From assembly GCA_963719515.1 (NCBI GenBank), contig CAVRCJ010000013.1, forward strand, positions 128,001 to 192,000: DNA of 64,000 bases. Direction: 5' to 3'. The notes under the pieces are model-generated. The model was not told where the DNA came from and did no database searches. It saw only the letters and a program-made list of their open reading frames with translations. Shown piece after piece: positions 1 through 64,000 of this stretch; the stretch's first letter is position 1, and every line of letters begins with the position of its first letter. Source of the stretch: an uncultured cyanobacterium. Lineage in GTDB: Bacteria > Cyanobacteriota > Cyanobacteriia > CAKZMO01. The position numbers and the translations under genes were made by a program.

Positions 1-1687
1 AGAACAAAATGCTGTCGTGGTCGCAGCAGCTAATGAAGTGCTCGACGCCGTCGTCTTCCTTCATTCGGGCTCCGGCCTTCCCTCGAGTGGCGCGGTTTTG
101 CGCCTCAAAGGCGCTCACCGGCATGCGCTTCAGGTAGCCTTGCTCTGTCAGCATGATGATCGCCTGCTCATTGGCGATCAGATCCATGTCTTCAAGGTCG
201 CCCAGGGTCTGCTCGATTACCGTCATCCGAGGGGTCGAGTAGGCCTGCTTGAGTTCGGTGGCCTCTGTCTCCACGATGTCCAGGATGCGCTCGCGGCGGG
301 CCAGGATATCCTGCAGATCCAAAATCTCTTCCTGGAGCGCTTCGTGCTCCTGCTGGATTTTCTCTGCCTCCAGCGCCGTCAGCCGCCGCAGCTGCATCTG
401 TAGGATGGCGTCTGCTTGGGTATTAGAGAGGGCAAAGCGCTCGGTAAGCTCCTGCCGGGCCGTGGGGGTGTCCGCCGCAGCCCGAATGAGGTGAATGATC
501 TCATCTAAGTTATCGAGGGCAATCAGTAAGCCCTGGAGCAGGTGATCTCGCTCTTCCGCGCGGCGCAGCAGGTACTGGGTGCGCCGGGTAATGGTCTCAA
601 TGCGGAACTCAAGGAACACTTCTAGCGTGCGCTTGATGCTCAGCAGCTGCGGCTCGCCGTCGACAAGGGCCAGCATATTGACGCCAAAGTTAGATTGAAT
701 TGGCGTCTGCTTATAGAGGTTGTTGAGCACCACGCGAGGATAGGCGTCCCGCTTCAGCTCGATAACAATGCGCATACCGGTGCGATCGCTCTCGTCGCGA
801 ATGTCGGAGATGCCGTCCAGGCGGCGATCGTTCACCAACTCGGCGATTTTCTCAATCAGCGCCGCTTTGTTGGTTTGATAGGGCAGCTCGGTCACGATGA
901 TGGCTTCACGGTCAGGGCGACCCCGCTGCTCTAAGGTCTCAATCTCCGCGACGCCCCGCATTGTAATCGAGCCACGCCCGGTGATATAGGCATCTCGGAT
1001 ACCGCTAGTCCCCAAAATTTTTCCCCCTGTGGGAAAGTCAGGGCCGGGTATATGGCGGCGCAGCTCTTCGTCTGATATTTCGGGCTGATGAATCAGGGCC
1101 ACCAAACCATCCACAATCTCGCCCAAATTATGGGGAGGAATGTTAGTGGCCATGCCCACAGCGATGCCAGATGAACCGTTGAGCAGCAGCTGGGGAATCC
1201 GCGCCGGCATGACCACGGGCTCTTGCTGAGAGCCATCGAAGTTGTCGGCAAAATCGACCGTTTCCGCCTCGATATCCTGAAGCAGGGCGTTAGAGGTCAG
1301 CGCCTGCAGGCGACACTCGGTGTATCGCATAGCGGCGGGTGGGTCGTTGTCAACGGAGCCAAAGTTGCCGTGCCCGTTGATGAGCGGCAGCCGCATGGAA
1401 AAGTTCTGTGCCATGCGAACCAGGGCATCGTAGACAGCGGTATCCCCGTGGGGATGATACTTGCCCAGCACTTCCCCAACGACGCGAGCGCACTTCCGGA
1501 ATGGACGATCCGCCGTCAGACCCAGCTCATGCATGGCGTAGAGAATTCGCCGGTGTACAGGCTTCAGGCCATCGCGGGCGTCAGGCAATGCCCGCCCGAC
1601 AATGACGCTCATGGCGTACTCTAAGTAGGACCGAGACATCTCGTTGCGGAGATCTGTTGAGATGATCCGCTCTTGGGGAATGCTCAT
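1..1687 (-). CDS. gyrA: DNA gyrase subunit A (5' part; runs off the window start)
   Basis: Minus-strand frame from ATG at 1687 reads [47 protein letters not shown]...GKYHPHGD...PPAAMRYTE (catalytic Tyr)...[18 protein letters not shown]. It is absent from the ORF track because no stop falls inside the window. Confidence 0.95.
782..789. repeat. HIP1 octamer GCGATCGC (one example; dozens of copies across the window)
   Basis: Recurs throughout coding and non-coding DNA (e.g. 782, 2062); a hallmark of cyanobacterial genomes. Confidence 0.95.
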
Positions 1688-1930
1688 ACGTTTTGAAACC
1701 CGAAAAAAACTAGACTCCCAGGCAGCCACTAAATGCAGCGCCTGCAGAGGGAAAATTACGTGTCGTAGTGCTGTGTCTTAATTCCCCCATTTTAGCATGC
1801 GCAGCGTAATCGGTTTGGTCCTTTGCCCGTAACGGTTACATCGAATTTTGACCGACCTATCGACTTCCGCTTTGAGACAGAATCCCGCTAAAATAACGTG
1901 GCACTCCAAAGACCTGGGAGGCTGCGCGTC

Positions 1931-2863
1931 ATGCTGCCCATATTCTATTCGGACCAGTTTCTTGACCATGACACAGGAGCCTTTCACCCCGAAAACGCAG
2001 GGCGATTGACCGCCGTTGTTGCGGCGCTAAAAGGTCTTCCCTTCTCAGGGCAGCTGGCGTGGCGATCGCCCACGCCAGTGGCGCAACAGGAGCGCCTGCG
2101 CCAGGCCATTGACGCCGTACATGCGCCCCGCTACCTCAAGCAGCTGCAGCAAGTGGCCGATGCCGGGGGGGGGCCCCTTGATGCCGACACTTTGATGTCT
2201 TCTCGTAGCTTTGAGGTCGCGCAGCTTGCCGTTAGCGCCTGGCTAGACAGCGTTGATTACGCCCACCAGCACCAAAGGCCGAGCTATGCCCTAACTAGGC
2301 CCCCAGGCCACCACGCGCTGTCCGACCGAGGCATGGGGTTTTGCTTACTGTCTAATGCGGCGATCGCCGCTCACTACGCACTGACGCTGCCGGGCATCGA
2401 TCGCGTCGCAGTTCTAGATTGGGACGTTCACCACGGCAACGGGACGCAGGCCATCGTAGAAACCCATCCTCAGATCGCCTACTGCTCTCTGCACGAATTT
2501 CCCCACTACCCCGGCACCGGCAGTGCAGCAGAAACCGGACAGCACAACAACGTTTTAAATCTTCCTTTGAAAGCGGGGTGTGACATTCAAGAGTACGATC
2601 TAGCGATGCGCGACCGCGCCTTGCCATTTCTAGAACAGTGGCGTCCTGACCTCTTGGTTATCAGCGCTGGATACGACGCCAGCCGGGCGGATCCGCTGTC
2701 TAGGCAAAATCTGCGTCCTGCTGACTACGGCCTGCTGACGCGACGGTGTTTAGCCTTGACCTCGGCGATCGCGTTTGGGCTAGAAGGGGGCTACGAGCAC
2801 AATGACCTGGCCATGTGCGTTTCGGCAACTCTTGAAGCCTGCCTCAGTGAATCGACGAGCTGA
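1931..2863 (+). CDS. Histone deacetylase family protein (acetoin/polyamine deacetylase-like)
   Basis: HPENAGRL, RPPGHHA, GFC, DWDVHHGNGTQ, SAGYD and LEGGY motifs; ATG at 1931. Confidence 0.92.
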   Translation: MLPIFYSDQFLDHDTGAFHPENAGRLTAVVAALKGLPFSGQLAWRSPTPVAQQERLRQAIDAVHAPRYLKQLQQVADAGGGPLDADTLMSSRSFEVAQLAVSAWLDSVDYAHQHQRPSYALTRPPGHHALSDRGMGFCLLSNAAIAAHYALTLPGIDRVAVLDWDVHHGNGTQAIVETHPQIAYCSLHEFPHYPGTGSAAETGQHNNVLNLPLKAGCDIQEYDLAMRDRALPFLEQWRPDLLVISAGYDASRADPLSRQNLRPADYGLLTRRCLALTSAIAFGLEGGYEHNDLAMCVSATLEACLSESTS

Positions 2864-2961
2864 AAGTGCCGCATTGCCCCAAAATTCACTGAGATTTGAC
2901 TTTTATCAACGGTATGACATGTAACAGTTGAGTCACGATATCGGCGAACGCATCTGATAGC

Positions 2962-3096
2962 CTACACCAGCCGGTCAGCGTTGCTGCAGTCGTGAATCTC
3001 TGGGTCGCAGCCTGGACTTTTAGCCGTTGGGTCGAGCGCCCGACCTCCCATAGCGCCAAGTACTAAAACAAGCAGGAAAGTAGACACATATTTCAT
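2962..3096 (-). CDS. Small (44 aa) putative secreted/membrane peptide
   Basis: MKYVSTFLLVLVLGAMGGRALDPTAKSPGCDPEIHDCSNADRLV*. AGAGGA RBS-like motif upstream and a signal-peptide-like N-terminus. Confidence 0.55.
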   Translation of the reverse strand: MKYVSTFLLVLVLGAMGGRALDPTAKSPGCDPEIHDCSNADRLV

Positions 3097-3450
3097 CTGT
3101 AAGTAGTCCTCTAGATAGATGCACGTCTAAATAGAGAGTGCCGCCAGATTTATGCAGGATTATTCAGGGGGCCTACTGAAAACTGCGAGATCTTGAAGAG
3201 AATCTAAAGATTCTGTCGGTGCGATTACGGATTGCGCTCTGTTATCGTCAGGTTGTCTAGCGCTTACGGCTACCGAGGTTTAGGATGTTGTCGTTAGGAC
3301 ATTAGCTTTGAAGAACATTTCAGACGCTCGCCTAACTCGTGCGAGTTATTCTGAGAACCTGCGCTATGGGGCTTCAGCCGAGGTTAAGATTTATTAACTT
3401 TGGTATCCCCCTAGATATTTAATCAATAAGACGGTACTATTAGTTTCAAC

Positions 3451-3654
3451 ATGGTGTTCAGTCAGCAACCCATTAAGCTTGGCCAGTTTTTAAAGATAAA
3501 GCAGGTTGTTCAGACCGGCGGGCAGGCAAAGATGCTTGTTCAATCTGGCGAGGTGCTTGTCAACGGAGCTGTTGAAACGCAGCGAGGCCGCAAGCTTTTT
3601 CCAGGCGATTGCGTGGAAGTATTCAACTCAACTTATCAGGTTGATGCTGAGTAG
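3451..3654 (+). CDS. RNA-binding S4 domain protein (YaaA/YbcJ-like)
   Basis: IKLGQFLK...TGGQAK...GEVLVNGAVETQRGRKLFPGD. Confidence 0.9.
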   Translation: MVFSQQPIKLGQFLKIKQVVQTGGQAKMLVQSGEVLVNGAVETQRGRKLFPGDCVEVFNSTYQVDAE

Positions 3655-3952
3655 TGTTTTCACTCTCAGAGATTGAATCCTAAGGGCTTGTCCCCCAGGT
3701 TTACGCTGTAGCAGCGCTCGAGCGAGCGAGCTTGTGCAAGCCTGTAGCTGAATTAACGCTAGAGACAGGGTGTGTGCGGTGCGTTTGGAGCTTTTCCGAG
3801 ACGCTCCGTTTTCATAAGTGCGAAGCTGGCTGCGTCAAAGCGGTTTTGATTGAGCCTTACGTCGAGCTGATTTGGTCATCAGGGCATCTCTGCGTTCTGG
3901 CGCTGCGCCGAGCACCATTCTCACCATCACATTATTATGTAGAGGAATTAGT

Positions 3953-4135
3953 ATGACTCCGTCCAACGAACTGCCTAAGTTTTTAGCAGATATTCATCGA
4001 AACTCATGGCAGGCGCGTGTCAGACAGCTAAAGCGGGAGCTGTCTCGAAAGAGCGAACCCCCTGCATTTAGCGGTGGCCGCCGATCTACAAAGCGCTCCA
4101 AGCCTCGTCGCTACAATGCAGCCCACAGCAGCTAA
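3953..4135 (+). CDS. Small basic hypothetical protein (60 aa)
   Basis: AGAGGA RBS just before ATG 3953; Arg/Lys-rich ORF ending 30 nt before the next gene. Confidence 0.5.
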   Translation: MTPSNELPKFLADIHRNSWQARVRQLKRELSRKSEPPAFSGGRRSTKRSKPRRYNAAHSS

Positions 4136-4165
4136 AAGCCTCGTCATGCGGCCAGTCCCATCGAA

Positions 4166-5458
4166 ATGAGTTCAGGTAAGGCTATGACGAACGATTCAAC
4201 ACCTGCTCACTCAAGGGATCTCTCCTCGTCCCCCCTCAGTGGTGAACAGGGCCGCGAGCAAGATGCTCAGTTGCCCAAAGATATTAGGGATATCGACCCG
4301 TCCAGCACTATCAGCCAGCGTCGAGCTTGCTATGAGCAAGCCGTGCGCACCGCCATCGCCCATCAATTTCCCCTTGGGAAAGAGGACCTTTGGAGCCTAA
4401 AGCGTCTGCAGCAAGAGCTGCAGGTTCCCGATGACGTCGCTCAAGCGATCAACCGTCACATTGTTTCGCTTGCGGCAGAGGAAGAGTCCCGATACCAAGA
4501 GCTGCTTCAGCGCTACGAGGTTCAATTCCAGGCCGTTTTAGAGAAGAAGCGTATGGTGTCTGATGCCGATCGGCGTCAGCTCACCCAGCGCCTCTCTCAA
4601 TGGGGAATTGCATCGAGTGATGCGGCCATTGTCGAGCGGCAAGTGCGCGCCCAGTATCAAGCTAGCCAGGTCTCCGCTCGGGCTAGCTCCGATCCTGCCG
4701 CCCGGAAGTCGTTTCGAGATTTAGAGGCAACTCGATTAGAGGGATTTGCTCTCCCGGTGTCAGAAGGTCATCTGTCGCCAGATCCGTCTTCCTCGGACTC
4801 GCCGTTAGCACCCCTAAGCAGGGCGTCCTCTGCTTATTCTGACCCCATGGTGCAGGAGACCCTAGACGAGCCTGAGCGCGATCAGATACGCGGCGCTCAT
4901 GGCGGCAGCACGCCTGATTACGGCACGTTAGAGGCTTTACTGCAGGCAGGAAATTGGGAGCAGGCAGACCATGAAACTTACCGGTGCCTGCTGCAGGCCA
5001 GCGATCGCACCTCCGAGGGCTGGCTAGACAAAGCGTCACTGCTTGAAACGTTGCCTGATGAGGACTTAGGACAGATTGATCGTCTTTGGCAAACCTACAG
5101 CGACGGTCACTTTGGCTTCAGCGTTCAGCGCGATATCTTTTTGGAGCTGGTTGCCGCCGACTCAGCCCATAGGACAAGCCCAATGAGCTTTAGTCAGCAG
5201 ATTGGCTGGATGCTTTTAGATAAACCTTTCCTAGGATTTAAATACTACCGACAGCTGGACTTTAGCCTAGATGCGCCGAGGGGGCACCTACCCGCCAAGT
5301 GGTTTTGGGAAATTCCGTGGCAGCAGGCCCTAAAATGCGGTGGCCTAGGCGTGGGTCGGGGGGGCTGCGGCAAGGACGGCGGCCTGCTCGCAGCGCTGTA
5401 CGACGTCCGGCTAGCGGGGGCTTCAGGTCAACCGCAGGCTAGTGGCTCGCCCCAATAG
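4166..5458 (+). CDS. GUN4 domain-containing protein with helical N-terminal extension
   Basis: C-terminal DYGTLEALLQAGNWEQADHET...IDRLWQTYSDGHFGFSVQRDI...APRGHLP is the GUN4 domain signature. Confidence 0.88.
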   Translation: MSSGKAMTNDSTPAHSRDLSSSPLSGEQGREQDAQLPKDIRDIDPSSTISQRRACYEQAVRTAIAHQFPLGKEDLWSLKRLQQELQVPDDVAQAINRHIVSLAAEEESRYQELLQRYEVQFQAVLEKKRMVSDADRRQLTQRLSQWGIASSDAAIVERQVRAQYQASQVSARASSDPAARKSFRDLEATRLEGFALPVSEGHLSPDPSSSDSPLAPLSRASSAYSDPMVQETLDEPERDQIRGAHGGSTPDYGTLEALLQAGNWEQADHETYRCLLQASDRTSEGWLDKASLLETLPDEDLGQIDRLWQTYSDGHFGFSVQRDIFLELVAADSAHRTSPMSFSQQIGWMLLDKPFLGFKYYRQLDFSLDAPRGHLPAKWFWEIPWQQALKCGGLGVGRGGCGKDGGLLAALYDVRLAGASGQPQASGSPQ

Positions 5459-5552
5459 ACGGCCCTAGCGGCCCGCCTTAAACCCGCCTGTTTGAACTTA
5501 TAGGTCGGTTATGCTGGACGGGCTACTCAATCAGTCCAAAGGAGCCTCTATC

Positions 5553-6524
5553 GTGACGAGTCCACGCGTACTCTGCCTGGGTGAAATTTTGTTTGACCTA
5601 ATTTCCGAGCAGCCGGGAGTGCCCTACGAATCGGTGTCTTCCTGGAAGGCCTATCCCGGCGGGGCCCCGGCAAACGTGGCCTGTGCGCTGGTAAAGCTGG
5701 GAACCCCTGCCGGTTTTCTGGGCTGCGTTGGGCGCGATAGTCCGGGGCGCGAGCTTGTGCAGCTGCTGGATAATATTGGCGTGGCGACGGAGGCCGTTCA
5801 GCGCCACGAGACTCAGCCGACGCGGGAAATCTACGTCATCCGTACCGCTGACGGCGATCGCCAGTTTGTAGGCTTTGGCGATCGCGATACGAGCGAGTTT
5901 GCCGATACCGCGCTGCAGGCCGGCCAGATCTCGCCAGAGCTCTTTGAGCGCGCCGACTACCTGGTGCTGGGCTCCCTAGAGCTGCCCTACGCCGATACCG
6001 CTGAGGCGATTCATCGGGCGCTCGACCTAGCCAAGCAGTACGGCGTGAAGGTTGTGCTAGACGTCAACTGGCGGCCCATGTTTTGGCCCAACCCCGATGA
6101 GGCTAAGCCCGCCGTCCTTGACTTGATTCAGCGAGCCGACATCCTCAAGCTGTCGGATGAGGAGGCCGAGTGGCTGTTTGATACGACTGACCCCGGCGCG
6201 ATCGCCAGCCAGCTGGGTAGCGTAGATGCGGTGATGGTCACTGCCGGAGCCAAGGGGTGCGCCTACTGGCTGTTGGGTAACCAGGGCGATCGCCCAGCCT
6301 TTGAGGTCGCAGTAGAAGAAACGACGGGGGCAGGAGACAGCTTTTTAGCCGGGTTCCTCCATCAGCTCTGTACCCAAGGGGTTGAGGCCATGGGCCAAGC
6401 CGACGCGGCCGGCGAGGCCATCACCTATGCCTGCGCCGTCGGAGCTCTGACCACTATGCGCCCTGGGGCGATCGCGGCTCAGCCCACGGCGGACGAAGTC
6501 GATCGCTTTTTGCAGTCGCAGTAA
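5553..6524 (+). CDS. PfkB family carbohydrate kinase (fructokinase-like)
   Basis: GGAPANVA, DVNWRP and ETTGAGDSF motifs. GTG start chosen after GGAG; the ORF track starts at 5511. Confidence 0.92.
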   Translation: MTSPRVLCLGEILFDLISEQPGVPYESVSSWKAYPGGAPANVACALVKLGTPAGFLGCVGRDSPGRELVQLLDNIGVATEAVQRHETQPTREIYVIRTADGDRQFVGFGDRDTSEFADTALQAGQISPELFERADYLVLGSLELPYADTAEAIHRALDLAKQYGVKVVLDVNWRPMFWPNPDEAKPAVLDLIQRADILKLSDEEAEWLFDTTDPGAIASQLGSVDAVMVTAGAKGCAYWLLGNQGDRPAFEVAVEETTGAGDSFLAGFLHQLCTQGVEAMGQADAAGEAITYACAVGALTTMRPGAIAAQPTADEVDRFLQSQ

Positions 6525-6585
6525 CCTTACCGCTAGGGCAACGGAAGAAACGCCTTTGCTCTTTGTGTAGATGAGGTTCAGCAGT

Positions 6586-7061
6586 ATGGGCACCGAAATT
6601 GAGCGAAAGTTTTTGGTTACGGGAGAAGGCTGGCGGCAGCTGGCCTCCGGCACCGCATACCGTCAGGGCTATATTCGCGCAGCCGGACGCAAAATCAAAC
6701 TACGGTGAGGGTGCGGCGGGCCGGGGACAGAGGCTACATCACGATTAAAGGGCCTACCGTAGGGCTTGCCCGGGCGGAGTTTGAATATGAGATTCCGGTC
6801 GAGGACGCCGATGAGATGCTGACAACCCTCTGCGATCGCCCCCTCATTGAAAAGCGCCGCTACAGGATTCCGGTCGGCGAGGTGACTTGGGAAATCGACG
6901 AATTTTACGGAGAAAACCAGGGCCTAATTTTGGCGGAGGTCGAGCTGACAACGGCGGACCAGCCGCTGGACGCGCCGAGCTGGATCGGCCCAGAGGTCTC
7001 TCAAGACCCGCGCTATTTCAATTCTAATTTGGCTGAGCGGCCCTACAGCCGCTGGCAGTGA
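6586..7061 (+). pseudogene. CYTH domain protein (CyaB-like), frameshifted
   Basis: MGTEIERKFLV...YRQGYI begins at ATG 6586 and stops at TGA 6706-6708. TVRVR...TIKG...EFEYEIP...IEKRRY...WEIDEF...LAEVEL continues in another frame to 7061. The span is 2 nt over a multiple of 3. Confidence 0.85.
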
Positions 7062-7153
7062 CGCTCGGCGCCGTGGCCGCAGGCCGATGTTTTGCCGTCA
7101 AATTCGCAAATGAAGTACTATTTAGTCGAGAATCAACCCCGCCAGCAAGCCGC

Positions 7154-9871
7154 ATGACTGTAACCCCGCCGACCCTACCCAGCCAGTACGACCCGTCCTT
7201 AACGGAGTCAAAGTGGCAGCAAGCCTGGGAAGACAATCATGCATTTAAAGCCGACCCCGACGCACCGGGAGAGCCCTACTGCGTCGTCATTCCCCCGCCC
7301 AACGTCACCGGCAGCCTGCATATGGGTCACGCGTTCGAGAGCGCACTGATCGACCTGCTGGTGCGCTACCACCGGATGCGAGGACGCAACACCCTGTGGC
7401 TCCCCGGCACCGATCACGCCAGCATTGCGGTGCAGACCATCTTGGAGCGGCAGCTGAAGGCTGAAGGGAAGACGCGAGACGACGTCGGGCGCGATCGCTT
7501 TTTAGAGCGGGCCTGGGCTTGGAAAGCAGAGTCCGGAGGCACCATCGTCAACCAGCTGCGGCGGCTCGGTGTGTCGGTGGACTGGTCGCGGGAGCGCTTT
7601 ACCCTAGATGAGGGGCTGTCTAAAGCCGTTGCTGAGGCGTTTGTACAGCTCTACAACGACGACCTCATCTATCGCGGCAACTATTTGGTGAACTGGTGTC
7701 CCGCCAGCCAGTCCGCCGTCTCGGACTTGGAGGTGGAGACCAAAGAGGTAGACGGCCACCTGTGGCACTTTCGCTATCCCCTCACCGACGGCAGCGGCTC
7801 CGTTGAGGTGGCCACCACCCGGCCAGAGACCATGCTGGGGGACACAGGCGTGGCGGTGAACCCCAACGACGATCGCTACCGCGAGCTGGTGGGCAAAACC
7901 CTGACGCTGCCTCTAGTGGGGCGGGAGATTCCCATCGTGGCCGACGAGCTGGTGGACCCAGAATTTGGAACGGGCTGCGTCAAGGTCACCCCCGCCCATG
8001 ACCCCAACGACTTTGAAATGGGCCGCCGTCATAACCTGCCGTTTATCAACATCATGAACAAAGACGGTACCCTCAACGACAATGCCGGAGAGTTTGCAGG
8101 GCAAGACCGCTTTGACGCCCGCAAAAACGTTGTCGCGCGGCTCAAGAACATAGGGGTGCTGGTCAAAACGGAAGACTATCGCCACGCCGTTCCCTACAGC
8201 GATCGCGGTAAGGTGCCCGTAGAGCCGCTGCTGTCCACCCAGTGGTTTGTAAAAATTCGGCCTTTGGCGGACCGGGCGCTGCAGAGCCTAGAGGCCCAAG
8301 AGCCCCGCTTCGTTCCTGAGCGGTGGACTAAGGTCTACCGCGACTGGCTGGTAAACCTGAGGGACTGGTGCATCTCGCGGCAGCTGTGGTGGGGCCATCA
8401 GATTCCGGCCTGGTACGTGGTCAGTGAAACTGACGGCGCAGTTACCGACGATACGCCCTTTATCGTGGCCCGCTCCGAAGGGGAGGCGATCGCCCAGGCG
8501 CGGGAAAAATTTGGCCCTGGCGCAGCGCTGGTTCAAGATGCCGACGTCCTCGATACCTGGTTCTCCTCAGGGCTATGGCCCTTCTCCACCATGGGCTGGC
8601 CTGAACAAACCGCAGATCTAGCCGCCTACTACCCCACCACTACCCTGGTCACCGGGTTCGACATTATCTTCTTCTGGGTAGCTCGCATGACTCTGATGGC
8701 GGGCTACTTTACCGACCAAATGCCTTTCGAGACGGTCTACATTCACGGCCTGGTGCGGGACGAGAACAACAAGAAGATGTCGAAGTCGGCCAATAACGGC
8801 ATCAATCCGCTGATTTTAATGGATAAGTACGGCACCGACGCCGTCCGCTATACCCTGGTGCGGGAGGTAACCGGCGCGGGGCAAGACATCCGCATTGAGT
8901 ACGACCGCAAGACGGACGAATCCACCTCGGTGGAAGCGAGCCGCAACTTCACCAACAAGCTGTGGAACGCGGCCCGCTTCGTGATGATGAATCTAGAGGG
9001 CAAGTCGCCCTTCGAACTCGGTGAGCCTGACCCCGCTGCCCTGGAGCTGAGCGATCGCTGGATTTTGTCTCGCTTTCATCGGGTGGCCCAGACCACCTGC
9101 CGGTACCTCAACCAGTACGGGATGGGGGAAGCGGCTAAAGAGCTCTACGAGTTCACCTGGGGAGATTTTTGCGACTGGTACATCGAGCTGGTCAAGTCTC
9201 GGCTCAACGGTGAGGATGCCCGGTCCCGGCAGGCGGCTCAGCAGACTCTGGCCATCGTGCTGGACGGCATTCTGCGGATGCTGCACCCTTTCATGCCCCA
9301 CATCACCGAAGAGATCTGGCACACCCTGACTCAGAGCAGCGACAGCGTCTTCTTGGCCCGCCAAGCCTATCCTACGGGCGACTCAGCGCTGATTCGCGCA
9401 GATGTGGAAACTACCGTAACCACCATTATTGAGGCGATTCGCACCGTTCGTAACCTCAGAGCCGAGGCCAGCGTTAAGCCCAGCACCGCTATTCGCGTCA
9501 TTTTACAGAGCGATCGCGCTGAGGAGCGCGATACGCTCCGTCAGGGAGAGACCTACATCAAAGATCTCGCTCGGGTGGCAACTTTAGATATTACAGAGAG
9601 CGCTCCAGAACAGAAGATGTTTACCGGTGTTACCGGTACAATTCAGGTGCTGATGCCTCTAGAAGGCTTTGTAGATATCGCTGCGCTGCGCAGTAAGGTC
9701 GAAAAAGATCTAGGAAAGATTAATCGGGAGGTGGCCGCGCTGCAAAATCGGTTGAACAATGCAGGATTTGTTAAAAAGGCCCCGCCTGAGGTTGTGGATG
9801 GGGCGCGGCAGGCGCTATCGGAAGCTCAAAAGCAGGCCAGCATTTTGAACGCTCGCCTCGATCAGATATAG
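7154..9871 (+). CDS. valS: Valine--tRNA ligase
   Basis: [34 protein letters not shown] and KMSKS motifs plus a C-terminal coiled coil. Confidence 0.98.
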
Positions 9872-10331
9872 CTCTGGCTCAGGAGACATTTCGGTTTGAA
9901 TGGCGGTTCCCTAAACCGCTGATATACTAGACCAAGGGTAGTAGCTATCGCGCTGGATGAATAAACTGGGCCGTTACTGTGGCCATTAAATATTTTCTCA
10001 GCGCTGCGATCGTCTCGATAGCTTGCGGTTTTGCGGATTGATTGACTCAGGGGCTCGATGGGCCAAGGCTCGTGGCACATTAACAGCTTAGATTTTACTG
10101 GGCAGATCGCTCGCGCGGCGTGAGGCCGAGATTACTGCTGAAAAAGGCGGGGTTCGGCGACAAAATGTCTCGTAGCGATTGTTTAAAGCCCCAGCGTCGA
10201 TAAAATTTATCCACAACTCATAAACATGCTGTCTTAAGTCAAATCTTCACAGGATTCAAATACCTTTTGGAGAGCGACTTGCAAAATATAGAGATATACT
10301 AACGTTCGAGGATTGGCTAAGCATCACTGCA

Positions 10332-10889
10332 ATGCTCTATCTGGCTAAAGTGCGAAGAAACAACGACAAAGATGATTCACAGCTTCTGCTGATGGCGCAA
10401 CAGAGTGCTGAGCAGGACTGGATTGCCTTACCAACAGGCGCAGAGGAGATCGTTCTCCTAGCGGCCCAGGGGGTTGAGCGATACAGCGATGGCGATGCTA
10501 TTTTAATTGAGCTGAGCAGCGAGAACGAGATCACCACTGTCAAAGACGCAACCGCGTGGCTGCTCGATTTGGTCAGTCGGTATCTCACAGCTGGGCTGAC
10601 CCCGGAAGATTTAAAGTCAGAAACTGAGCGCATCGAGCAGTGGAGAAAATCGCTGACGCTTCAGAGTCAAGACGTGGTCCGGCAGACGCTGGAAATCGAG
10701 ACACGCCGAGACCAAATTCAAGAGCTAGAAACCAAGCTGGAGCAAGAGCATAAACAGCTGGGTGAAACGATGGATGAGCTTCGAGAGATCAAGAAAAAGC
10801 TTGAGCAGGAGCGGAATCAGCTGAATGTGTTGGAGGCTCCTGAGGATGCGGACACCCGGCTCCCAGATCCAACCAATACCCTAGGCTAA
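10332..10889 (+). CDS. Cyanobacterial coiled-coil protein resembling the N-terminus of HmpF
   Basis: MLYLAKV...IEQWRKSLTLQSQ...EIETRR followed by a coiled coil; the resemblance is recalled, not searched. Confidence 0.65.
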   Translation: MLYLAKVRRNNDKDDSQLLLMAQQSAEQDWIALPTGAEEIVLLAAQGVERYSDGDAILIELSSENEITTVKDATAWLLDLVSRYLTAGLTPEDLKSETERIEQWRKSLTLQSQDVVRQTLEIETRRDQIQELETKLEQEHKQLGETMDELREIKKKLEQERNQLNVLEAPEDADTRLPDPTNTLG

Positions 10890-10948
10890 TTTAGGAGAGA
10901 CAAGGGGCTCTTGCCGACGCTCTGCGATCGCCTCCCTGTTGCGCCGAG

Positions 10949-10978
10949 TTCTGGTAGCCGCGCTCGTGGCTACCAGAA
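10949..10978. terminator. Stem-loop between convergent genes
   Basis: TTCTGGTAGCCGC-GCTC-GTGGCTACCAGAA inverted repeat between the stops at 10889 and 10988. Confidence 0.6.
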
Positions 10979-10987
10979 GATAGACCT

Positions 10988-13033
10988 TTATCTCACTGCG
11001 GCGGCCGGCAGCGCGCGACGGCTCACAGACGGTTGGCTTTTTGGCTGCAGCAGCAGCTCGCGGATGAGCCGAGCCGTTAGCCGCTGAGTTAGCTCGCCGA
11101 CAACCGAGCGGCCCATATGGCGAAACTCGGGTTGACTTAGCATCTGGGGAACCAGCTCGCCCACCAAGGCTGGGCTAAAACCAGGAGTCTCCCGCAGGAT
11201 ATTGGCGATACGCAGAACGTGGTCAAGGGTGGCGGGTTGGGTCGCTACCGACGGCTGACGGGAGGCTAAGCCAAGCTGCTCGCGAACGCCGAGCGCGGCC
11301 CGCTGGAATACGTTCTGCCCAAATCCATCCACTGACTGCACAATGGTCTCTACGAGGTGGGCGCGGATAAAGGCGCCCCGTGGGGATAGGATAAAGTCGA
11401 TCGTCTGACGAAGAATCTGAGACAAGTCGTAGTCTGGACTGTCTTTCGCATTCTTCAACAGGTTTTCTAGCCTGTTCCAGCGAAAACCATTGTCTTTAAA
11501 TAAGAGATCCTGTAGGGAGGCTCGAAGTTCCGGAGAAGGGTCACTCAGCAGCCGCTTAGCGACATAGGGATAGGCTTTACTCAGTACCTTAAACTCGGGA
11601 TCTACCTTGATTGCGATTCCCTCTAGGGTAACGAGCGAGCGAATGATTAAGGCGTAATACGCGGGCACCCTAAACGGATATTCGTACATCAGCGCCGACA
11701 GCTGATCGGTAATGCTCTTGAAGTTTAGCTCGGCAACACTTGCCCCCAGTGCATTGCCAAACACGTTGGCCAATGCCGGAATGATGGGGGTCAAGTCGGT
11801 GTCCGGCGTCAAGAACTCAAGCTTGACGTAGTCGTTGGCAAGGCCCTCAAAGTCTCGGTTGACCAAGTGGACCACGGCCTCCAGTAGACCATAGCGCTGA
11901 TAGGGCTTGACCTGACTCATCATGCCAAAATCGAGGTACGCTAGCTTCCCGTCCGGAGTTGCTAGAAGGTTGCCGGGATGGGGATCTGCATGGAAGAAGC
12001 CATGCTCAAGCAGCTGCCTCAAAGAGCACTGAACGCCCACTTCTATCAGGTAACGTGCGTCAATGCCCTGGGCCATAACGGCCTCTAAGTCAGTGAGCTT
12101 TGTTCCCGTAATCCACTCCATGGTCAGCACGCGGCGGTTGGTGTACTGCCAGTAGATCTTAGGGACGTAGATATCGTCTAGGTGGCCGTAGAGTTCCCTG
12201 AAGCGATCGGCGTTAAACCCCTCCTGGATGTAGTCAACTTCCTCAAAGATGCGGGCGCCAAATTCATCCATAATGGCGACTAGGTCGCTCTTGAGCTGAG
12301 GAATAAAGCGCGTAACCAGCTTGGCGATCTGCCGCAGCACGTAGATATCGAGAGCGATTCGCTGAAATAGCCCGGGGCGCTGAACCTTGACAGCAACTTC
12401 CTCACCGGTTTTGAGGCGGCCTCGGTAAACTTGGCCAAGCGAAGCCGCTGCGATGGGGGAATCCGTCAGCTCAGCGTAGATATTCTCGGGGCGATCGCCT
12501 AGCTCCTCTTCGATAAACTGAAACGCTAGCTCATTGGGAAAGGGCGGCAGCTTATCCTGCAGCAGACTCAGCTCCTCTAAGTAGATGGGCGAAACCAAGT
12601 CTGGCCGTGTCGAGAGGGCTTGCCCCACCTTAATGTAGGCTGGCCCCAAGTTCGTCAGGATTTCTCGGGCACGAACGGCCCGCTTCCTCTCGTTGCGGTC
12701 TATTCCCCCGGTCCACCTGTCCCAAAGAATCTGCAGGGCAAAAGTAACCGTCGGCCAAAAAATGGCGATTGCCCGAGCAATCACCTGAAGCGGCCGGCGA
12801 TTGTACTGGGCCTCAATGACTGCCGGGTCATACCGCATCTCCGGCCTTGCCTGAGACGTCTCGGGGCGGTGGGCATACTTGAGATCTCCCTCAACAAGAC
12901 CTGGCAATCCATTGGGACCCAGATCCGGTACGCCAGCAACCGGCATGTTCGTGCCCAGTGCGTCGGCGCTTGATGCGCTGGAGCCAGATGTGCCAGGATC
13001 GGATAGGATGGCGGCGTTTGCTACAGATGTCAT
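10988..13033 (-). CDS. AarF/ABC1/UbiB family atypical kinase
   Basis: LGPAYIKVGQALSTRPD, AAASLGQVY, VAVKVQRP, FFHADPHPGN and LDFGM motifs. Confidence 0.95.
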   Translation of the reverse strand: MTSVANAAILSDPGTSGSSASSADALGTNMPVAGVPDLGPNGLPGLVEGDLKYAHRPETSQARPEMRYDPAVIEAQYNRRPLQVIARAIAIFWPTVTFALQILWDRWTGGIDRNERKRAVRAREILTNLGPAYIKVGQALSTRPDLVSPIYLEELSLLQDKLPPFPNELAFQFIEEELGDRPENIYAELTDSPIAAASLGQVYRGRLKTGEEVAVKVQRPGLFQRIALDIYVLRQIAKLVTRFIPQLKSDLVAIMDEFGARIFEEVDYIQEGFNADRFRELYGHLDDIYVPKIYWQYTNRRVLTMEWITGTKLTDLEAVMAQGIDARYLIEVGVQCSLRQLLEHGFFHADPHPGNLLATPDGKLAYLDFGMMSQVKPYQRYGLLEAVVHLVNRDFEGLANDYVKLEFLTPDTDLTPIIPALANVFGNALGASVAELNFKSITDQLSALMYEYPFRVPAYYALIIRSLVTLEGIAIKVDPEFKVLSKAYPYVAKRLLSDPSPELRASLQDLLFKDNGFRWNRLENLLKNAKDSPDYDLSQILRQTIDFILSPRGAFIRAHLVETIVQSVDGFGQNVFQRAALGVREQLGLASRQPSVATQPATLDHVLRIANILRETPGFSPALVGELVPQMLSQPEFRHMGRSVVGELTQRLTARLIRELLLQPKSQPSVSRRALPAAAVR

Positions 13034-13200
13034 ATAGGAAGAGGGGGGTAAGGCAGCTGGTATAGTATGAACTATTGTAACAACCTAGCTGCGGCGCTGT
13101 CTCTCTCCTCTAGGGTATGTTTTTTAAGCTAATCTTGAAGTGCCCTCTCTCGCCGGCCCAGCGGGGTCTGATACCATTAAGTTAGAAAGGATATCAACGC

Positions 13201-13323
13201 ATGGACATCAAGCTTTTTCTTTTGGCGATTACGCCAGTTTTCGTGATTGCCTGCCTCTTCTTTGGCACCCGAAATGGATTTTATGACTCAGATAACTACC
13301 ACGGGAACGGGTCTGCTCATTGA
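13201..13323 (+). CDS. ndhP: NDH-1 complex subunit P (40 aa)
   Basis: MDIKLFLLAITPVFVIACLFFGTRNGFYDSDNYHGNGSAH*: one TM helix plus the GTRNGFYDSDNYxGNGSAH tail of NdhP; AAAGGA RBS upstream. Confidence 0.92.
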   Translation: MDIKLFLLAITPVFVIACLFFGTRNGFYDSDNYHGNGSAH

Positions 13324-13352
13324 GTGTTGACTAGGATAATGCAGCATCTTGA

Positions 13353-13391
13353 GGGGTCTAGCCGACAAGCAGAGACCCCATTTTCATTTTT
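13353..13391 (+). terminator. Putative intrinsic terminator after ndhP
   Basis: GGGGTCT...AGACCCC stem followed by ATTTTCATTTTT. Confidence 0.55.
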
Positions 13392-13424
13392 CATATCGCT
13401 GTCTGATGAACGTAGCATCCAGGT

Positions 13425-15062
13425 GTGTTTCCCGTGGCTGAACTAGCGTGCATGTCCTACGCTGTGGGACACGCCAACGAAGGGGTTTGCTTGGGCCTGC
13501 AGATGGGGCCCTACAGTATTTTGCTAGACTGCGGACTGGCGGATATTCAGGCGATCGCCACCTCTAGTCGCCCTCCGACCGATTTCGTTTTTTGCAGCCA
13601 TGCCCACTCAGACCACGCCCGGGGGCTGTGGGCCCTACATCAGGCTTACTCAGACCTGCCAATCTACGCCAGCGAGATTACCGCGCAGCTGATCGGGTTC
13701 AACTGGTTAGGGGAAGATCCGCCGTCGTTTTGTCATCCGGTATCCTGGCGATCGCCAATTCGTTTAGCCCCTCAGCTCACTCTTGAGCTATGGCCAGCGG
13801 GCCACCTTCCTGGGGCGGCGATCGCGGTATTCACTTATGAAGCTGAGAAGCAGACCTACAAGGCAATCTATACCGGCGATTTCACCCTCTCTAACTCCCG
13901 GTTAGTCGATGGGTTCCCCCTGGAGGAGCTTAGAAACTCAAAGCCAGACGTTCTGATCGTCGAAGGGAGCTACGGCACAGCTCGTCACCCCCGCAGACGA
14001 CAACAGGAAAACGACCTCGCAGCCAAAATTCACCACGCCCTCAACTGCAGCTGGTCTGTGCTCCTTCCGACCCCCATCTTGGGCATGGGACAAGAGATCT
14101 TAATGCTGCTGCGCAGCCACCACCACTTCACAGGGCGCGACGTCAATATTTGGGTCAATGATGCCGTTGCCCTAGCTTGCGATGCCTACCTCGACCTATT
14201 GGGGAATTTTCCTAACACCGTCCAGAACTTTGCTAAGCACCAAGCGCTATTTTGGGATGAGCGCATTCGCCCCTATGTCAGACGGCTAGATACCGCCACC
14301 CCAGAGCTGTTCAGCGCTGGCCCCAACATCGTAATTACCGAGCCTACAGCAGACCTAAGCGCCTGCTGCGAACTTTATCCCGGCTCGTGGCTCATCCTGC
14401 TGCCAGAGAAACCGGGACAGCTGGGCGTGGTTCAGGCCGACGTTCAACGGCAAATTCAAGAGTCCGATCGCTTTCGGAAAGATATCGAAGCGGGCAAACT
14501 TGCTTTAGACTCTTACCTGCTGAGTGACCACTGCGATGGAGCTGGGACGCTGCAGCTAATCCACAATATCCGACCCCAGCACGTCATTTTTGTTCACGGG
14601 TCCCCCGCCTATTTGACAGACCTCACCAGCGTAGAGGATCTGCAGAATAGATACCATCTGCACCTCCCGGCGGCGGATACCCTCGTTGAGCTGCCCGTTG
14701 GCGATACGTTCATTCAGCCAGAGCCTCCAAACTCCTACTATGGCGGCGAGCTAATAGAGCTCAATACCACAGTGATGATCACGCTAGATCAAAGAATTAC
14801 CGCTGAGTCTCGGTGGCAGCAGTTTGCGGACACTGGGATTGTAGAAGCGCGCTGGCAGGGGGACGAACTTGTTCTTCGTGGGGTGCAGCAGCGAGAGATT
14901 TTGAGCGACGCCACAACCTCAGGAGTTTCGGTCTGCTGCGATACCTGCGCTTACTACCGAGGACAGCGCTGTTGGAATAAAGAATCGGCGCTGTTTGGCT
15001 TCAACGTCACGCCAGAGGGCTACTGCCCGGTGTACCGGTCTGCCTACGAGCTGGTTGACTGA
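13425..15062 (+). CDS. MBL-fold metallo-hydrolase (beta-CASP RNase-like) with C-terminal Cys-rich domain
   Basis: LLDCG, SHAHSDH, AGHLPGA, YTGDF, EGSYG and FVHG motifs; C-terminal CxxC...C...C. Confidence 0.88.
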   Translation: MFPVAELACMSYAVGHANEGVCLGLQMGPYSILLDCGLADIQAIATSSRPPTDFVFCSHAHSDHARGLWALHQAYSDLPIYASEITAQLIGFNWLGEDPPSFCHPVSWRSPIRLAPQLTLELWPAGHLPGAAIAVFTYEAEKQTYKAIYTGDFTLSNSRLVDGFPLEELRNSKPDVLIVEGSYGTARHPRRRQQENDLAAKIHHALNCSWSVLLPTPILGMGQEILMLLRSHHHFTGRDVNIWVNDAVALACDAYLDLLGNFPNTVQNFAKHQALFWDERIRPYVRRLDTATPELFSAGPNIVITEPTADLSACCELYPGSWLILLPEKPGQLGVVQADVQRQIQESDRFRKDIEAGKLALDSYLLSDHCDGAGTLQLIHNIRPQHVIFVHGSPAYLTDLTSVEDLQNRYHLHLPAADTLVELPVGDTFIQPEPPNSYYGGELIELNTTVMITLDQRITAESRWQQFADTGIVEARWQGDELVLRGVQQREILSDATTSGVSVCCDTCAYYRGQRCWNKESALFGFNVTPEGYCPVYRSAYELVD

Positions 15063-15140
15063 GCTGAAGCCTCACGACGACTATCCTCCGCCAGTGCAAG
15101 CATCGGCGGAGGATAGGATTCAGACTCCTGCAGAGGAGCG

Positions 15141-15461
15141 CTAGCTTTCGTTGGCCTCAGGCCACTGATTTTTAATCTTCTCTGCCTCAGGGCAGTCTTC
15201 TGCCGTTGGGGGCTCGACGTTTCCTCGAGGAACTGTCGCCAGCTTCTGCTGGATAGAGCCAATACTGTCTATACGAATCATTTCTTCCCAAGAGCAGATC
15301 TCGTCCTCTTCGTCTGATTCGTAGCGAAGCGTAACTAAATCACCTTCAATATCGAGAATCTGGGCTCGCTCGATCCAGCGCTGCTGATCCCGCAAAAAGA
15401 TCCAAACCTCACGACCGTCGCAACAAAGTTGATAGATCTTGCGGCTAAGCATGAATGACAT
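15141..15461 (-). CDS. Conserved cyanobacterial hypothetical protein (DUF6679-like)
   Basis: MLSRKIYQLCCDGREVWIFLRDQQRWIE...SWEEMIRIDSIG. Confidence 0.75.
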   Translation of the reverse strand: MSFMLSRKIYQLCCDGREVWIFLRDQQRWIERAQILDIEGDLVTLRYESDEEDEICSWEEMIRIDSIGSIQQKLATVPRGNVEPPTAEDCPEAEKIKNQWPEANES

Positions 15462-15779
15462 TCTCCCCAGTAATTAAATCGAGATTGGCTAGTCTGACCG
15501 ATACTAACTCGCGTAGTTTTTGCCGGTTCGTCATCTGTAGAGTTTAACGCTATGGGCTACCCTCATCACCTGGTCCCTTATTAAGGGGCATCCTACCCTT
15601 CATTCTAGCCACTGTCAGACCTGAATAGACACTGCTGCAGGAAATTTACCAAAATATAAGGGTGAAGGTGGACACCCTGCAGCGGTAGGGTGCGGTAGGG
15701 TGAAGAGCGCTGTGGTTTGCCCGAGCCCCTCGCGAGTCTAAGCAAACTGCTAAGATGAATCAACGCTTTTATACGCCCT

Positions 15780-16655
15780 ATGATCACCTCTAGAAGCATT
15801 CTGCACGGCATTCGCTCAGACCAGTTTCGCCACCCCTTTGACTTAGAGGCGACGCAGGCGCTGCGCCAGCTCCCAGGATTCGACCTTCTCATTCGTACTG
15901 TGCTGGGGTCTGTGGCAGAGCGGTTCTTTTATCTAGAGAACATCTCGTCTAGCATTGCCGTGAGTGACGAGCAGCTTCCCCATCTCCAGCACCTGCTGGT
16001 GGAAGCCTGTCAAATTCTCGACCTAGATGTTCCTCAGCTCTATCTACGGCAGAACCCACAGCCCAACGCCTACACGTTTGCCATTCGCGGCCAGCAGCCT
16101 TTTATTGTGCTCCACACGTCCCTAGTTGATTTGCTTTCTCCCGAAGAGATTCAGGCCGTGATTGCCCACGAGCTTGGGCATCTCAAGTGCGAGCATGGCG
16201 TGTACCTGACCCTTGCCAATCTAATTTTGCTGGCCTCTAGCGAACTGCTGCCGCTAGGAGCCGTCATTGCCCAGAGCTTACAAGCTCAGCTGCTGCAGTG
16301 GGTCCGCTGCGCCGAGTTTACCTGCGATCGCGCTGCGCTGCTAGTGGCCCAAGATCATCGAACGGTAGCGTCGGTGCTGATGAAGCTGACGGGCGGTTCG
16401 GCAACGCTCGCCTCCCAGCTCAACCTAGACGCCTTTTTAGCCCAGGCGCGCTCCTACGACAGCGTCAGTACAGACGAATTAGGAAAGCTGCTCAAGGAGG
16501 CCCAGGTCAGCCAGCTCACCCACCCCTTGCCGGTGCTGCGGGCAAGAGAAATTGAGCGGTGGTCAGCGAGTCAGAGTTACCAAAAGTTACTGAATAAAAG
16601 CGCGATCGCCTATAATGAAGATACCCCAGCCGGGGGCGGATGGCGAAATTGGTAG
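15780..16655 (+). CDS. M48 family zinc metallopeptidase
   Basis: NAYT, AVIAHELGH (HExxH), AEFTCDRA and THP motifs. Confidence 0.92.
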   Translation: MITSRSILHGIRSDQFRHPFDLEATQALRQLPGFDLLIRTVLGSVAERFFYLENISSSIAVSDEQLPHLQHLLVEACQILDLDVPQLYLRQNPQPNAYTFAIRGQQPFIVLHTSLVDLLSPEEIQAVIAHELGHLKCEHGVYLTLANLILLASSELLPLGAVIAQSLQAQLLQWVRCAEFTCDRAALLVAQDHRTVASVLMKLTGGSATLASQLNLDAFLAQARSYDSVSTDELGKLLKEAQVSQLTHPLPVLRAREIERWSASQSYQKLLNKSAIAYNEDTPAGGGWRNW

Positions 16656-16715
16656 ACGCACCACACTCAAAATGTGGCGACTTCGGTTGTGAGAGTTCGA
16701 GTCTCTCTCCGCCCA
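16634..16715 (+). tRNA. trnL-CAA: tRNA-Leu(CAA)
   Basis: Acceptor stem GGGCGGA/TCCGCCC+A, D-arm TGGCGAAATTGGTAGACGC, anticodon arm CCACA-CTCAAAA-TGTGG, long variable arm, T-loop GTTCGAGTC. Confidence 0.96.
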
Positions 16716-16752
16716 TAAAAAGTGCCTGTTAGGCCAAAATCATTTCGGCACC

Positions 16753-16786
16753 TCGGGCTACCTTCTCAAAAGGTAGCCCGATTTTT
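16753..16786 (+). terminator. Intrinsic terminator after tRNA-Leu
   Basis: TCGGGCTACCTT...AAGGTAGCCCGA stem followed by a T-tract. Confidence 0.8.
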
Positions 16787-17126
16787 GTAGCACACGGGCC
16801 GCCGTCTAATTACGCAGACGACAGGACAAACCTTATGGTGGCACTGCGGTTTCCGCTGTTGTCGGCAATCACGGGCGATCGCTACTGTTGTACTATTCGT
16901 GACAGTAGACGAGTCAGTGCTGCTCTCTAGCACGCATTTGAAAATTTGTCTATTCGAATGGGTATTTTCAAATAAGATGAGTCGTGGTATGCGGAATCAT
17001 TATTGCCGCCATAGTGGTACAACACGTCGGTTAAGCCAAAACTGGCTGAGGAAGCACCACCTGCCAAACTGAGTAAGGTTTGGTGACGCATCTAGGTTGA
17101 TAAGGCGCTAGCGGAGTTGAGAAACG

Positions 17127-19082
17127 TTGACACGCATATCTATGGACAAGAGCGAGCTAGACCAGGGCAGGGCTCAGGAGGAGCCTTTGACGGCCGAGCA
17201 AACGCTTCGGAGACGAATTGACTACGAGCATAAGTTAAGAAGAATCGTTCAGCGGATTCGCTGCTCTTTAAACGTCGCTCAAATTCTCCACTCTTCAGCC
17301 ACCGAGATTAGACAGCTTCTGCAAACGGACCGCGTCGTCATCTACCGCGCAGAGTCGTCAGAAAATCCTCGGTTTCTGTACCTAGCTGCGATCGCAGACG
17401 GCTGCGACCTCAATAGTTCCCCGGCCTCAAAAATCCCTCAAGACCTATTTCTCAGCGCGCTCGACTACACCGGGGCAGAGGGATACGCCGTTATTTCAGA
17501 CCCTGAGCGCTGTGGGCTGCATCTTGGCCTCTGCCAGCTTTGGCATCAGACGGGCGTCAAGTCGGCGGTGGCCGTTTCGCTAGGCGGCGATCGCCCCATT
17601 GGCCTGATCTGCATTCATCAGTACGCCGAAGGCGTCACGTGGCAGCCCTTTGAGCTTGAGGGACTGTCCTACGTGGCTGACGAAGTCGCGATTGCCGTGC
17701 ACCAGGCCGAACTCTATCAGCAGGTCCAGTCCCTAAACGCGGGCCTAGAAGCGGAGGTTCAAAAGCGAACCTCCCAAGTCCGCACCGCAGCCCTGTTCGA
17801 TTCTACGCTCAAGCGGATCACAGATAAGGTCCGCGACTCTCTAGATGAGGCCCAAATTCTGCAAACCGCCGTACGAGAGCTGGCGCTCGTGCTAGAGCTA
17901 GGGGGGTGCAACGCCGCACTCTACGACCTAGAGCGAGAAACCTCTACTATTTTTTATGAGTACGCTAACCTAATTCCGGCCTATCGGGGACGAGTCGCTC
18001 GGATGAACGACTTTCCTGAAATCTACGATCAGCTTCGACAGCAGATGTACTTTCAGTTTTGCTCGCTGAGCCCTAACCCGGAGCGGGGCCACGCATCGCT
18101 CCTCGCCTGCCCTATTTTTGCCGATTCTCCAGAAAAGTCAGGGCAGACGGACAAAGAGCAGATCGCAGCGGAACGGCTTGAAGCATCTCAGCAAGAAGTT
18201 TTGGGCGATCTTTGGCTCGTCCATCATCCCAACCACGTCTTCAACGAGTTTGAGATTCGCCTGGTTCAGCAGGTGGCAAACCAGTGCGCCATTGCCATTC
18301 GGCAGGCCCGTCTCTACAAAGCGGCGCGATCGCAGGTTGATGAGCTAAAAAGACTCAACCGCATGAAAGATGAGTTTCTCAGCACCGTCTCCCACGAGTT
18401 AAGAACGCCAATCGCTAACGTCAGAATGGCGCTACAGCTGCTCAAAAACACGCCCTTGCCAAAGAAGCGGCAAAAGTATCTAGAAATATTAGAGTCGGAG
18501 TCTCGGCGAGAGGCTAATTTGATCGACGACCTGCTCGATATGCAGCGGCTCGAAGCAGGATCGGTCCCCGTTGCCCCCCGTGTAATCCACCTCGGCAGCT
18601 GGATAGCTCAGCTTGTTGGGCCATTCCGAGCCCGCGCTACTTCCTGTCAGCAGACCCTAACCCTGCGGGTCTATCCCTCTGATTTGAGCCTTACCAGCGA
18701 TGCTGATATTCTTCAGCGGATTTTAATAGAGCTGCTCAACAATGCCTGTAAATACACAGCGGCAGGGGGACAGATTGAATGCACTTGCGCGTTGGCCTTC
18801 AATCAGCCGATCTGTAACGATGAGGGCCATTTGGCCAGCGAAGTTCAATTCACGGTTAGAAACCGCGCCGAGATTCCTCGCGCCGAGCTACCGCATATCT
18901 TTGAGACGTTTTACCGGGTTCCCCATGTAGATCCCTGGCGTCAGGGCGGCACCGGCCTAGGACTAGCGCTAGTCAAGAAATTGGTCGGTCGATTAAACGG
19001 TTCCATTGAAGTAGACAGCTATGATGGATGGACGTGGTTTGTCGTCACTCTACCTTGCACCCTTTTTGCTGAGTCGTCTTAG
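17127..19082 (+). CDS. Sensor histidine kinase with two GAF domains
   Basis: GAF repeats (LQTDRVVIY; QQVANQCAIAIRQARLY), H-box FLSTVSHELRTP, N-box ELLNNACKY and G-box GGTGLGL. Confidence 0.92.
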   Translation: MTRISMDKSELDQGRAQEEPLTAEQTLRRRIDYEHKLRRIVQRIRCSLNVAQILHSSATEIRQLLQTDRVVIYRAESSENPRFLYLAAIADGCDLNSSPASKIPQDLFLSALDYTGAEGYAVISDPERCGLHLGLCQLWHQTGVKSAVAVSLGGDRPIGLICIHQYAEGVTWQPFELEGLSYVADEVAIAVHQAELYQQVQSLNAGLEAEVQKRTSQVRTAALFDSTLKRITDKVRDSLDEAQILQTAVRELALVLELGGCNAALYDLERETSTIFYEYANLIPAYRGRVARMNDFPEIYDQLRQQMYFQFCSLSPNPERGHASLLACPIFADSPEKSGQTDKEQIAAERLEASQQEVLGDLWLVHHPNHVFNEFEIRLVQQVANQCAIAIRQARLYKAARSQVDELKRLNRMKDEFLSTVSHELRTPIANVRMALQLLKNTPLPKKRQKYLEILESESRREANLIDDLLDMQRLEAGSVPVAPRVIHLGSWIAQLVGPFRARATSCQQTLTLRVYPSDLSLTSDADILQRILIELLNNACKYTAAGGQIECTCALAFNQPICNDEGHLASEVQFTVRNRAEIPRAELPHIFETFYRVPHVDPWRQGGTGLGLALVKKLVGRLNGSIEVDSYDGWTWFVVTLPCTLFAESS

Positions 19083-19108
19083 ACGCTGCTCGGCGATCTA
19101 GCGAGTTC

Positions 19109-20041
19109 ATGCCCCGCAGATTCATTCGATTTTTTAAACACCTCTCTCCTGCAATCGTTTGGGAAACCGTTGTTCGCAGTGGTGAGCAGCGGTTGGCGGG
19201 GCTATCGTCAGAGATTGCGTACAACGCGATTTTGGCGCTATTTCCCGCTATTCTCGCCATCTTCACCGCTATCGGACTCTTTACTCCCCTCGAGGCCCAA
19301 TTTGAGAAGCTTTTAGGTCGGCTCAGCCAGATTGTGCCGGTAGAGGCCTTCCAGCTGATCGAAAATTTCGCCAATGAAGTCAGTCGCGGTGGCAATGGCT
19401 CTCTATTCTCTGTCAGCTTCATCGTGGCGATTTGGATTGCATCAGGTGCCATCAGCGCGGCAATGCGGGCAATTGACGAGATTTACTGCGTTCCGCCCTC
19501 CCGGCGACAGGCCTTTTGGCATGCCAAGCTCGTCTCTCTAGGGCTAACTGGCGGGGCCCTGCTGCTGCTAATCGTGGCAACGTTTCTCATTTTCATCAGC
19601 GATATTTTGCTCGGCATCTTGCTTAAGCAGGCGATTATTCAGCGCGACTTGATAGAGCAGTTCGTGCTGTCAACGGTTCGCTTTCTCAGTTTGCCAATGG
19701 CGCTGGGCATCATGGCGATCGCTTTTGCTTTTCTCTATCGGTTTGGCACAAGCCAATTTCCTAAGAAAACGCCCCTCCTACCGGGGGCTGCGCTTGCCGC
19801 CGTCTCCTGGGCCATCATCTCGCGGCTGTTTCGGTTCTATGTTGCCCGCTTCGGCAACTACAACAAAGTCTATGGTGCAGTGGGGGCGGTGATTGTGCTG
19901 CTGCTATGGCTGTACATGAGTTCTTTGGTAATGCTAATCGGGGCACAGCTCAACGTAATCGTCGGCGAGTCGATGCAGGGCAAGCCGATGAGCAAAATCA
20001 ACTGGCACTCGAAGTGGCTGCGCCAAAAGTTTCGCCGTTGA
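19109..20041 (+). CDS. YihY/virulence factor BrkB family membrane protein
   Basis: Multiple TM segments; YNKVYGAVGAVIVLLLWLY...GAQLN. Confidence 0.9.
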   Translation: MPRRFIRFFKHLSPAIVWETVVRSGEQRLAGLSSEIAYNAILALFPAILAIFTAIGLFTPLEAQFEKLLGRLSQIVPVEAFQLIENFANEVSRGGNGSLFSVSFIVAIWIASGAISAAMRAIDEIYCVPPSRRQAFWHAKLVSLGLTGGALLLLIVATFLIFISDILLGILLKQAIIQRDLIEQFVLSTVRFLSLPMALGIMAIAFAFLYRFGTSQFPKKTPLLPGAALAAVSWAIISRLFRFYVARFGNYNKVYGAVGAVIVLLLWLYMSSLVMLIGAQLNVIVGESMQGKPMSKINWHSKWLRQKFRR

Positions 20042-21150
20042 TGAGTATCCCAAACCGTATTCTAATTATTGGTGGCGGCATCGTTGGGGCAATGCTGGCC
20101 TATGAGCTGAGCCTGGCAGACTACCGCGTTACGCTTCTAGACCGGCAGGCTCCGGGGCAAGGGTCGACTGGAGCCGCGCTGGGCGTGATGATGGGAGCTA
20201 TCAGCCGTAAGATGAAGGGCCGCGCCTGGGCCATGCGCCAGCAAAGTTTGGTGCGCTACGAGGCGCTGATTCAAGAGCTGCAGCGGCAGGGTCACCCCGT
20301 AGACTACAACAGAGACGGTATCGTCAAGCTGCTGTTTAGAGGGGACAATCGCGATCGCTGGGAGGCCCTAGCCCTAGCGCGCCAGCAGCAGGGCTGGCCG
20401 CTGGCGCTTTGGAGCCCAGAAACGCTGCTGGCGCGCTGTCCGGGAGTTGCCCTAGAGAACCCTATTGCTGGCCCGGTCATCGGCGCGGTGCATTCCGCCG
20501 GCGATCGCCAGGTCCACCCCCAGCAGCTGACTTTAGCCCTGCTAGAAGCTGTCCAGCGCCGAGGAGCGGAGACGCGCTTTGATGCAGCAGTTCAAACCCT
20601 AGAAGAGGCGGGCGGTCCCTACGCCCTCTTGCAGAGCGGCGAACGATATGATGCCGATTGGATTGTGGTAACGGCGGGGCTAGGGTCAACGGCCTTGACC
20701 GGGCCTCGCCCTGAGGCAGCGGTCGACATTCGCCCGGTACTCGGCCAAGCGATGGAAGTGACCTTAGAGTCCCCTCTCAATGCCCATACCTTTCGGCCTG
20801 TAGTCACCGGAAATGACGTCCATGTAGTGCCGCTACTTAGCGCCTCAGACTCACCTCGCTGCTGGGTGGGGGCGACGGTAGAATTTCCGGAGGACGGCGA
20901 CGGCACGGCCATTGAGGCGGAGCGGCAGGCCATGTGGGCGGGGGCGATCGCCCTGTGTCCTGGCTTAGCCTCGGCCCAGGTGCTGCGAACTTGGTCTGGG
21001 AAGCGCCCCCGCCCCTATGGACGGCCTGCCCCGGTGATTGAGCGGTTGCCCGGATACGACCGGGTGATTGTTGCCAGCGGTCACTACCGAAACGGGGTGC
21101 TGCTGGCTCCGGCGACGGCGCGGCGGGTGATGGAGCTGCTAGACCTCTGA
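20041..21150 (+). CDS. FAD-dependent oxidoreductase (DAO/glycine oxidase family)
   Basis: GGGIVG Rossmann motif, WSGKRP and SGHYRNGVLLAP; ATG overlaps the upstream TGA. Confidence 0.88.
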   Translation: MSIPNRILIIGGGIVGAMLAYELSLADYRVTLLDRQAPGQGSTGAALGVMMGAISRKMKGRAWAMRQQSLVRYEALIQELQRQGHPVDYNRDGIVKLLFRGDNRDRWEALALARQQQGWPLALWSPETLLARCPGVALENPIAGPVIGAVHSAGDRQVHPQQLTLALLEAVQRRGAETRFDAAVQTLEEAGGPYALLQSGERYDADWIVVTAGLGSTALTGPRPEAAVDIRPVLGQAMEVTLESPLNAHTFRPVVTGNDVHVVPLLSASDSPRCWVGATVEFPEDGDGTAIEAERQAMWAGAIALCPGLASAQVLRTWSGKRPRPYGRPAPVIERLPGYDRVIVASGHYRNGVLLAPATARRVMELLDL

Positions 21151-21206
21151 TGTCAAGATTCCAGGGCGGAGTTGGTTACATCGCGTGCGCTTACTGCTCC
21201 AAACCT

Positions 21207-22388
21207 TTACTGCTGGGATAGGCGCTTCACAGAAGCCCCACCCAGGCGGCGGTGGGCGTCATTTAGCAAGTCTGGAATTTTGTCGCGATGGGGACTGCGG
21301 GCTAGGCAGGAAGCCAGGACCTTTGGGTCAACGCGACTAGCCTTGTTGCCGGGAAACCAGTGGCTGGCGTTGCCCAGCATGTTGTAGCGGGTTTGGGCGT
21401 AGTCCACCATGTCATAGGCGATCGCCAGGTTTCGCAGCCAAAGAATCGTGGGAATATTGAGGCTACCGGGGGTGTCTTGAGGCGTAGGGAGTCCCTGTCG
21501 CCAGGTTTTATGCCAGTCTTCACCCAGAGCATCGATAGCGGCCCGCTCCAGCCGATGCAAAATGGGCGGTAGAATTTCGTCAGCTCGCTCCAGTAGCGGT
21601 ACCGCTTTGAGGTGCTCGTCAAAATCCGATGGACGGGCCGCGCCAAGGCTAAGGGTATGGACTTGGGGGTGGCTGAGACAAAACAGGTCGTTGAACACCA
21701 TAGGGGATAGAGGCGCGCACAATCTCGCGAGCTTCGCGGGCGGGTCGTAGAGCTGTCCGCCCTTGTCGGAAGGGCTGATGATAAATACCCCCATATCCTG
21801 CTGAGTTGCAGCTTCGATAGCGGGCCAGTTAATTTGATGAATGTAGTACCAGTGGAGATTGACGTAGTCAAACCGCCCGGTTTGGATGGCGCTGACAATG
21901 ACGTCGGTGGGGCCATGGGTAGAAAAGCCCACGAAGCGGACCTTACCCTGCGCCTGCAGCGATCGCACTACGTCCAGACAGCCGCCAGGCTTAATGCTCC
22001 ACTCTAAGTGCTCAGGGGTGTTGATGCCGTGCAGCCCTAGTAGATCGACGTGGTCAAGCTTTAAGTTAGAGAGGGACTGGTCAAATACCTTTAAAAACTC
22101 CTTCGAATTAGCCTTAGGCGAGACTTTAGTTTGAACAATTAGCTGCTCTCGGGGAAGCTTAGGCAGGAGATTACCCAGCTGCGCCTCAGAGGTCCCATAG
22201 CCCCGAGCCGTCTCAATATGGTTGATGCCCACCGCTAGCGATCGCCGAATGGTCGCCTCTAGATTTTCCTGGTTCTTTTGGGGAATCGACCATTGGGGGA
22301 CGTCTTTCCAAGAATGCTGATAGCGCATTCCGCCACAGGAGAAAACGGGCATAGAAAGGTTTGTGCGGCCAAAGCGACGGTACTGCAT
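21207..22388 (-). CDS. Aldo/keto reductase
   Basis: MQYRRFGRT...GINHIETARGYG...GFSTHG. Confidence 0.9.
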   Translation of the reverse strand: MQYRRFGRTNLSMPVFSCGGMRYQHSWKDVPQWSIPQKNQENLEATIRRSLAVGINHIETARGYGTSEAQLGNLLPKLPREQLIVQTKVSPKANSKEFLKVFDQSLSNLKLDHVDLLGLHGINTPEHLEWSIKPGGCLDVVRSLQAQGKVRFVGFSTHGPTDVIVSAIQTGRFDYVNLHWYYIHQINWPAIEAATQQDMGVFIISPSDKGGQLYDPPAKLARLCAPLSPMVFNDLFCLSHPQVHTLSLGAARPSDFDEHLKAVPLLERADEILPPILHRLERAAIDALGEDWHKTWRQGLPTPQDTPGSLNIPTILWLRNLAIAYDMVDYAQTRYNMLGNASHWFPGNKASRVDPKVLASCLARSPHRDKIPDLLNDAHRRLGGASVKRLSQQ

Positions 22389-22432
22389 ACGATGAAATAG
22401 TCAAAGCGGGAGAGCTGAGAGCGGCTACTGCC

Positions 22433-23914
22433 CTAATGTAGCGCGATCTCAGCATCCTCGCGATGATGAATGGCCAGCCGGTCGAGGAGGGTAGAGCTGG
22501 CCTCATTGAGACCAATTAGCTCCACCTCGATGCCGTGCTTACGAAAGCGCAAGACTACTTTGTCCACCGCATCCACCGCTGATTGATCCCAGAGATGGGC
22601 ATGGGTGAGGTCGATAATGACGGTTTCGATCTCTTCACGAAAATCAAACGCCGCTAAAAACGGCTCGACCGAGACGAAGAAAATCTGGCCGCTGACGGTG
22701 TAAATGCGTTTCGCTTCGCTGATTGGGGTCGACTCCACTTCAATGAGAGCGGCAATCTTGCGGCTGAAGAAAATAGCGCTTAGGGCAACGCCAATAACAA
22801 CGCCGATAGCCAGATTGTGGGTGAGCAGCGTGACAATGATCGTCGCCACCATCACCGCTGTCTCACTTTTAGGCACCATGCGAATATTGCGCAAAGACGC
22901 CCAGCTAAACGTGCTGATGGACACCATGATCATCACCGCTACCAAAGCCGCCATAGGGATGCGGGCCACCCAGTCCCCCAACAGCAAAATGCAGGCCATC
23001 AGGAAAATTCCCGCGCTGAGGGTCGAGAGTCTTGTCCGTCCCCCCGAGCGAATATTAATGACCGACTGGCCGATCATGGCGCATCCGGCCATGCCGCCAA
23101 AGAAGCCTGCCACGATATTGGCGACGCCCTGGCCCACGGCCTCCTGATTTTTTTTGCTGCTGGTATCTGTCAAATCGTCGATCACATTTGCCGTCAAGAA
23201 AGACTCCAAAAGCCCCACAAGCGAGAGCGCTAGGGCATAGGGAAGAATGATCTCAATCGTCTCAAACGTCAGGGGCACAGTGGGAATGAACAGCCCCGGC
23301 AGAGTCGAGGGCAGGGTGCCCATATCGCCCACGGTGGGAACATCCCAGCCCATCGTAATGCTGAATCCCGTCAGCACTACGATGGCAATTAGGGGAGAGG
23401 GAATCACCTTGCTGATATAGGGCATGCCGTAGATGATGGCCAATCCCGCCAGGACCAAGAGGTATACTAGGGCCGGCACGTTCTCAAGCTGAGGCAGCTG
23501 GGCGCTGAAAATCAGAATGGCCAGCGCGTTGACAAAACCCAGCATGACGGCGCGGGGCACAAAGCGCATCTGGTTGCCCAATTTTACCCAGCCCCAAATA
23601 ATTTGTAGAATGCCCGTCAAGATGGTGGTGGCAAACAAATAGCTGATGCCATAATCTTTGACCAGCGTTGTCATCAGCAGGGCCATTGCCCCAGTCGCCG
23701 CCGAGATCATGCCCGGTCGCCCGCCCAAAAACGAGGTGACGATCGCAATACAAAACGAGGCGTATAGCCCCACCTTGGGGTCTACCCCAGCGATAATTGA
23801 AAAGGCGATCGCCTCCGGAATCAGCGCGAGCGCAACGACAGCGCCGGCTAGCAGATCATCACGGACGTTCGAAAACCAAGCCTGCTTCGTCAATACGGCG
23901 GTTGAATTCTCCAT
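22433..23914 (-). CDS. SulP family inorganic anion transporter with STAS domain
   Basis: LIPEAIAFS...[13 protein letters not shown]...[12 protein letters not shown] and a C-terminal STAS domain ([11 protein letters not shown]). Confidence 0.93.
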
Positions 23915-24071
23915 TCTTTCCTCTATAACTCCCCCTTGGCTACCCTTCAGTCTTCTCGCAGCCGATGCTTTTGCTAGGCGGTGCGGCCTTGGTCAGCAAA
24001 TCTCTCTATTTACAAGGGAAAACCTCAGATTACGTAAGCTGACGGGGAAAAGACCGCAATAGGGTTGTCAA

Positions 24072-24269
24072 GTGACATACTCCCGACGCTCATCTTTTAG
24101 ATAGAGCGCGGGCTTCTTGGCTCACGCACCACAATTTAATGGATGCCGCGCAAGAAGGTGTCCTGCTTCATCTGGTCCTGTCTAGTTACGCAGCAAGCCG
24201 TGCAACCCCGATTGGATCCCATCGACAGGCGATTTGTTTAATGTCCAGGCAATGACCAACCCCAGACAG
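24072..24269 (-). ncRNA. Putative TnpB omega/reRNA scaffold (copy A)
   Basis: 198-nt ungapped match to 56113-56310 (31 mismatches by hand count) with compensatory changes; abuts the IS right end. Confidence 0.65.
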
Positions 24270-24520
24270 TGACGAGTATTCAATTTCCAGCTACGTTTTC
24301 TACCGTCTGCACTGTTCACCAGCTAAGGGCTGTACGTTTGTGTCAGGATAGCAGGCCGCCGCCATGAAATAGTTTGAGCTTGGTTCAATTGTACCCTTTG
24401 CTCGCCTCGGCGCTGCCCTTAATTGCCGCCTTCGGCATCCAGTCAAGGGCGCACCTCGACTCGCTCGCTTACATCCCGACGCTGATGCTGCGCATACAGC
24501 GCGGGGCTGTCACGAACTAG
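24072..24520 (-). mobile_element. Non-autonomous IS200/IS605-type mini-element (copy A)
   Basis: Minus strand: TTTAG target, LE hairpin CCCGCGCTG...CAGCGTCGGG, no tnpA/tnpB ORF, RE hairpin GAAG-CCCGCGCTC...GAGCGTCGGG-AGTATGTCAC. Homologous to 56113-56534. Confidence 0.85.
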
Positions 24521-24616
24521 CTAAAATTGACTGCTTAGATAGACTGCAGATCGAGCGATAGCAGCCAATAATATCTATAGATAATTTTCTATGCCCTACC
24601 AGTATAAGTTAAAGAT

Positions 24617-25522
24617 ATGCAAAGCAAACAGGCCGCGAACCACCCGCTAGAGCATCGATTTCAGGCTGCTTTGGTGGGTGCCCTTTGGGGCTACGCCCAA
24701 GCGGACACCCAATCTCTCCCTTTTGCTCAGTGGGCCAGCCTCGTCGATTCCAGCCCCCAAACCGCTGAGCAGCTGTGGCGGCGCAGCAGCGGCGAGCCGT
24801 TGACCTTTTTGTTGGCGCTGCTGCCGCTGCTGCTAGCCTACAGTGACGATGAGGCCCAGCTGCGCGGCTGGGGGGCATTGCTAACTGGCCCTGCTGCTGC
24901 CGCTGCCCTCGAGGGCGCGAGCGTGCTGCGTCAAACCGTGGACGCTATTATCGGCGATCGCCCCTTGGGGAGTCTGTCTGAGCAGCACCCCTTCCTCTCT
25001 CCCTATTTACAGACGGCGTCGGCTTACTACGCCAGCGGGTCAGGACTTGTGCAGGTGAAAACGGCCCTAGAGCAGGTAGCTCGCGATCGCAATAGCGTTG
25101 CCCCGGAGTTTGCACCAAAATCCGCCCTGAGCGCCCCAGACTCTGTCGTCGATGTCGCCCCCAGGGTCACTGAAGATATGATTGCCCTGACCCTAGCGCT
25201 CCACAGCGCTTCGCGAACGCCGGGGCAGGTCGAGGTGGCCTGTCGGGCTACGGCTGCCGTGGTTGCCCCGGAGCAGGCGGGCGCTGCCGCGGCAGTCGCA
25301 GGATATCTGTGTGGCCTCACGCAGGGACTATCGGGCCTCTCCCTCGAGCGCTATCAGATGCTCGACGCGAAGCATTCTACCGCTGCAGACCCGGCCATAG
25401 CCACGACGACGGTCACCCAGCTGAGCCAGATCCTCTTGAGCCTGTGGAGCGGCGCGATCAGGCTCCACGCCGGACCGGTGGCGATCGCGATGCCTGGCAT
25501 CCTCCGGGCTGCGCGAGCCTGA
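24617..25522 (+). CDS. ADP-ribosylglycohydrolase-fold protein, apparently degenerate
   Basis: N-terminal RFQAALVGALWG and C-terminal AAAVAGYLCGLTQGLSGL resemble ARH helices; the canonical acidic metal motifs are not evident. Confidence 0.55.
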   Translation: MQSKQAANHPLEHRFQAALVGALWGYAQADTQSLPFAQWASLVDSSPQTAEQLWRRSSGEPLTFLLALLPLLLAYSDDEAQLRGWGALLTGPAAAAALEGASVLRQTVDAIIGDRPLGSLSEQHPFLSPYLQTASAYYASGSGLVQVKTALEQVARDRNSVAPEFAPKSALSAPDSVVDVAPRVTEDMIALTLALHSASRTPGQVEVACRATAAVVAPEQAGAAAAVAGYLCGLTQGLSGLSLERYQMLDAKHSTAADPAIATTTVTQLSQILLSLWSGAIRLHAGPVAIAMPGILRAARA

Positions 25523-25750
25523 TGGGTCGTACCTGTTGAGCTTAGCTATACTATATAGTCAGGGCAACCATGGTTAGGAAAAGGCAAAATTAGGGCAAAA
25601 CTGAATTACCCGTACAATCACCCAGCGGCGTGATCAATAGATTACCACCGGCTGTCGGTTGTACCTGACTCTTTCTTTTGATTAATTCTCAGTGTGTTCT
25701 AGTTGTTGTGCCCTGCGGTTACTGGTTTAGTCGTCTAGCGGTTAGTTGCT

Positions 25751-28390
25751 ATGAAGTCATTTCGCTTAATGGCGCAGCGCTTTGAGCAGTGGTGCTCACC
25801 GACAAACCGCTTATCCGGACGCCGGATGTCGTCGCGGCTTCAGAAGGCTGAGGTCTCTCCATCCTCAAAAGAATCCACCTCGAGGATAGACGCCGCTAGC
25901 GAAAAAAAATTCAGCGAGAATAAATTCAATAGCAAACAGGCCTCTCATGCGGGTACTCTCAGCCCAGCGCTGTCCGTGGAGGCCAATCGCTCCGGTCAGC
26001 GCGCGGCCAATCGTGGTTTGCTGGTCCAGTCTCGGGAATTGATGACCTGGCTAGGTGAGCATCCCTCTTGCTCTGGAACGACCCGCCCTAAACGAAAGAA
26101 GCTCAACCGCTACGCCGGCCCGCTGCTGTTCACTATTGCTGTCACCTCACTGACCAGCGCCGTTGGCTATCGGCTGTACAACAAGCCTCAGCTCAGCGTC
26201 GGGACGACCGCGCCCCAGACGCTGCACGCCCCCAGTACAGCAGCAGTTGAGGACGAAGAGACCACCGAGCAGCAGCGGCTAGAAGCAAGCCAGGGAGCAA
26301 TTCCAGTTCTCGCTATAGATTCTGACGTTAACCAGCGGATCTACCAGTCCCTCTCTCGACTAATTGATATAGGAGAGAACTATCGCGCTCAGGCCGGTCC
26401 CTTTCCATTCGTCGACTCGTCTATTTTGTCGACGACGGCTCAAGACTACCTGCGCACCGTTTCTAAAGAGGGCTGGCAGCGTATCCTCGCCGTGCTGGAA
26501 GACACCGATCAAACTGCCGCTGAGCCTTCTGTCGCCACAGCTCAGCCTACTCAAGAGCTGGCCATCCTTGAGATGCAGGGTTACAAAAACGTCGCTTCAG
26601 CAGACGACTTTTCGGCCCTCAAGCAGTCTATCATCCGGGCTCGGCAGAGCTACAGCGTCGCGGCAACTGCCTTGAGTTCGTCGGATGAACCCTCCACTCT
26701 GTTTGTCGATAGTCGAATTTTATCTCTGAGCGATCGCGACTGGAACCAGATCAAGCAGGTGATGCGCCAGACTCTGGAGAATATTTTGCTTCAGGGAGTT
26801 GCTAGAGGGCTTCCTGACGACCAGCTACAAAAGGCAGTCAGATCGCAGCTCAAAGACGTGGCTCCGCGCGACGCCGTTCCGCTAGCCGTCGCTTTTTTAT
26901 CAGACGCCATTCAGCCCAATTTGATTGAGGATACAGAGCAGACTCGGCTGCAGGCAGAGCGTACAGCAGAGGCGGTAGAGCCGGAGATTGTAGCAATTCG
27001 GCAGGGAGAAATTATCGTCGAGGCGGGTCAGAAGATAGAGCGATCGAACTTTGTCTTGCTCGATCACTTTGGCCTTAGCCGCCGCGGTGTGGACTGGCTA
27101 GGACTCATGGGCTTTGCCGGGGTTGTCGGTGGCTCTGTGGTGATCTTCTTGTTGGTGGAGCGCCGGTTTCATGCCCGCCTGCGACAGAGGGACCATATGC
27201 TGGTGTTGGGTCTGGCCCTCAGTACTCCTCTTCTCCTCGTTGTGAGTTTACCCTCCACTAGCCTGCCTGCCGTGGGGTTGCTGGTCGGCAGCTTTTACGG
27301 CTCGAGTCTGGGGTTGACGGTGGTGGCTCTGTTGGGTGCGATATTGCCCATCGGCATGACAGTTCCGTCTGCGCAGCTGATTTCTAGCGTTGCGGGGGGG
27401 CTAGTGGGCACCCTACTGGCGGGGCGGCTGCGCTCTCGTGAGGAACTGGCGCTGCTGGGAGGTGCTGTGGGCTTAGTTCAAGGGATAGTCTACTTGATCG
27501 TCAGCTTGATTATCAGCACGGCCACCAGTCCTGTTTGGCTGGTCATGCTCACGACTTCCTTTATTCAGGCGCTTATGGGGGTCGCCTGGAGCATCGCGGC
27601 CTTGGGCATCAGCCCTTACTTAGAAAACTTGTTCGACCTGGTGACGCCCATTCGGCTGGTAGAACTATCAAACCCCAACCGACCCACCCTCAAGCGGCTG
27701 GCCTCAGAGGCTCCAGGAACCTTTCAGCATACGCTGTTCGTGGCTAGCCTAGCGGAGGCTGCAGCCCGGGAGTTGGGCTGCAACGTTGAGCTGGTGAGGG
27801 CAGGCACGCTCTATCACGACATCGGCAAGATGCACGACCCCGAGGGATTCATCGAAAATCAAATGGGGGGGACCAACAAACACGACTTGATTGACAACCC
27901 TTGGACCAGCGCCCAAATCATCAAAAAGCACGTCAGCGCGGGATTGGTGATGGCCCGTAAATGCCGCCTGCCAGGAGCAATTCAGGCTTTTATCCCGGAG
28001 CATCAGGGAACGATGCTAATCACCTACTTTTATTACCAGGCCAAGGAGCGCGCCAAGGCAGACCCCACTATTGAGGTCAAAGAAGAGGACTTTCGCTACT
28101 GCGGGCCAACGCCTCAGTCCCGTGAAACAGGTATTGTGATGGTGGCCGACTCTTGCGAAGCGGCCCTGCGATCGCTCAAAGACGCTACCCCCGAAGAAGC
28201 ATTGGCTATGGTGAATCGAATTATGCGAGCCCGCTGGCAAGACAACCAGCTGGTCGACTCGGGGCTAAGCCGCCAAGATATGGCTCGCATTGCCGAGATC
28301 TTTGTGCGGGTGTGGCAGCAGTACAACCACAAACGGATCCCCTACCCGAAAGCGGCGCTCATGCCTCCCCCCTCACCAGTATCGCTCTAG
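25751..28390 (+). CDS. 7TM-HD family phosphohydrolase (PgpH-like)
   Basis: Extracytoplasmic domain and TM bundle, then APGTFQH, YHDIGK, EHQGT, FRYxGPxPQSRE and ADSCEAA. Confidence 0.92.
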   Translation: MKSFRLMAQRFEQWCSPTNRLSGRRMSSRLQKAEVSPSSKESTSRIDAASEKKFSENKFNSKQASHAGTLSPALSVEANRSGQRAANRGLLVQSRELMTWLGEHPSCSGTTRPKRKKLNRYAGPLLFTIAVTSLTSAVGYRLYNKPQLSVGTTAPQTLHAPSTAAVEDEETTEQQRLEASQGAIPVLAIDSDVNQRIYQSLSRLIDIGENYRAQAGPFPFVDSSILSTTAQDYLRTVSKEGWQRILAVLEDTDQTAAEPSVATAQPTQELAILEMQGYKNVASADDFSALKQSIIRARQSYSVAATALSSSDEPSTLFVDSRILSLSDRDWNQIKQVMRQTLENILLQGVARGLPDDQLQKAVRSQLKDVAPRDAVPLAVAFLSDAIQPNLIEDTEQTRLQAERTAEAVEPEIVAIRQGEIIVEAGQKIERSNFVLLDHFGLSRRGVDWLGLMGFAGVVGGSVVIFLLVERRFHARLRQRDHMLVLGLALSTPLLLVVSLPSTSLPAVGLLVGSFYGSSLGLTVVALLGAILPIGMTVPSAQLISSVAGGLVGTLLAGRLRSREELALLGGAVGLVQGIVYLIVSLIISTATSPVWLVMLTTSFIQALMGVAWSIAALGISPYLENLFDLVTPIRLVELSNPNRPTLKRLASEAPGTFQHTLFVASLAEAAARELGCNVELVRAGTLYHDIGKMHDPEGFIENQMGGTNKHDLIDNPWTSAQIIKKHVSAGLVMARKCRLPGAIQAFIPEHQGTMLITYFYYQAKERAKADPTIEVKEEDFRYCGPTPQSRETGIVMVADSCEAALRSLKDATPEEALAMVNRIMRARWQDNQLVDSGLSRQDMARIAEIFVRVWQQYNHKRIPYPKAALMPPPSPVSL

Positions 28391-28719
28391 CGCGATTGCG
28401 ACTTGGGTTAAGCCCGCGATTCAAGCTTCAAGGGCTGTTTCTTCGCAGCAATAGGTTTGGAAAGCTCTCCTCCCCCAATGGTCAACGCTAATTGATAACG
28501 CCCTTCAGCGCCGTTGCTGATGACGCAGATTGCGGGCGACTCGCTCAGGTATGCTTAAAGGCTGAGGGAATATCTTGGCCTTCAAGCACACCTGCTAAAA
28601 AACTCGGCCTGTGATTGGTCCTACAAGCGGCCCGACTCAAACCTAGCCCAAGCTAGTCAAGCTAACCCAGCTGCCAGAAGGCACTAGCGCCACCCGCTAC
28701 TTTCATGAGAACAATCTAG

Positions 28720-29211
28720 ATGACCAAGACCATCCAAACTTTCGAGCTGACGGCGCAGCCGATTACGCCGGAAAACTTTGCGCCCTTTGGTCAGGCTATT
28801 TTTTCCGCTAGCGACGATAGACCTTTTGGGGCGTCTGACGCCCAGCTCGTGCTAGACCAGGGAACACCTCGGTTTTACATCATGCGGCTAACTGGCCGCG
28901 GTCGGCGATTTCACCAAATCACCCGGCATCGCCGTTGCACCCAGTGCTTAGGCTCTTTGGGCGGTCAAGACTGGCTACTAGGCGTTGCCCAACCGGGGCC
29001 AGCGGCGACCCCAGATACAGCGGCGATTCAGGCGTTTCATATTCCAGGCGACTGCTTCGTGAAGCTAAACCTCGGAACCTGGCACGCCGGTCCCTATTTT
29101 GACGCGGAGGTCGTGGATTTCTATAATTTGGAGCTGAGCGACACGAACATCGTTGACCACGACACCTGCAATCTTAGGCAGCAGTATTGTATGGAGTTCA
29201 TGATTGTCTAG
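28720..29211 (+). CDS. Ureidoglycolate lyase-like cupin protein
   Basis: ITPENFAPFGQ, ITRH...TQCLG, GTWHAGP and FYNLELSDTN. Confidence 0.8.
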   Translation: MTKTIQTFELTAQPITPENFAPFGQAIFSASDDRPFGASDAQLVLDQGTPRFYIMRLTGRGRRFHQITRHRRCTQCLGSLGGQDWLLGVAQPGPAATPDTAAIQAFHIPGDCFVKLNLGTWHAGPYFDAEVVDFYNLELSDTNIVDHDTCNLRQQYCMEFMIV

Positions 29212-29227
29212 CAAAACGTGACTTGCC

Positions 29228-30136
29228 CTACTGAGTGGGTGATAGAGTAGGACGCTCGTTCCGACGCCTTTCCTGAAAGAAACCGGCGACGTTGGCCACC
29301 TGCGATAGGAAAAAGAGACCAGATAGGCTCAGCGATCGCCATCCCTGCCGCCGCGTGAGGGGATAGCTCAGCAGCTGTAGATAAAAGGTGAGCGGTTCGA
29401 CTTTGACGGGCTCCGCTTCCCGGCAGCTGCGGACTTTGTGAAAGTGAAACGCGCCCCGTCCATAGTTGAAGTGCTGCCGCCAAAATGAGGTAAGGCCGAG
29501 GGTGTGGGTATGGCGGATCTGCATATTGGGGATGTAGCGCATGGGTAGCTCGTGGTGCTGCCAGCGATCGCAAAATTCCCGGTCTTCGCCCGCCGCCAGG
29601 GGGAAGGTGGTGTCAAATCCGCCGATCTTGTGAAAAGCGTCGCGGGGCATTGCAAAGTTGTTAGAAGCGAAAAAGGTTGCTTCTCCCCCCGAGCGGTTGT
29701 AGTAGTCGTACAGGTAGTCAATCAAAAGCTGACTGCCGGTAGAGTAAAGGTTTTCGGGCAGGGCATTGATGGTGTAACCCCCAATCAGGGCGTCAGGAGC
29801 CTCAGTAAAGGCCGCCGCGATCGCCGTGAGCCAGTCAGACGCAGGCTGACAGTCGTCGTCGGTAAACGCTAGGTAACGCCCTCGGGCCGCCGCTGCGCCC
29901 GCATTTCGAGCGCTAGCCGGTCCGGCATTCTGCTGGCGAAGCAGCCGTACGGGCAGCTGCGATTCGAACGAGTCAATAACGGTACTCATGGGCACCTTGC
30001 TGCCGTCGTCAACCACCACCACCTCGAAGCGATCGCGGGGATAGTCTAGCCGGGTAAGGCTTTGCAGACATTGCTCTAGGCGCTCCGGGCGATTATAGGT
30101 GGGGATGACAACGGAGAAGAAGGGGCGCGGTTCCAT
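29228..30136 (-). CDS. GT2 glycosyltransferase
   Basis: SVVIPTYNR, VVDDGS, GPASARN, FTDDDC and GEDRE. Confidence 0.92.
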   Translation of the reverse strand: MEPRPFFSVVIPTYNRPERLEQCLQSLTRLDYPRDRFEVVVVDDGSKVPMSTVIDSFESQLPVRLLRQQNAGPASARNAGAAAARGRYLAFTDDDCQPASDWLTAIAAAFTEAPDALIGGYTINALPENLYSTGSQLLIDYLYDYYNRSGGEATFFASNNFAMPRDAFHKIGGFDTTFPLAAGEDREFCDRWQHHELPMRYIPNMQIRHTHTLGLTSFWRQHFNYGRGAFHFHKVRSCREAEPVKVEPLTFYLQLLSYPLTRRQGWRSLSLSGLFFLSQVANVAGFFQERRRNERPTLSPTQ

Positions 30137-30165
30137 GGGTATAAAGACCTCTCGATGACTTCAGC

Positions 30166-31701
30166 TTAGTGATGCAGCGAATTGTAGCGAGCTGGCTTGG
30201 GCACCGTCTGAAGCAGATGTTGACCCAGACGGCGCGCCAGCGCCAGGATAGTGAACGTGGGCGAGTAGGAGGGACCGGTGGGGAAGACCGCTGAGCTAGC
30301 GACATAGAGATTGTCGGTGCCAAACACGCGGCAGTTCAGGTCAACCACGCCGTCTTCCGGGCGGCTAGCCATGCGGGTGGTGCCCATTTGGTGGGCCGCG
30401 TCGGTCATATTCTCTAGAGTCGGTAGCACATCGCCAAAGTCAAAGGTGCCCAGCCCGACTGCCGCAAACCGGCGCGTCAGCAGGTCAAGAACTGTTTCCA
30501 TCGAGTGGTGATCGTGCTCCGTAAACCGCCAGTCGAGCGCCAGCTTGCGCTGCCCGAGGGCGTCCTGCTCGCCCTCAAGGACGACGCGGCTCTCCCGGTG
30601 GGGCACCTGCTCGGTGACAAACTTAACCCGATAGCTGGCGGCCCGGCCATTGCCATCTTGACAGACGGCCCGGCCCAGAAGCCGCCGCTTTAGCCAGTCG
30701 ACACGCGTTTCGTAAATCGGCTTGAGATACAGGACATGCTCTAAGAGCTGGTGCTGCTGCTGGGTGGCATCGTCGAGAGCAAAGCAGATGCAAAACCGGG
30801 GCTTGGGGGCATACTGCAGCTCGTGAGCGTATTCTCGCACTAGGGGGCCGGGCTTTAGAATGCCAGTGTGGTGCTTAGGGTGGTCGGTGTAGAAGCGGCC
30901 CACCAGGTCATGGGCGTTGCCGATGCCGCCGGGAAGCTGCCGGTCGGAGGCCAGCAGCAGGCGAGCGCTTTCCAAAGCTCCGGTGGCAAGAACGACCGCG
31001 TCACCTTCGACGGTCAGCTCTCGCCCCTCCAAAGAACGACAGACCACGGCGCTCACCCGCTCACCGGAGGGGTCTAGCTTCAGTTCGGTGGCGGTTGCCC
31101 CCAGCACTACCCGCAGGTTTTGCGAGCGGCGCATCTCGTCCCCGAAGCGTTTTGCGGTGCGGGTAGGGGTTTCTTCCCAGTAGAAGCTGCTCATTTTCAG
31201 GCCCGCCGCCGCCACCTTATTGCGCAGCGCCACAACTTCAGCCCGTTCCGCCTCTGCCTCTAAATCGCCGAACCCGTAGTCCTTGGCGGCAGACCGATAG
31301 TGCGCCAGCAGATCTTCAAAGTCGATGGGCCAGCCGCTGTTGGGGACCCAAGACCGGCCTTCGAAGTCGGAGGGCTGCAGGTATTTCCACTTGCCCGTCC
31401 AGACGTTGCTGGTGCCGCCAAACTGCCGCACGCGGCTCACCCCGCGCAGCTCGGGAGGCAAATAGCGGTGATAGTAGGAGTCTGGGTTGAGCTCTCGGTG
31501 GCGCTTGCCGAGAAAGATCAGGTCGTTGAGGGCCTGAATAGAGGGGTCGAAGCGATCGCGCCCGCTTTCCAGCTGCACTACCTCCACACCATAACGGGCC
31601 AAATGGGTGGCGACTTCCGCACCCGCGATTCCAGAGCCGACGACAACGACCTGCGCTCGCAGCGTTGTCTGTTCTCCCAGTTCAAGAATATCGGTAATCA
31701 T
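30166..31701 (-). CDS. GMC family FAD oxidoreductase
   Basis: GSGIAG, GGTSNVW, VGRFYTDH, HQMGTTRM and SPTFTILALA. Confidence 0.9.
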   Translation of the reverse strand: MITDILELGEQTTLRAQVVVVGSGIAGAEVATHLARYGVEVVQLESGRDRFDPSIQALNDLIFLGKRHRELNPDSYYHRYLPPELRGVSRVRQFGGTSNVWTGKWKYLQPSDFEGRSWVPNSGWPIDFEDLLAHYRSAAKDYGFGDLEAEAERAEVVALRNKVAAAGLKMSSFYWEETPTRTAKRFGDEMRRSQNLRVVLGATATELKLDPSGERVSAVVCRSLEGRELTVEGDAVVLATGALESARLLLASDRQLPGGIGNAHDLVGRFYTDHPKHHTGILKPGPLVREYAHELQYAPKPRFCICFALDDATQQQHQLLEHVLYLKPIYETRVDWLKRRLLGRAVCQDGNGRAASYRVKFVTEQVPHRESRVVLEGEQDALGQRKLALDWRFTEHDHHSMETVLDLLTRRFAAVGLGTFDFGDVLPTLENMTDAAHQMGTTRMASRPEDGVVDLNCRVFGTDNLYVASSAVFPTGPSYSPTFTILALARRLGQHLLQTVPKPARYNSLHH

Positions 31702-31748
31702 GTTGTCTCTAAAGAAAATATGGTGTCAAGGGCGCTACCACTGCAGCA

Positions 31749-32663
31749 CTACGAAGCTTTAGATGCGGCTGGGGATGAGAGCTTGAACCTACCGCTTAGG
31801 CTAGACAGAGCCGCTCCCAACGCCAGCCTCGTAACATGGGCCGGATGGAGCCTAAAGGCCCACAGCGAGCTCACCAACGCAGCCTGCCACTGCTCCATTT
31901 TGTAAGAGGTCAAGGCGTGTTTATAGACAAACTCAGCGAACATTTTGGGATGGGCCTTGAAGGTATCTTCATGCTTTTGCACCAGGCGGTGGAAGCTTTC
32001 TTGACGCAGCTTCGGGTTGACCGACACTCGCACTCCGGTATGGGATAGAAGATGATAGGTTACCGTTGGCAGCCCAATCAGCGTGCATTCTGGGTTAAGC
32101 CGCAAGAAGAACTCAGAATGTACCCGAGAGCGAAAACTCTTGTCCCAGCCGCCGATCTTGAGTACGACTTCCCGCTCTATCACTAGGGTTTGCTTTGTGT
32201 TGTAAGAGCGCCCCGGCTCCAGCGGTTCTAGAAAGAAGTGCCTCCCTTTGGAGCGCTGAGCTGGAGGAATGCGAGTGGTCAATGCAGCCCCATGCTGATC
32301 GACTTTCTGAATACCAGAAATAACGCCAACGGGCGGCTCCACGGCCGCTGAATCTATGGCCGTCAGCGAAACCTTGACCATGTCGGGTAGAAGGCGATCA
32401 TCGTCATCTAGATAGGTAATCCAGCGTCCGCGGGCGGATTGGGTACCAATGTTTCGTGCCCCAGCGCCGCCGACTCCCTCATCTAGGCGAATCACCCGCA
32501 GCCTGGGATGGTCTGGTAGAGCGACAGGTTCATCAGACGCGTCATCCACCACCAGTACCTCTAGATTCTCATAGGTCTGATTCAAAGCGCTCTGCACCGC
32601 TAACGCTACGAGCTGCGGTCGATTGTGGGTTGGAATAATAACGCTGACGTTGGGATGCGACAT
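31749..32663 (-). CDS. GT2 glycosyltransferase
   Basis: VSVIIPTHNR, VVDDAS, GAGARN and YLDDDD. Confidence 0.92.
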   Translation of the reverse strand: MSHPNVSVIIPTHNRPQLVALAVQSALNQTYENLEVLVVDDASDEPVALPDHPRLRVIRLDEGVGGAGARNIGTQSARGRWITYLDDDDRLLPDMVKVSLTAIDSAAVEPPVGVISGIQKVDQHGAALTTRIPPAQRSKGRHFFLEPLEPGRSYNTKQTLVIEREVVLKIGGWDKSFRSRVHSEFFLRLNPECTLIGLPTVTYHLLSHTGVRVSVNPKLRQESFHRLVQKHEDTFKAHPKMFAEFVYKHALTSYKMEQWQAALVSSLWAFRLHPAHVTRLALGAALSSLSGRFKLSSPAASKAS

Positions 32664-32693
32664 AGTGATAGTTCACAAAGCTATAGGAGGCGA

Positions 32694-34004
32694 CTACTTG
32701 ATAGGCAGTGGGTCAACTGCGGGCACGAGCGCCCAAGTTCGCGGCTGATAAAACTGGCACTTGTTGACTGCTTTCTGTGTGTTGACGGTAAATCGAAAGG
32801 AGTCAACAACGTCAAAGGTGTAGACAGAGTCCTTTCTAATGCGGACTTGGGCGGTGTAAAGTCCGGGGCAAAGGCCCAGTTGGGGAAACCGAAGCTGAAT
32901 TTCGGACATCCCAGGCGATAGCTGAAAGAAAGCCTCGTCGTTCTGGCCGCGTAGAGACAGCATATAGCCCGCGCTTTCGATGCTACCCACTTTCGAAATT
33001 CTGATGTCAAGGGCAATATCACTGTGGGTGCCGTGGGATTCGCAAGCCACGCAGAGACTCAAAGCTTCACCCGTCAGCACGGCTTGGGTGACCTGATTTT
33101 GGGCATCGCGGAAAAACAGCTCGCGAATATCTACACCGCTGCTCTCTTCTTTTAATTTAGCGGGCAGCACCATGTGATTTTCCGAGCGCTCGACGCTGCT
33201 CAAAAATAGGTCTTTCTCATAGCGGTCGACTACGGCGCTGACGGCGCCCTCGCTCACCATGGCCCCTTGCGCGAGATATATAGCCGTATCACAGACGTTC
33301 AGTATGGCTTGAGAGTTGTGGTTGACCAAAATAAAAGCAACGCCGCTCTGTTTAAGTTCGTAAAGGCGGCGATAGCACTTGGCTTTAAACCTCGCGTCCC
33401 CAACCGCGAGCACCTCATCAATGAGCAGAATATTGGGTTCGGTGTGAATGGCGCAGGCAAACCCCAAACGAGCTGACATACCGGAGCTGTAGGTTTGTAC
33501 CGGCGCGTCGATCGCCTCCTCGATTTCAGCAAAGTCAACCACATCTTGAAACCGCTGCTCAATCTGTTGAGTAGATAGGCCAAGAATGGACATGTTGGCG
33601 TAGATATTTTCTCGGCCTGTCAAAATTGGGTTAAAGCCTGCCCCTAGCGCAATTAAGGGGGCGATGCGGCCACGAATGCGAATCTGCCCGGTGTCTGGCT
33701 TAATCAAACCGCTGATGATGCGTAGTAGAGTGCTTTTACCCGCGCCGTTACCGCCCACTAGACCCAGCGCCTGGCCAGGATAGAGCTGAAAGTCAATGGC
33801 GCGCAGAGCCCAAAATTCCCTAGTCCGCAGCTGATGGCTCTGCCGCCGCCCAAAGGTCAAATCGGCGGCGATATCTTGAACCCCATAGAAGAGCGATCGC
33901 TTCAGGTCGCGACAGAACTTTTTTGAGACGCCCTCCACAGAAATCACAGGGGTTCGCTGCTTCAAGTCGACGGAATTCGACTGATGTTGACCGTTTAATA
34001 CCAT
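32694..34004 (-). CDS. wzt: Polysaccharide ABC transporter ATP-binding subunit with C-terminal Wzt_C-like domain
   Basis: GGNGAGKST, YSSGMSARLGFA and LIDEVLAVGD, plus a ~150-aa beta-rich C-terminal extension. Confidence 0.9.
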   Translation of the reverse strand: MVLNGQHQSNSVDLKQRTPVISVEGVSKKFCRDLKRSLFYGVQDIAADLTFGRRQSHQLRTREFWALRAIDFQLYPGQALGLVGGNGAGKSTLLRIISGLIKPDTGQIRIRGRIAPLIALGAGFNPILTGRENIYANMSILGLSTQQIEQRFQDVVDFAEIEEAIDAPVQTYSSGMSARLGFACAIHTEPNILLIDEVLAVGDARFKAKCYRRLYELKQSGVAFILVNHNSQAILNVCDTAIYLAQGAMVSEGAVSAVVDRYEKDLFLSSVERSENHMVLPAKLKEESSGVDIRELFFRDAQNQVTQAVLTGEALSLCVACESHGTHSDIALDIRISKVGSIESAGYMLSLRGQNDEAFFQLSPGMSEIQLRFPQLGLCPGLYTAQVRIRKDSVYTFDVVDSFRFTVNTQKAVNKCQFYQPRTWALVPAVDPLPIK

Positions 34005-34005
34005 C

Positions 34006-34884
34006 TCAAGAAGTCACTCGCTCGATTACATAAGGCATTGCGATCCGAAATCCAACCCACGTCAGCATTAGCCCTATCAGCGTCAAACCGCTGACGATCC
34101 AAAAGCCAACTGGGTTGGAAATTACCCCTGTCGTGGCCAATTCCCGCGTCGTGACCAGTAAGGGCGTCACCGGGTTCCAGGCGACCAACGCACCAAAGAG
34201 GCCTTCTTTTGGCAGCGGATAGATTACGGGCGTGAGAAAGAGCCAGAACCCCGTAGCCATATTCAAGCTTTTGGACACGTCCTGGTAGAGCACGCCGAGA
34301 GGAGCAAGAAATACGCCCACCAGTGTTCCTAACAAAACTAGGTGAATTAGGGCGACAGGCGCTAGTAGAATGCTCCAGCTAATCGGCACTCTAAAGTAGA
34401 GAAATAGGCCAACAATTAAAATCAGCTTAATACCGAAGTTAAACCCGACTTCGCCCAGTTTTGCGAGAATAATTGCTTCTCTAGGGAAATTAACCCGAGC
34501 CAGCATCGGTTTTGCCACTACAATTGCCTGCAGCGGTCCGGTGACCGCATCGACAAAGGTCTGCCACAGTGCTGTGCTGAACATGACGTAGGCTGGATAG
34601 GGAATGTCCGTTTCACCCACGGTGAATACGTTGGCGTCTTTGGCGAGCGTGAACCCTGCCGCCATCGCAATCGGCGGCACAAAGGCCCATATAATCCCCA
34701 GCAGCGCCTGACGATACTGAGCGCTAATGTCTCGGATCATCAGCCGCCAGGCGAGTTCGCGGGAGGCACACAGATCGTGCCACATCGTCCGCAGCAGGAA
34801 TCGGGGACGGTGAAGTAGACTGTCTGGGGTGTAAACGATTTCGGGCGGCATAGGGAAGGCGCTTATTGGGAGAGAACGGGTCAA
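34006..34884 (-). CDS. wzm: Polysaccharide ABC transporter permease
   Basis: RDISAQYRQALLGIIWAF, FLTPVIYP and NPVT; adjacent to wzt. Confidence 0.9.
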   Translation of the reverse strand: MTRSLPISAFPMPPEIVYTPDSLLHRPRFLLRTMWHDLCASRELAWRLMIRDISAQYRQALLGIIWAFVPPIAMAAGFTLAKDANVFTVGETDIPYPAYVMFSTALWQTFVDAVTGPLQAIVVAKPMLARVNFPREAIILAKLGEVGFNFGIKLILIVGLFLYFRVPISWSILLAPVALIHLVLLGTLVGVFLAPLGVLYQDVSKSLNMATGFWLFLTPVIYPLPKEGLFGALVAWNPVTPLLVTTRELATTGVISNPVGFWIVSGLTLIGLMLTWVGFRIAMPYVIERVTS

Positions 34885-34920
34885 TGCAGGGCGGTCAACA
34901 TAAGTGAGTGAGAACCGGGG

Positions 34921-35958
34921 TCAAGACCCCACCACGTTGCCTGAAGACTTGACGGGAGGCGGTGACGCGGCATCGTCTTGCTGCGCCCGATTGAAGGCGT
35001 GGCGGTGGGTGAGATAGCGGTTAATGCGGTGCTCAATTCCCATCATTAGCCGTTCGAGCTTGGGGCTATAGAGGCCAAAGGTCAGCCAATAGATAATAGG
35101 CGCAACGAAGGTCATTTTTCGGCGTCCCCCCAGCTTCTTATATTTCGTCTTGAAGTAGCCATCTTCAGATAGCTTCCACTTCTCTCTCAAGCGGGACAAG
35201 CTGTCTAAGGTCCAGGCGTTACTCCAGCGCAGCATATAGTAATGGACATCGGCTAGCTTTTGCGGTGGACCGGGGACGTAGGTGACCAATGAGTCTGGCT
35301 CGAAGTAGACTTTCTCCCCCGCTTCTCGCACCGTCATGCAGAAGTCTAGATGCTCTTTTGTATTCAGCATTGCCTCATCTAAAGGCCCGATAGTCTCAAA
35401 GACTGAGCGTCGCACCAGGACGCAGTGAAACTCGGCTAGCTCGGTGGGCGATCGCTCAAGCTTGACCCTGACATCGCCAATTCTTTTCCCCTGATGGTAC
35501 ATTTTTTCCCGCAGCCGCCTGCGCCCCGTCTGATCTACCCAGACGTGGGACTCTCCCCCAGCAAAGTGAATTTCCTGATGAATGGGTTCGTGCTGACACA
35601 TCAGCGGGCCGACAACGGCGGCGTCAGTTTCCTCAGCGCAGCCGACTAAGGCCGAAAGCCAGCCTGGAGACACCACAACATCGTTATCGAAGAAAACGAG
35701 ATACTTGGTATTGACGTGCTGTAGTCCCAGATTTCTTGCCTGATTGGGATAGAGGTAGTGGTCAGTTCTCAGAAGCTTGAACCCCCTCAGTCGGGACTGC
35801 TCATCTAGGTAAACCTTGAGGTCTTGAGGGGAGTTACCATCGACGTACACAAGCTCAAACGGCATCTGCGTATGCTCATACAAGCTCTCTAAAGAGGTTT
35901 TTGCGTAGCTAAATCGCTCGCGGGGAACGACAACGATAGTGACGGCTGGGCTGGTCAT
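34921..35958 (-). CDS. GT2 glycosyltransferase
   Basis: VTIVVVPRERF, VDGNS, ARN, FFDND and EHLDFC. Confidence 0.88.
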   Translation of the reverse strand: MTSPAVTIVVVPRERFSYAKTSLESLYEHTQMPFELVYVDGNSPQDLKVYLDEQSRLRGFKLLRTDHYLYPNQARNLGLQHVNTKYLVFFDNDVVVSPGWLSALVGCAEETDAAVVGPLMCQHEPIHQEIHFAGGESHVWVDQTGRRRLREKMYHQGKRIGDVRVKLERSPTELAEFHCVLVRRSVFETIGPLDEAMLNTKEHLDFCMTVREAGEKVYFEPDSLVTYVPGPPQKLADVHYYMLRWSNAWTLDSLSRLREKWKLSEDGYFKTKYKKLGGRRKMTFVAPIIYWLTFGLYSPKLERLMMGIEHRINRYLTHRHAFNRAQQDDAASPPPVKSSGNVVGS

Positions 35959-36002
35959 GGTTAACTCTCCTAATGCTGTAGAAGGACGGTATAATCGGCT
36001 GC

Positions 36003-37295
36003 TTAGCTTAAAGTGCTCAAATTTATCTCTCTGCGCGGCGCGTCTGAATTATCGCTATGGTCGTCTGTGGGAGACATTAACGCGGCGTAGCGCGAAACGA
36101 GCTTGTCGTTGAGGGCCTCTAAGTCAAAGTGCTGTTCCACAAAGGTGCGTCCGGCTTGCCCCATCTCGGCCCAAGTTTCGGGATTGTTGATCATATAGCC
36201 CAACTTTTTCGCAAGCGCCTCTGCGTCCCGCTCAGGCACTAGAAAGCCTGAAACCCTATCTTCTACTAGCTCTGGTATGCCGCCGTGATAGGTGCTAATA
36301 ACAGGTAAACCCATGGCCATGGCTTCTTTGAGGACGTTGACGGGGGCATCTTGATTGCCGTCCGAGGCGGTGACGCTAGGAGCAACGAAAAGGTGACAGC
36401 GGTCTAGAATATCGACGATCTCGGCTTCGTTTTTCCAGCCCAGAATGTGGATATAGTCCTCAGCACCGAGCTCTTCGATAAGCGCCTCAAATGACTGCCT
36501 CAGCGGGCCGTCACCGATGATGCAGTACTCCAAATTTGAACCAGAGTTTGCCTGCTGGGCGACGGCGCGAATGGCATATTCGATGCCTTTTTTCTCCACC
36601 AGTCGCCCCGTCGTCGCAATCCGTATGCGGTCGCCAGCAAGAAGATGGCGGGGACGAAATTTAAACTTGCCCACGTCCAGTCCTGAGAAATGGACCGATA
36701 TCTTGTCGGGATGCCACCCTAGCTTGATGACGCGCTGACGAAAAAAGTCGCAGTTGGCGAGGCAATAGTCTACGAACTCGAAAAGAAACCGATAGACCTT
36801 GTCCCCGCCCTGGTCGACATAGCAGCTAATGTCGTGGCCGCGAAACATCAATAATAGCTTCGGCTCTTCCAGCAGGCGTTTGAAGGCAAGTCCTCGATAG
36901 CCTTGGGTGCCAAACTGACAGTGAATGATGTCGTACTGGGGCTCATTCAGCAGTGAAATTGCCGTATAGAGGAGCCAAAGATTCAACGCCTGCCCCCCGT
37001 AAGCAAAGACGTTGAGCGATCGCCCAATCAGCCCTGGTGCTTTGTGGAAATGGCGAGCCGCCAATCCTATTCCCTTGAGAACGCGCCATAAATAGTTATT
37101 GGGTATCTCCTGGAGCTGAACCGTGCGCTCCCGCAGCCGATAGCGATTCACGTCCGGATGCACCGAAGACCAGTCTTCAACGCGGTCGGCGTAGATATCA
37201 ACCTCGTGGCCCCTATCTAAAAGGCCTGTCACTTGATTAAGGATGAACGTCTCTGACAGCCGGGGAAAATGTCCCACTATAAATGCAATTCTCAT
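36003..37295 (-). CDS. GT4 glycosyltransferase (WcaL-like)
   Basis: FPRLSETFILNQ, FRGHD, GRLVEKKG and EAMAMGLPVISTYHGGIPELV. Confidence 0.9.
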   Translation of the reverse strand: MRIAFIVGHFPRLSETFILNQVTGLLDRGHEVDIYADRVEDWSSVHPDVNRYRLRERTVQLQEIPNNYLWRVLKGIGLAARHFHKAPGLIGRSLNVFAYGGQALNLWLLYTAISLLNEPQYDIIHCQFGTQGYRGLAFKRLLEEPKLLLMFRGHDISCYVDQGGDKVYRFLFEFVDYCLANCDFFRQRVIKLGWHPDKISVHFSGLDVGKFKFRPRHLLAGDRIRIATTGRLVEKKGIEYAIRAVAQQANSGSNLEYCIIGDGPLRQSFEALIEELGAEDYIHILGWKNEAEIVDILDRCHLFVAPSVTASDGNQDAPVNVLKEAMAMGLPVISTYHGGIPELVEDRVSGFLVPERDAEALAKKLGYMINNPETWAEMGQAGRTFVEQHFDLEALNDKLVSRYAALMSPTDDHSDNSDAPRREINLSTLS

Positions 37296-37304
37296 AGCCT
37301 TTTC

Positions 37305-38222
37305 TCACACACGACTAGATACCCCGCCCAGCTTAAGCCGCAGCGTCTCCCAGGCGCTGACATAGCGCACCATTACCATGACCAGCGACACCTTTAGCTT
37401 TTGCCCAATTCCACTCAAATCGGCATTTGAGAAGGCGTTTAGGACGAAAAATACGGGCGGCACGAGGTGCTGTAGAAGGGTGCGCAGAAAAACGACTTGA
37501 CGCTCCCAGACTGACTGGGCCTGCTCAAGCTGAAGGTCGTAGGAGCCACCGGCTAACCGCTGCGTCCGGACGTAAAGCTCCTGGAGTGACGACCGTGCGG
37601 GATGCTCAACCCAGGCTGACGCGGCGTAGACCTGCGCGTATCCCTGAGCGTGGACTCGCCCTCCCCACTCCAGGTCTCCGTGAGACTTAAGCTGAGCGTT
37701 GAAGGACCCAACTTTTTCGATGACGTGGCGCCAGGTGAAGACGTTGGCCGTGGCCCCGCCGTGGAGCTGGTTTAAAAGACGCTCTTGGGGAAAGGCCGTC
37801 ATCCGATCGTATAGCTCCACCATAGTAGGCCGGTGGGGATTGGCAAACACAACTTCAATCTTGCCCACCACTTGGCCGCAGTTGGGAACCCGCATCAAAT
37901 GGTAGACTCCCTGAGGCAGCCAGTCGCGATCGGGAATGCAGTCCGCGTCCGTAAACGCAATCACCTCCCCTCGAGCTATTGAGAGTCCTTTATTGCGAGC
38001 CGCATAAGAGCCTGGGGTTGGCTCAGACGCAAATCTCGCATTTTCACTCTGCTCCATCACCGCTTTTACGGCCTCTGGCTTGTCTGAACCGTTATCCACC
38101 ACGATAATTTCGTAGTGCGATCGCTCGTAGTTCTGCTGCGTTAGGGCCGCCAAACACAGCGTAAGACGCTCTGCATCATTGAAGACGGGGATGATAACTG
38201 AGACGAAGGGACACTCTTGCAT
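37305..38222 (-). CDS. GT2 glycosyltransferase
   Basis: VSVIIPVFN, VVDNGS, GSYAARN and FTDADC. Confidence 0.92.
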   Translation of the reverse strand: MQECPFVSVIIPVFNDAERLTLCLAALTQQNYERSHYEIIVVDNGSDKPEAVKAVMEQSENARFASEPTPGSYAARNKGLSIARGEVIAFTDADCIPDRDWLPQGVYHLMRVPNCGQVVGKIEVVFANPHRPTMVELYDRMTAFPQERLLNQLHGGATANVFTWRHVIEKVGSFNAQLKSHGDLEWGGRVHAQGYAQVYAASAWVEHPARSSLQELYVRTQRLAGGSYDLQLEQAQSVWERQVVFLRTLLQHLVPPVFFVLNAFSNADLSGIGQKLKVSLVMVMVRYVSAWETLRLKLGGVSSRV

Positions 38223-38249
38223 AGGGGTTTACCGATGTCGATAGCTCAG

Positions 38250-39746
38250 CTATGCCGGAGTTGAGACAGGCTCAGCTTCCGACGAGGACTGTTGCTTAGC
38301 CTTGGTCCACTCTTTGTTTGTGAAGTCCTCGTGATACGAGCGCTCGACGTTCACATTCCAGATGTCGTGCGCTTCACCCGCAATGTTTTTAGCGGCCAGC
38401 AGCGCCGTCAGCATGGAGTGATCCTGGTTATTGTAGCGGTGCATGCCGTTGCGACCCACCGTCTGCAGGTTCTCAAATCCTTTCATGTAGTCTTCTAAAA
38501 CCTGTAGATGCTGACGGTATTCCCCGTCGTAAACAGGGTAAGCCTTAAACTGGCGAATGACGCAGCCGTCTTCCACATCCCCTGGCTTGACTCCCAGATC
38601 TAGATCGATAATTTCCTGTGTCGCTAGCTCGATTAGCTTTTCATCCGCCATTTCCCAAATGTTATCGCCCTCACTGCAGAAGTACTCCATGCCCAGGCAG
38701 GTCTTACTGCTGTCGGGCACCATCTCTGGACTCCAATTCTTAAAGTTCTGAATGCGGCCCACCTTAAATTCAGGGCTGTGAATATAGAGCCAGTTGTCTG
38801 GAAACAGGTGCTCGCGGTCAACGATCAGCGACACAATCAGGAAGTCGCGGTACTTGAGACCGTGGGCCGCTTCAAGCACAGGGGCCGGTGGCGGTGGGTC
38901 AAGGCGGTGCATCAGCGCGGTAATCGGCATAGAATTGATGTAGTGATCGCCGGTAAGCTCAAAGGTTCTCTCTCCTTGCTTGGCCACAACTTTGGTGATG
39001 CGCATCCCTTCGCGTTCCACCTTTACCACCTCGGTATGCAGACGTACAGGTGAGCCGTCTTCTTCCAAAATTTCCTGACAGCGCTCCCACATCATCCCAG
39101 GACCGAGACGGGGATAATCAAACGTCTTGATTAGGCTCTTAGCGTCAGTACCGCCAAATAGGGCGTTGATTACCGCCTGCTTGAGAGACAGGTTTTTAAT
39201 GCGCTGGGCGGCCCAGTCGGCGCGGATCTGGCTGCAGGGGATGCCCCACACCTTCTCGGTGTATGTCTTAAAGAAAATGCGGTATAGCCGTCTGCCAAAG
39301 CAATCAACTACCCACTCTTCGAACGTTTCTGGCGCGGAGGTCAAGTTGAGGTACTTCTTTGTCTTTGCTTTCAGATAGCTCGCCAGAATCATAGCGCTTT
39401 GGAACGGACCTAGATTTTTTAGGGTCTTGAAAAGCGCTAGGGGGTAGTCATAAAACTTGCCGTCGTAGTAAATGCGGGACATGCGCGGAGTTTGGATGAA
39501 GTCGTCTTCAAGAATTTCTTTCCATACGGCCTGCACTTCTCCCACCTTGGTGAAAAACCGGTGGCCACCGATGTCGAAGCGGTAGTCTTTGTAGGTCTCA
39601 GTGCGAGAAATACCCCCAACCTTATCGGACTTTTCTATGACGATGCACTTAATATCGTGCTTCATCAGTTCATATCCCGAAGTCAGTCCGGCCGGACCGC
39701 CGCCGATAATCACTACGGGATGTGTGCTCATGTCTACTCTGCTCAT
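38250..39746 (-). CDS. NAD(P)/FAD-dependent oxidoreductase (HemY/UDP-galactopyranose mutase-like superfamily)
   Basis: GGGPAG, FDIGGHRFFTK, YTEKVWG and GRNGMHRYNNQDHSM. Confidence 0.85.
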   Translation of the reverse strand: MSRVDMSTHPVVIIGGGPAGLTSGYELMKHDIKCIVIEKSDKVGGISRTETYKDYRFDIGGHRFFTKVGEVQAVWKEILEDDFIQTPRMSRIYYDGKFYDYPLALFKTLKNLGPFQSAMILASYLKAKTKKYLNLTSAPETFEEWVVDCFGRRLYRIFFKTYTEKVWGIPCSQIRADWAAQRIKNLSLKQAVINALFGGTDAKSLIKTFDYPRLGPGMMWERCQEILEEDGSPVRLHTEVVKVEREGMRITKVVAKQGERTFELTGDHYINSMPITALMHRLDPPPPAPVLEAAHGLKYRDFLIVSLIVDREHLFPDNWLYIHSPEFKVGRIQNFKNWSPEMVPDSSKTCLGMEYFCSEGDNIWEMADEKLIELATQEIIDLDLGVKPGDVEDGCVIRQFKAYPVYDGEYRQHLQVLEDYMKGFENLQTVGRNGMHRYNNQDHSMLTALLAAKNIAGEAHDIWNVNVERSYHEDFTNKEWTKAKQQSSSEAEPVSTPA

Positions 39747-39788
39747 TAATCTGCCTGATTTTTCCTATTGCTTCGACTGTTCAAATGA

Positions 39789-40793
39789 TCAAACTTTGCT
39801 TCCAGCGGGGAGCGGCATGCAGCTCAAGTAATGCTTCACCGTGACGTAGGCAAAAGCTCCCCCGCCGTAAAGAAAATAGAGCCAGTGCCACGGGATGACG
39901 CGCAGAGCGAACAAAGCTCCCCGCTTTTGGTAAAAGAATTGATAGACGTTAGCGTTGATGACTAAGAGCGCGATCGCCATCCCCAATGCTGGCCACAGCA
40001 ACCACCCGAGCACCAAACTTCCAATCAGGCTACCCGCGAGCGCAAAAGCTAACGCAACGCTGGCTCGATTGGCATAGCTGAGGTTAAGGTCGGCGTCCAA
40101 GCGCTGCTCTTTGAGCAGTAGCTCACTCCAGGGTAGCGCCCGGTAAAAGATTTCCGCCCGCAGTAGCGATGCCGTCTCCCACCGCTTAAGATGCTTGACC
40201 TGGATATCCTTATAGAGCCGAATCGGGTATCCCGCTCCCTGCAGACGGTAGCCTAGCTCAATGTCTTCAATGCAGGGCTTGCGGTATGCTTCGTCGAAGC
40301 CACCCACAGCCCAAAAGGCCGATCGCCGCACCGCGCCGCAGGCTCCCCAAAACGTGGAGGCCTCTTCTGAAGATATCTGGTGGGTGTAGTGATGAAACAA
40401 GTTCTTGTACTGCGACAGAAAGTTGTCTGCACCCGGTGCATCGTCGTAGGAGCCGATGAGAGCCCCTAGCTCTGGCTGCTGGAAAGCCTGCTCCACTTTA
40501 CCGATGGTGTCCGGGTGCAGAGTGACATCGGCGTCGACAAAAAAGATTACGTCGCCGACAGCAGCTTTGGCCCCTACGTTTCTGGCACGGGCCGGACCTC
40601 CTGAACTTGGGAGCCGCAGCACCTTTGCCCCAAAGTCCTGGGCAACTTTCCACGAGCCGTCGGTATCACCGTCTGACACTACAATGACTTCGTCAGCAGG
40701 GCGATCGCTTCGCTTTAGGCTGTCTAGGCATTGCTTAAAGCTTTCGCCACCGTTGTAAACCGGAATGACGATTGAAACACTAACAGAGGACAT
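39789..40793 (-). CDS. GT2 glycosyltransferase with C-terminal TM segments
   Basis: SIVIPVYN, GPARARN, FVDAD and IEDIELG with a hydrophobic C-terminus. ATG 40793 chosen; the ORF track starts at 40814. Confidence 0.9.
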   Translation of the reverse strand: MSSVSVSIVIPVYNGGESFKQCLDSLKRSDRPADEVIVVSDGDTDGSWKVAQDFGAKVLRLPSSGGPARARNVGAKAAVGDVIFFVDADVTLHPDTIGKVEQAFQQPELGALIGSYDDAPGADNFLSQYKNLFHHYTHQISSEEASTFWGACGAVRRSAFWAVGGFDEAYRKPCIEDIELGYRLQGAGYPIRLYKDIQVKHLKRWETASLLRAEIFYRALPWSELLLKEQRLDADLNLSYANRASVALAFALAGSLIGSLVLGWLLWPALGMAIALLVINANVYQFFYQKRGALFALRVIPWHWLYFLYGGGAFAYVTVKHYLSCMPLPAGSKV

Positions 40794-41585
40794 GATTCTG
40801 CACTCCAATTTCATCTGTATTCACTGAATTCACTGAGTGAAGCACTCGATGCTGTCGCACCATCCACAAAACCTGCAGCAATTGTTCTGAATTTAGAATT
40901 GTGAATAACCTATAGAAAAGCAATAACCCTGCTGTGCAAATGGGCTACGTCATTAGAAATCCCAAAACGCGTGGACCATAACGGCACAAGCCATAAATCG
41001 AGAAACTTGGTTCTCTCAAAAGCTTTTCTAAAGCGACGATTGCATTCTTCAGCTTAGAGCGGCGATCGTGCTAATGCTGTCTGTGACAATTACCATAAGA
41101 GGACAATCTGTAGCGTATCGCAATGCTGCGTATGGCATCTTCACATAAAATTTATCGGCTCCTGAGCGGCACAATAATTGAATGAAGCAGTTAGCGCGTC
41201 AAACAACTGGCTTAGGAAATCGCGATAAGTGATACTAGGAAAAGGCTTTAGGCCATGGGCTTCACAGACGAACATTTTATCTCCTAAAAGCAAGATTTGT
41301 TCGCCCTATTGTATAGATGTCATGCTTGCGGTTGGGGTACGAGCAATCGCTCTTAGCTCCGTCTACATTACCTTTCCATAGTGGAGTCTTGACGATCTAA
41401 ACTCATGAGATGTTCCCGGAAGCAAAGTCTGCCTATATTTCAACTGTCGTGGAGCACTGCCTTTTTCCGAAGTGTCTTGCCCGCTCAGAAATGCTGCCGC
41501 AACGACTGGCCTGTTGACGGCTTTATAAACCTCATGGTCTCCTTTATTTGGTTCTATAGAGGCCTGAACTTCGCATTTATATTCT

Positions 41586-43409
41586 ATGAATAGACTAAAA
41601 TCTATGTCCTCTGACCTCAGAAAAGGAAACCAAAAAGTCTTTGGAGTGATGATACTCTCGGCGGTCTATGTTACCGTAATCAGGCTTCTAGGGCCATTAA
41701 ATGTAGGGTGGGACCAGAGTATTCAACTCGAAGCAGCCTATCGCTTAATTCAGGGATTGGGGCTAACCAATGCTTTCTCACCTCAAGCCAATCTCAATCA
41801 GTCCCCCATTTCAGAATACCTCACCCACCATCCACCGATCTTCTCCCTACTAGCCGCCGCTTTTCTTGCCGCCGGGATTAGCCTCCCGGCTGTCCTGAAA
41901 CTTATCTACAGTCTTACAACTATTATTGGCTGGGCCGCTTGGTCTCTCGTTAGCTCCCGGTGCCTGGTTGAACCGATTGCGTGCAGCGGACGACTCTTTC
42001 CGGTGAATCTGGTCATAGCTGTCGCGCTGCCAATCTTCTACACGCCTTCCTGGTCAGGAACTGATATTTTTCTTTGGGCCGGCATTCCTGCTATTGCACT
42101 ACTACTGCTACCCCAAGACGGCGAAGCCTTGCTCAGTCACCCCAAGCCTAGAGGTCCAAGCGCTAAGGCGCGCACCCGTATTCAGTTCAGCGGTACAATC
42201 TTGTCAGGCTTAGTTCTTGGTCTGCTGGTCTCGGTGCGCTACTTCAGTATTTTTTTGCTGTTGGCGGCGCTATTCATGACTATTTACGCCTACGGGCCGA
42301 AAATTTCTGTATCGCTCAAACGGTCTCTGGCGATATACCTATCCTCTTTCCTTATTCTGATTCCAACATTTTTATATTTGAGGTGGGCGTCAGCCTTGAC
42401 AAAGGCGAGTATTTCCTCCAGCAATAATCTACTTCAAACACATAAAGCAAGTCATCATAGAGCTGCCGACTCTGACTTCTCCTTACTTGCATCAGCCCCC
42501 GAGGCTATTGAAAGAGTTTTTTCAAGCTTTTAAAAATTGTATAAGCTGACCGGAATAAGTTCAGATAAGCTAGAGTCTTTTTTAAGCTTTAGCCCAATGA
42601 TAAGCGACACACTCGGAGCAATATTTCTACTTGGCATTCTCATACTGGGAGTGACAATACTTTCCTATAGAAATCGAGAGAAATACTCTGTCGGCGTAGA
42701 CATCTCTATCTCTCTTCTACTCACAATCACCGCGTTTGTGCTATTTTCTGTCGCGATCGCTTTTCTTGTACTATATAGCCCACTCGTTATCGATCGATAT
42801 TACGAACCTATTATATTTTGCTTAGTATTGGTGGCTTATAGAGTAACAACCTTGCCTGGTTTCAGCCGCTCGGCTAAGGGCCTATGTGTGATATTAGTCT
42901 TGACCTTTACGCTGTACAACACGCTTCTCAAACCCGCTCAGTGGCTTTTATTCGACAGCAATAAGGACCTGGCATATTCTATTCTGGCAATCGGAACTAA
43001 ACTAGCCGATATTCCATATCCCAGCAACAAAATACTGAACGCTCACGAGGAATCTATCACGTTTCTCAAGGAAATCGAATCTCGAGAGCAAAATGCTTTA
43101 TTTTTTATTCAGGACTACCCGACATACATGGGCTACTTTAATTTCAGCGATCCGCTTAAGGTACGGCGAATTCCTGACCAAGGGTTTTGGGAAAACGCAT
43201 ATTTGAGTCGTCCAACCAGAATATACTGGGTCATCAACGATAGAAAATGCTCCTCAATTTGCGCTTCGGGAGGAAACTTTAATTCCAATAATCCCGATCG
43301 AGCCTTTGAACCAATGCTGTCTTTGCCTGGCTTAAAAACCGTTTTCGAAGGTGAGCAGAACAATACAAGAATTATGGTGTCAAACTTGCCTGCTGGGCAT
43401 CGGTTTTAA
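41586..43409 (+). pseudogene. Polytopic membrane protein (GT-C-like architecture) interrupted by one in-frame TAA
   Basis: ORFs 41586-42533 and 42537-43409 are in the same frame, separated only by TAA (42531-42533) and AAA. Many TM helices, with a WD...HPP first loop. Confidence 0.7.
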
Positions 43410-43459
43410 GCTGAACAAGATCTCTGATCTAGTCTGTATTGGGAGAACTCGGGCCCAAA

Positions 43460-43500
43460 GTTTAGGGGTCATGCCTATGTGCATGACCCCTAGACGTTTT
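43460..43500. terminator. Terminator between convergent genes (infB 3' end)
   Basis: TAGGGGTCATGC-CTATGT-GCATGACCCCTA perfect 12-bp stem. Confidence 0.75.
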
Positions 43501-43510
43501 TGAGTAGCCG

Positions 43511-46504
43511 TTAGACCGCTAAGGTGCGCCGCTTTGTGGTCAGTCGGAAGGCTTCAATAATGTCGCCCTCCTCCCAGCTGTTGAACTTGTCGATGCCAAT
43601 ACCGCATTCGTAGCCAGCAGCAACCTCTTTAGCGTCATCCTTCATCCGCTTTAGAGAATCGAGCGAGCCTTCGTAGACCATCTCGCTACGTCGCTGAACT
43701 CGGACGCGGCAGTTCCGCACCACCTTACCCGACTGGACGTAGCAGCCAGCAACCGCTCCTCGGCCTACGGCAAATACAGCGCGAACCTCCACCTGACCCA
43801 GCGGCTCTTCAACCAACTCGGGCTCCAGGAGACCCTCCATTGCGCCCTGGATGTCTTCCAGTAGCTTATAGATGATGTCATACTCCCGAATGTCAACCCC
43901 AGCTTGATCGGCTGCCTGACGAGCACCGCTCGCCAAGGTGGTGTTGAAGCCAATGATCACAGCACCGCTAGCCGCGGCTAGGTCGACGTCTGTCTCGCTA
44001 ATCTCGCCAGGAGCCGAGAGCAAGACACGCACCTGAACCTCGTCTTGAGGCAGCTGCTGGAGCGAGGCCAAAATTGCTTCTAGCGATCCCTGTACGTCAG
44101 ACTTAATCAGCAGATTAAGCTCCTTAAGGTCACCCTCTTGGGCCTGACTAGACAGCGTATTGAGACTGACCCGACGAGACGCTAGCGTCTGCTGTAGGCG
44201 CGACTGGCGTTGAGCATCGGCGCGGTTGTCGGCGGTTGATCGAGCCTCCTTCTCATCGAGGAAGACCTCGAATTCTTCACCGGCTGCCGGTACGTCGTTT
44301 AGACCCAGCACCTCAACGGCAAAGGAAGGGCTTGCCTCAGGGACGCGATCGCCCCGGTCATCGATCATGGCCCGAACCTTACCGAACACTGAGCCTGCGA
44401 CAATTACATCGCCAATGTGCAGGGTGCCGTTTTGCACCAGCAGGGTAGCTACAGGGCCACGGGCCTTGTCTAGGTTGGCTTCGATCACCGTACCGCGAGC
44501 GGTACGGTCAGGGTTGGCCTGTAGATCTTCTACCTCAGAGACCAGCAGCAGCATCTCCAGCAGTCCGTCCAGGTTCTCGCCTTTGAGGGCGCTGACGGGC
44601 ACCATAATGGTGTCGCCGCCCCACTCCTCCGGAACCAGGCTGTGCTCGGTCAGCTCCTGCTTCACGCGGTCGGGGTTGGCTTCCTCTTTATCGACTTTGT
44701 TGATCGCAACGACAATAGGCACTTCTGCCGCCTGAGCGTGGCGGATCGCCTCGATGGTCTGAGGACGGACACCATCGTCTGCTGCCACTACTAGCACCGC
44801 AATATCGGTTACCCTAGCGCCCCGCGCTCTCATAGCGGTGAAGGCTTCGTGGCCTGGTGTATCGAGGAAGACAATCTGCTGCGACTTGCCGGCGTGCTCC
44901 ACATCAACATGGTAAGCGCCGATGTGCTGGGTAATACCGCCCGCTTCTCCCTGGGCAACTTTCGCTTGGCGAATGGAGTCAAGGAGAGTCGTCTTACCGT
45001 GGTCGACGTGGCCCATGATGGTGACCACGGGTGGGCGACGAACCAGGCTTTCGAAGTCCGTTGCGTCGATCATCTCGGTGACCTTCTTCGCTTCGGCCTC
45101 ATCGGCTTCAGCCTCGACCATCACCTCGTATTCTTCTCCCACCGCCGCTGCTGTAGAGACGTCTAGGATCTGGTTGATGTTGGTGGCAATTCCTTTGAAG
45201 AACAGAGTCTTAATGATGTCAGTTTCCGGCACCATCAGCTGCTCGGCGAGGTCATGTACCGAAATGCCGTCTTCCGAAATACCAATGATTTCAGGCCGCT
45301 CCTCTTTAGGCTCCTGCTCACGGCGATCGCGACGGGTCTGACGACGATCTTGAGAGGGCTTAGACGGTGAAGGCTTACGCCGCGCGGCAGCGGGCTTCGG
45401 TGTTACCCCTCCACCCATACCTTTGGGCTTTGGCGGACGCATTAACGATAGCGACATTTGCTCAGCCGAAACCGCATCAGCATTGCCCGAATCATCATCC
45501 TCATCGAATTCTTCGTCGTCGACGATCAAGTCTCGACGCTTAGGACGAGTCGCCTTAGCGCGCTTCGGAATTTCCTGCTCGTCTTCTTCTTCAGTTTCTT
45601 TCTTCTTGTCGCGTTTAGGCCGCATCGGCGACGGACGCAAGAGACTAATCTCATCAATGACGCTGACGCTAGAGTCATCCGACGTCGTGGTTTTGGTCTC
45701 CTCCGAGCTATCTCCCGTGCGAGCGGGGGTTGGCCGCCCAACGGGTCGCCTCAGCTTGGGCAATTCAGCCAGCCTAGGAGGCTCAACCTCGGGTCTCGCT
45801 CGCGGCGGCGACGGGGCCTCTACTTCAGCCGTCTCCCCAAGCTGGGAGGGTCGCGGGCGCTCAACGGTGGGCGCTGTGGCGCTGACTGTCGCCGACAAAC
45901 CGTTGCCGTTTGTGGCCTCTACCGGTTCGGATCGGTCCTGAGGCCTAACGGGCGGCGAGACTAATGCTGCTGGCTTTTCGAGGGGCTCGACGTTGACCTG
46001 ATCTAGATTTGACCCTGCTTCTACAGGATCTTGAAGCTGGGCCTCGGTCGGCATAGCGGCTCCGTTAGAAGCACCTGACGAAGCGGGTTCAGGAGCCCTC
46101 GCGGCGCGAGGCGGCGCCGCCAATCGGGGAGACTTGACCGGCCTTGGCGGCGGCGGCGCATCGACGGGCCTCTGCTGACGCGCTACGGGCCTATCGACAG
46201 GGGGCTCAGGCTGCGGAGCATCGGATGCCGTTCGCTTGCGAATCTCTAGGATTTGAGGCTTGCGCTTCTGCGGCGGTTTGGGCTTCAGTTCAGGGCGTTC
46301 TCGCTGCGATCGCTTTGCGGCAGGGGGGCGGCTGGCTGAGCGGTTGACGGACGCTGAGCGAATTTGCTCAGCTTCGGACTCTGTGATTGTACTGCTATGG
46401 CTCTTTGCAGCGATATTGAGCTCGTTACAGACGGCTAAAATGTCGCGATTTTCCAAATTTAACTCTTTCGACAACTCGTATATCCTGACTTTGTCGTTGC
46501 TCAT
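43511..46504 (-). CDS. infB: Translation initiation factor IF-2
   Basis: [12 protein letters not shown]-domain, [29 protein letters not shown] and GYECGI. Confidence 0.98.
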
Positions 46505-46685
46505 CCCTACCTCATACGTACCAAAAAACTGCTACATAACGACGACCTGATTTTCTACACAAAACAACAGTGAGAATAAGTCTATATCACCTAGCTTCAC
46601 CTAGCTTACAAGGCGATCGCCTTGCCTCAGGGTTACAGAGATCAATTCTAGCCTAATAGTCTGCCTACTTGCAGGGATGCAGATT

Positions 46686-47976
46686 TTGACATCCTCCCCG
46701 CCCTGAAGAGCGGGGATTCCCGGTCTGCCCACTAGGTGGACTCCCGACGGGTGGACGCCTCAGCGCGGATTGCCCCTGACGAGGTCTTATGCCCGCTCCG
46801 CGTCCGTTTAGAGTCTCGGGCTAGCTCCAGCCCAGACGTTTCAATATTGCGGCTAGCATTGCCGTCCCGGTCTTGGGTTTTGCCGCAACCAAGACAGACC
46901 AGCTCTCGAACCGACAGCTCCAGCTTGCCCCAGCGGTAGCCGCAGTCGGCACACTTCTGGCTAGTCGGCTCCCACCGGCTGATGACCGATACCTCGCGTT
47001 CCAGTATCATCGCGGCCTTGGCCTCGCACATCGTTCGCAGATCACGCCAGCCCTGTTGCGCAATAGCGCGGGCCAACTTGCGGTTGCGCACCATGCCGGA
47101 CACGTTCAGGTCTTCAATAGCCACAACGCTATGGTTGCGAATCAGCCAGGTCGAGAGCTTATGCAGAAAATCCTTGCGGATGTCCCGCTGCTTGGCCTTC
47201 AGCTTAGCGATGCGCAGCCGGGTGCGCTCACGGCGCTTCGACCCCTTGACGCGCCTATTCAGCTTGCGCTGCTCACGGCGTATCTTGCGGCCAATGCGGT
47301 CGTAACCAGGAGACTCAACGCGCTGGCCGCTGCTGAGCACCGCGAACGTCTTGATACCCAAGTCCACACCCACGCTTTGGTTCTTGGCGGGGATGCTGAC
47401 GGGTTGAATCAGGGCGACAAAGCTCAGGAAATAGCGGCCAGCGCGGTCTTTGATAACCGTTACCGACGAGGACTCAGGTGGTAGCGGCCTTGACCAGCGC
47501 ACCTTAAGGTTACCTACCTTGGCTAGATACACCTTGTCGCCCTTGAGCGAGAAGCCGCCCTTGCGGAATCGCGCCGACTGGCGATTGTCTTTACGCTTGA
47601 ACCGGGGCGGCATCACCTTTGGTCCTTTGCGCTTGCCTTTGAGCGAATCAAAGAAGTTTTTGAACGCTACGCCCAAATCGGCGATGGACTGCTGCAGCGG
47701 GATATTTGATACCTCGCTCAGCCACTGGCGCTCAACCGTTTTCTTGGCCTGCGTGATGCAAGCCTTCTGAAGGTCGCCATTCTTAGGCAGCGAATCCGAC
47801 TCCTTGCACAGTGCTAGGGCGTCGTTCCACACGACACGGCAGCAGCCAAACAGCTTGGCTAAGCTGATCTGCTGTCCGGACGTGGGATAGACGCGGTACT
47901 GGTAGCGGCACTTCATAAATACAATTGTCCTACAAAAGCCGCCCTAAAGGGCGGGGCTTGAGACCCAGTTTTTTTG
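46686..47976 (-). mobile_element. tnpB-only IS200/IS605 family element (IS1341-type)
   Basis: Minus strand: (C)TGAC target, LE CAAAAAAACTGGGTCTCAAGCCCCGCCCTTTAGGGCGGCTTTT, tnpB, RE GAAT-CCCCGCTCTTCAGGGCGGGG-AGGATGTCAA. No tnpA. Confidence 0.9.
46732..47916 (-). CDS. tnpB: RNA-guided endonuclease TnpB
   Basis: HTH YRVYPT...FGCCRVVWN, RuvC-I GVDLG, RuvC-II IEDLN, Zn finger CADC/CLGC and RuvC-III DRDGNA. Confidence 0.96.
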   Translation of the reverse strand: MKCRYQYRVYPTSGQQISLAKLFGCCRVVWNDALALCKESDSLPKNGDLQKACITQAKKTVERQWLSEVSNIPLQQSIADLGVAFKNFFDSLKGKRKGPKVMPPRFKRKDNRQSARFRKGGFSLKGDKVYLAKVGNLKVRWSRPLPPESSSVTVIKDRAGRYFLSFVALIQPVSIPAKNQSVGVDLGIKTFAVLSSGQRVESPGYDRIGRKIRREQRKLNRRVKGSKRRERTRLRIAKLKAKQRDIRKDFLHKLSTWLIRNHSVVAIEDLNVSGMVRNRKLARAIAQQGWRDLRTMCEAKAAMILEREVSVISRWEPTSQKCADCGYRWGKLELSVRELVCLGCGKTQDRDGNASRNIETSGLELARDSKRTRSGHKTSSGAIRAEASTRREST

Positions 47977-48036
47977 GTCAGGGCTTACCAATATTATCTG
48001 AACTGAGGCTATACCTCGGGTGCCATCAGACGAGAG

Positions 48037-48315
48037 TCAAGGCCCCTTCCCCTGAAAACCCGCCTCGACAGTCGACAGACGCTCCCGCAATGTCCTGTAG
48101 ACATCATCAGGCACAGGAGCCCTCAAGACTTTTCCAAGGCGATTTTTGCGCTGAGCGGCCTGTAGACAGGCTGAGCAGGGGCAGATATAGGCCGAGCGGC
48201 CCATACCGGCATCAAGCTGCAGCGATCGCGAAGGATGGAGCCGGACTACGCGCCAAAAGTCTGACTTGTGGGCGACGCGCCTGCAGCCGATGCAGCGGCG
48301 ATAATTAGTTTCCAT
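48037..48315 (-). CDS. ylxR: YlxR family RNA-binding protein (DUF448)
   Basis: RRCIGCR...GRSAYIC..C; positioned between nusA and infB. Confidence 0.92.
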   Translation of the reverse strand: METNYRRCIGCRRVAHKSDFWRVVRLHPSRSLQLDAGMGRSAYICPCSACLQAAQRKNRLGKVLRAPVPDDVYRTLRERLSTVEAGFQGKGP

Positions 48316-48342
48316 GCAAAGGGGTTGTACTCACGGCATACA

Positions 48343-49830
48343 TTATGGCTCATAAAGCCCTTCTCTAGAGGCGGGCTCCGCGACCGAACGGCCGCCAGCA
48401 ATTGGAAGGTGGGCCGTCTCATCGCTGGTGAATCGCAGCGGCTCGCGATCGAACTTTTCTAGAGGCTCCTCCAAAGGCTCAGCTTCTATTGCCACACCAA
48501 CCTCACTGGGCTCTAGGTCCCCTCCAACCTCAACATAATTTTCTGAGGCTTCTAAAAAGGCAGCTTCACGGGCCTCAAACTCTCTAGCTTCTGCCTCACG
48601 AACCTCCGCCTCGGCTGCCTCACGGGCTTCAGCAGCTTCGCGGGCAATGCTTCTTTGCTCCTCTATCTCGGCCATCCTTTGGTCCTCTGCCTCGTAGTCA
48701 TACTTAGCAGAATCTTTAATGTCAATTTTCCACCCCGTCAGACGAGCCGCTAGGCGAACGTTTTGCCCTTCTTTCCCGATGGCTAAACTCAGCTGGTCCT
48801 CCGCGACCAAGACGTGGGCCTGCCGCTCTTCGGGGTCGACAAGGCGCACTTCGTCGACGCGGGCGGGGCTGAGGGCATTGGCGACGTAGGTAGCGGGGTC
48901 AGGGGACCAGCGGATCACGTCAATCTTTTCGCCCCGGAGCTCATTGACCACCACCTGAATGCGCGACCCTCTGGCCCCAATACAGGCTCCGACCGGGTCA
49001 ACATCGCGCTCTACCGTATCCACCGCAATTTTGGTGCGGGGACCGACAGACCGCGAGGGAGGATTGGCTTCTCGAGCGACCGCCACGATGCGAACAATTT
49101 CGTCCTCAATTTCGGGGACTTCGTTGGCAAACAGGTAGACTACCAAACCCGCATCGGCCCGCGACACGATCAGCTGTGGCCCTCGGTGAGACCCCTCTGA
49201 CACCCGCTTCAGGTAAACCCTGAGCGTCGCGTTGGCCCGGTAGTTGTCGTTGGGCAGCTGCTCTCGCTTCGGCAACTCGGCCTCAACTTCCGGCTGGCCA
49301 AAGCCGCTAGTCACGGACATAATCACCGACTGACGCTCGAATCGCAGCACCCGCGCCTGCAGGACGGTGCCTTCTAGGTCTTTGAACTCCTCTTGAATAA
49401 TTTTCCGCTGCTGGTCCCGCAGCTTTTGAGAGAGCACCTGCTTAGTTTGAATCGCGGCCATCCGGCCAAACTCGGTTTGTTCGGGGGTGACATCTAGAAT
49501 CACGGTATCCCCAAGCTGAGCCTCTGCCGCCACCTCTTGAACTTCGTTAAGGGAGATCTGGTGATCGCCGACGGCCACTGCTTCCACAATCATCTTGGTC
49601 GCCAGAATACGAAAGCCTTCGTCCTCGACGTCAAGCTCAATTTCAAAGTTATCGAAGTAGTCTTCGTCAAACACTTCTGCCGCGTCAGGTCGGTAAGTAC
49701 GGCGGTAGCGCTCATACCCTTTAAGCAGCGCCTCTCGTAGCGCGGCCTGTACCGCTGACTTGGGCAAGTTACGCTCCTGACTGATGCTGTCGATCATGGT
49801 CTGGAGACCGGGCAATTCGACCATTGACAT
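48343..49830 (-). CDS. nusA: Transcription termination factor NusA
   Basis: MSMVELPGL...FGRMAAIQTKQV...DPVGACIGARGSR...LSLAIGKEGQNVRLAARLTGWKIDI; GAGGA RBS before ATG 49830. Confidence 0.97.
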   Translation of the reverse strand: MSMVELPGLQTMIDSISQERNLPKSAVQAALREALLKGYERYRRTYRPDAAEVFDEDYFDNFEIELDVEDEGFRILATKMIVEAVAVGDHQISLNEVQEVAAEAQLGDTVILDVTPEQTEFGRMAAIQTKQVLSQKLRDQQRKIIQEEFKDLEGTVLQARVLRFERQSVIMSVTSGFGQPEVEAELPKREQLPNDNYRANATLRVYLKRVSEGSHRGPQLIVSRADAGLVVYLFANEVPEIEDEIVRIVAVAREANPPSRSVGPRTKIAVDTVERDVDPVGACIGARGSRIQVVVNELRGEKIDVIRWSPDPATYVANALSPARVDEVRLVDPEERQAHVLVAEDQLSLAIGKEGQNVRLAARLTGWKIDIKDSAKYDYEAEDQRMAEIEEQRSIAREAAEAREAAEAEVREAEAREFEAREAAFLEASENYVEVGGDLEPSEVGVAIEAEPLEEPLEKFDREPLRFTSDETAHLPIAGGRSVAEPASREGLYEP

Positions 49831-49969
49831 AGAAATATCCTCTTCAAAAATAGGGGGTGAGGGCTTAGGCCCAAGCGCAGAGTTTTGTGGGAAACAGTCG
49901 CGGTGACGCTGGCTGCGAGCTATCGACTGCGATACGCCGGCTGCTATAGATATCGGCTGCGGCAAAATC

Positions 49970-50431
49970 TCAGTCGCGATCGCTCAGCTGAACCTCCTGA
50001 ATCTGGCTTCTAGGAATGGCGACCTTGCGGCCTCGGCAGCTTAGAACAACTGCTTCATCATCGCGGCTAATCAGCTGCCCTCGCCAAGAAGACTGGCCTT
50101 TAACTGCTTCTGTCGTGGTTACAACGACGGGAAATCCCTTAAATGCTCTAAAGTCTCGATCGCAGGTCAAAATCTCCGATACGCCAGGGCTAGACACCTC
50201 AAGCACGTAGGCCTCAGGGATGACGCCCGACTCATCCAACGCCTCTTCCAACGCCCGACTCATCGTCTCACAGTCGTTTAAGCTGGTGTCCTCCTGCCGG
50301 TTGCGAACGTCAACCCTGAGCACGGGCGGGTTTTGGTTGGTGTGAAACGTGGCGCTGACGACGTCAAGCCCAAGCTGAGCCGCAACGGGGGCCGCAATTT
50401 CGCAAACCTGGGGGATTAGAGGATGGGGCAT
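49970..50431 (-). CDS. rimP: Ribosome maturation factor RimP
   Basis: MPHPLIPQ...LNDCE..SR...YVLEVSSPG; first gene of the nusA operon. Confidence 0.95.
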   Translation of the reverse strand: MPHPLIPQVCEIAAPVAAQLGLDVVSATFHTNQNPPVLRVDVRNRQEDTSLNDCETMSRALEEALDESGVIPEAYVLEVSSPGVSEILTCDRDFRAFKGFPVVVTTTEAVKGQSSWRGQLISRDDEAVVLSCRGRKVAIPRSQIQEVQLSDRD

Positions 50432-50476
50432 GGCGGTCGCCGAGGAGTTATCTAAAACACAGCAAAAAAAAGCAAT

Positions 50477-50502
50477 AAAAAAAGCGGGCTTGACCCCACT
50501 TT
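50477..50502 (-). promoter_or_regulatory. rimP leader hairpin (terminator-like attenuator)
   Basis: Minus strand AAAGTGGG-GTCAAG-CCCGCTTT followed by a T-tract just upstream of rimP, as in the widespread rimP leader. Confidence 0.7.
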
Positions 50503-50717
50503 CAGCATCTAAATTGCTAGAAAGCAATCGCTGCCTCAGCAGACGAAGGCCGTGCAGATGAAGCTGCTGACCCTGTGCGAAGCTGAGCGCGATTCAAATT
50601 TATAGTAGCGCATCTCCCCCATCCTGCAGAGGGAATTGTGTCGAGGTGTTTCAATTCTGCTGCGCGAGCCGCCCAGAAGCCCGACAGGCTCCGCTGGGCC
50701 AAGGAGCGCTTCAAAGC

Positions 50718-52217
50718 CTAGCTTTGAGAAGACTTACGGGTAGTGGCATAGAGCTTTTGGGTCTGCTCCCGCAGCGCTTCCACGTCTTCCTCCCCCAAAC
50801 GTTTGACGTAGTTGACCTTCACCTCTTCGAGCCAAGCGGCGACCAAATCAGCGATCTCTTCGTCGGCGCTGCCCTGCTGAATCTCACGGCGGAAGCTATC
50901 ACCAATATCTTGAATGAGCTTGGCGGTCAGCGCTGCGCCAGTGTCGTCCTGCATAGCGCTGGTGAGACTCGCGTACAGCGCATCGTAAAGCTCTGAGACG
51001 AGCTGCTTGGCCACCCGCTCCGAGGTCGCCTCTACCCCCGGAAGCGATCGCAGCTGAGCATACATTGGGGCAGCCATGAGCGCCGAGTGAACGTTGTGGT
51101 AGAGCAGCGCCTCCACGTCGGGCTTGACCTCGGGCAGCACCCGATAGGTCAAGGTGGACACGATGCGATCGACAATCACCTTGATTTCATCAATATCGTT
51201 GAGGTCAATGTACTGTGCTGCGTCTGAGTTGAGCAGCGATCGCGTGACGTCGCCTTGGCGAATCAGGTTCTGCGCTTGGTCAATCACCCGCAGAATTACT
51301 ACCTCAGTCAGCTCAATGGCAAAGTTGGCGACAATACCCCGGGTAATGCGATTGCGCAGGGGCTCTAGGTCGACCAAGTTGGATTGGTTAATGCGAAAGA
51401 CCACCGGAATGACCCGCAGTCCTCGCCAAAACGGCAGCAGCAAAAACAGGTCGTACCAGCGCCACATCATGGTGTCAAACCAGCTGGTATCGCTGTAGCG
51501 CCGCTGTAGCCACCAGGTGCGGGCCAGAAACTCTATCCCGAAGATGCCGATAAACCAGATGTCAATGAGGATGAAGCGATCGGTGGGAATGCCGCTCAGA
51601 CCGACTAGGGGGGAGTCAATAGTGCGGTAGTAGTTCGCTTCAAACAGGGGGCGAAGCTGGCTGTTGAAAAAGGCGAGCTCTTCAGAGTAGCCCTGCTGCG
51701 TGAGATACTCCTGGCTCCAAAAGTCGTCAAGCGCCTCCTTCGAGGTTTCGAACTCTTGGCCCGTGGCGTCGCCGACGCGATCGCGAATCCGGTCTTTAAT
51801 CCGCTCTAAGGCTCCGGTTTTGTTCGCGATCTCAAAGGGATTTTCGTCCACAATGGCGTCGCTACGGACGCGTAGTTCCCTTAGCAGACTACCCACCTCG
51901 GGGGAGGAAATGCCGGTTTCAACCACCTGCGCCTCGAGGTCATTCACCGTCTCCAGATAGGCGGCAGTTGCCTGCTGGGGCTCAATGCCTTTGAACCGCT
52001 CGCCGTACCAATCGGTAAACTCGGGGACAAACCGCAAATAGTAGTCCCGCAGCGGAATATAGCTATAGTCGAACAGCACCAGAGCAAAGTTCAAAAGGGC
52101 GATCGCCGCCATGATCTTCTCAAACCATCGATTACGGCGGCGGGCTGTGGCGGGCCGCTTAGCGCGTGGACTATTGCGAGGCTTGGCCCGTGGGCTGGTA
52201 GGTTGAAGGGCGGACAT
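50718..52217 (-). CDS. Conserved cyanobacterial membrane protein, function unknown
   Basis: 499-aa ORF with TM segments (FDYSYIPLRDYY; WRWYDLFLLLPFWR). Confidence 0.75.
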   Translation of the reverse strand: MSALQPTSPRAKPRNSPRAKRPATARRRNRWFEKIMAAIALLNFALVLFDYSYIPLRDYYLRFVPEFTDWYGERFKGIEPQQATAAYLETVNDLEAQVVETGISSPEVGSLLRELRVRSDAIVDENPFEIANKTGALERIKDRIRDRVGDATGQEFETSKEALDDFWSQEYLTQQGYSEELAFFNSQLRPLFEANYYRTIDSPLVGLSGIPTDRFILIDIWFIGIFGIEFLARTWWLQRRYSDTSWFDTMMWRWYDLFLLLPFWRGLRVIPVVFRINQSNLVDLEPLRNRITRGIVANFAIELTEVVILRVIDQAQNLIRQGDVTRSLLNSDAAQYIDLNDIDEIKVIVDRIVSTLTYRVLPEVKPDVEALLYHNVHSALMAAPMYAQLRSLPGVEATSERVAKQLVSELYDALYASLTSAMQDDTGAALTAKLIQDIGDSFRREIQQGSADEEIADLVAAWLEEVKVNYVKRLGEEDVEALREQTQKLYATTRKSSQS

Positions 52218-52338
52218 GACTGCTAGATTAAACCAGTGGGTCTCTCACTGTAGCTCCCACGGCACATTATTTCATGTTTGGCAGCGGATTCAGCGATATT
52301 CCGCTCACTCTCTGTAGATTTAGTCAGACTTCTGCTCT

Positions 52339-53250
52339 ATGCAAACCATCCCTCCAGTCATCTCCGAACCCGGCCTCTACTGGCGCTGGCGAGGCCAGTC
52401 TATCTACTACGTGCGAGCAGGCGAACCCCAGCCTCAGCGCCCGCCACTTCTATTTGTGCATGGCTTCGGGGCCTCGACCGACCACTGGCGCAAGAACATT
52501 GCCCAGCTTAAAGAGTCCTTTGAAGTGTGGGCTATTGACCTGCTAGGCTTTGGCCGCTCGGCAAAGCCGGACCAGGTCTACAGCGGGGAGGTGTGGCGCA
52601 ACCAGCTACATGAGTTCATTACGGAGGTCATAGGTCGGCCTGCGGTACTGGCGGGCAATTCTTTGGGAGGCTACGCTTGCCTATGCGTGGCGGCCCAGCG
52701 TCCCGAGTCGGCGGCAGGGCTAGTGCTGATCAACAGCGCCGGACCTTTTAGCAATACCACACCGGTCGTCAAAAGCCCCATGGCTGAGGCTTGGAGCACC
52801 TTAGTCCGCAGCGTATTGGGTCAACAGTGGGCCAGCTTTCTGCTGTTTCAGTATGTGCGCCAGCGGTGGATGATTCGCAAGACGCTGGCGCAGGTGTATG
52901 TGGACCAAAGCGCCATCACAGACCAGCTGGTCGAGGATATCTATCGCCCCTCCTGCGATGCGGGTGCTCCTGGCGTGTTTGCGTCGGTGTTTAGCTCGCC
53001 GCAGGGCGAAAATGTGGATCTGCTGCTGAGAGAGATGCGCTGTCCGCTGCTGATGCTTTGGGGGGAGGGTGATCCTTGGATTCGAGCGCGGGAGCGCAGC
53101 GTTAAGTTTCGGGAGGTGCGCCCTGAACTGACGGAGCATTTTTTGAATGCGGGGCATTGCCCTCACGATGAGGTGCCGGAGCAGGTAAACCAGCTGCTTA
53201 CAGATTGGGTGTTGCAGGAATGTGCGCCTGGGGGAGGGGATTTTTCGTAG
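52339..53250 (+). CDS. Alpha/beta fold hydrolase
   Basis: HGFGAS, DLLGFGRS, GNSLGG nucleophile elbow and GHCPHDE. Confidence 0.93.
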   Translation: MQTIPPVISEPGLYWRWRGQSIYYVRAGEPQPQRPPLLFVHGFGASTDHWRKNIAQLKESFEVWAIDLLGFGRSAKPDQVYSGEVWRNQLHEFITEVIGRPAVLAGNSLGGYACLCVAAQRPESAAGLVLINSAGPFSNTTPVVKSPMAEAWSTLVRSVLGQQWASFLLFQYVRQRWMIRKTLAQVYVDQSAITDQLVEDIYRPSCDAGAPGVFASVFSSPQGENVDLLLREMRCPLLMLWGEGDPWIRARERSVKFREVRPELTEHFLNAGHCPHDEVPEQVNQLLTDWVLQECAPGGGDFS

Positions 53251-53296
53251 GATTTGGATAAATGGGGAATTGCGGTGAACGGGGGGGATGAGGGGC

Positions 53297-53326
53297 GGTG
53301 GGTTGCGCCAGCGTAACCCACCCTAC
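53297..53326 (-). repeat. GTAG-type REP-like palindrome
   Basis: Minus strand GTAG-GGTGGGTTACG-CTGG-CGCAACCCACC; the GTAG contains the recF stop codon. Confidence 0.6.
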
Positions 53327-54438
53327 GGGGCTTCGACGATGGCTCCGCTCTTGACCGTCAACACTTGAGACGATCGCAGCCACTGGGCGTCAAACGCCCC
53401 CAAATGCGTTGTGGTGATGACGGTTTGGAAGCGCTCTTGAATTGCATCTAGCAGGTGGTTTTGCCGCGTTAGGTCTAGCTCTGCTAGCACGTCATCTAGC
53501 AACAGCAGCGGCGGCTCCCCCACCACCGTCTCAATCAACATCAGCTCCGCCAGCTTTAGCGACAGCACTAGGGTGCGCTGCTGCCCCTGCGACCCATACT
53601 GACGGGCGGGGGTGTCATTGATGATGAATTCAACGTCGTCGCGGTGCGGCCCTACGAGTGAGGTGCCCTGGTGGGTTTCGGCGGTGGCCCGCTCCTGTAT
53701 CCTCTCCAGGAAAACCTGTTGAATCACCTGGGGATCATCGCTGCCGGTAGAGACATTGGGACCGTAGTCTATCGTCAGGGCTTCGCTGCCGTGGCTAATG
53801 GCCTGATGCCAACGCTGGGCAATCGGGGTAAGGCGGCGGATGACGCGGGCGCGGCGGCGGATGACGCGGGTGCCCGTGGCGGCCAGCTGGGCATCCCACA
53901 GGGCCATCTGCGACTGTTCGGGCGCGACGCCCGTGGACTGCTTGAGCAACGCGTTGCGCTGCCGCAAAACCTGGTGATACTCCTGGAGGATGTAGGCATA
54001 GACCGGTTCGAGCTGCATCAGCAGCGTATCGAGCCAGCGCCGCCGCCCGCTGGGACTACCCCGCACCAGATCCAAATCCAGGCTAGAAAACTGCACCGCG
54101 TTCATCAGGGGCAAAAAGTCGAGCTGCCGCCTCAGGGTCTCGCCATTTACCGCCACGGTGCGGCGGCCGCTTTTGCGCAGGGTCATGCTCAGGCTGACGG
54201 GACCGCTATCCCGCTTGAGCCGGGCGTCGATGCGCCCCGCTGTTTCCGGGTCCATCACCAGCTCTCGGTCCCGTAAGGCCCGGTGCGATCGCAAGCTGGC
54301 GAGCAGCTCCACCGCTTCTAACAGGTTGGACTTTCCCTGAGCGTTATTGCCCACCACAATGGTTTTCGGGGCAGTGAACGACACCATCTGATCGGCGTAG
54401 TTGCGAAACTGGTAGAGGTGGAGAAGCTCCAGGTACAT
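53323..54438 (-). CDS. recF: DNA replication/repair protein RecF
   Basis: FRNY, GNNAQGKSN, GPHRDD, GSQGQQR and LLDDVLAELD. Confidence 0.97.
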   Translation of the reverse strand: MYLELLHLYQFRNYADQMVSFTAPKTIVVGNNAQGKSNLLEAVELLASLRSHRALRDRELVMDPETAGRIDARLKRDSGPVSLSMTLRKSGRRTVAVNGETLRRQLDFLPLMNAVQFSSLDLDLVRGSPSGRRRWLDTLLMQLEPVYAYILQEYHQVLRQRNALLKQSTGVAPEQSQMALWDAQLAATGTRVIRRRARVIRRLTPIAQRWHQAISHGSEALTIDYGPNVSTGSDDPQVIQQVFLERIQERATAETHQGTSLVGPHRDDVEFIINDTPARQYGSQGQQRTLVLSLKLAELMLIETVVGEPPLLLLDDVLAELDLTRQNHLLDAIQERFQTVITTTHLGAFDAQWLRSSQVLTVKSGAIVEAP

Positions 54439-54678
54439 AAGGGCGCTAGAGGGGGGCGCTAGGGGGCCGTGCCATTGCCTATCTTACCGTTAGCCCCGAC
54501 TGCCGCCTCAAAGCTGCCTCAAAGGATGTTATCCCAGAAAGGATTTGCGATACGATTGGAGATCTGAAGATTTAAGCCGCCGTAACCAAGCTCATCCCTG
54601 AGCGCTAACGCCATTGGGGCTGTCGGTCTCAGCCCTCAATGAAGCTGCCCAGTTCTTTAAGACAAGGATTACCAATTC

Positions 54679-55743
54679 ATGGATATGACAGCGTTGGTGT
54701 TACTCATTGCTGGGCTGGCGCTGTTGGTTGTAGGTGCGGAGGTGCTGGTGCGGGGGGCGTCGCGGATCGCCGTTCTACTGCGCATTTCCCCACTAATTAT
54801 TGGCCTCACTATTGTGGCTTATGGAACTAGCGCCCCGGAAATGGCGGTGAGCATTCAGTCGAACCTGGCAGGAGAGGCGGGCATCTCGGTGGGCAACGTG
54901 GTGGGCAGCAACATCGTCAACGTGCTGCTAATTTTGGGGATCTCCTCGGTGGTGGTGCCGCTGGTGGTGGCGCAGCAGCTGATTCGCCTCGATGTGCCCA
55001 TCATGATTGGGGTGTCGGTGCTGCTGCCGTTCTTGGCGCTAGATGGAAACCTGGGCAAGCTGGACGGCGGGCTGCTGTTTGCAGGGGCGGTAGTCTACAC
55101 CTGGTTTTTGTTTCGCGAGGGGCGGGAAGAGGATCTAGACGTCGAGACGACTGCCGGGACATCGCGATCGCTGCGGCCTTGGATTGTCAATATTGGTCTG
55201 GTTTTGGGGGGCGTCGTCATGCTGACCCTAGGGTCGAATTGGCTGGTGGAAGGCGCGATTATCCTGGCTCAGGCAATTGGGGTGAGCAACTTCGTCATTG
55301 GCTTGACGGTGGTGGCCCTGGGGACGTCGCTGCCGGAGTTAGTGACCTCGGTAGTGGCGAGCATGAAAGGGGAGCGGGATATGGCGGTGGGCAATGTGGT
55401 AGGCAGCAATATCTTTAATATTTTGGCGGTGCTGGGGGTGGCGAGCCTGATCTCCCCTGGCGGCATCGACGTGTCTCCGGCGGCGCTGAATTTCGACATT
55501 CCGGTGATGATTGCGGTGGCGGTCGCCTGTTTGCCCATCTTCTTTTCAGGAAACGTGATTTCCCGCTGGGAGGGGTGGCTGTTTTTGGCCCACTACGCGG
55601 CCTATACGACCTATCTCATTCTCAAAGCGACGGATCACGATGCCCTGCCGATTTTTAGTACGGTGCTGATCGTGTTTGTCATTCCGCTGACGGTGATTAC
55701 GCTGATGACGATCTCGTGGCGGTCGATGCACAAAGCAAGGTAG
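54679..55743 (+). CDS. Calcium/sodium antiporter (YrbG family)
   Basis: Duplicated GTSAPE...GNVVGSN and GTSLPE...GNVVGSN alpha-repeats. Confidence 0.93.
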   Translation: MDMTALVLLIAGLALLVVGAEVLVRGASRIAVLLRISPLIIGLTIVAYGTSAPEMAVSIQSNLAGEAGISVGNVVGSNIVNVLLILGISSVVVPLVVAQQLIRLDVPIMIGVSVLLPFLALDGNLGKLDGGLLFAGAVVYTWFLFREGREEDLDVETTAGTSRSLRPWIVNIGLVLGGVVMLTLGSNWLVEGAIILAQAIGVSNFVIGLTVVALGTSLPELVTSVVASMKGERDMAVGNVVGSNIFNILAVLGVASLISPGGIDVSPAALNFDIPVMIAVAVACLPIFFSGNVISRWEGWLFLAHYAAYTTYLILKATDHDALPIFSTVLIVFVIPLTVITLMTISWRSMHKAR

Positions 55744-56112
55744 TCCGCCGGTTGAAGGGGCCAGTGCTGACAGGGTGCGTCGGAGCAGTCGCTATCTGAG
55801 CAAAGGCAAACAAAGGCGCTGATGCGGCCTAAGGACATCACAGAATTTAGGCTCGCTTAGGAGAGTGCTAGATTTGTTTGCACGTGCAAAATTTTCATAA
55901 CTTAATAGATTTATTTGGTAACCTACTCGTTGAGGCTTTTGTTGGGATAGCGGAAAAAGGTGACTTTCTTCTCATCTACAGGGTGTAAAAGCAGCTCTTT
56001 TATGAAGTGCGATCGCCGCTATCAGCCACCACCAGTTGGCTGACTATCTCAATGTTCTTAGAGCTGCGCTACTCGTGAAGTATCAGAGCTACAACCGTCT
56101 CAATCTTTAGCC

Positions 56113-56310
56113 GTGACATACTCCCGACGCTCATTCTACGAATAGAGCGCGGGCTTCTTGGCTCGCGCACCACAAATGAATGGGTACCGCACAAGAAAGT
56201 TTCCTGCTTCTCCTGGTCTTGTCTAGCCAAACAGCAAGCTGTATGACCCCGATTAGATCCCATCCACAGGCAATTTATTTTACGTCCAGGCAATGACCAA
56301 CCCCAGACAG
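56113..56310 (-). ncRNA. Putative TnpB omega/reRNA scaffold (copy B)
   Basis: Homologous to 24072-24269 with compensatory changes; one frame resembles a TnpB C-terminal tail (GHCLDVK*IACGWDL...EARAL). Confidence 0.65.
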
Positions 56311-56534
56311 ACTACTTTTTTGAGCTTCCTTTCTTCCAAAAACTGTGTCGCGTCACCGTTATGTTTTCTATGGGTGATATTTTTCTCGACGAACACTCTG
56401 GAGGGGTGGAAAACCTTGTAAACAGTTGATATGTATACATTCTAGCATGAATAAGGATTGTTCGCCTTTGGCTCACGCGCCTTTCATCCCGACGCTGATG
56501 CTGCGCATACAGCGCGGGACTTCCCGTCTAAGAG
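56113..56534 (-). mobile_element. Non-autonomous IS200/IS605-type mini-element (copy B)
   Basis: Minus strand: TTTAA target, a 34-nt LE hairpin identical to copy A (56485-56518 = 24472-24505), and an RE ending AGTATGTCAC. No transposase ORF. Confidence 0.85.
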
Positions 56535-56598
56535 TTAAAAAGCAATAGTTCTATAAAGGCGAGTTTGAGGCAATAACCTTTAGAGAGAGGCAAAAACT

Positions 56599-58071
56599 AT
56601 GCTGCAAAGTAGAGAAAACGCAACGCTCAAAACGTTAGAGGGATATGATCTCTTCGTTTTTGGAGATAGTCTTTCCGATATTGGCACCCTGTTTACCTTG
56701 ACAGGGGGATTAATTCCCCCCAGCCCGCCTTACTTCGAAGGTCGTTTTTCTAATGGGCCTATTGCAGCCGAAGTTCTAGCAGATCAGCTCGGTGTGGGCC
56801 ATTCGCAGGCGACTAACTTTGCCGTTGGCGGGGCGCGGACTGGGCCAGGCAACAACCAGGACACCGACGCCGTTCAGTTTGGGGGTCTACTGACCCAAAT
56901 TGAACGCTTCTCTGCCCAGGCTGATGCGCTTGGTGCCGATGCGGAGGATCTTTACCTAATTTGGGCAGGTGGCAATGATTTTCTAGCGTTGGCCAGCGAC
57001 CCTTCTGCTGACCCAACGTCCGTCGTTGCGGAAGCCGTCTCAAACATTGTGACAGCAGTGACTAGCCTCGCGAGCTCCGGTGCCCAAGACATCGCGGTTA
57101 CCCTGCTCCCCAATTCGGGGCGAATTCCACTGAGCCTGCAGGCCAATTTGTTAGAGCCTTTGACCGCGTTAACTGTCGCATTCAACGGCGCTTTGTCAAA
57201 TGCTCTAGGTGCCTTAGAGAGCAGTATCGAGGGGGTCAATATCATCCTCACTGACCTCTTCCCCATCGCAGAGGCGATCGCTCAATCTCCGGGAGACTTC
57301 GGATTCGAGAATGTGGCCGAGCCCTATTTATCGGGCTTAATTCCAAGCGATCCAACTGCTGATCCTGATACATTTTTCTTTTGGGATCCTATTCACCCCA
57401 CAAGCCCTGCCCATGCCATCTTTGCTGAGGTCTTTTATGAGAGTTTTGTTACTGGCATTAGCGATGACATCAAGCTCATCGGCACGACCGACGCCGACAG
57501 GCTCGTCACCTTTAGCGGCGATGACACGCTGAGAGGACGTCAGGGTGATGACGTTTTGATCGGCAACCTGGGGAACGACCATCTCTATGGCAATGTTGGT
57601 TTGGATAGCCTACGGGGCGGTGAAGGCAATGATTTGCTCGACGGGGGTCTAAATGGCGATCGCCTTATTGGAGGCAGCGGTAACGATCTGTTGATGGGAC
57701 AACGGGGGCCAGATGTTCTCATTGGCGTCAATCCGAATTCGGAGAATCTAGGCAAGCGAGAGATTGACGTGATGGTTGGGGGCAAACAGGCAGATACTTT
57801 CGTTCTGGGTGATGAGGCTAGAAGTTTCTACGACGATGGCAATCCGAACAGACCTGGGCTGCGAGATTTTGCGCTTATTACCGATCTTCAGAGAAGAGAT
57901 ACCATTCAGCTCCATGGCGAGGCCAGTCGCTATACGTTGGCTGAGGCCCCAGCTTTTCTAGGATCGGGAACCGCAATCTTCCTAGATACCGAGGGCGATC
58001 GCGAGCTGATTGGTGTTGTGAGCGGCGATATTGCGCTGAGTCTCGATAGCCCCACAATCAGCTTCGTATAG
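56599..58071 (+). CDS. SGNH/GDSL hydrolase with C-terminal RTX Ca-binding repeats
   Basis: FGDSLSD, GRFSNG, GGND and DPIHP catalytic blocks; GGxGND-type nonapeptide repeats suggest type I secretion. Confidence 0.92.
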   Translation: MLQSRENATLKTLEGYDLFVFGDSLSDIGTLFTLTGGLIPPSPPYFEGRFSNGPIAAEVLADQLGVGHSQATNFAVGGARTGPGNNQDTDAVQFGGLLTQIERFSAQADALGADAEDLYLIWAGGNDFLALASDPSADPTSVVAEAVSNIVTAVTSLASSGAQDIAVTLLPNSGRIPLSLQANLLEPLTALTVAFNGALSNALGALESSIEGVNIILTDLFPIAEAIAQSPGDFGFENVAEPYLSGLIPSDPTADPDTFFFWDPIHPTSPAHAIFAEVFYESFVTGISDDIKLIGTTDADRLVTFSGDDTLRGRQGDDVLIGNLGNDHLYGNVGLDSLRGGEGNDLLDGGLNGDRLIGGSGNDLLMGQRGPDVLIGVNPNSENLGKREIDVMVGGKQADTFVLGDEARSFYDDGNPNRPGLRDFALITDLQRRDTIQLHGEASRYTLAEAPAFLGSGTAIFLDTEGDRELIGVVSGDIALSLDSPTISFV

Positions 58072-58509
58072 ACGCAGCGGTTTCCTTCAACGTAACCGCT
58101 CCCCTTCAGCGGACTACCTTGGCCTTTCAGAAATGCGCCGGATTGCCGCGATCGCTTTTCTAGGGAAATCTACGGGGTCTGCTCCCCCGATTTTCCTGAA
58201 ACCCCGCGCTCATGGTGACTTCTACCTCCGCGAGCTCTTCCAAGAAAGCTTCCGCACGTCCGCATTGGAAAAACTGCCAAAATCTGCTGGCGCTTGCATG
58301 GCCTCGCTTTCGGTAGAGAGATACTGCCGGTAAAAAAAACCTCTTCTATCCCATTCCCTTTCCAATGGGGTCAATCAAAAAGGAATATAAGGCGTCGGTC
58401 ACCTGCAAATTTACTGATTTAGCTTTGCATGAACGCCAGAAGTTCACCGTATAACCTTCTAGACAGTTCAGCGCAGCTTCAGGCAGTTTGGATCCTATTG
58501 GAGGTTACT

Positions 58510-58704
58510 ATGCAACTCAATTATTGCGGCATCGACGTCGACTATTTTCCCGACGCTCAAGCAAACCGCTCGCCAACAATGGCCTGTGTCGCGAGAATTC
58601 CCGTCACAAGTAAAATGAAGCTATCTCCTAGAGCAGCAGGCCTGCTGGTTTCAGCCACGGCTACTGTAGAGCAGCCAGTCGCAATCGCGATGGAGGAAGA
58701 GTAG
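58510..58704 (+). CDS. Small protein (64 aa) with DUF4278-like N-terminus
   Basis: GGAGG RBS before ATG 58510; MQLNYCGIDVDY resembles the MxLxYRGxxY start of DUF4278 proteins. Confidence 0.55.
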   Translation: MQLNYCGIDVDYFPDAQANRSPTMACVARIPVTSKMKLSPRAAGLLVSATATVEQPVAIAMEEE

Positions 58705-58708
58705 CGTT

Positions 58709-61303
58709 CTATAGCCAGTTCCCCACCAGCACAAACGATGACCAGAAAACTGGAGCCCGATAGTCTGGGTCACCAAGCAAGGCCAGCTGAGCCCGCTGCA
58801 GCGCTTCAGCCTTAGAAATATTGGCATTGGCAAGCTCGTCGTAGAGATGGCTAACCAACAGGGCCCCCGACGCATCGTCTAAGCTCCACAGCGACGCTAT
58901 CGTACTGCGCGCCCCTGCCTGCACGGCAACCCCCGCTAACCCCAGCGCTGCCCGCCCATCTCCTGTAGCCGTCTCGCAAGCGCTCAAAATAAGCAGCTCG
59001 ATAGGCGCTTTGCGGGTTTCGTCGCCGGCTCTCAAAACGGCGCTGATTTCGTTGACGTTTAAGGGGCCGTCCCAGGTGAGAATAAACGTCTCGTCCGCTT
59101 GTGAGCTAAATTGTCCGTGGGTCGCCAAGTGCACAACCGGGTAGGGCGAGGATTCCACCTGCTCTCGCAGCGCTTCGCGGGTAAAAGCCTGATCCACAAG
59201 CACGCGGCTAGGGACTGTCGCTTCAACCTGCGCTAACTCTGCGCCCACGTTCTCCAAAGCGCCAAATCCATGCCGCGCCTCCGTCAGCCCGCCTGCTAAA
59301 GCTCTAATCCTTTGCTGCCTTAACGGTCTAGGGGCGATGAGCCGTAGGCCTGAGGTCAGGGCGATGCTGTAGTTTTCGACTAAATAGTGCTCTCCATCAA
59401 ACAGCGCCGCCATCGGCACCGAGCGCAAGACGCCATCCGGCACAAACACCAGGGTCTTCACCCCACTCTCCTGTAAGTCCACCTCAATCGGACGAATCAG
59501 CCACCCATACGCCACTTCACCTAGTGTCTTACCGGCAGGGGTAACGAAAGGGCGCGTCAAGTTTTGTCGTAGAGCGTCCAAAGTTTCCTTGACTTGTTCA
59601 CCGGGAACCTCAATTCTGCGGCGCTGGAGGGGGCGATCCGGCAGACTGACGATTACCTCCAGGCGATCGCTCAGAACAATGGGATAGATAATAGCTGCGT
59701 CGGTCTGGTCGATATCGTCTAAGGCGACCGTCTGCCCTTCTATACAGGCCGACTGAAAAAAGTTGTTGAGCTCCGCCAGCTGCAGCGACTCAATCACCTT
59801 GCGGGCCTGCTGCATCCGCGCAGGGGAGGGATAGTCGGGGCTGAGCAGCAGATCGACGTAATCGCGGTAGACAGGCTCTACGCTTTCCCGGAAAGAAAAC
59901 TGCTGGTCGGAGGCGATAGTGGCCAAATCGTAGCGCAAAGCCTGCAGGGACAAAAAAGCGCCCTCGTAAGCTGACATCGCTCCATCGCGCTGCCCCCGCG
60001 CCTTGAGAATGCGGCCTAGCTGCCACTGCCACTGGTAGGCAACGTCGTTAGCGTTTAGAGACTGGGCGATCAGCAGCGCGCCTTCCGTGACATCTTTGGC
60101 AATCGCCCACTGTCGGGTCGCTTCGTAGGCGCTACCCAAATAGCCCATAGCGTAGGCTTCGGCGTAGCGATCGCCGATGGCCTGGGCCTGCTGCATCGCT
60201 GTCCCCAGCAGAGCGGCGGCCTGCGCTATTGCGCCTGGCCGCCGTGACTGAATTAGATGATGGGCGAAACTAGTCTGGGCATAGAGGCTGGCGCGGCTTG
60301 GTGGTAGAGACTTGAACTGAAGCTGGAGAGAGTCCGCCAGGGTTTGTGCAGCGCCCCATGCCTTCATTTCTACGAGCAGGCTGAATTGATTTCCCCCCGC
60401 CTGAGCCTGCTGTAGGGAATCGGCGGCGATCGCCTCCGCCTGACGGTAGAACGCTAGGGCTTCTGAAGCCTGCTGCTGCCTTCGAGCGAGGTGTCCCAAG
60501 CTCAAGAGAAGGGCTGCTTGCTCCCGCAGCATAGACTGGGCTTGGGCGATTTCTAGGCACTGAGCAAAGGCCGCCGCTGCCGCATCGAAGTCGCCGATGA
60601 CCCGCAGCGTGTCTCCGAGGCTGTGCAGCCCTAACACCTGCAGCTCAAGGTCGCTCTGGTCTAGCTCGGTCTGAACCTGGTCGAGAACGCGGCGGGCCTG
60701 AAGGAAATAGCCCAACGATTGGAGGGTACGGGCCTGGTTGATGAGGCTACCGGTGTAGCGCCGGGGGTCGCCAGCCTGCTGGTAAAAAGCTCCAGCCCGT
60801 TGCCAGCTCTCTAGAGCAGGGGCGAGTGAGCCTTGAGCAAACTGCAGAGCCCCCTGGGTATTGAGCACCTGGCCCTGAATTACGAGGGTCTGGTGAGAGT
60901 CTTGGCTCCCACCGCTGGCTCGCCACTGCTTAAGCTGCTCTATGCTTTGAGCGATCGCCGCTGTTGCCTGCGGCCACTCGCCTGAGTACTGATGGGCTAG
61001 GGAGAGATAGCTGAGGGCCAGCGCCTGATGGAGGCGATCGCCCTGCACCTCAAAACTTTGGGCGGCAGATTGCCACGCGCCGATAGCTTCGCCAATCCGC
61101 TGACTTTGGTAGGCGGCTCGTCCCGCATCAAGCTGGTCTAGGGCCTGCTTTCCCGGCTCAGTAAGCCCCTGTTCAGCTGGCGTTGCCGATTGGACCTTGC
61201 CAAGGCCGACAAAAGTAGGGGCCGCGCCCTGAAAAACTGCGAGGAGTAGCGCCAGTGAGAACCCCACAACTAGGGAGCGCGATCGCCTTAGGAGCTGGAT
61301 CAT
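58709..61303 (-). CDS. TPR + CHAT (caspase-like C14) domain protein with signal peptide
   Basis: N-terminal hydrophobic signal, TPRs, FVPDG, HLATHG (His), LSACETA (Cys) and WSSFVLVGNWL. Confidence 0.93.
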   Translation of the reverse strand: MIQLLRRSRSLVVGFSLALLLAVFQGAAPTFVGLGKVQSATPAEQGLTEPGKQALDQLDAGRAAYQSQRIGEAIGAWQSAAQSFEVQGDRLHQALALSYLSLAHQYSGEWPQATAAIAQSIEQLKQWRASGGSQDSHQTLVIQGQVLNTQGALQFAQGSLAPALESWQRAGAFYQQAGDPRRYTGSLINQARTLQSLGYFLQARRVLDQVQTELDQSDLELQVLGLHSLGDTLRVIGDFDAAAAAFAQCLEIAQAQSMLREQAALLLSLGHLARRQQQASEALAFYRQAEAIAADSLQQAQAGGNQFSLLVEMKAWGAAQTLADSLQLQFKSLPPSRASLYAQTSFAHHLIQSRRPGAIAQAAALLGTAMQQAQAIGDRYAEAYAMGYLGSAYEATRQWAIAKDVTEGALLIAQSLNANDVAYQWQWQLGRILKARGQRDGAMSAYEGAFLSLQALRYDLATIASDQQFSFRESVEPVYRDYVDLLLSPDYPSPARMQQARKVIESLQLAELNNFFQSACIEGQTVALDDIDQTDAAIIYPIVLSDRLEVIVSLPDRPLQRRRIEVPGEQVKETLDALRQNLTRPFVTPAGKTLGEVAYGWLIRPIEVDLQESGVKTLVFVPDGVLRSVPMAALFDGEHYLVENYSIALTSGLRLIAPRPLRQQRIRALAGGLTEARHGFGALENVGAELAQVEATVPSRVLVDQAFTREALREQVESSPYPVVHLATHGQFSSQADETFILTWDGPLNVNEISAVLRAGDETRKAPIELLILSACETATGDGRAALGLAGVAVQAGARSTIASLWSLDDASGALLVSHLYDELANANISKAEALQRAQLALLGDPDYRAPVFWSSFVLVGNWL

Positions 61304-62289
61304 CCCGTTGTTGTCATGACCTGATAGGTTTTTAGCGCTAGGAAGGGATGCCGCAGGTGGGTGCCGACCACCCGGCTACAGAGCAAGTTGCAGGTCGAGG
61401 CTGCGGAACACTGCCGGATTTCTTCGTGGTTGAGCTGCGCCAAGAGCGTGGGCAAAGGCTTGTCGAGCAGCGACTCGGTTTTGGGTAAGGCTAGGCAGGG
61501 GGCCACCCGCCCGGAGCAGTCAATAGCAATGCCGTGGCGCCCGGCGTCGCAGGGGGGAAGCCCAAGGCCCTGCAGCCAGCGGATATTTTCTTTGATGTAC
61601 TGCCGGTAGTAGCCGTCAGGGATATGAGGAGAGTGCAGCAGGCGCTCGAAAAGTCGGAGAATATCTGGCGTTTCGTACTGCAGGTCCTCATCCACTTTGC
61701 CGTAGCGGGAGACATCCCAGTGATAGGCTCCGACCACGGGAGTAAAGCCGCGATCGCCCGCAAATTCGACCACCGCTTCCACATCGCCCAGATTTTTCTG
61801 GCTGACGACGCAGGTTAGATACTTGGGGTGGGGGTAGTTCTCTAAAAGTGAAATCCCCTTGAGGACGGCGGGGAGCTGATCGCGGCCGCGAATATAGGCA
61901 TAGCGCTCGCGGTCGAGGCTATCTAAACTAATAGAAATAGAGACGCCCAAGTCCTTTAGGGTAGCCACCTTTGCCGGGGTGAAACAGGTGCCGTTGGTCA
62001 CCAAGCTGAGGTTGTAGCCCATCGCGTTGAGATCGACAAGAATGTCCATCAGGTCCCGCCGCAGCATAGGCTCTCCGCCTTGGATAAGCAAAAACCGGAG
62101 TCCCTCCTCATAGAGGTGAGAAAAGACGCGCTGGATCTCCTCGCGGGTCATTTCGTAATGCCCTTTGTTGAGCTCCAGGTTGCAGTAGCGACAGGCAGAG
62201 TTGCAGCGCAGGGTAATTTCCACAACCGCCAGCAGCGGTCGGCCCGCGATCGCGTTGAGAGCAGGTTTGACGAGGGTCGATAGGGCCAC
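61300..62289 (-). CDS. Radical SAM protein with C-terminal Cys-rich (SPASM/twitch-like) domain
   Basis: CNSACRYC, GGEP, TNG and SLDS; CDAG...IDCSGRVAPC...C...C...C. GTG 62289 follows GAGG; the ORF track starts at 62328. Confidence 0.88.
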   Translation of the reverse strand: MALSTLVKPALNAIAGRPLLAVVEITLRCNSACRYCNLELNKGHYEMTREEIQRVFSHLYEEGLRFLLIQGGEPMLRRDLMDILVDLNAMGYNLSLVTNGTCFTPAKVATLKDLGVSISISLDSLDRERYAYIRGRDQLPAVLKGISLLENYPHPKYLTCVVSQKNLGDVEAVVEFAGDRGFTPVVGAYHWDVSRYGKVDEDLQYETPDILRLFERLLHSPHIPDGYYRQYIKENIRWLQGLGLPPCDAGRHGIAIDCSGRVAPCLALPKTESLLDKPLPTLLAQLNHEEIRQCSAASTCNLLCSRVVGTHLRHPFLALKTYQVMTTTG

Positions 62290-62363
62290 GGAGAATGCCT
62301 CTAGGACTGATATGCTGAAGCGCAGCAAGGCAAAAGCCGTTTCGCCTCAGCGTTTTGGCGCTT

Positions 62364-62780
62364 TTATGGTAGCACGGGGATATCGTCTAGCCAGTCAATA
62401 TCGTCTTGAAAGCAGCCGTGCTGCTGCCAGGATTCCTGCAGGGCATCTTCTCGCGCTTGGCGCTCACGTCTGCGATAGCTCGGGTCAGCGGATATGGCGC
62501 GGGCGACGAGCCCATCAACCTGACCCACCTGCTCTCTGTTTTCGCTCGTTGCGCCGAGGTAGGTGACCCAGGTTTTAGGGTCCATAGCGCCCTTCTTGCT
62601 ATTGCACTCTAGGCAAGCCGTTACAAGGTTTTTCATCTTGTCGGTGCCGCCTCGGGACTTAGGAATCACGTGGTCTAAGGTTAAGGCCTCGGCCTTGACT
62701 CGCTTGTGGCAGTAGACGCAGCGAAAGCCATCGCGGCGGTAAACCTTCAAGCGGTGCTTCATGTGGTTTGTTGAGGCCAT
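62364..62780 (-). CDS. HNH endonuclease (McrA-type)
   Basis: RDGFRCVYC...TLDHVIPKSRGG...NLVTACLECNSKKG; AAAGGTGG RBS before ATG 62780. Confidence 0.92.
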   Translation of the reverse strand: MASTNHMKHRLKVYRRDGFRCVYCHKRVKAEALTLDHVIPKSRGGTDKMKNLVTACLECNSKKGAMDPKTWVTYLGATSENREQVGQVDGLVARAISADPSYRRRERQAREDALQESWQQHGCFQDDIDWLDDIPVLP

Positions 62781-62946
62781 AATATCCACCTTTCTCTTGC
62801 AGAGAGGGACGACTGCCTGCCTGCGTGAGACTAGAGGCAGTCGTCCCTAGCGGCGCTGCCTGGGGTGAGGCGATCGCCGTTTTCAACATTTCACGCGCCA
62901 TTTTACAGGCTTTTGTGCAAAAGTGGTGCAATATTTTCTTAGATTT

Positions 62947-64000
62947 CTAGCTTGCCCCATCCAGTAGGCGTACAATTTCGTCGAACTGGTAGTCCTCTGC
63001 CAAACCCTCCAATCGGGCAGCGATCGCTGCATTACCCGACGGAATTTTGGCAATCAGCTGCCTCACCTGCCGACCTTTGAGATGGCTAGCGGCTTGGCGA
63101 AGGGCGGCTAGCCAGTCAGCGGGTAGAGCCCTAAGAGCGGTTGAGACATCCACCGGCGCAGCGTCTCGGCAAGACATCGTTTGGGGTAGGTCTTCTGCGG
63201 TGAGGGCAGGCTGCTGCTGATACGTAAACTCGATCCCCAAATGCTGGTGGAGCATCTCCCAAATTTTTTCCTGTTGAAACGGCTTTAGCATGTAGTCGTC
63301 GAACCCAGAGGCCAGCGTGACGTCTCGCTGCCCTTTAAAGGCGCTAGCCGTTAAGGCAATAATCTTGGTAGCAGTCTGCCCAAATTCTGACTCTCGCTGC
63401 CGAATTCCTTGGGTGGCGGCATAGCCATCTAGCTCGGGCATACGCAAATCCATCCAGATAAGCTGCGGCTGCCACTCTTCCCAAAGGGCGATCGCCTCTG
63501 CCCCATTGCTAGCCTGCTGCACCGACAGCCCCACCGAGGTGAGCAAATCTCGCAGCAGCAGGCGGCTGTCTGGCTCATCGTCCACTACCAGGAGCCGGTA
63601 GTCAGGCTGGCCTGGCGCAAGACCCACCACGCCCCGGCTTTGAGCCGTGGGGAGCGCCTCGCCAGAGGTCACTGCGACGGGAATGGCGACCCGAAAGCAC
63701 GTTCCTTTGCCCACCTCACTGCGGGGCGTGAGCTCTCCCCCCATCAGCGCCACAAACTGACGAGAGATCGACAGACCTAGTCCAGTTCCCTGCTTTACCC
63801 GCCGCCCTGCTGCGGTTTGCTCGAAGGCAACAAACAGCTTATCTAGTTCATCAGGGGCAATCCCCGGCCCTGTGTCTTCTAGCTCCAGCTGAAGATTGTG
63901 GTCTAGGTCAGGGGCCGCGGGCTGCGGGTTTAGGCGCACCGTCACCCGCAGCGTGATCGATCCTCTCTCCGTAAACTTGACGGCGTTGCCAATCAGGTTG
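62947..64000 (-). CDS. Hybrid histidine kinase/response regulator (3' part; starts beyond the window)
   Basis: NLIGNAVKFT, DTGPGI and GTGLGL (HATPase), then a receiver domain (LVVDD...WMDLRMP...KP). Confidence 0.92.
   Translation of the reverse strand, partial: NLIGNAVKFTERGSITLRVTVRLNPQPAAPDLDHNLQLELEDTGPGIAPDELDKLFVAFEQTAAGRRVKQGTGLGLSISRQFVALMGGELTPRSEVGKGTCFRVAIPVAVTSGEALPTAQSRGVVGLAPGQPDYRLLVVDDEPDSRLLLRDLLTSVGLSVQQASNGAEAIALWEEWQPQLIWMDLRMPELDGYAATQGIRQRESEFGQTATKIIALTASAFKGQRDVTLASGFDDYMLKPFQQEKIWEMLHQHLGIEFTYQQQPALTAEDLPQTMSCRDAAPVDVSTALRALPADWLAALRQAASHLKGRQVRQLIAKIPSGNAAIAARLEGLAEDYQFDEIVRLLDGAS

What the first reader, a model, noticed from the sequence alone, without database searches (positions are those of the whole stretch)
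24072..24520. Protein-free IS605-type mini-elements that look like stand-alone TnpB guide-RNA genes (copy A; partner at 56113-56534)
Seen: two intergenic segments 32 kb apart share an identical 34-nt left-end hairpin and an ungapped 198-nt right-end block (31 mismatches by hand, ~84% identity), with unrelated ~170-200-nt middles and no tnpA/tnpB ORF. The differences cluster as compensatory or GU-preserving pairs. Plus strand: ATCT-ttt-AGAT vs ATTC-tac-GAAT at the top of the RE hairpin. Minus strand: GTTGCACGGC-tt-GCTGCGTAAC vs GTCATACAGC-tt-GCTGTTTGGC, and CTTGCGC/GCGTGAG vs CTTGTGC/GCGCGAG. Established: TnpB omega/reRNA is encoded by the tnpB 3' end plus the IS right end, and the flank just beyond RE is the guide. 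TnpA needs only the terminal hairpins. Inference: keeping the whole scaffold while losing the protein suggests a dispersed set of mobile guide cassettes loaded in trans onto a TnpB or a nuclease-dead derivative. The copy A guide would begin TTGACAACCCTATTGC.
Basis: partly seen in the sequence, partly recalled or inferred. Interest (0 to 1): 0.78.

Follow-up and report, generated by a model that had tools for sequence, protein, structure and literature searches.

The report
Gene-less TnpB guide-RNA mini-transposons
Two short repeats in this cyanobacterial genome are copies of protein-less jumping elements that keep only their ends, a promoter-like region and the folded guide-RNA part of a TnpB transposon; such stand-alone guide elements are already described, so this is a well-documented new example and not a new kind.

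Summary
Copy A (24072-24520) and copy B (56113-56534) share an identical 34-nt hairpin and an ungapped 198-nt block with 31 mismatches. Neither holds a TnpA- or TnpB-like frame.

They are IS200/IS605 mini-elements of the PATE type. They insert after TTTAG or TTTAA and end in GTCAC. The genome holds at least 79 such protein-free elements: 18 type A, 4 B, 2 B', 2 D and 53 of a further type G.

The 198-nt block is a distant but clear homologue of the tnpB 3' end plus right end of resident TnpB elements, which is where the guide (omega) RNA is encoded. The TnpB reading frame is broken, but the helices are kept by compensatory changes, and only on the window's minus strand.

Candidate partners are present: intact TnpBs with the same target motifs, and Y1 TnpA genes.

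Use of the RNA in trans is inferred, not shown. No expression data could be obtained, and no guide has a second target in the genome.

Stand-alone, mobilised omega RNAs and omega-RNA-bearing PATEs are already in print, and this scan has noted similar elements before, including one in this same genome. Verdict: real, well supported, a new member of a known kind.

The parts
24521..24525 (-). Target/transposon-adjacent motif of copy A (TTTAG on the minus strand), directly 5' of the left end
   Evidence: Flanks of all copies compared; census of ends
24462..24520 (-). Left end (LE) of copy A with the imperfect hairpin CCCCGCGCT...AGCGTCGGG. Its first ~72 nt match the LE of the resident tnpB-bearing subfamily 'fam1b'
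   Evidence: Hairpin matched by model R1 at 24475-24505; LE alignment with fam1b; same LE string in 5 tnpB-bearing elements
24386..24479 (-). LE-proximal structured module ending in a -10-like box (GGGTACAAT; TACAAT = 24388-24393). It is shared by types A, D, E and G and by protein-free elements of other cyanobacteria, and is absent from copy B
   Evidence: nhmmer profile, 76 hits in the genome; RNAalifold with covariation and G-U pairs on this strand; model R2 match at C13:152386-152479
24281..24385 (-). Leader of unknown origin between the -10-like box and the scaffold (127 nt from box to scaffold). It is shared with type D and unrelated to copy B's leader
   Evidence: Alignments; spacing table
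24072..24280 (-).
   Evidence: Model R1, 238 bits; homology to tnpB 3' end plus RE; covariation
24052..24071 (-). Inferred guide of copy A (TTGACAACCCTATTGCGGTC): the flank directly 3' of the right end
   Evidence: Read. Its role as a guide is inferred from the published TnpB rule (passages). No second target was found
56535..56539 (-). Target motif of copy B (TTTAA on the minus strand)
56439..56534 (-). LE of copy B (hairpin at 56488-56518) plus LE-proximal region ending in the -10-like box TGCTAGAAT (56439-56447). About 88 nt match the LE and tnpB-upstream region of resident subfamily 'fam1a'
   Evidence: Blastn 95-96% over 74-78 nt to fam1a left ends; alignment; hairpin match
56322..56438 (-). 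Leader of copy B, shared only with types B and B'
56113..56321 (-). Omega-RNA-like scaffold of copy B (block 56113-56310; RE hairpin 56123-56153). The TnpB-homologous frame reads IACGWDL...QEARAL
   Evidence: Model R1, 249 bits; frame translation; match of ACGWDL to the C-terminus of a tnpB-linked relative
56093..56112 (-). Inferred guide of copy B (GGCTAAAGATTGAGACGGTT)
   Evidence: no second target

Best explanation
Copies A and B are non-autonomous, protein-free IS200/IS605 elements (PATE type). They arose from TnpB-only insertion sequences by loss of the tnpB reading frame. What they keep is the two hairpin ends, the LE-proximal tnpB-upstream (promoter-like) region and the whole omega-RNA scaffold at the right end. 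A Y1 TnpA encoded elsewhere in the genome moves them as single-stranded DNA to sites just 3' of TTTAG or TTTAA (inferred from anatomy and copy pattern). A minus-strand RNA ending in the first ~16-20 nt of the right flank is probably made from each copy and bound in trans by a resident fam1-type TnpB (inferred). [quoted passage not shown] The scaffold would then be kept by selection at the level of the element, not for any host target.
For: Mobility:
- There are 18 type A copies at 98.4-99.3% identity and 4 type B copies at about 99%, all in different flanks.
- Target motif and terminal GTCAC are conserved, and no flanking duplication is seen.
- The syntenic sulP/orf301 spacer of all 4 congeners lacks the element: 0 of 4 have an R1 match.
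- Y1 TnpA genes are present (14 matches). One is a 159-aa full-length Y1_Tnp next to a fam2 tnpB, and its element's hairpin stems match those of the mini-elements.

The scaffold is the omega-RNA region:
- A profile and a covariance model built from the block hit the region right after the TnpB zinc-ribbon, running to the right end, of resident fam1 elements at 51-73 bits.
- A tnpB-linked relative in another cyanobacterium (L060) has the same central domain. Its TnpB is 78% identical to resident fam1a TnpB and ends ...ACGWDL, as does copy B's homologous frame.

RNA-level rather than protein-level constraint:
- The TnpB frame carries 2 stops in A, a 1-nt indel in B' and a frame change in D.
- 93.2% of cells pair and 31 of 46 pairs show changes on both sides in 15 protein-free sequences. 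No shuffle of 500 reached this, and slid controls gave 36-46%.
- MAFFT plus RNAalifold, independent of the model, recovers the main helices.
- Between A and B, 1 of 59 pairs of B's own MFE is broken in A, against 9.6 +/- 2.1 for random placement (0 of 2000 trials). On the opposite strand 12-13 pairs break.

Partners:
- 62 of 69 TnpB-like frames of at least 250 aa keep D-E-D.
- fam1b shares type A's LE and TTTAG; fam1a shares type B's LE and TTTAA.

Precedent: passages read in PMC10055086 and PMC10691335.
Against: - No tnpB-bearing element of this genome carries this exact scaffold or right-end terminus. fam1 ends in GTATTCAC, not GTATGTCAC, and scores 51-73 bits against about 240 for the mini-elements. 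Compatibility with a resident TnpB is therefore assumed.
- The consensus promoter scan finds no sigma-70-type site in either copy. The -10-like box is my own reading.
- Among the 18 type A copies the scaffold is not clearly poorer in polymorphisms than the leader: 6 variable columns in 149 nt against 12 in 193 nt.
- The covariation may largely have been inherited from tnpB-bearing ancestors.
- The counts were made on alignments fitted to the model's structure.
- With A's own MFE, which is a different fold, the A-to-B test is not significant: 8 of 74 pairs broken against 8.9 expected.
Confidence: 0.65

Rival explanations
1. Inert relic: the elements are ordinary IS200/IS605 MITEs/PATEs moved by TnpA. 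The omega-RNA region is just what an internal deletion happened to leave. It is not transcribed or used, and its structure reflects ancestry and youth.
For: TnpA needs only the ends (recalled; partly in the passages). Type A copies are very young, at 98-99% identity. Polymorphisms do not spare the scaffold. No matching tnpB-bearing parent remains in the genome. The consensus promoter scan is negative.
Against: Across types A, B, B' and D the leader is unalignable, yet the block is 84-89% identical and starts exactly at the foot of the first scaffold hairpin. The TnpB frame is destroyed in different ways while helices are kept by compensatory and G-U changes. Protein-free elements of three different end types and of several genera all keep a TGnTAnAAT box at a near-constant 124-161 nt from the scaffold.
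Confidence: 0.2
2. Host-serving guides: the cassettes programme a TnpB, or a nuclease-dead TnpB-like repressor, against host promoters, phages or plasmids, as TldR-type regulators do.
For: Two full-length fam1b TnpB copies carry an 8-aa insertion that removes the catalytic Glu. Copy A's RNA would read towards a sulfate-permease gene 157 nt away.
Against: For all 79 guides the nearest TTTAR-flanked 16-mer in the genome is 3-6 mismatches away, much like shuffled guides at 4-6. TAM plus guide of A and B has 0 exact matches in viral contigs. Every guide is simply the local flank of a recently inserted, mobile copy. The Glu-less copies look like ordinary decay in 2 of 5 fam1b elements.
Confidence: 0.05
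3. The conserved helices act as single-stranded DNA in transposition, or the element mainly works as a mobile promoter or other non-guide RNA through its 5' module.
For: The strand that folds is also the 'top' strand handled by TnpA, so G-T pairs cannot tell RNA from ssDNA. Types A, D, E and G share a structured LE-proximal module with covariation.
Against: Helices 1-6 are homologous to the region that encodes omega RNA in tnpB-bearing relatives. Copy B lacks the module yet keeps the scaffold. In one genome the module lies 53 nt upstream of a TnpB N-terminus, so it is probably the native tnpB upstream region.
Confidence: 0.08

Closest known systems
Stand-alone omega RNAs of OMEGA systems (Altae-Tran et al. 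2021, as summarised in the introduction of PMC10691335; passages read)
   Same: They are mobilised, lack effector and transposase, sit in the same genome as effector-bearing loci, and take their guide from the flank beyond the transposon end.
   Different: Function in trans was shown there and is not tested here. Here the scaffold differs from that of every resident tnpB-bearing copy, and the left ends match two different resident subfamilies.
PATE-like IS200/IS605 elements of Geobacillus stearothermophilus (Meers et al., preprint PMC10055086; passages read)
   Same: Protein-free elements with LE and RE hairpins. The paper states that they 'often encode omega RNAs' needing TnpB in trans. TnpA is supplied in trans, and the model is homing/retention.
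   Different: Different host phylum and scaffold. Copy number here is much higher (at least 79) and exceeds the 28 related tnpB-bearing elements.
ISDra2 / IS608-type TnpB-omega RNA (solved TnpB 8bf8/8exa/8h1j)
   Same: Resident fam1a TnpB matches ISDra2 TnpB (E 1e-26). The omega RNA overlaps the tnpB 3' end and stops at the right end.
   Different: No tnpB inside these elements. The scaffold sequence matches no Rfam family.
TldR, nuclease-dead TnpB-like repressors with guide RNAs (recalled; abstract of PMC13622181 seen in the listing)
   Same: An RNA-guided TnpB relative using a guide next to a scaffold.
   Different: TldR loci are immobile and their guides match host promoters. Here the copies are mobile and no guide has a target.

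Membership tests
IS200/IS605 non-autonomous element (PATE) | Imperfect subterminal hairpins at both ends, no terminal inverted repeats | tested here: met
   LE and RE hairpins CCCGCGCT...AGCGTCGGG with a bulged base in all types. The hairpin sub-model matches both ends.
IS200/IS605 non-autonomous element (PATE) | Insertion 3' of a conserved short target motif, no target-site duplication | tested here: met
   TTTAG/NTTAG before 17 of 18 type A copies (TCTAG before the other) and TTTAA before 6 of 6 B and B' copies. The right flanks are unrelated to the left flanks.
IS200/IS605 non-autonomous element (PATE) | No protein-coding gene inside | tested here: met
   No ORF over 74 aa. No TnpB-like frame at E<=1 in the copies or at E<=1e-3 in other mini-elements.
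IS200/IS605 non-autonomous element (PATE) | A Y1 (HUH) TnpA in the genome acting on like ends | tested here: inconclusive
   There are 14 Y1_Tnp matches. An intact 159-aa TnpA lies in a fam2 element whose hairpin stems match. Activity on these ends was not tested.
IS200/IS605 non-autonomous element (PATE) | Evidence of recent transposition | tested here: met
   There are 18 plus 4 near-identical copies in distinct flanks. The syntenic site is empty of the element in 4 of 4 congeners.
TnpB omega RNA (reRNA) | Homology or position: the region from the tnpB 3' end to the right end, guide starting at the transposon boundary | tested here: met
   Profile and CM matches fall right after the TnpB zinc-ribbon up to the RE in fam1 elements and in foreign tnpB-linked loci.
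TnpB omega RNA (reRNA) | Conserved secondary structure supported by covariation on the sense strand | tested here: met
   Caveat: the alignments were fitted to the model.
TnpB omega RNA (reRNA) | Transcribed and processed to a discrete RNA | not testable with these tools
Needs RNA-seq of this strain.
TnpB omega RNA (reRNA) | Bound by a TnpB and directing TAM-dependent cleavage | not testable with these tools
   Needs RIP-seq and an interference assay. Candidate TnpBs with D-E-D are present.
TldR-type guide RNA | Partner is a nuclease-dead, immobilised TnpB relative and the guide matches a host target next to a TAM | tested here: not met
   No TTTAR-flanked match under 3 mismatches for any of 79 guides. 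The elements are mobile.
Any Rfam 15 family | Match to a curated covariance model | tested here: not met
   0 matches at gathering score apart from one tRNA. 0 matches at E<=1 on the elements and on tnpB-bearing relatives.

The most novel reading that the evidence does not exclude
The protein-free elements may be more than passive deletion products. They could form a self-sustaining lineage of omega-RNA-only transposons that parasitise both TnpA and TnpB of other elements. They outnumber the related tnpB-bearing elements 79 to 28. They carry a scaffold type whose own tnpB-bearing form is no longer in the genome. They have swapped left ends with two different resident subfamilies. Most share a structured 5' module and a leader of near-constant length, so the real product may be a composite RNA of about 350-400 nt whose front half does something beyond guiding, or titrates TnpB away from its own elements.
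Probability: 0.2. Interest if true: 0.55.

Novelty: new member of a known kind. Interest (0 to 1): 0.3.

Why it matters
This is a clean natural case in which the protein gene of an RNA-guided transposon has been lost while promoter region, guide scaffold and ends are kept and amplified to about 80 copies. It fits the view that omega RNA, TnpB and TnpA are separable modules that act in trans, and that guide RNAs themselves can be the unit of selfish spread. The genome offers a ready test bed: several scaffold types, two target motifs, and intact as well as Glu-less TnpBs. It could be used to ask which TnpB accepts which stand-alone guide, and whether guide-only elements compete with their helpers.

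Tried and rejected
- Expression: the look-up of sequencing runs on window 21000-28000, kind rna. No RNA holder was listed.
- Rfam: nothing at gathering score or at E<=1.
- Consensus promoter/terminator scan: 0 sites in either copy.
- Search for a tnpB-bearing parent with the same central domain, by exact pattern. There was 1 hit in genome contigs and 2 in metagenome contigs. All three have no R1 match, so they are chance hits.
- blastn of the block in 40 relatives found only the RE hairpin.
- TAM plus guide of A and B in viral contigs: 0 matches. Plasmid and phage BLAST collections were not searched, because a 20-nt guide is below their query length.
- Second genomic targets of 79 guides: none.
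- Within-family polymorphism as a test of constraint: too few events.
- A-alone MFE as a reference structure: it is a different fold and the test is not significant.
- Rejected idea 1: that the first hairpin (S1) type separates an old protein-free lineage from tnpB-linked scaffolds. The loop GTGGGNCAT also occurs in tnpB-linked fam2-type and L059-type scaffolds.
- Rejected idea 2: that the LE-proximal module is exclusive to protein-free elements. That holds for all loci I held from this genome and its family. In G153, however, a weak module match lies 53 nt upstream of a TnpB N-terminal HTH.
- Empty-site test for copy B: its right flank has no match in the 4 congeners.
- timed out and was rewritten. 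One search failed on wrong frame coordinates and was corrected.

Full report
**Observation.** The window is C13:128001-192000 of a 5.28-Mb, 21-contig genome.
- An ungapped 198-nt block at the low-coordinate end is 84.3% identical, which is 31 mismatches.
- A run of 34 identical bases forms the hairpin at the other end.
- The middles do not align.
- No ORF exceeds 74 aa. It finds only one in the window, at 46735-47943.

**Census.** blastn of the block finds 26 loci:
- 18 type A copies (449 nt, 98.4-99.3% identical to copy A);
- 4 type B copies (422 nt, about 99%);
- 2 type B' copies (88% to B);
- 2 divergent type D copies, which share A's middle and lack one hairpin.

The covariance model then revealed a further family, type G: 397 nt, with 53 copies at 97% identity or more. 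That makes 79 protein-free elements. Seventy-eight end in GTCAC and one in GTCGC. Read on the window's minus strand, each element starts right after a target motif: TTTAG in 12 of 18 A copies, GTTAG in 3, ATTAG in 1, CTTAG in 1, TCTAG in 1, and TTTAA in 6 of 6 B and B' copies. This is the anatomy of IS200/IS605 elements. That family definition is recalled; part of it is in the passages.

**Helpers.** The genome has 81 matches to the TnpB zinc-ribbon domain and 14 to Y1_Tnp. A regular-expression census of paired ends finds 28 tnpB-bearing elements with the same kind of hairpins:
- 7 'fam1a' (TTTAA | CTGGTAGAC or CTATTAGAC..., 1378-1429 nt), plus one 816-nt remnant;
- 5 'fam1b' (TTTAG | CTAGTTCGTG..., 1404-1452 nt);
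- 16 'fam2' (TTTAG | CTACTAGAC..., 1467-1784 nt).

The 1784-nt fam2 copy also carries an intact 159-aa Y1 TnpA. Type A's left end is that of fam1b and type B's is that of fam1a, in each case with the same target motif. Type G's ends are those of fam2. Of 69 TnpB-like frames of at least 250 aa, 62 keep the D-E-D triad. fam1a TnpB matches ISDra2 TnpB at E 1e-26.

**What the block is.** blastn sees only the right-end hairpin shared with tnpB-bearing elements. More sensitive methods reach further.
- An nhmmer profile and a covariance model R1 built from A, B, B' and D match the stretch running from just after the zinc-ribbon to the right end of fam1 elements, at 51-73 bits.
- The shared strings are AAAT.GCCTGTGGA, CGGGG, CTAG, AAGCAGGAA and GAAGCCCGCGCT...GGGAGTAT.
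- A class-level search found matches in 35 of 151 genomes at E<=1e-8. It gave a tnpB-linked relative (L060) with the same central domain. Its TnpB is 78% identical to fam1a and ends ...ACGWDL, exactly what copy B's homologous frame reads.
- The block is therefore the omega-RNA-coding region of a fam1-like element.
- No tnpB-bearing copy with this exact scaffold is in the genome. The 26 mini-elements score 176-249 bits and the next best match 73 bits. Exact-pattern scans of genome and metagenome collections gave only chance hits.

**RNA constraint, not protein constraint.** In the TnpB-homologous frame A has two stops, B' a 1-nt indel and D a frame change. Only B is open. The helices nevertheless persist.
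- In 19 sequences (15 protein-free, 4 tnpB-linked), 93.6% of cells pair and 35 of 46 pairs show changes on both sides.
- In the 15 protein-free sequences alone the figures are 93.2% and 31 of 46. No shuffle of 500 reached these values, and slid partners gave 36-46%.
- Those alignments were fitted to the model. MAFFT plus RNAalifold, independent of the model, recovers helix 2, the long hairpin and part of helix 1, with 14 of 22 pairs compensatory.
- For A against B alone, 17 of 31 mismatches lie in paired columns and all 13 affected pairs are kept. That test is circular, because the fold came from both sequences.
- Using B's own MFE, 1 of 59 pairs is broken in A, against 9.6 +/- 2.1 expected (0 of 2000 trials).
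- Using A's own MFE, which is a different fold, the result is null: 8 of 74 broken against 8.9 expected.
- On the opposite strand 12-13 pairs break.
- Invariant G-U pairs also point to the minus strand.

**Upstream part.** All types carry a TGnTAnAAT box 124-161 nt upstream of the scaffold. The strict promoter scan finds nothing.
- In A, D, E and G the box ends a roughly 95-nt module with its own co-varying stem-loop.
- The module has 76 hits in this genome. By my comparison of coordinates, all lie in protein-free elements.
- It was found in 12 of 151 cyanobacterial genomes.
- In 12 foreign loci it is followed by leader, scaffold and right end with no TnpB-like frame.
- In one genome a weak match lies 53 nt upstream of a TnpB N-terminal HTH. 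It is therefore probably a native tnpB upstream region.
- Copy B instead keeps the fam1a upstream region.

**Spread elsewhere.** Of 22 foreign loci from the order-level search, 15 have no TnpB-like frame within 1.5 kb and 7 do. Six of the neighbouring ORFs were scanned against Pfam: four are host genes (GGT, histidine kinase, FtsW, subtilase), one has only a Rho_N match and one has no match. Of 24 further loci from the class-level search, 13 abut a TnpB frame, 9 have none, and 2 have one only at a distance. Protein-free scaffolds are thus common in cyanobacteria.

**Mobility and targets.** In all four congeners the sulP and orf301 homologues are neighbours, as they are around copy A. The spacers measure about 92-441 nt, with no R1 match. 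Copy A is therefore an insertion in this lineage. None of the 79 guides has a TTTAR-flanked 16-mer closer than 3 mismatches, which is like shuffled guides. TAM plus guide of A and B is not found in viral contigs. This fits a homing or retention role and argues against host or phage targeting.

**Comparison with what is known.** PMC10691335 states that stand-alone omega RNAs, mobilised and lacking effector and transposase, occur beside effector loci and work in trans (passages). PMC10055086 states that PATEs often encode omega RNAs that must be acted on in trans by TnpB (passages). Earlier notes of this scan describe like elements, one of them in this same genome. The finding is real and well supported, and it is a new member of a known kind.

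Noticed in passing
G000 genome-wide, e.g. C10:3313-3709 (locus L019); nearest to the window is C13:33123-33519: Type G: a 397-nt protein-free element in 53 copies (97% identity or more). Its ends match the fam2 TnpB/TnpA elements, and it has a shorter scaffold that lacks the central domain.
   Followed up: partly
G000 C7:179600-180200 (L020) and C4:97880-98480 (L021): Type E: the same 5' module and a class-I scaffold, but a different end type (right end ...GGGGGAGAGCRTCAA and no CCCGCGCT hairpins). Similar to protein-free elements of G007, G008 and G012.
   Followed up: partly
window 46732-47916 (-): A 394-aa TnpB (HTH_OrfB_IS605, OrfB_IS605 and Cas12f1-like_TNB domains) of a third family. Seven genome matches share its 403-aa open frame and near-identical scores. 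Model R1 does not match its ends.
   Followed up: partly
G000 C3:360732-362078 and C7:5565-6539: Two of five fam1b TnpB copies carry an 8-residue insertion that replaces the catalytic Glu of RuvC-II (IIFVE-DLD becomes IIFAVGAACPKDI-DLD). One of them is still a full-length 449-aa frame.
   Followed up: partly
window 24386-24479 (-) and 75 further places in G000: A roughly 95-nt LE-proximal module with a co-varying stem-loop and invariant G-U pairs on the element's sense strand. Found in 12 of 151 cyanobacterial genomes. Whether it is part of the RNA, an operator or a single-stranded DNA structure is open.
   Followed up: partly
window 22433-24071 (-): Copy A's predicted RNA runs towards the start of a SulP/STAS sulfate-permease gene 157 nt downstream on the same strand, so read-through into that gene is possible.
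   Followed up: no
G000 C6:288151-288389: A further decayed relative of type A: a module match and 69% identity over about 240 nt, with no recognised scaffold.
   Followed up: no
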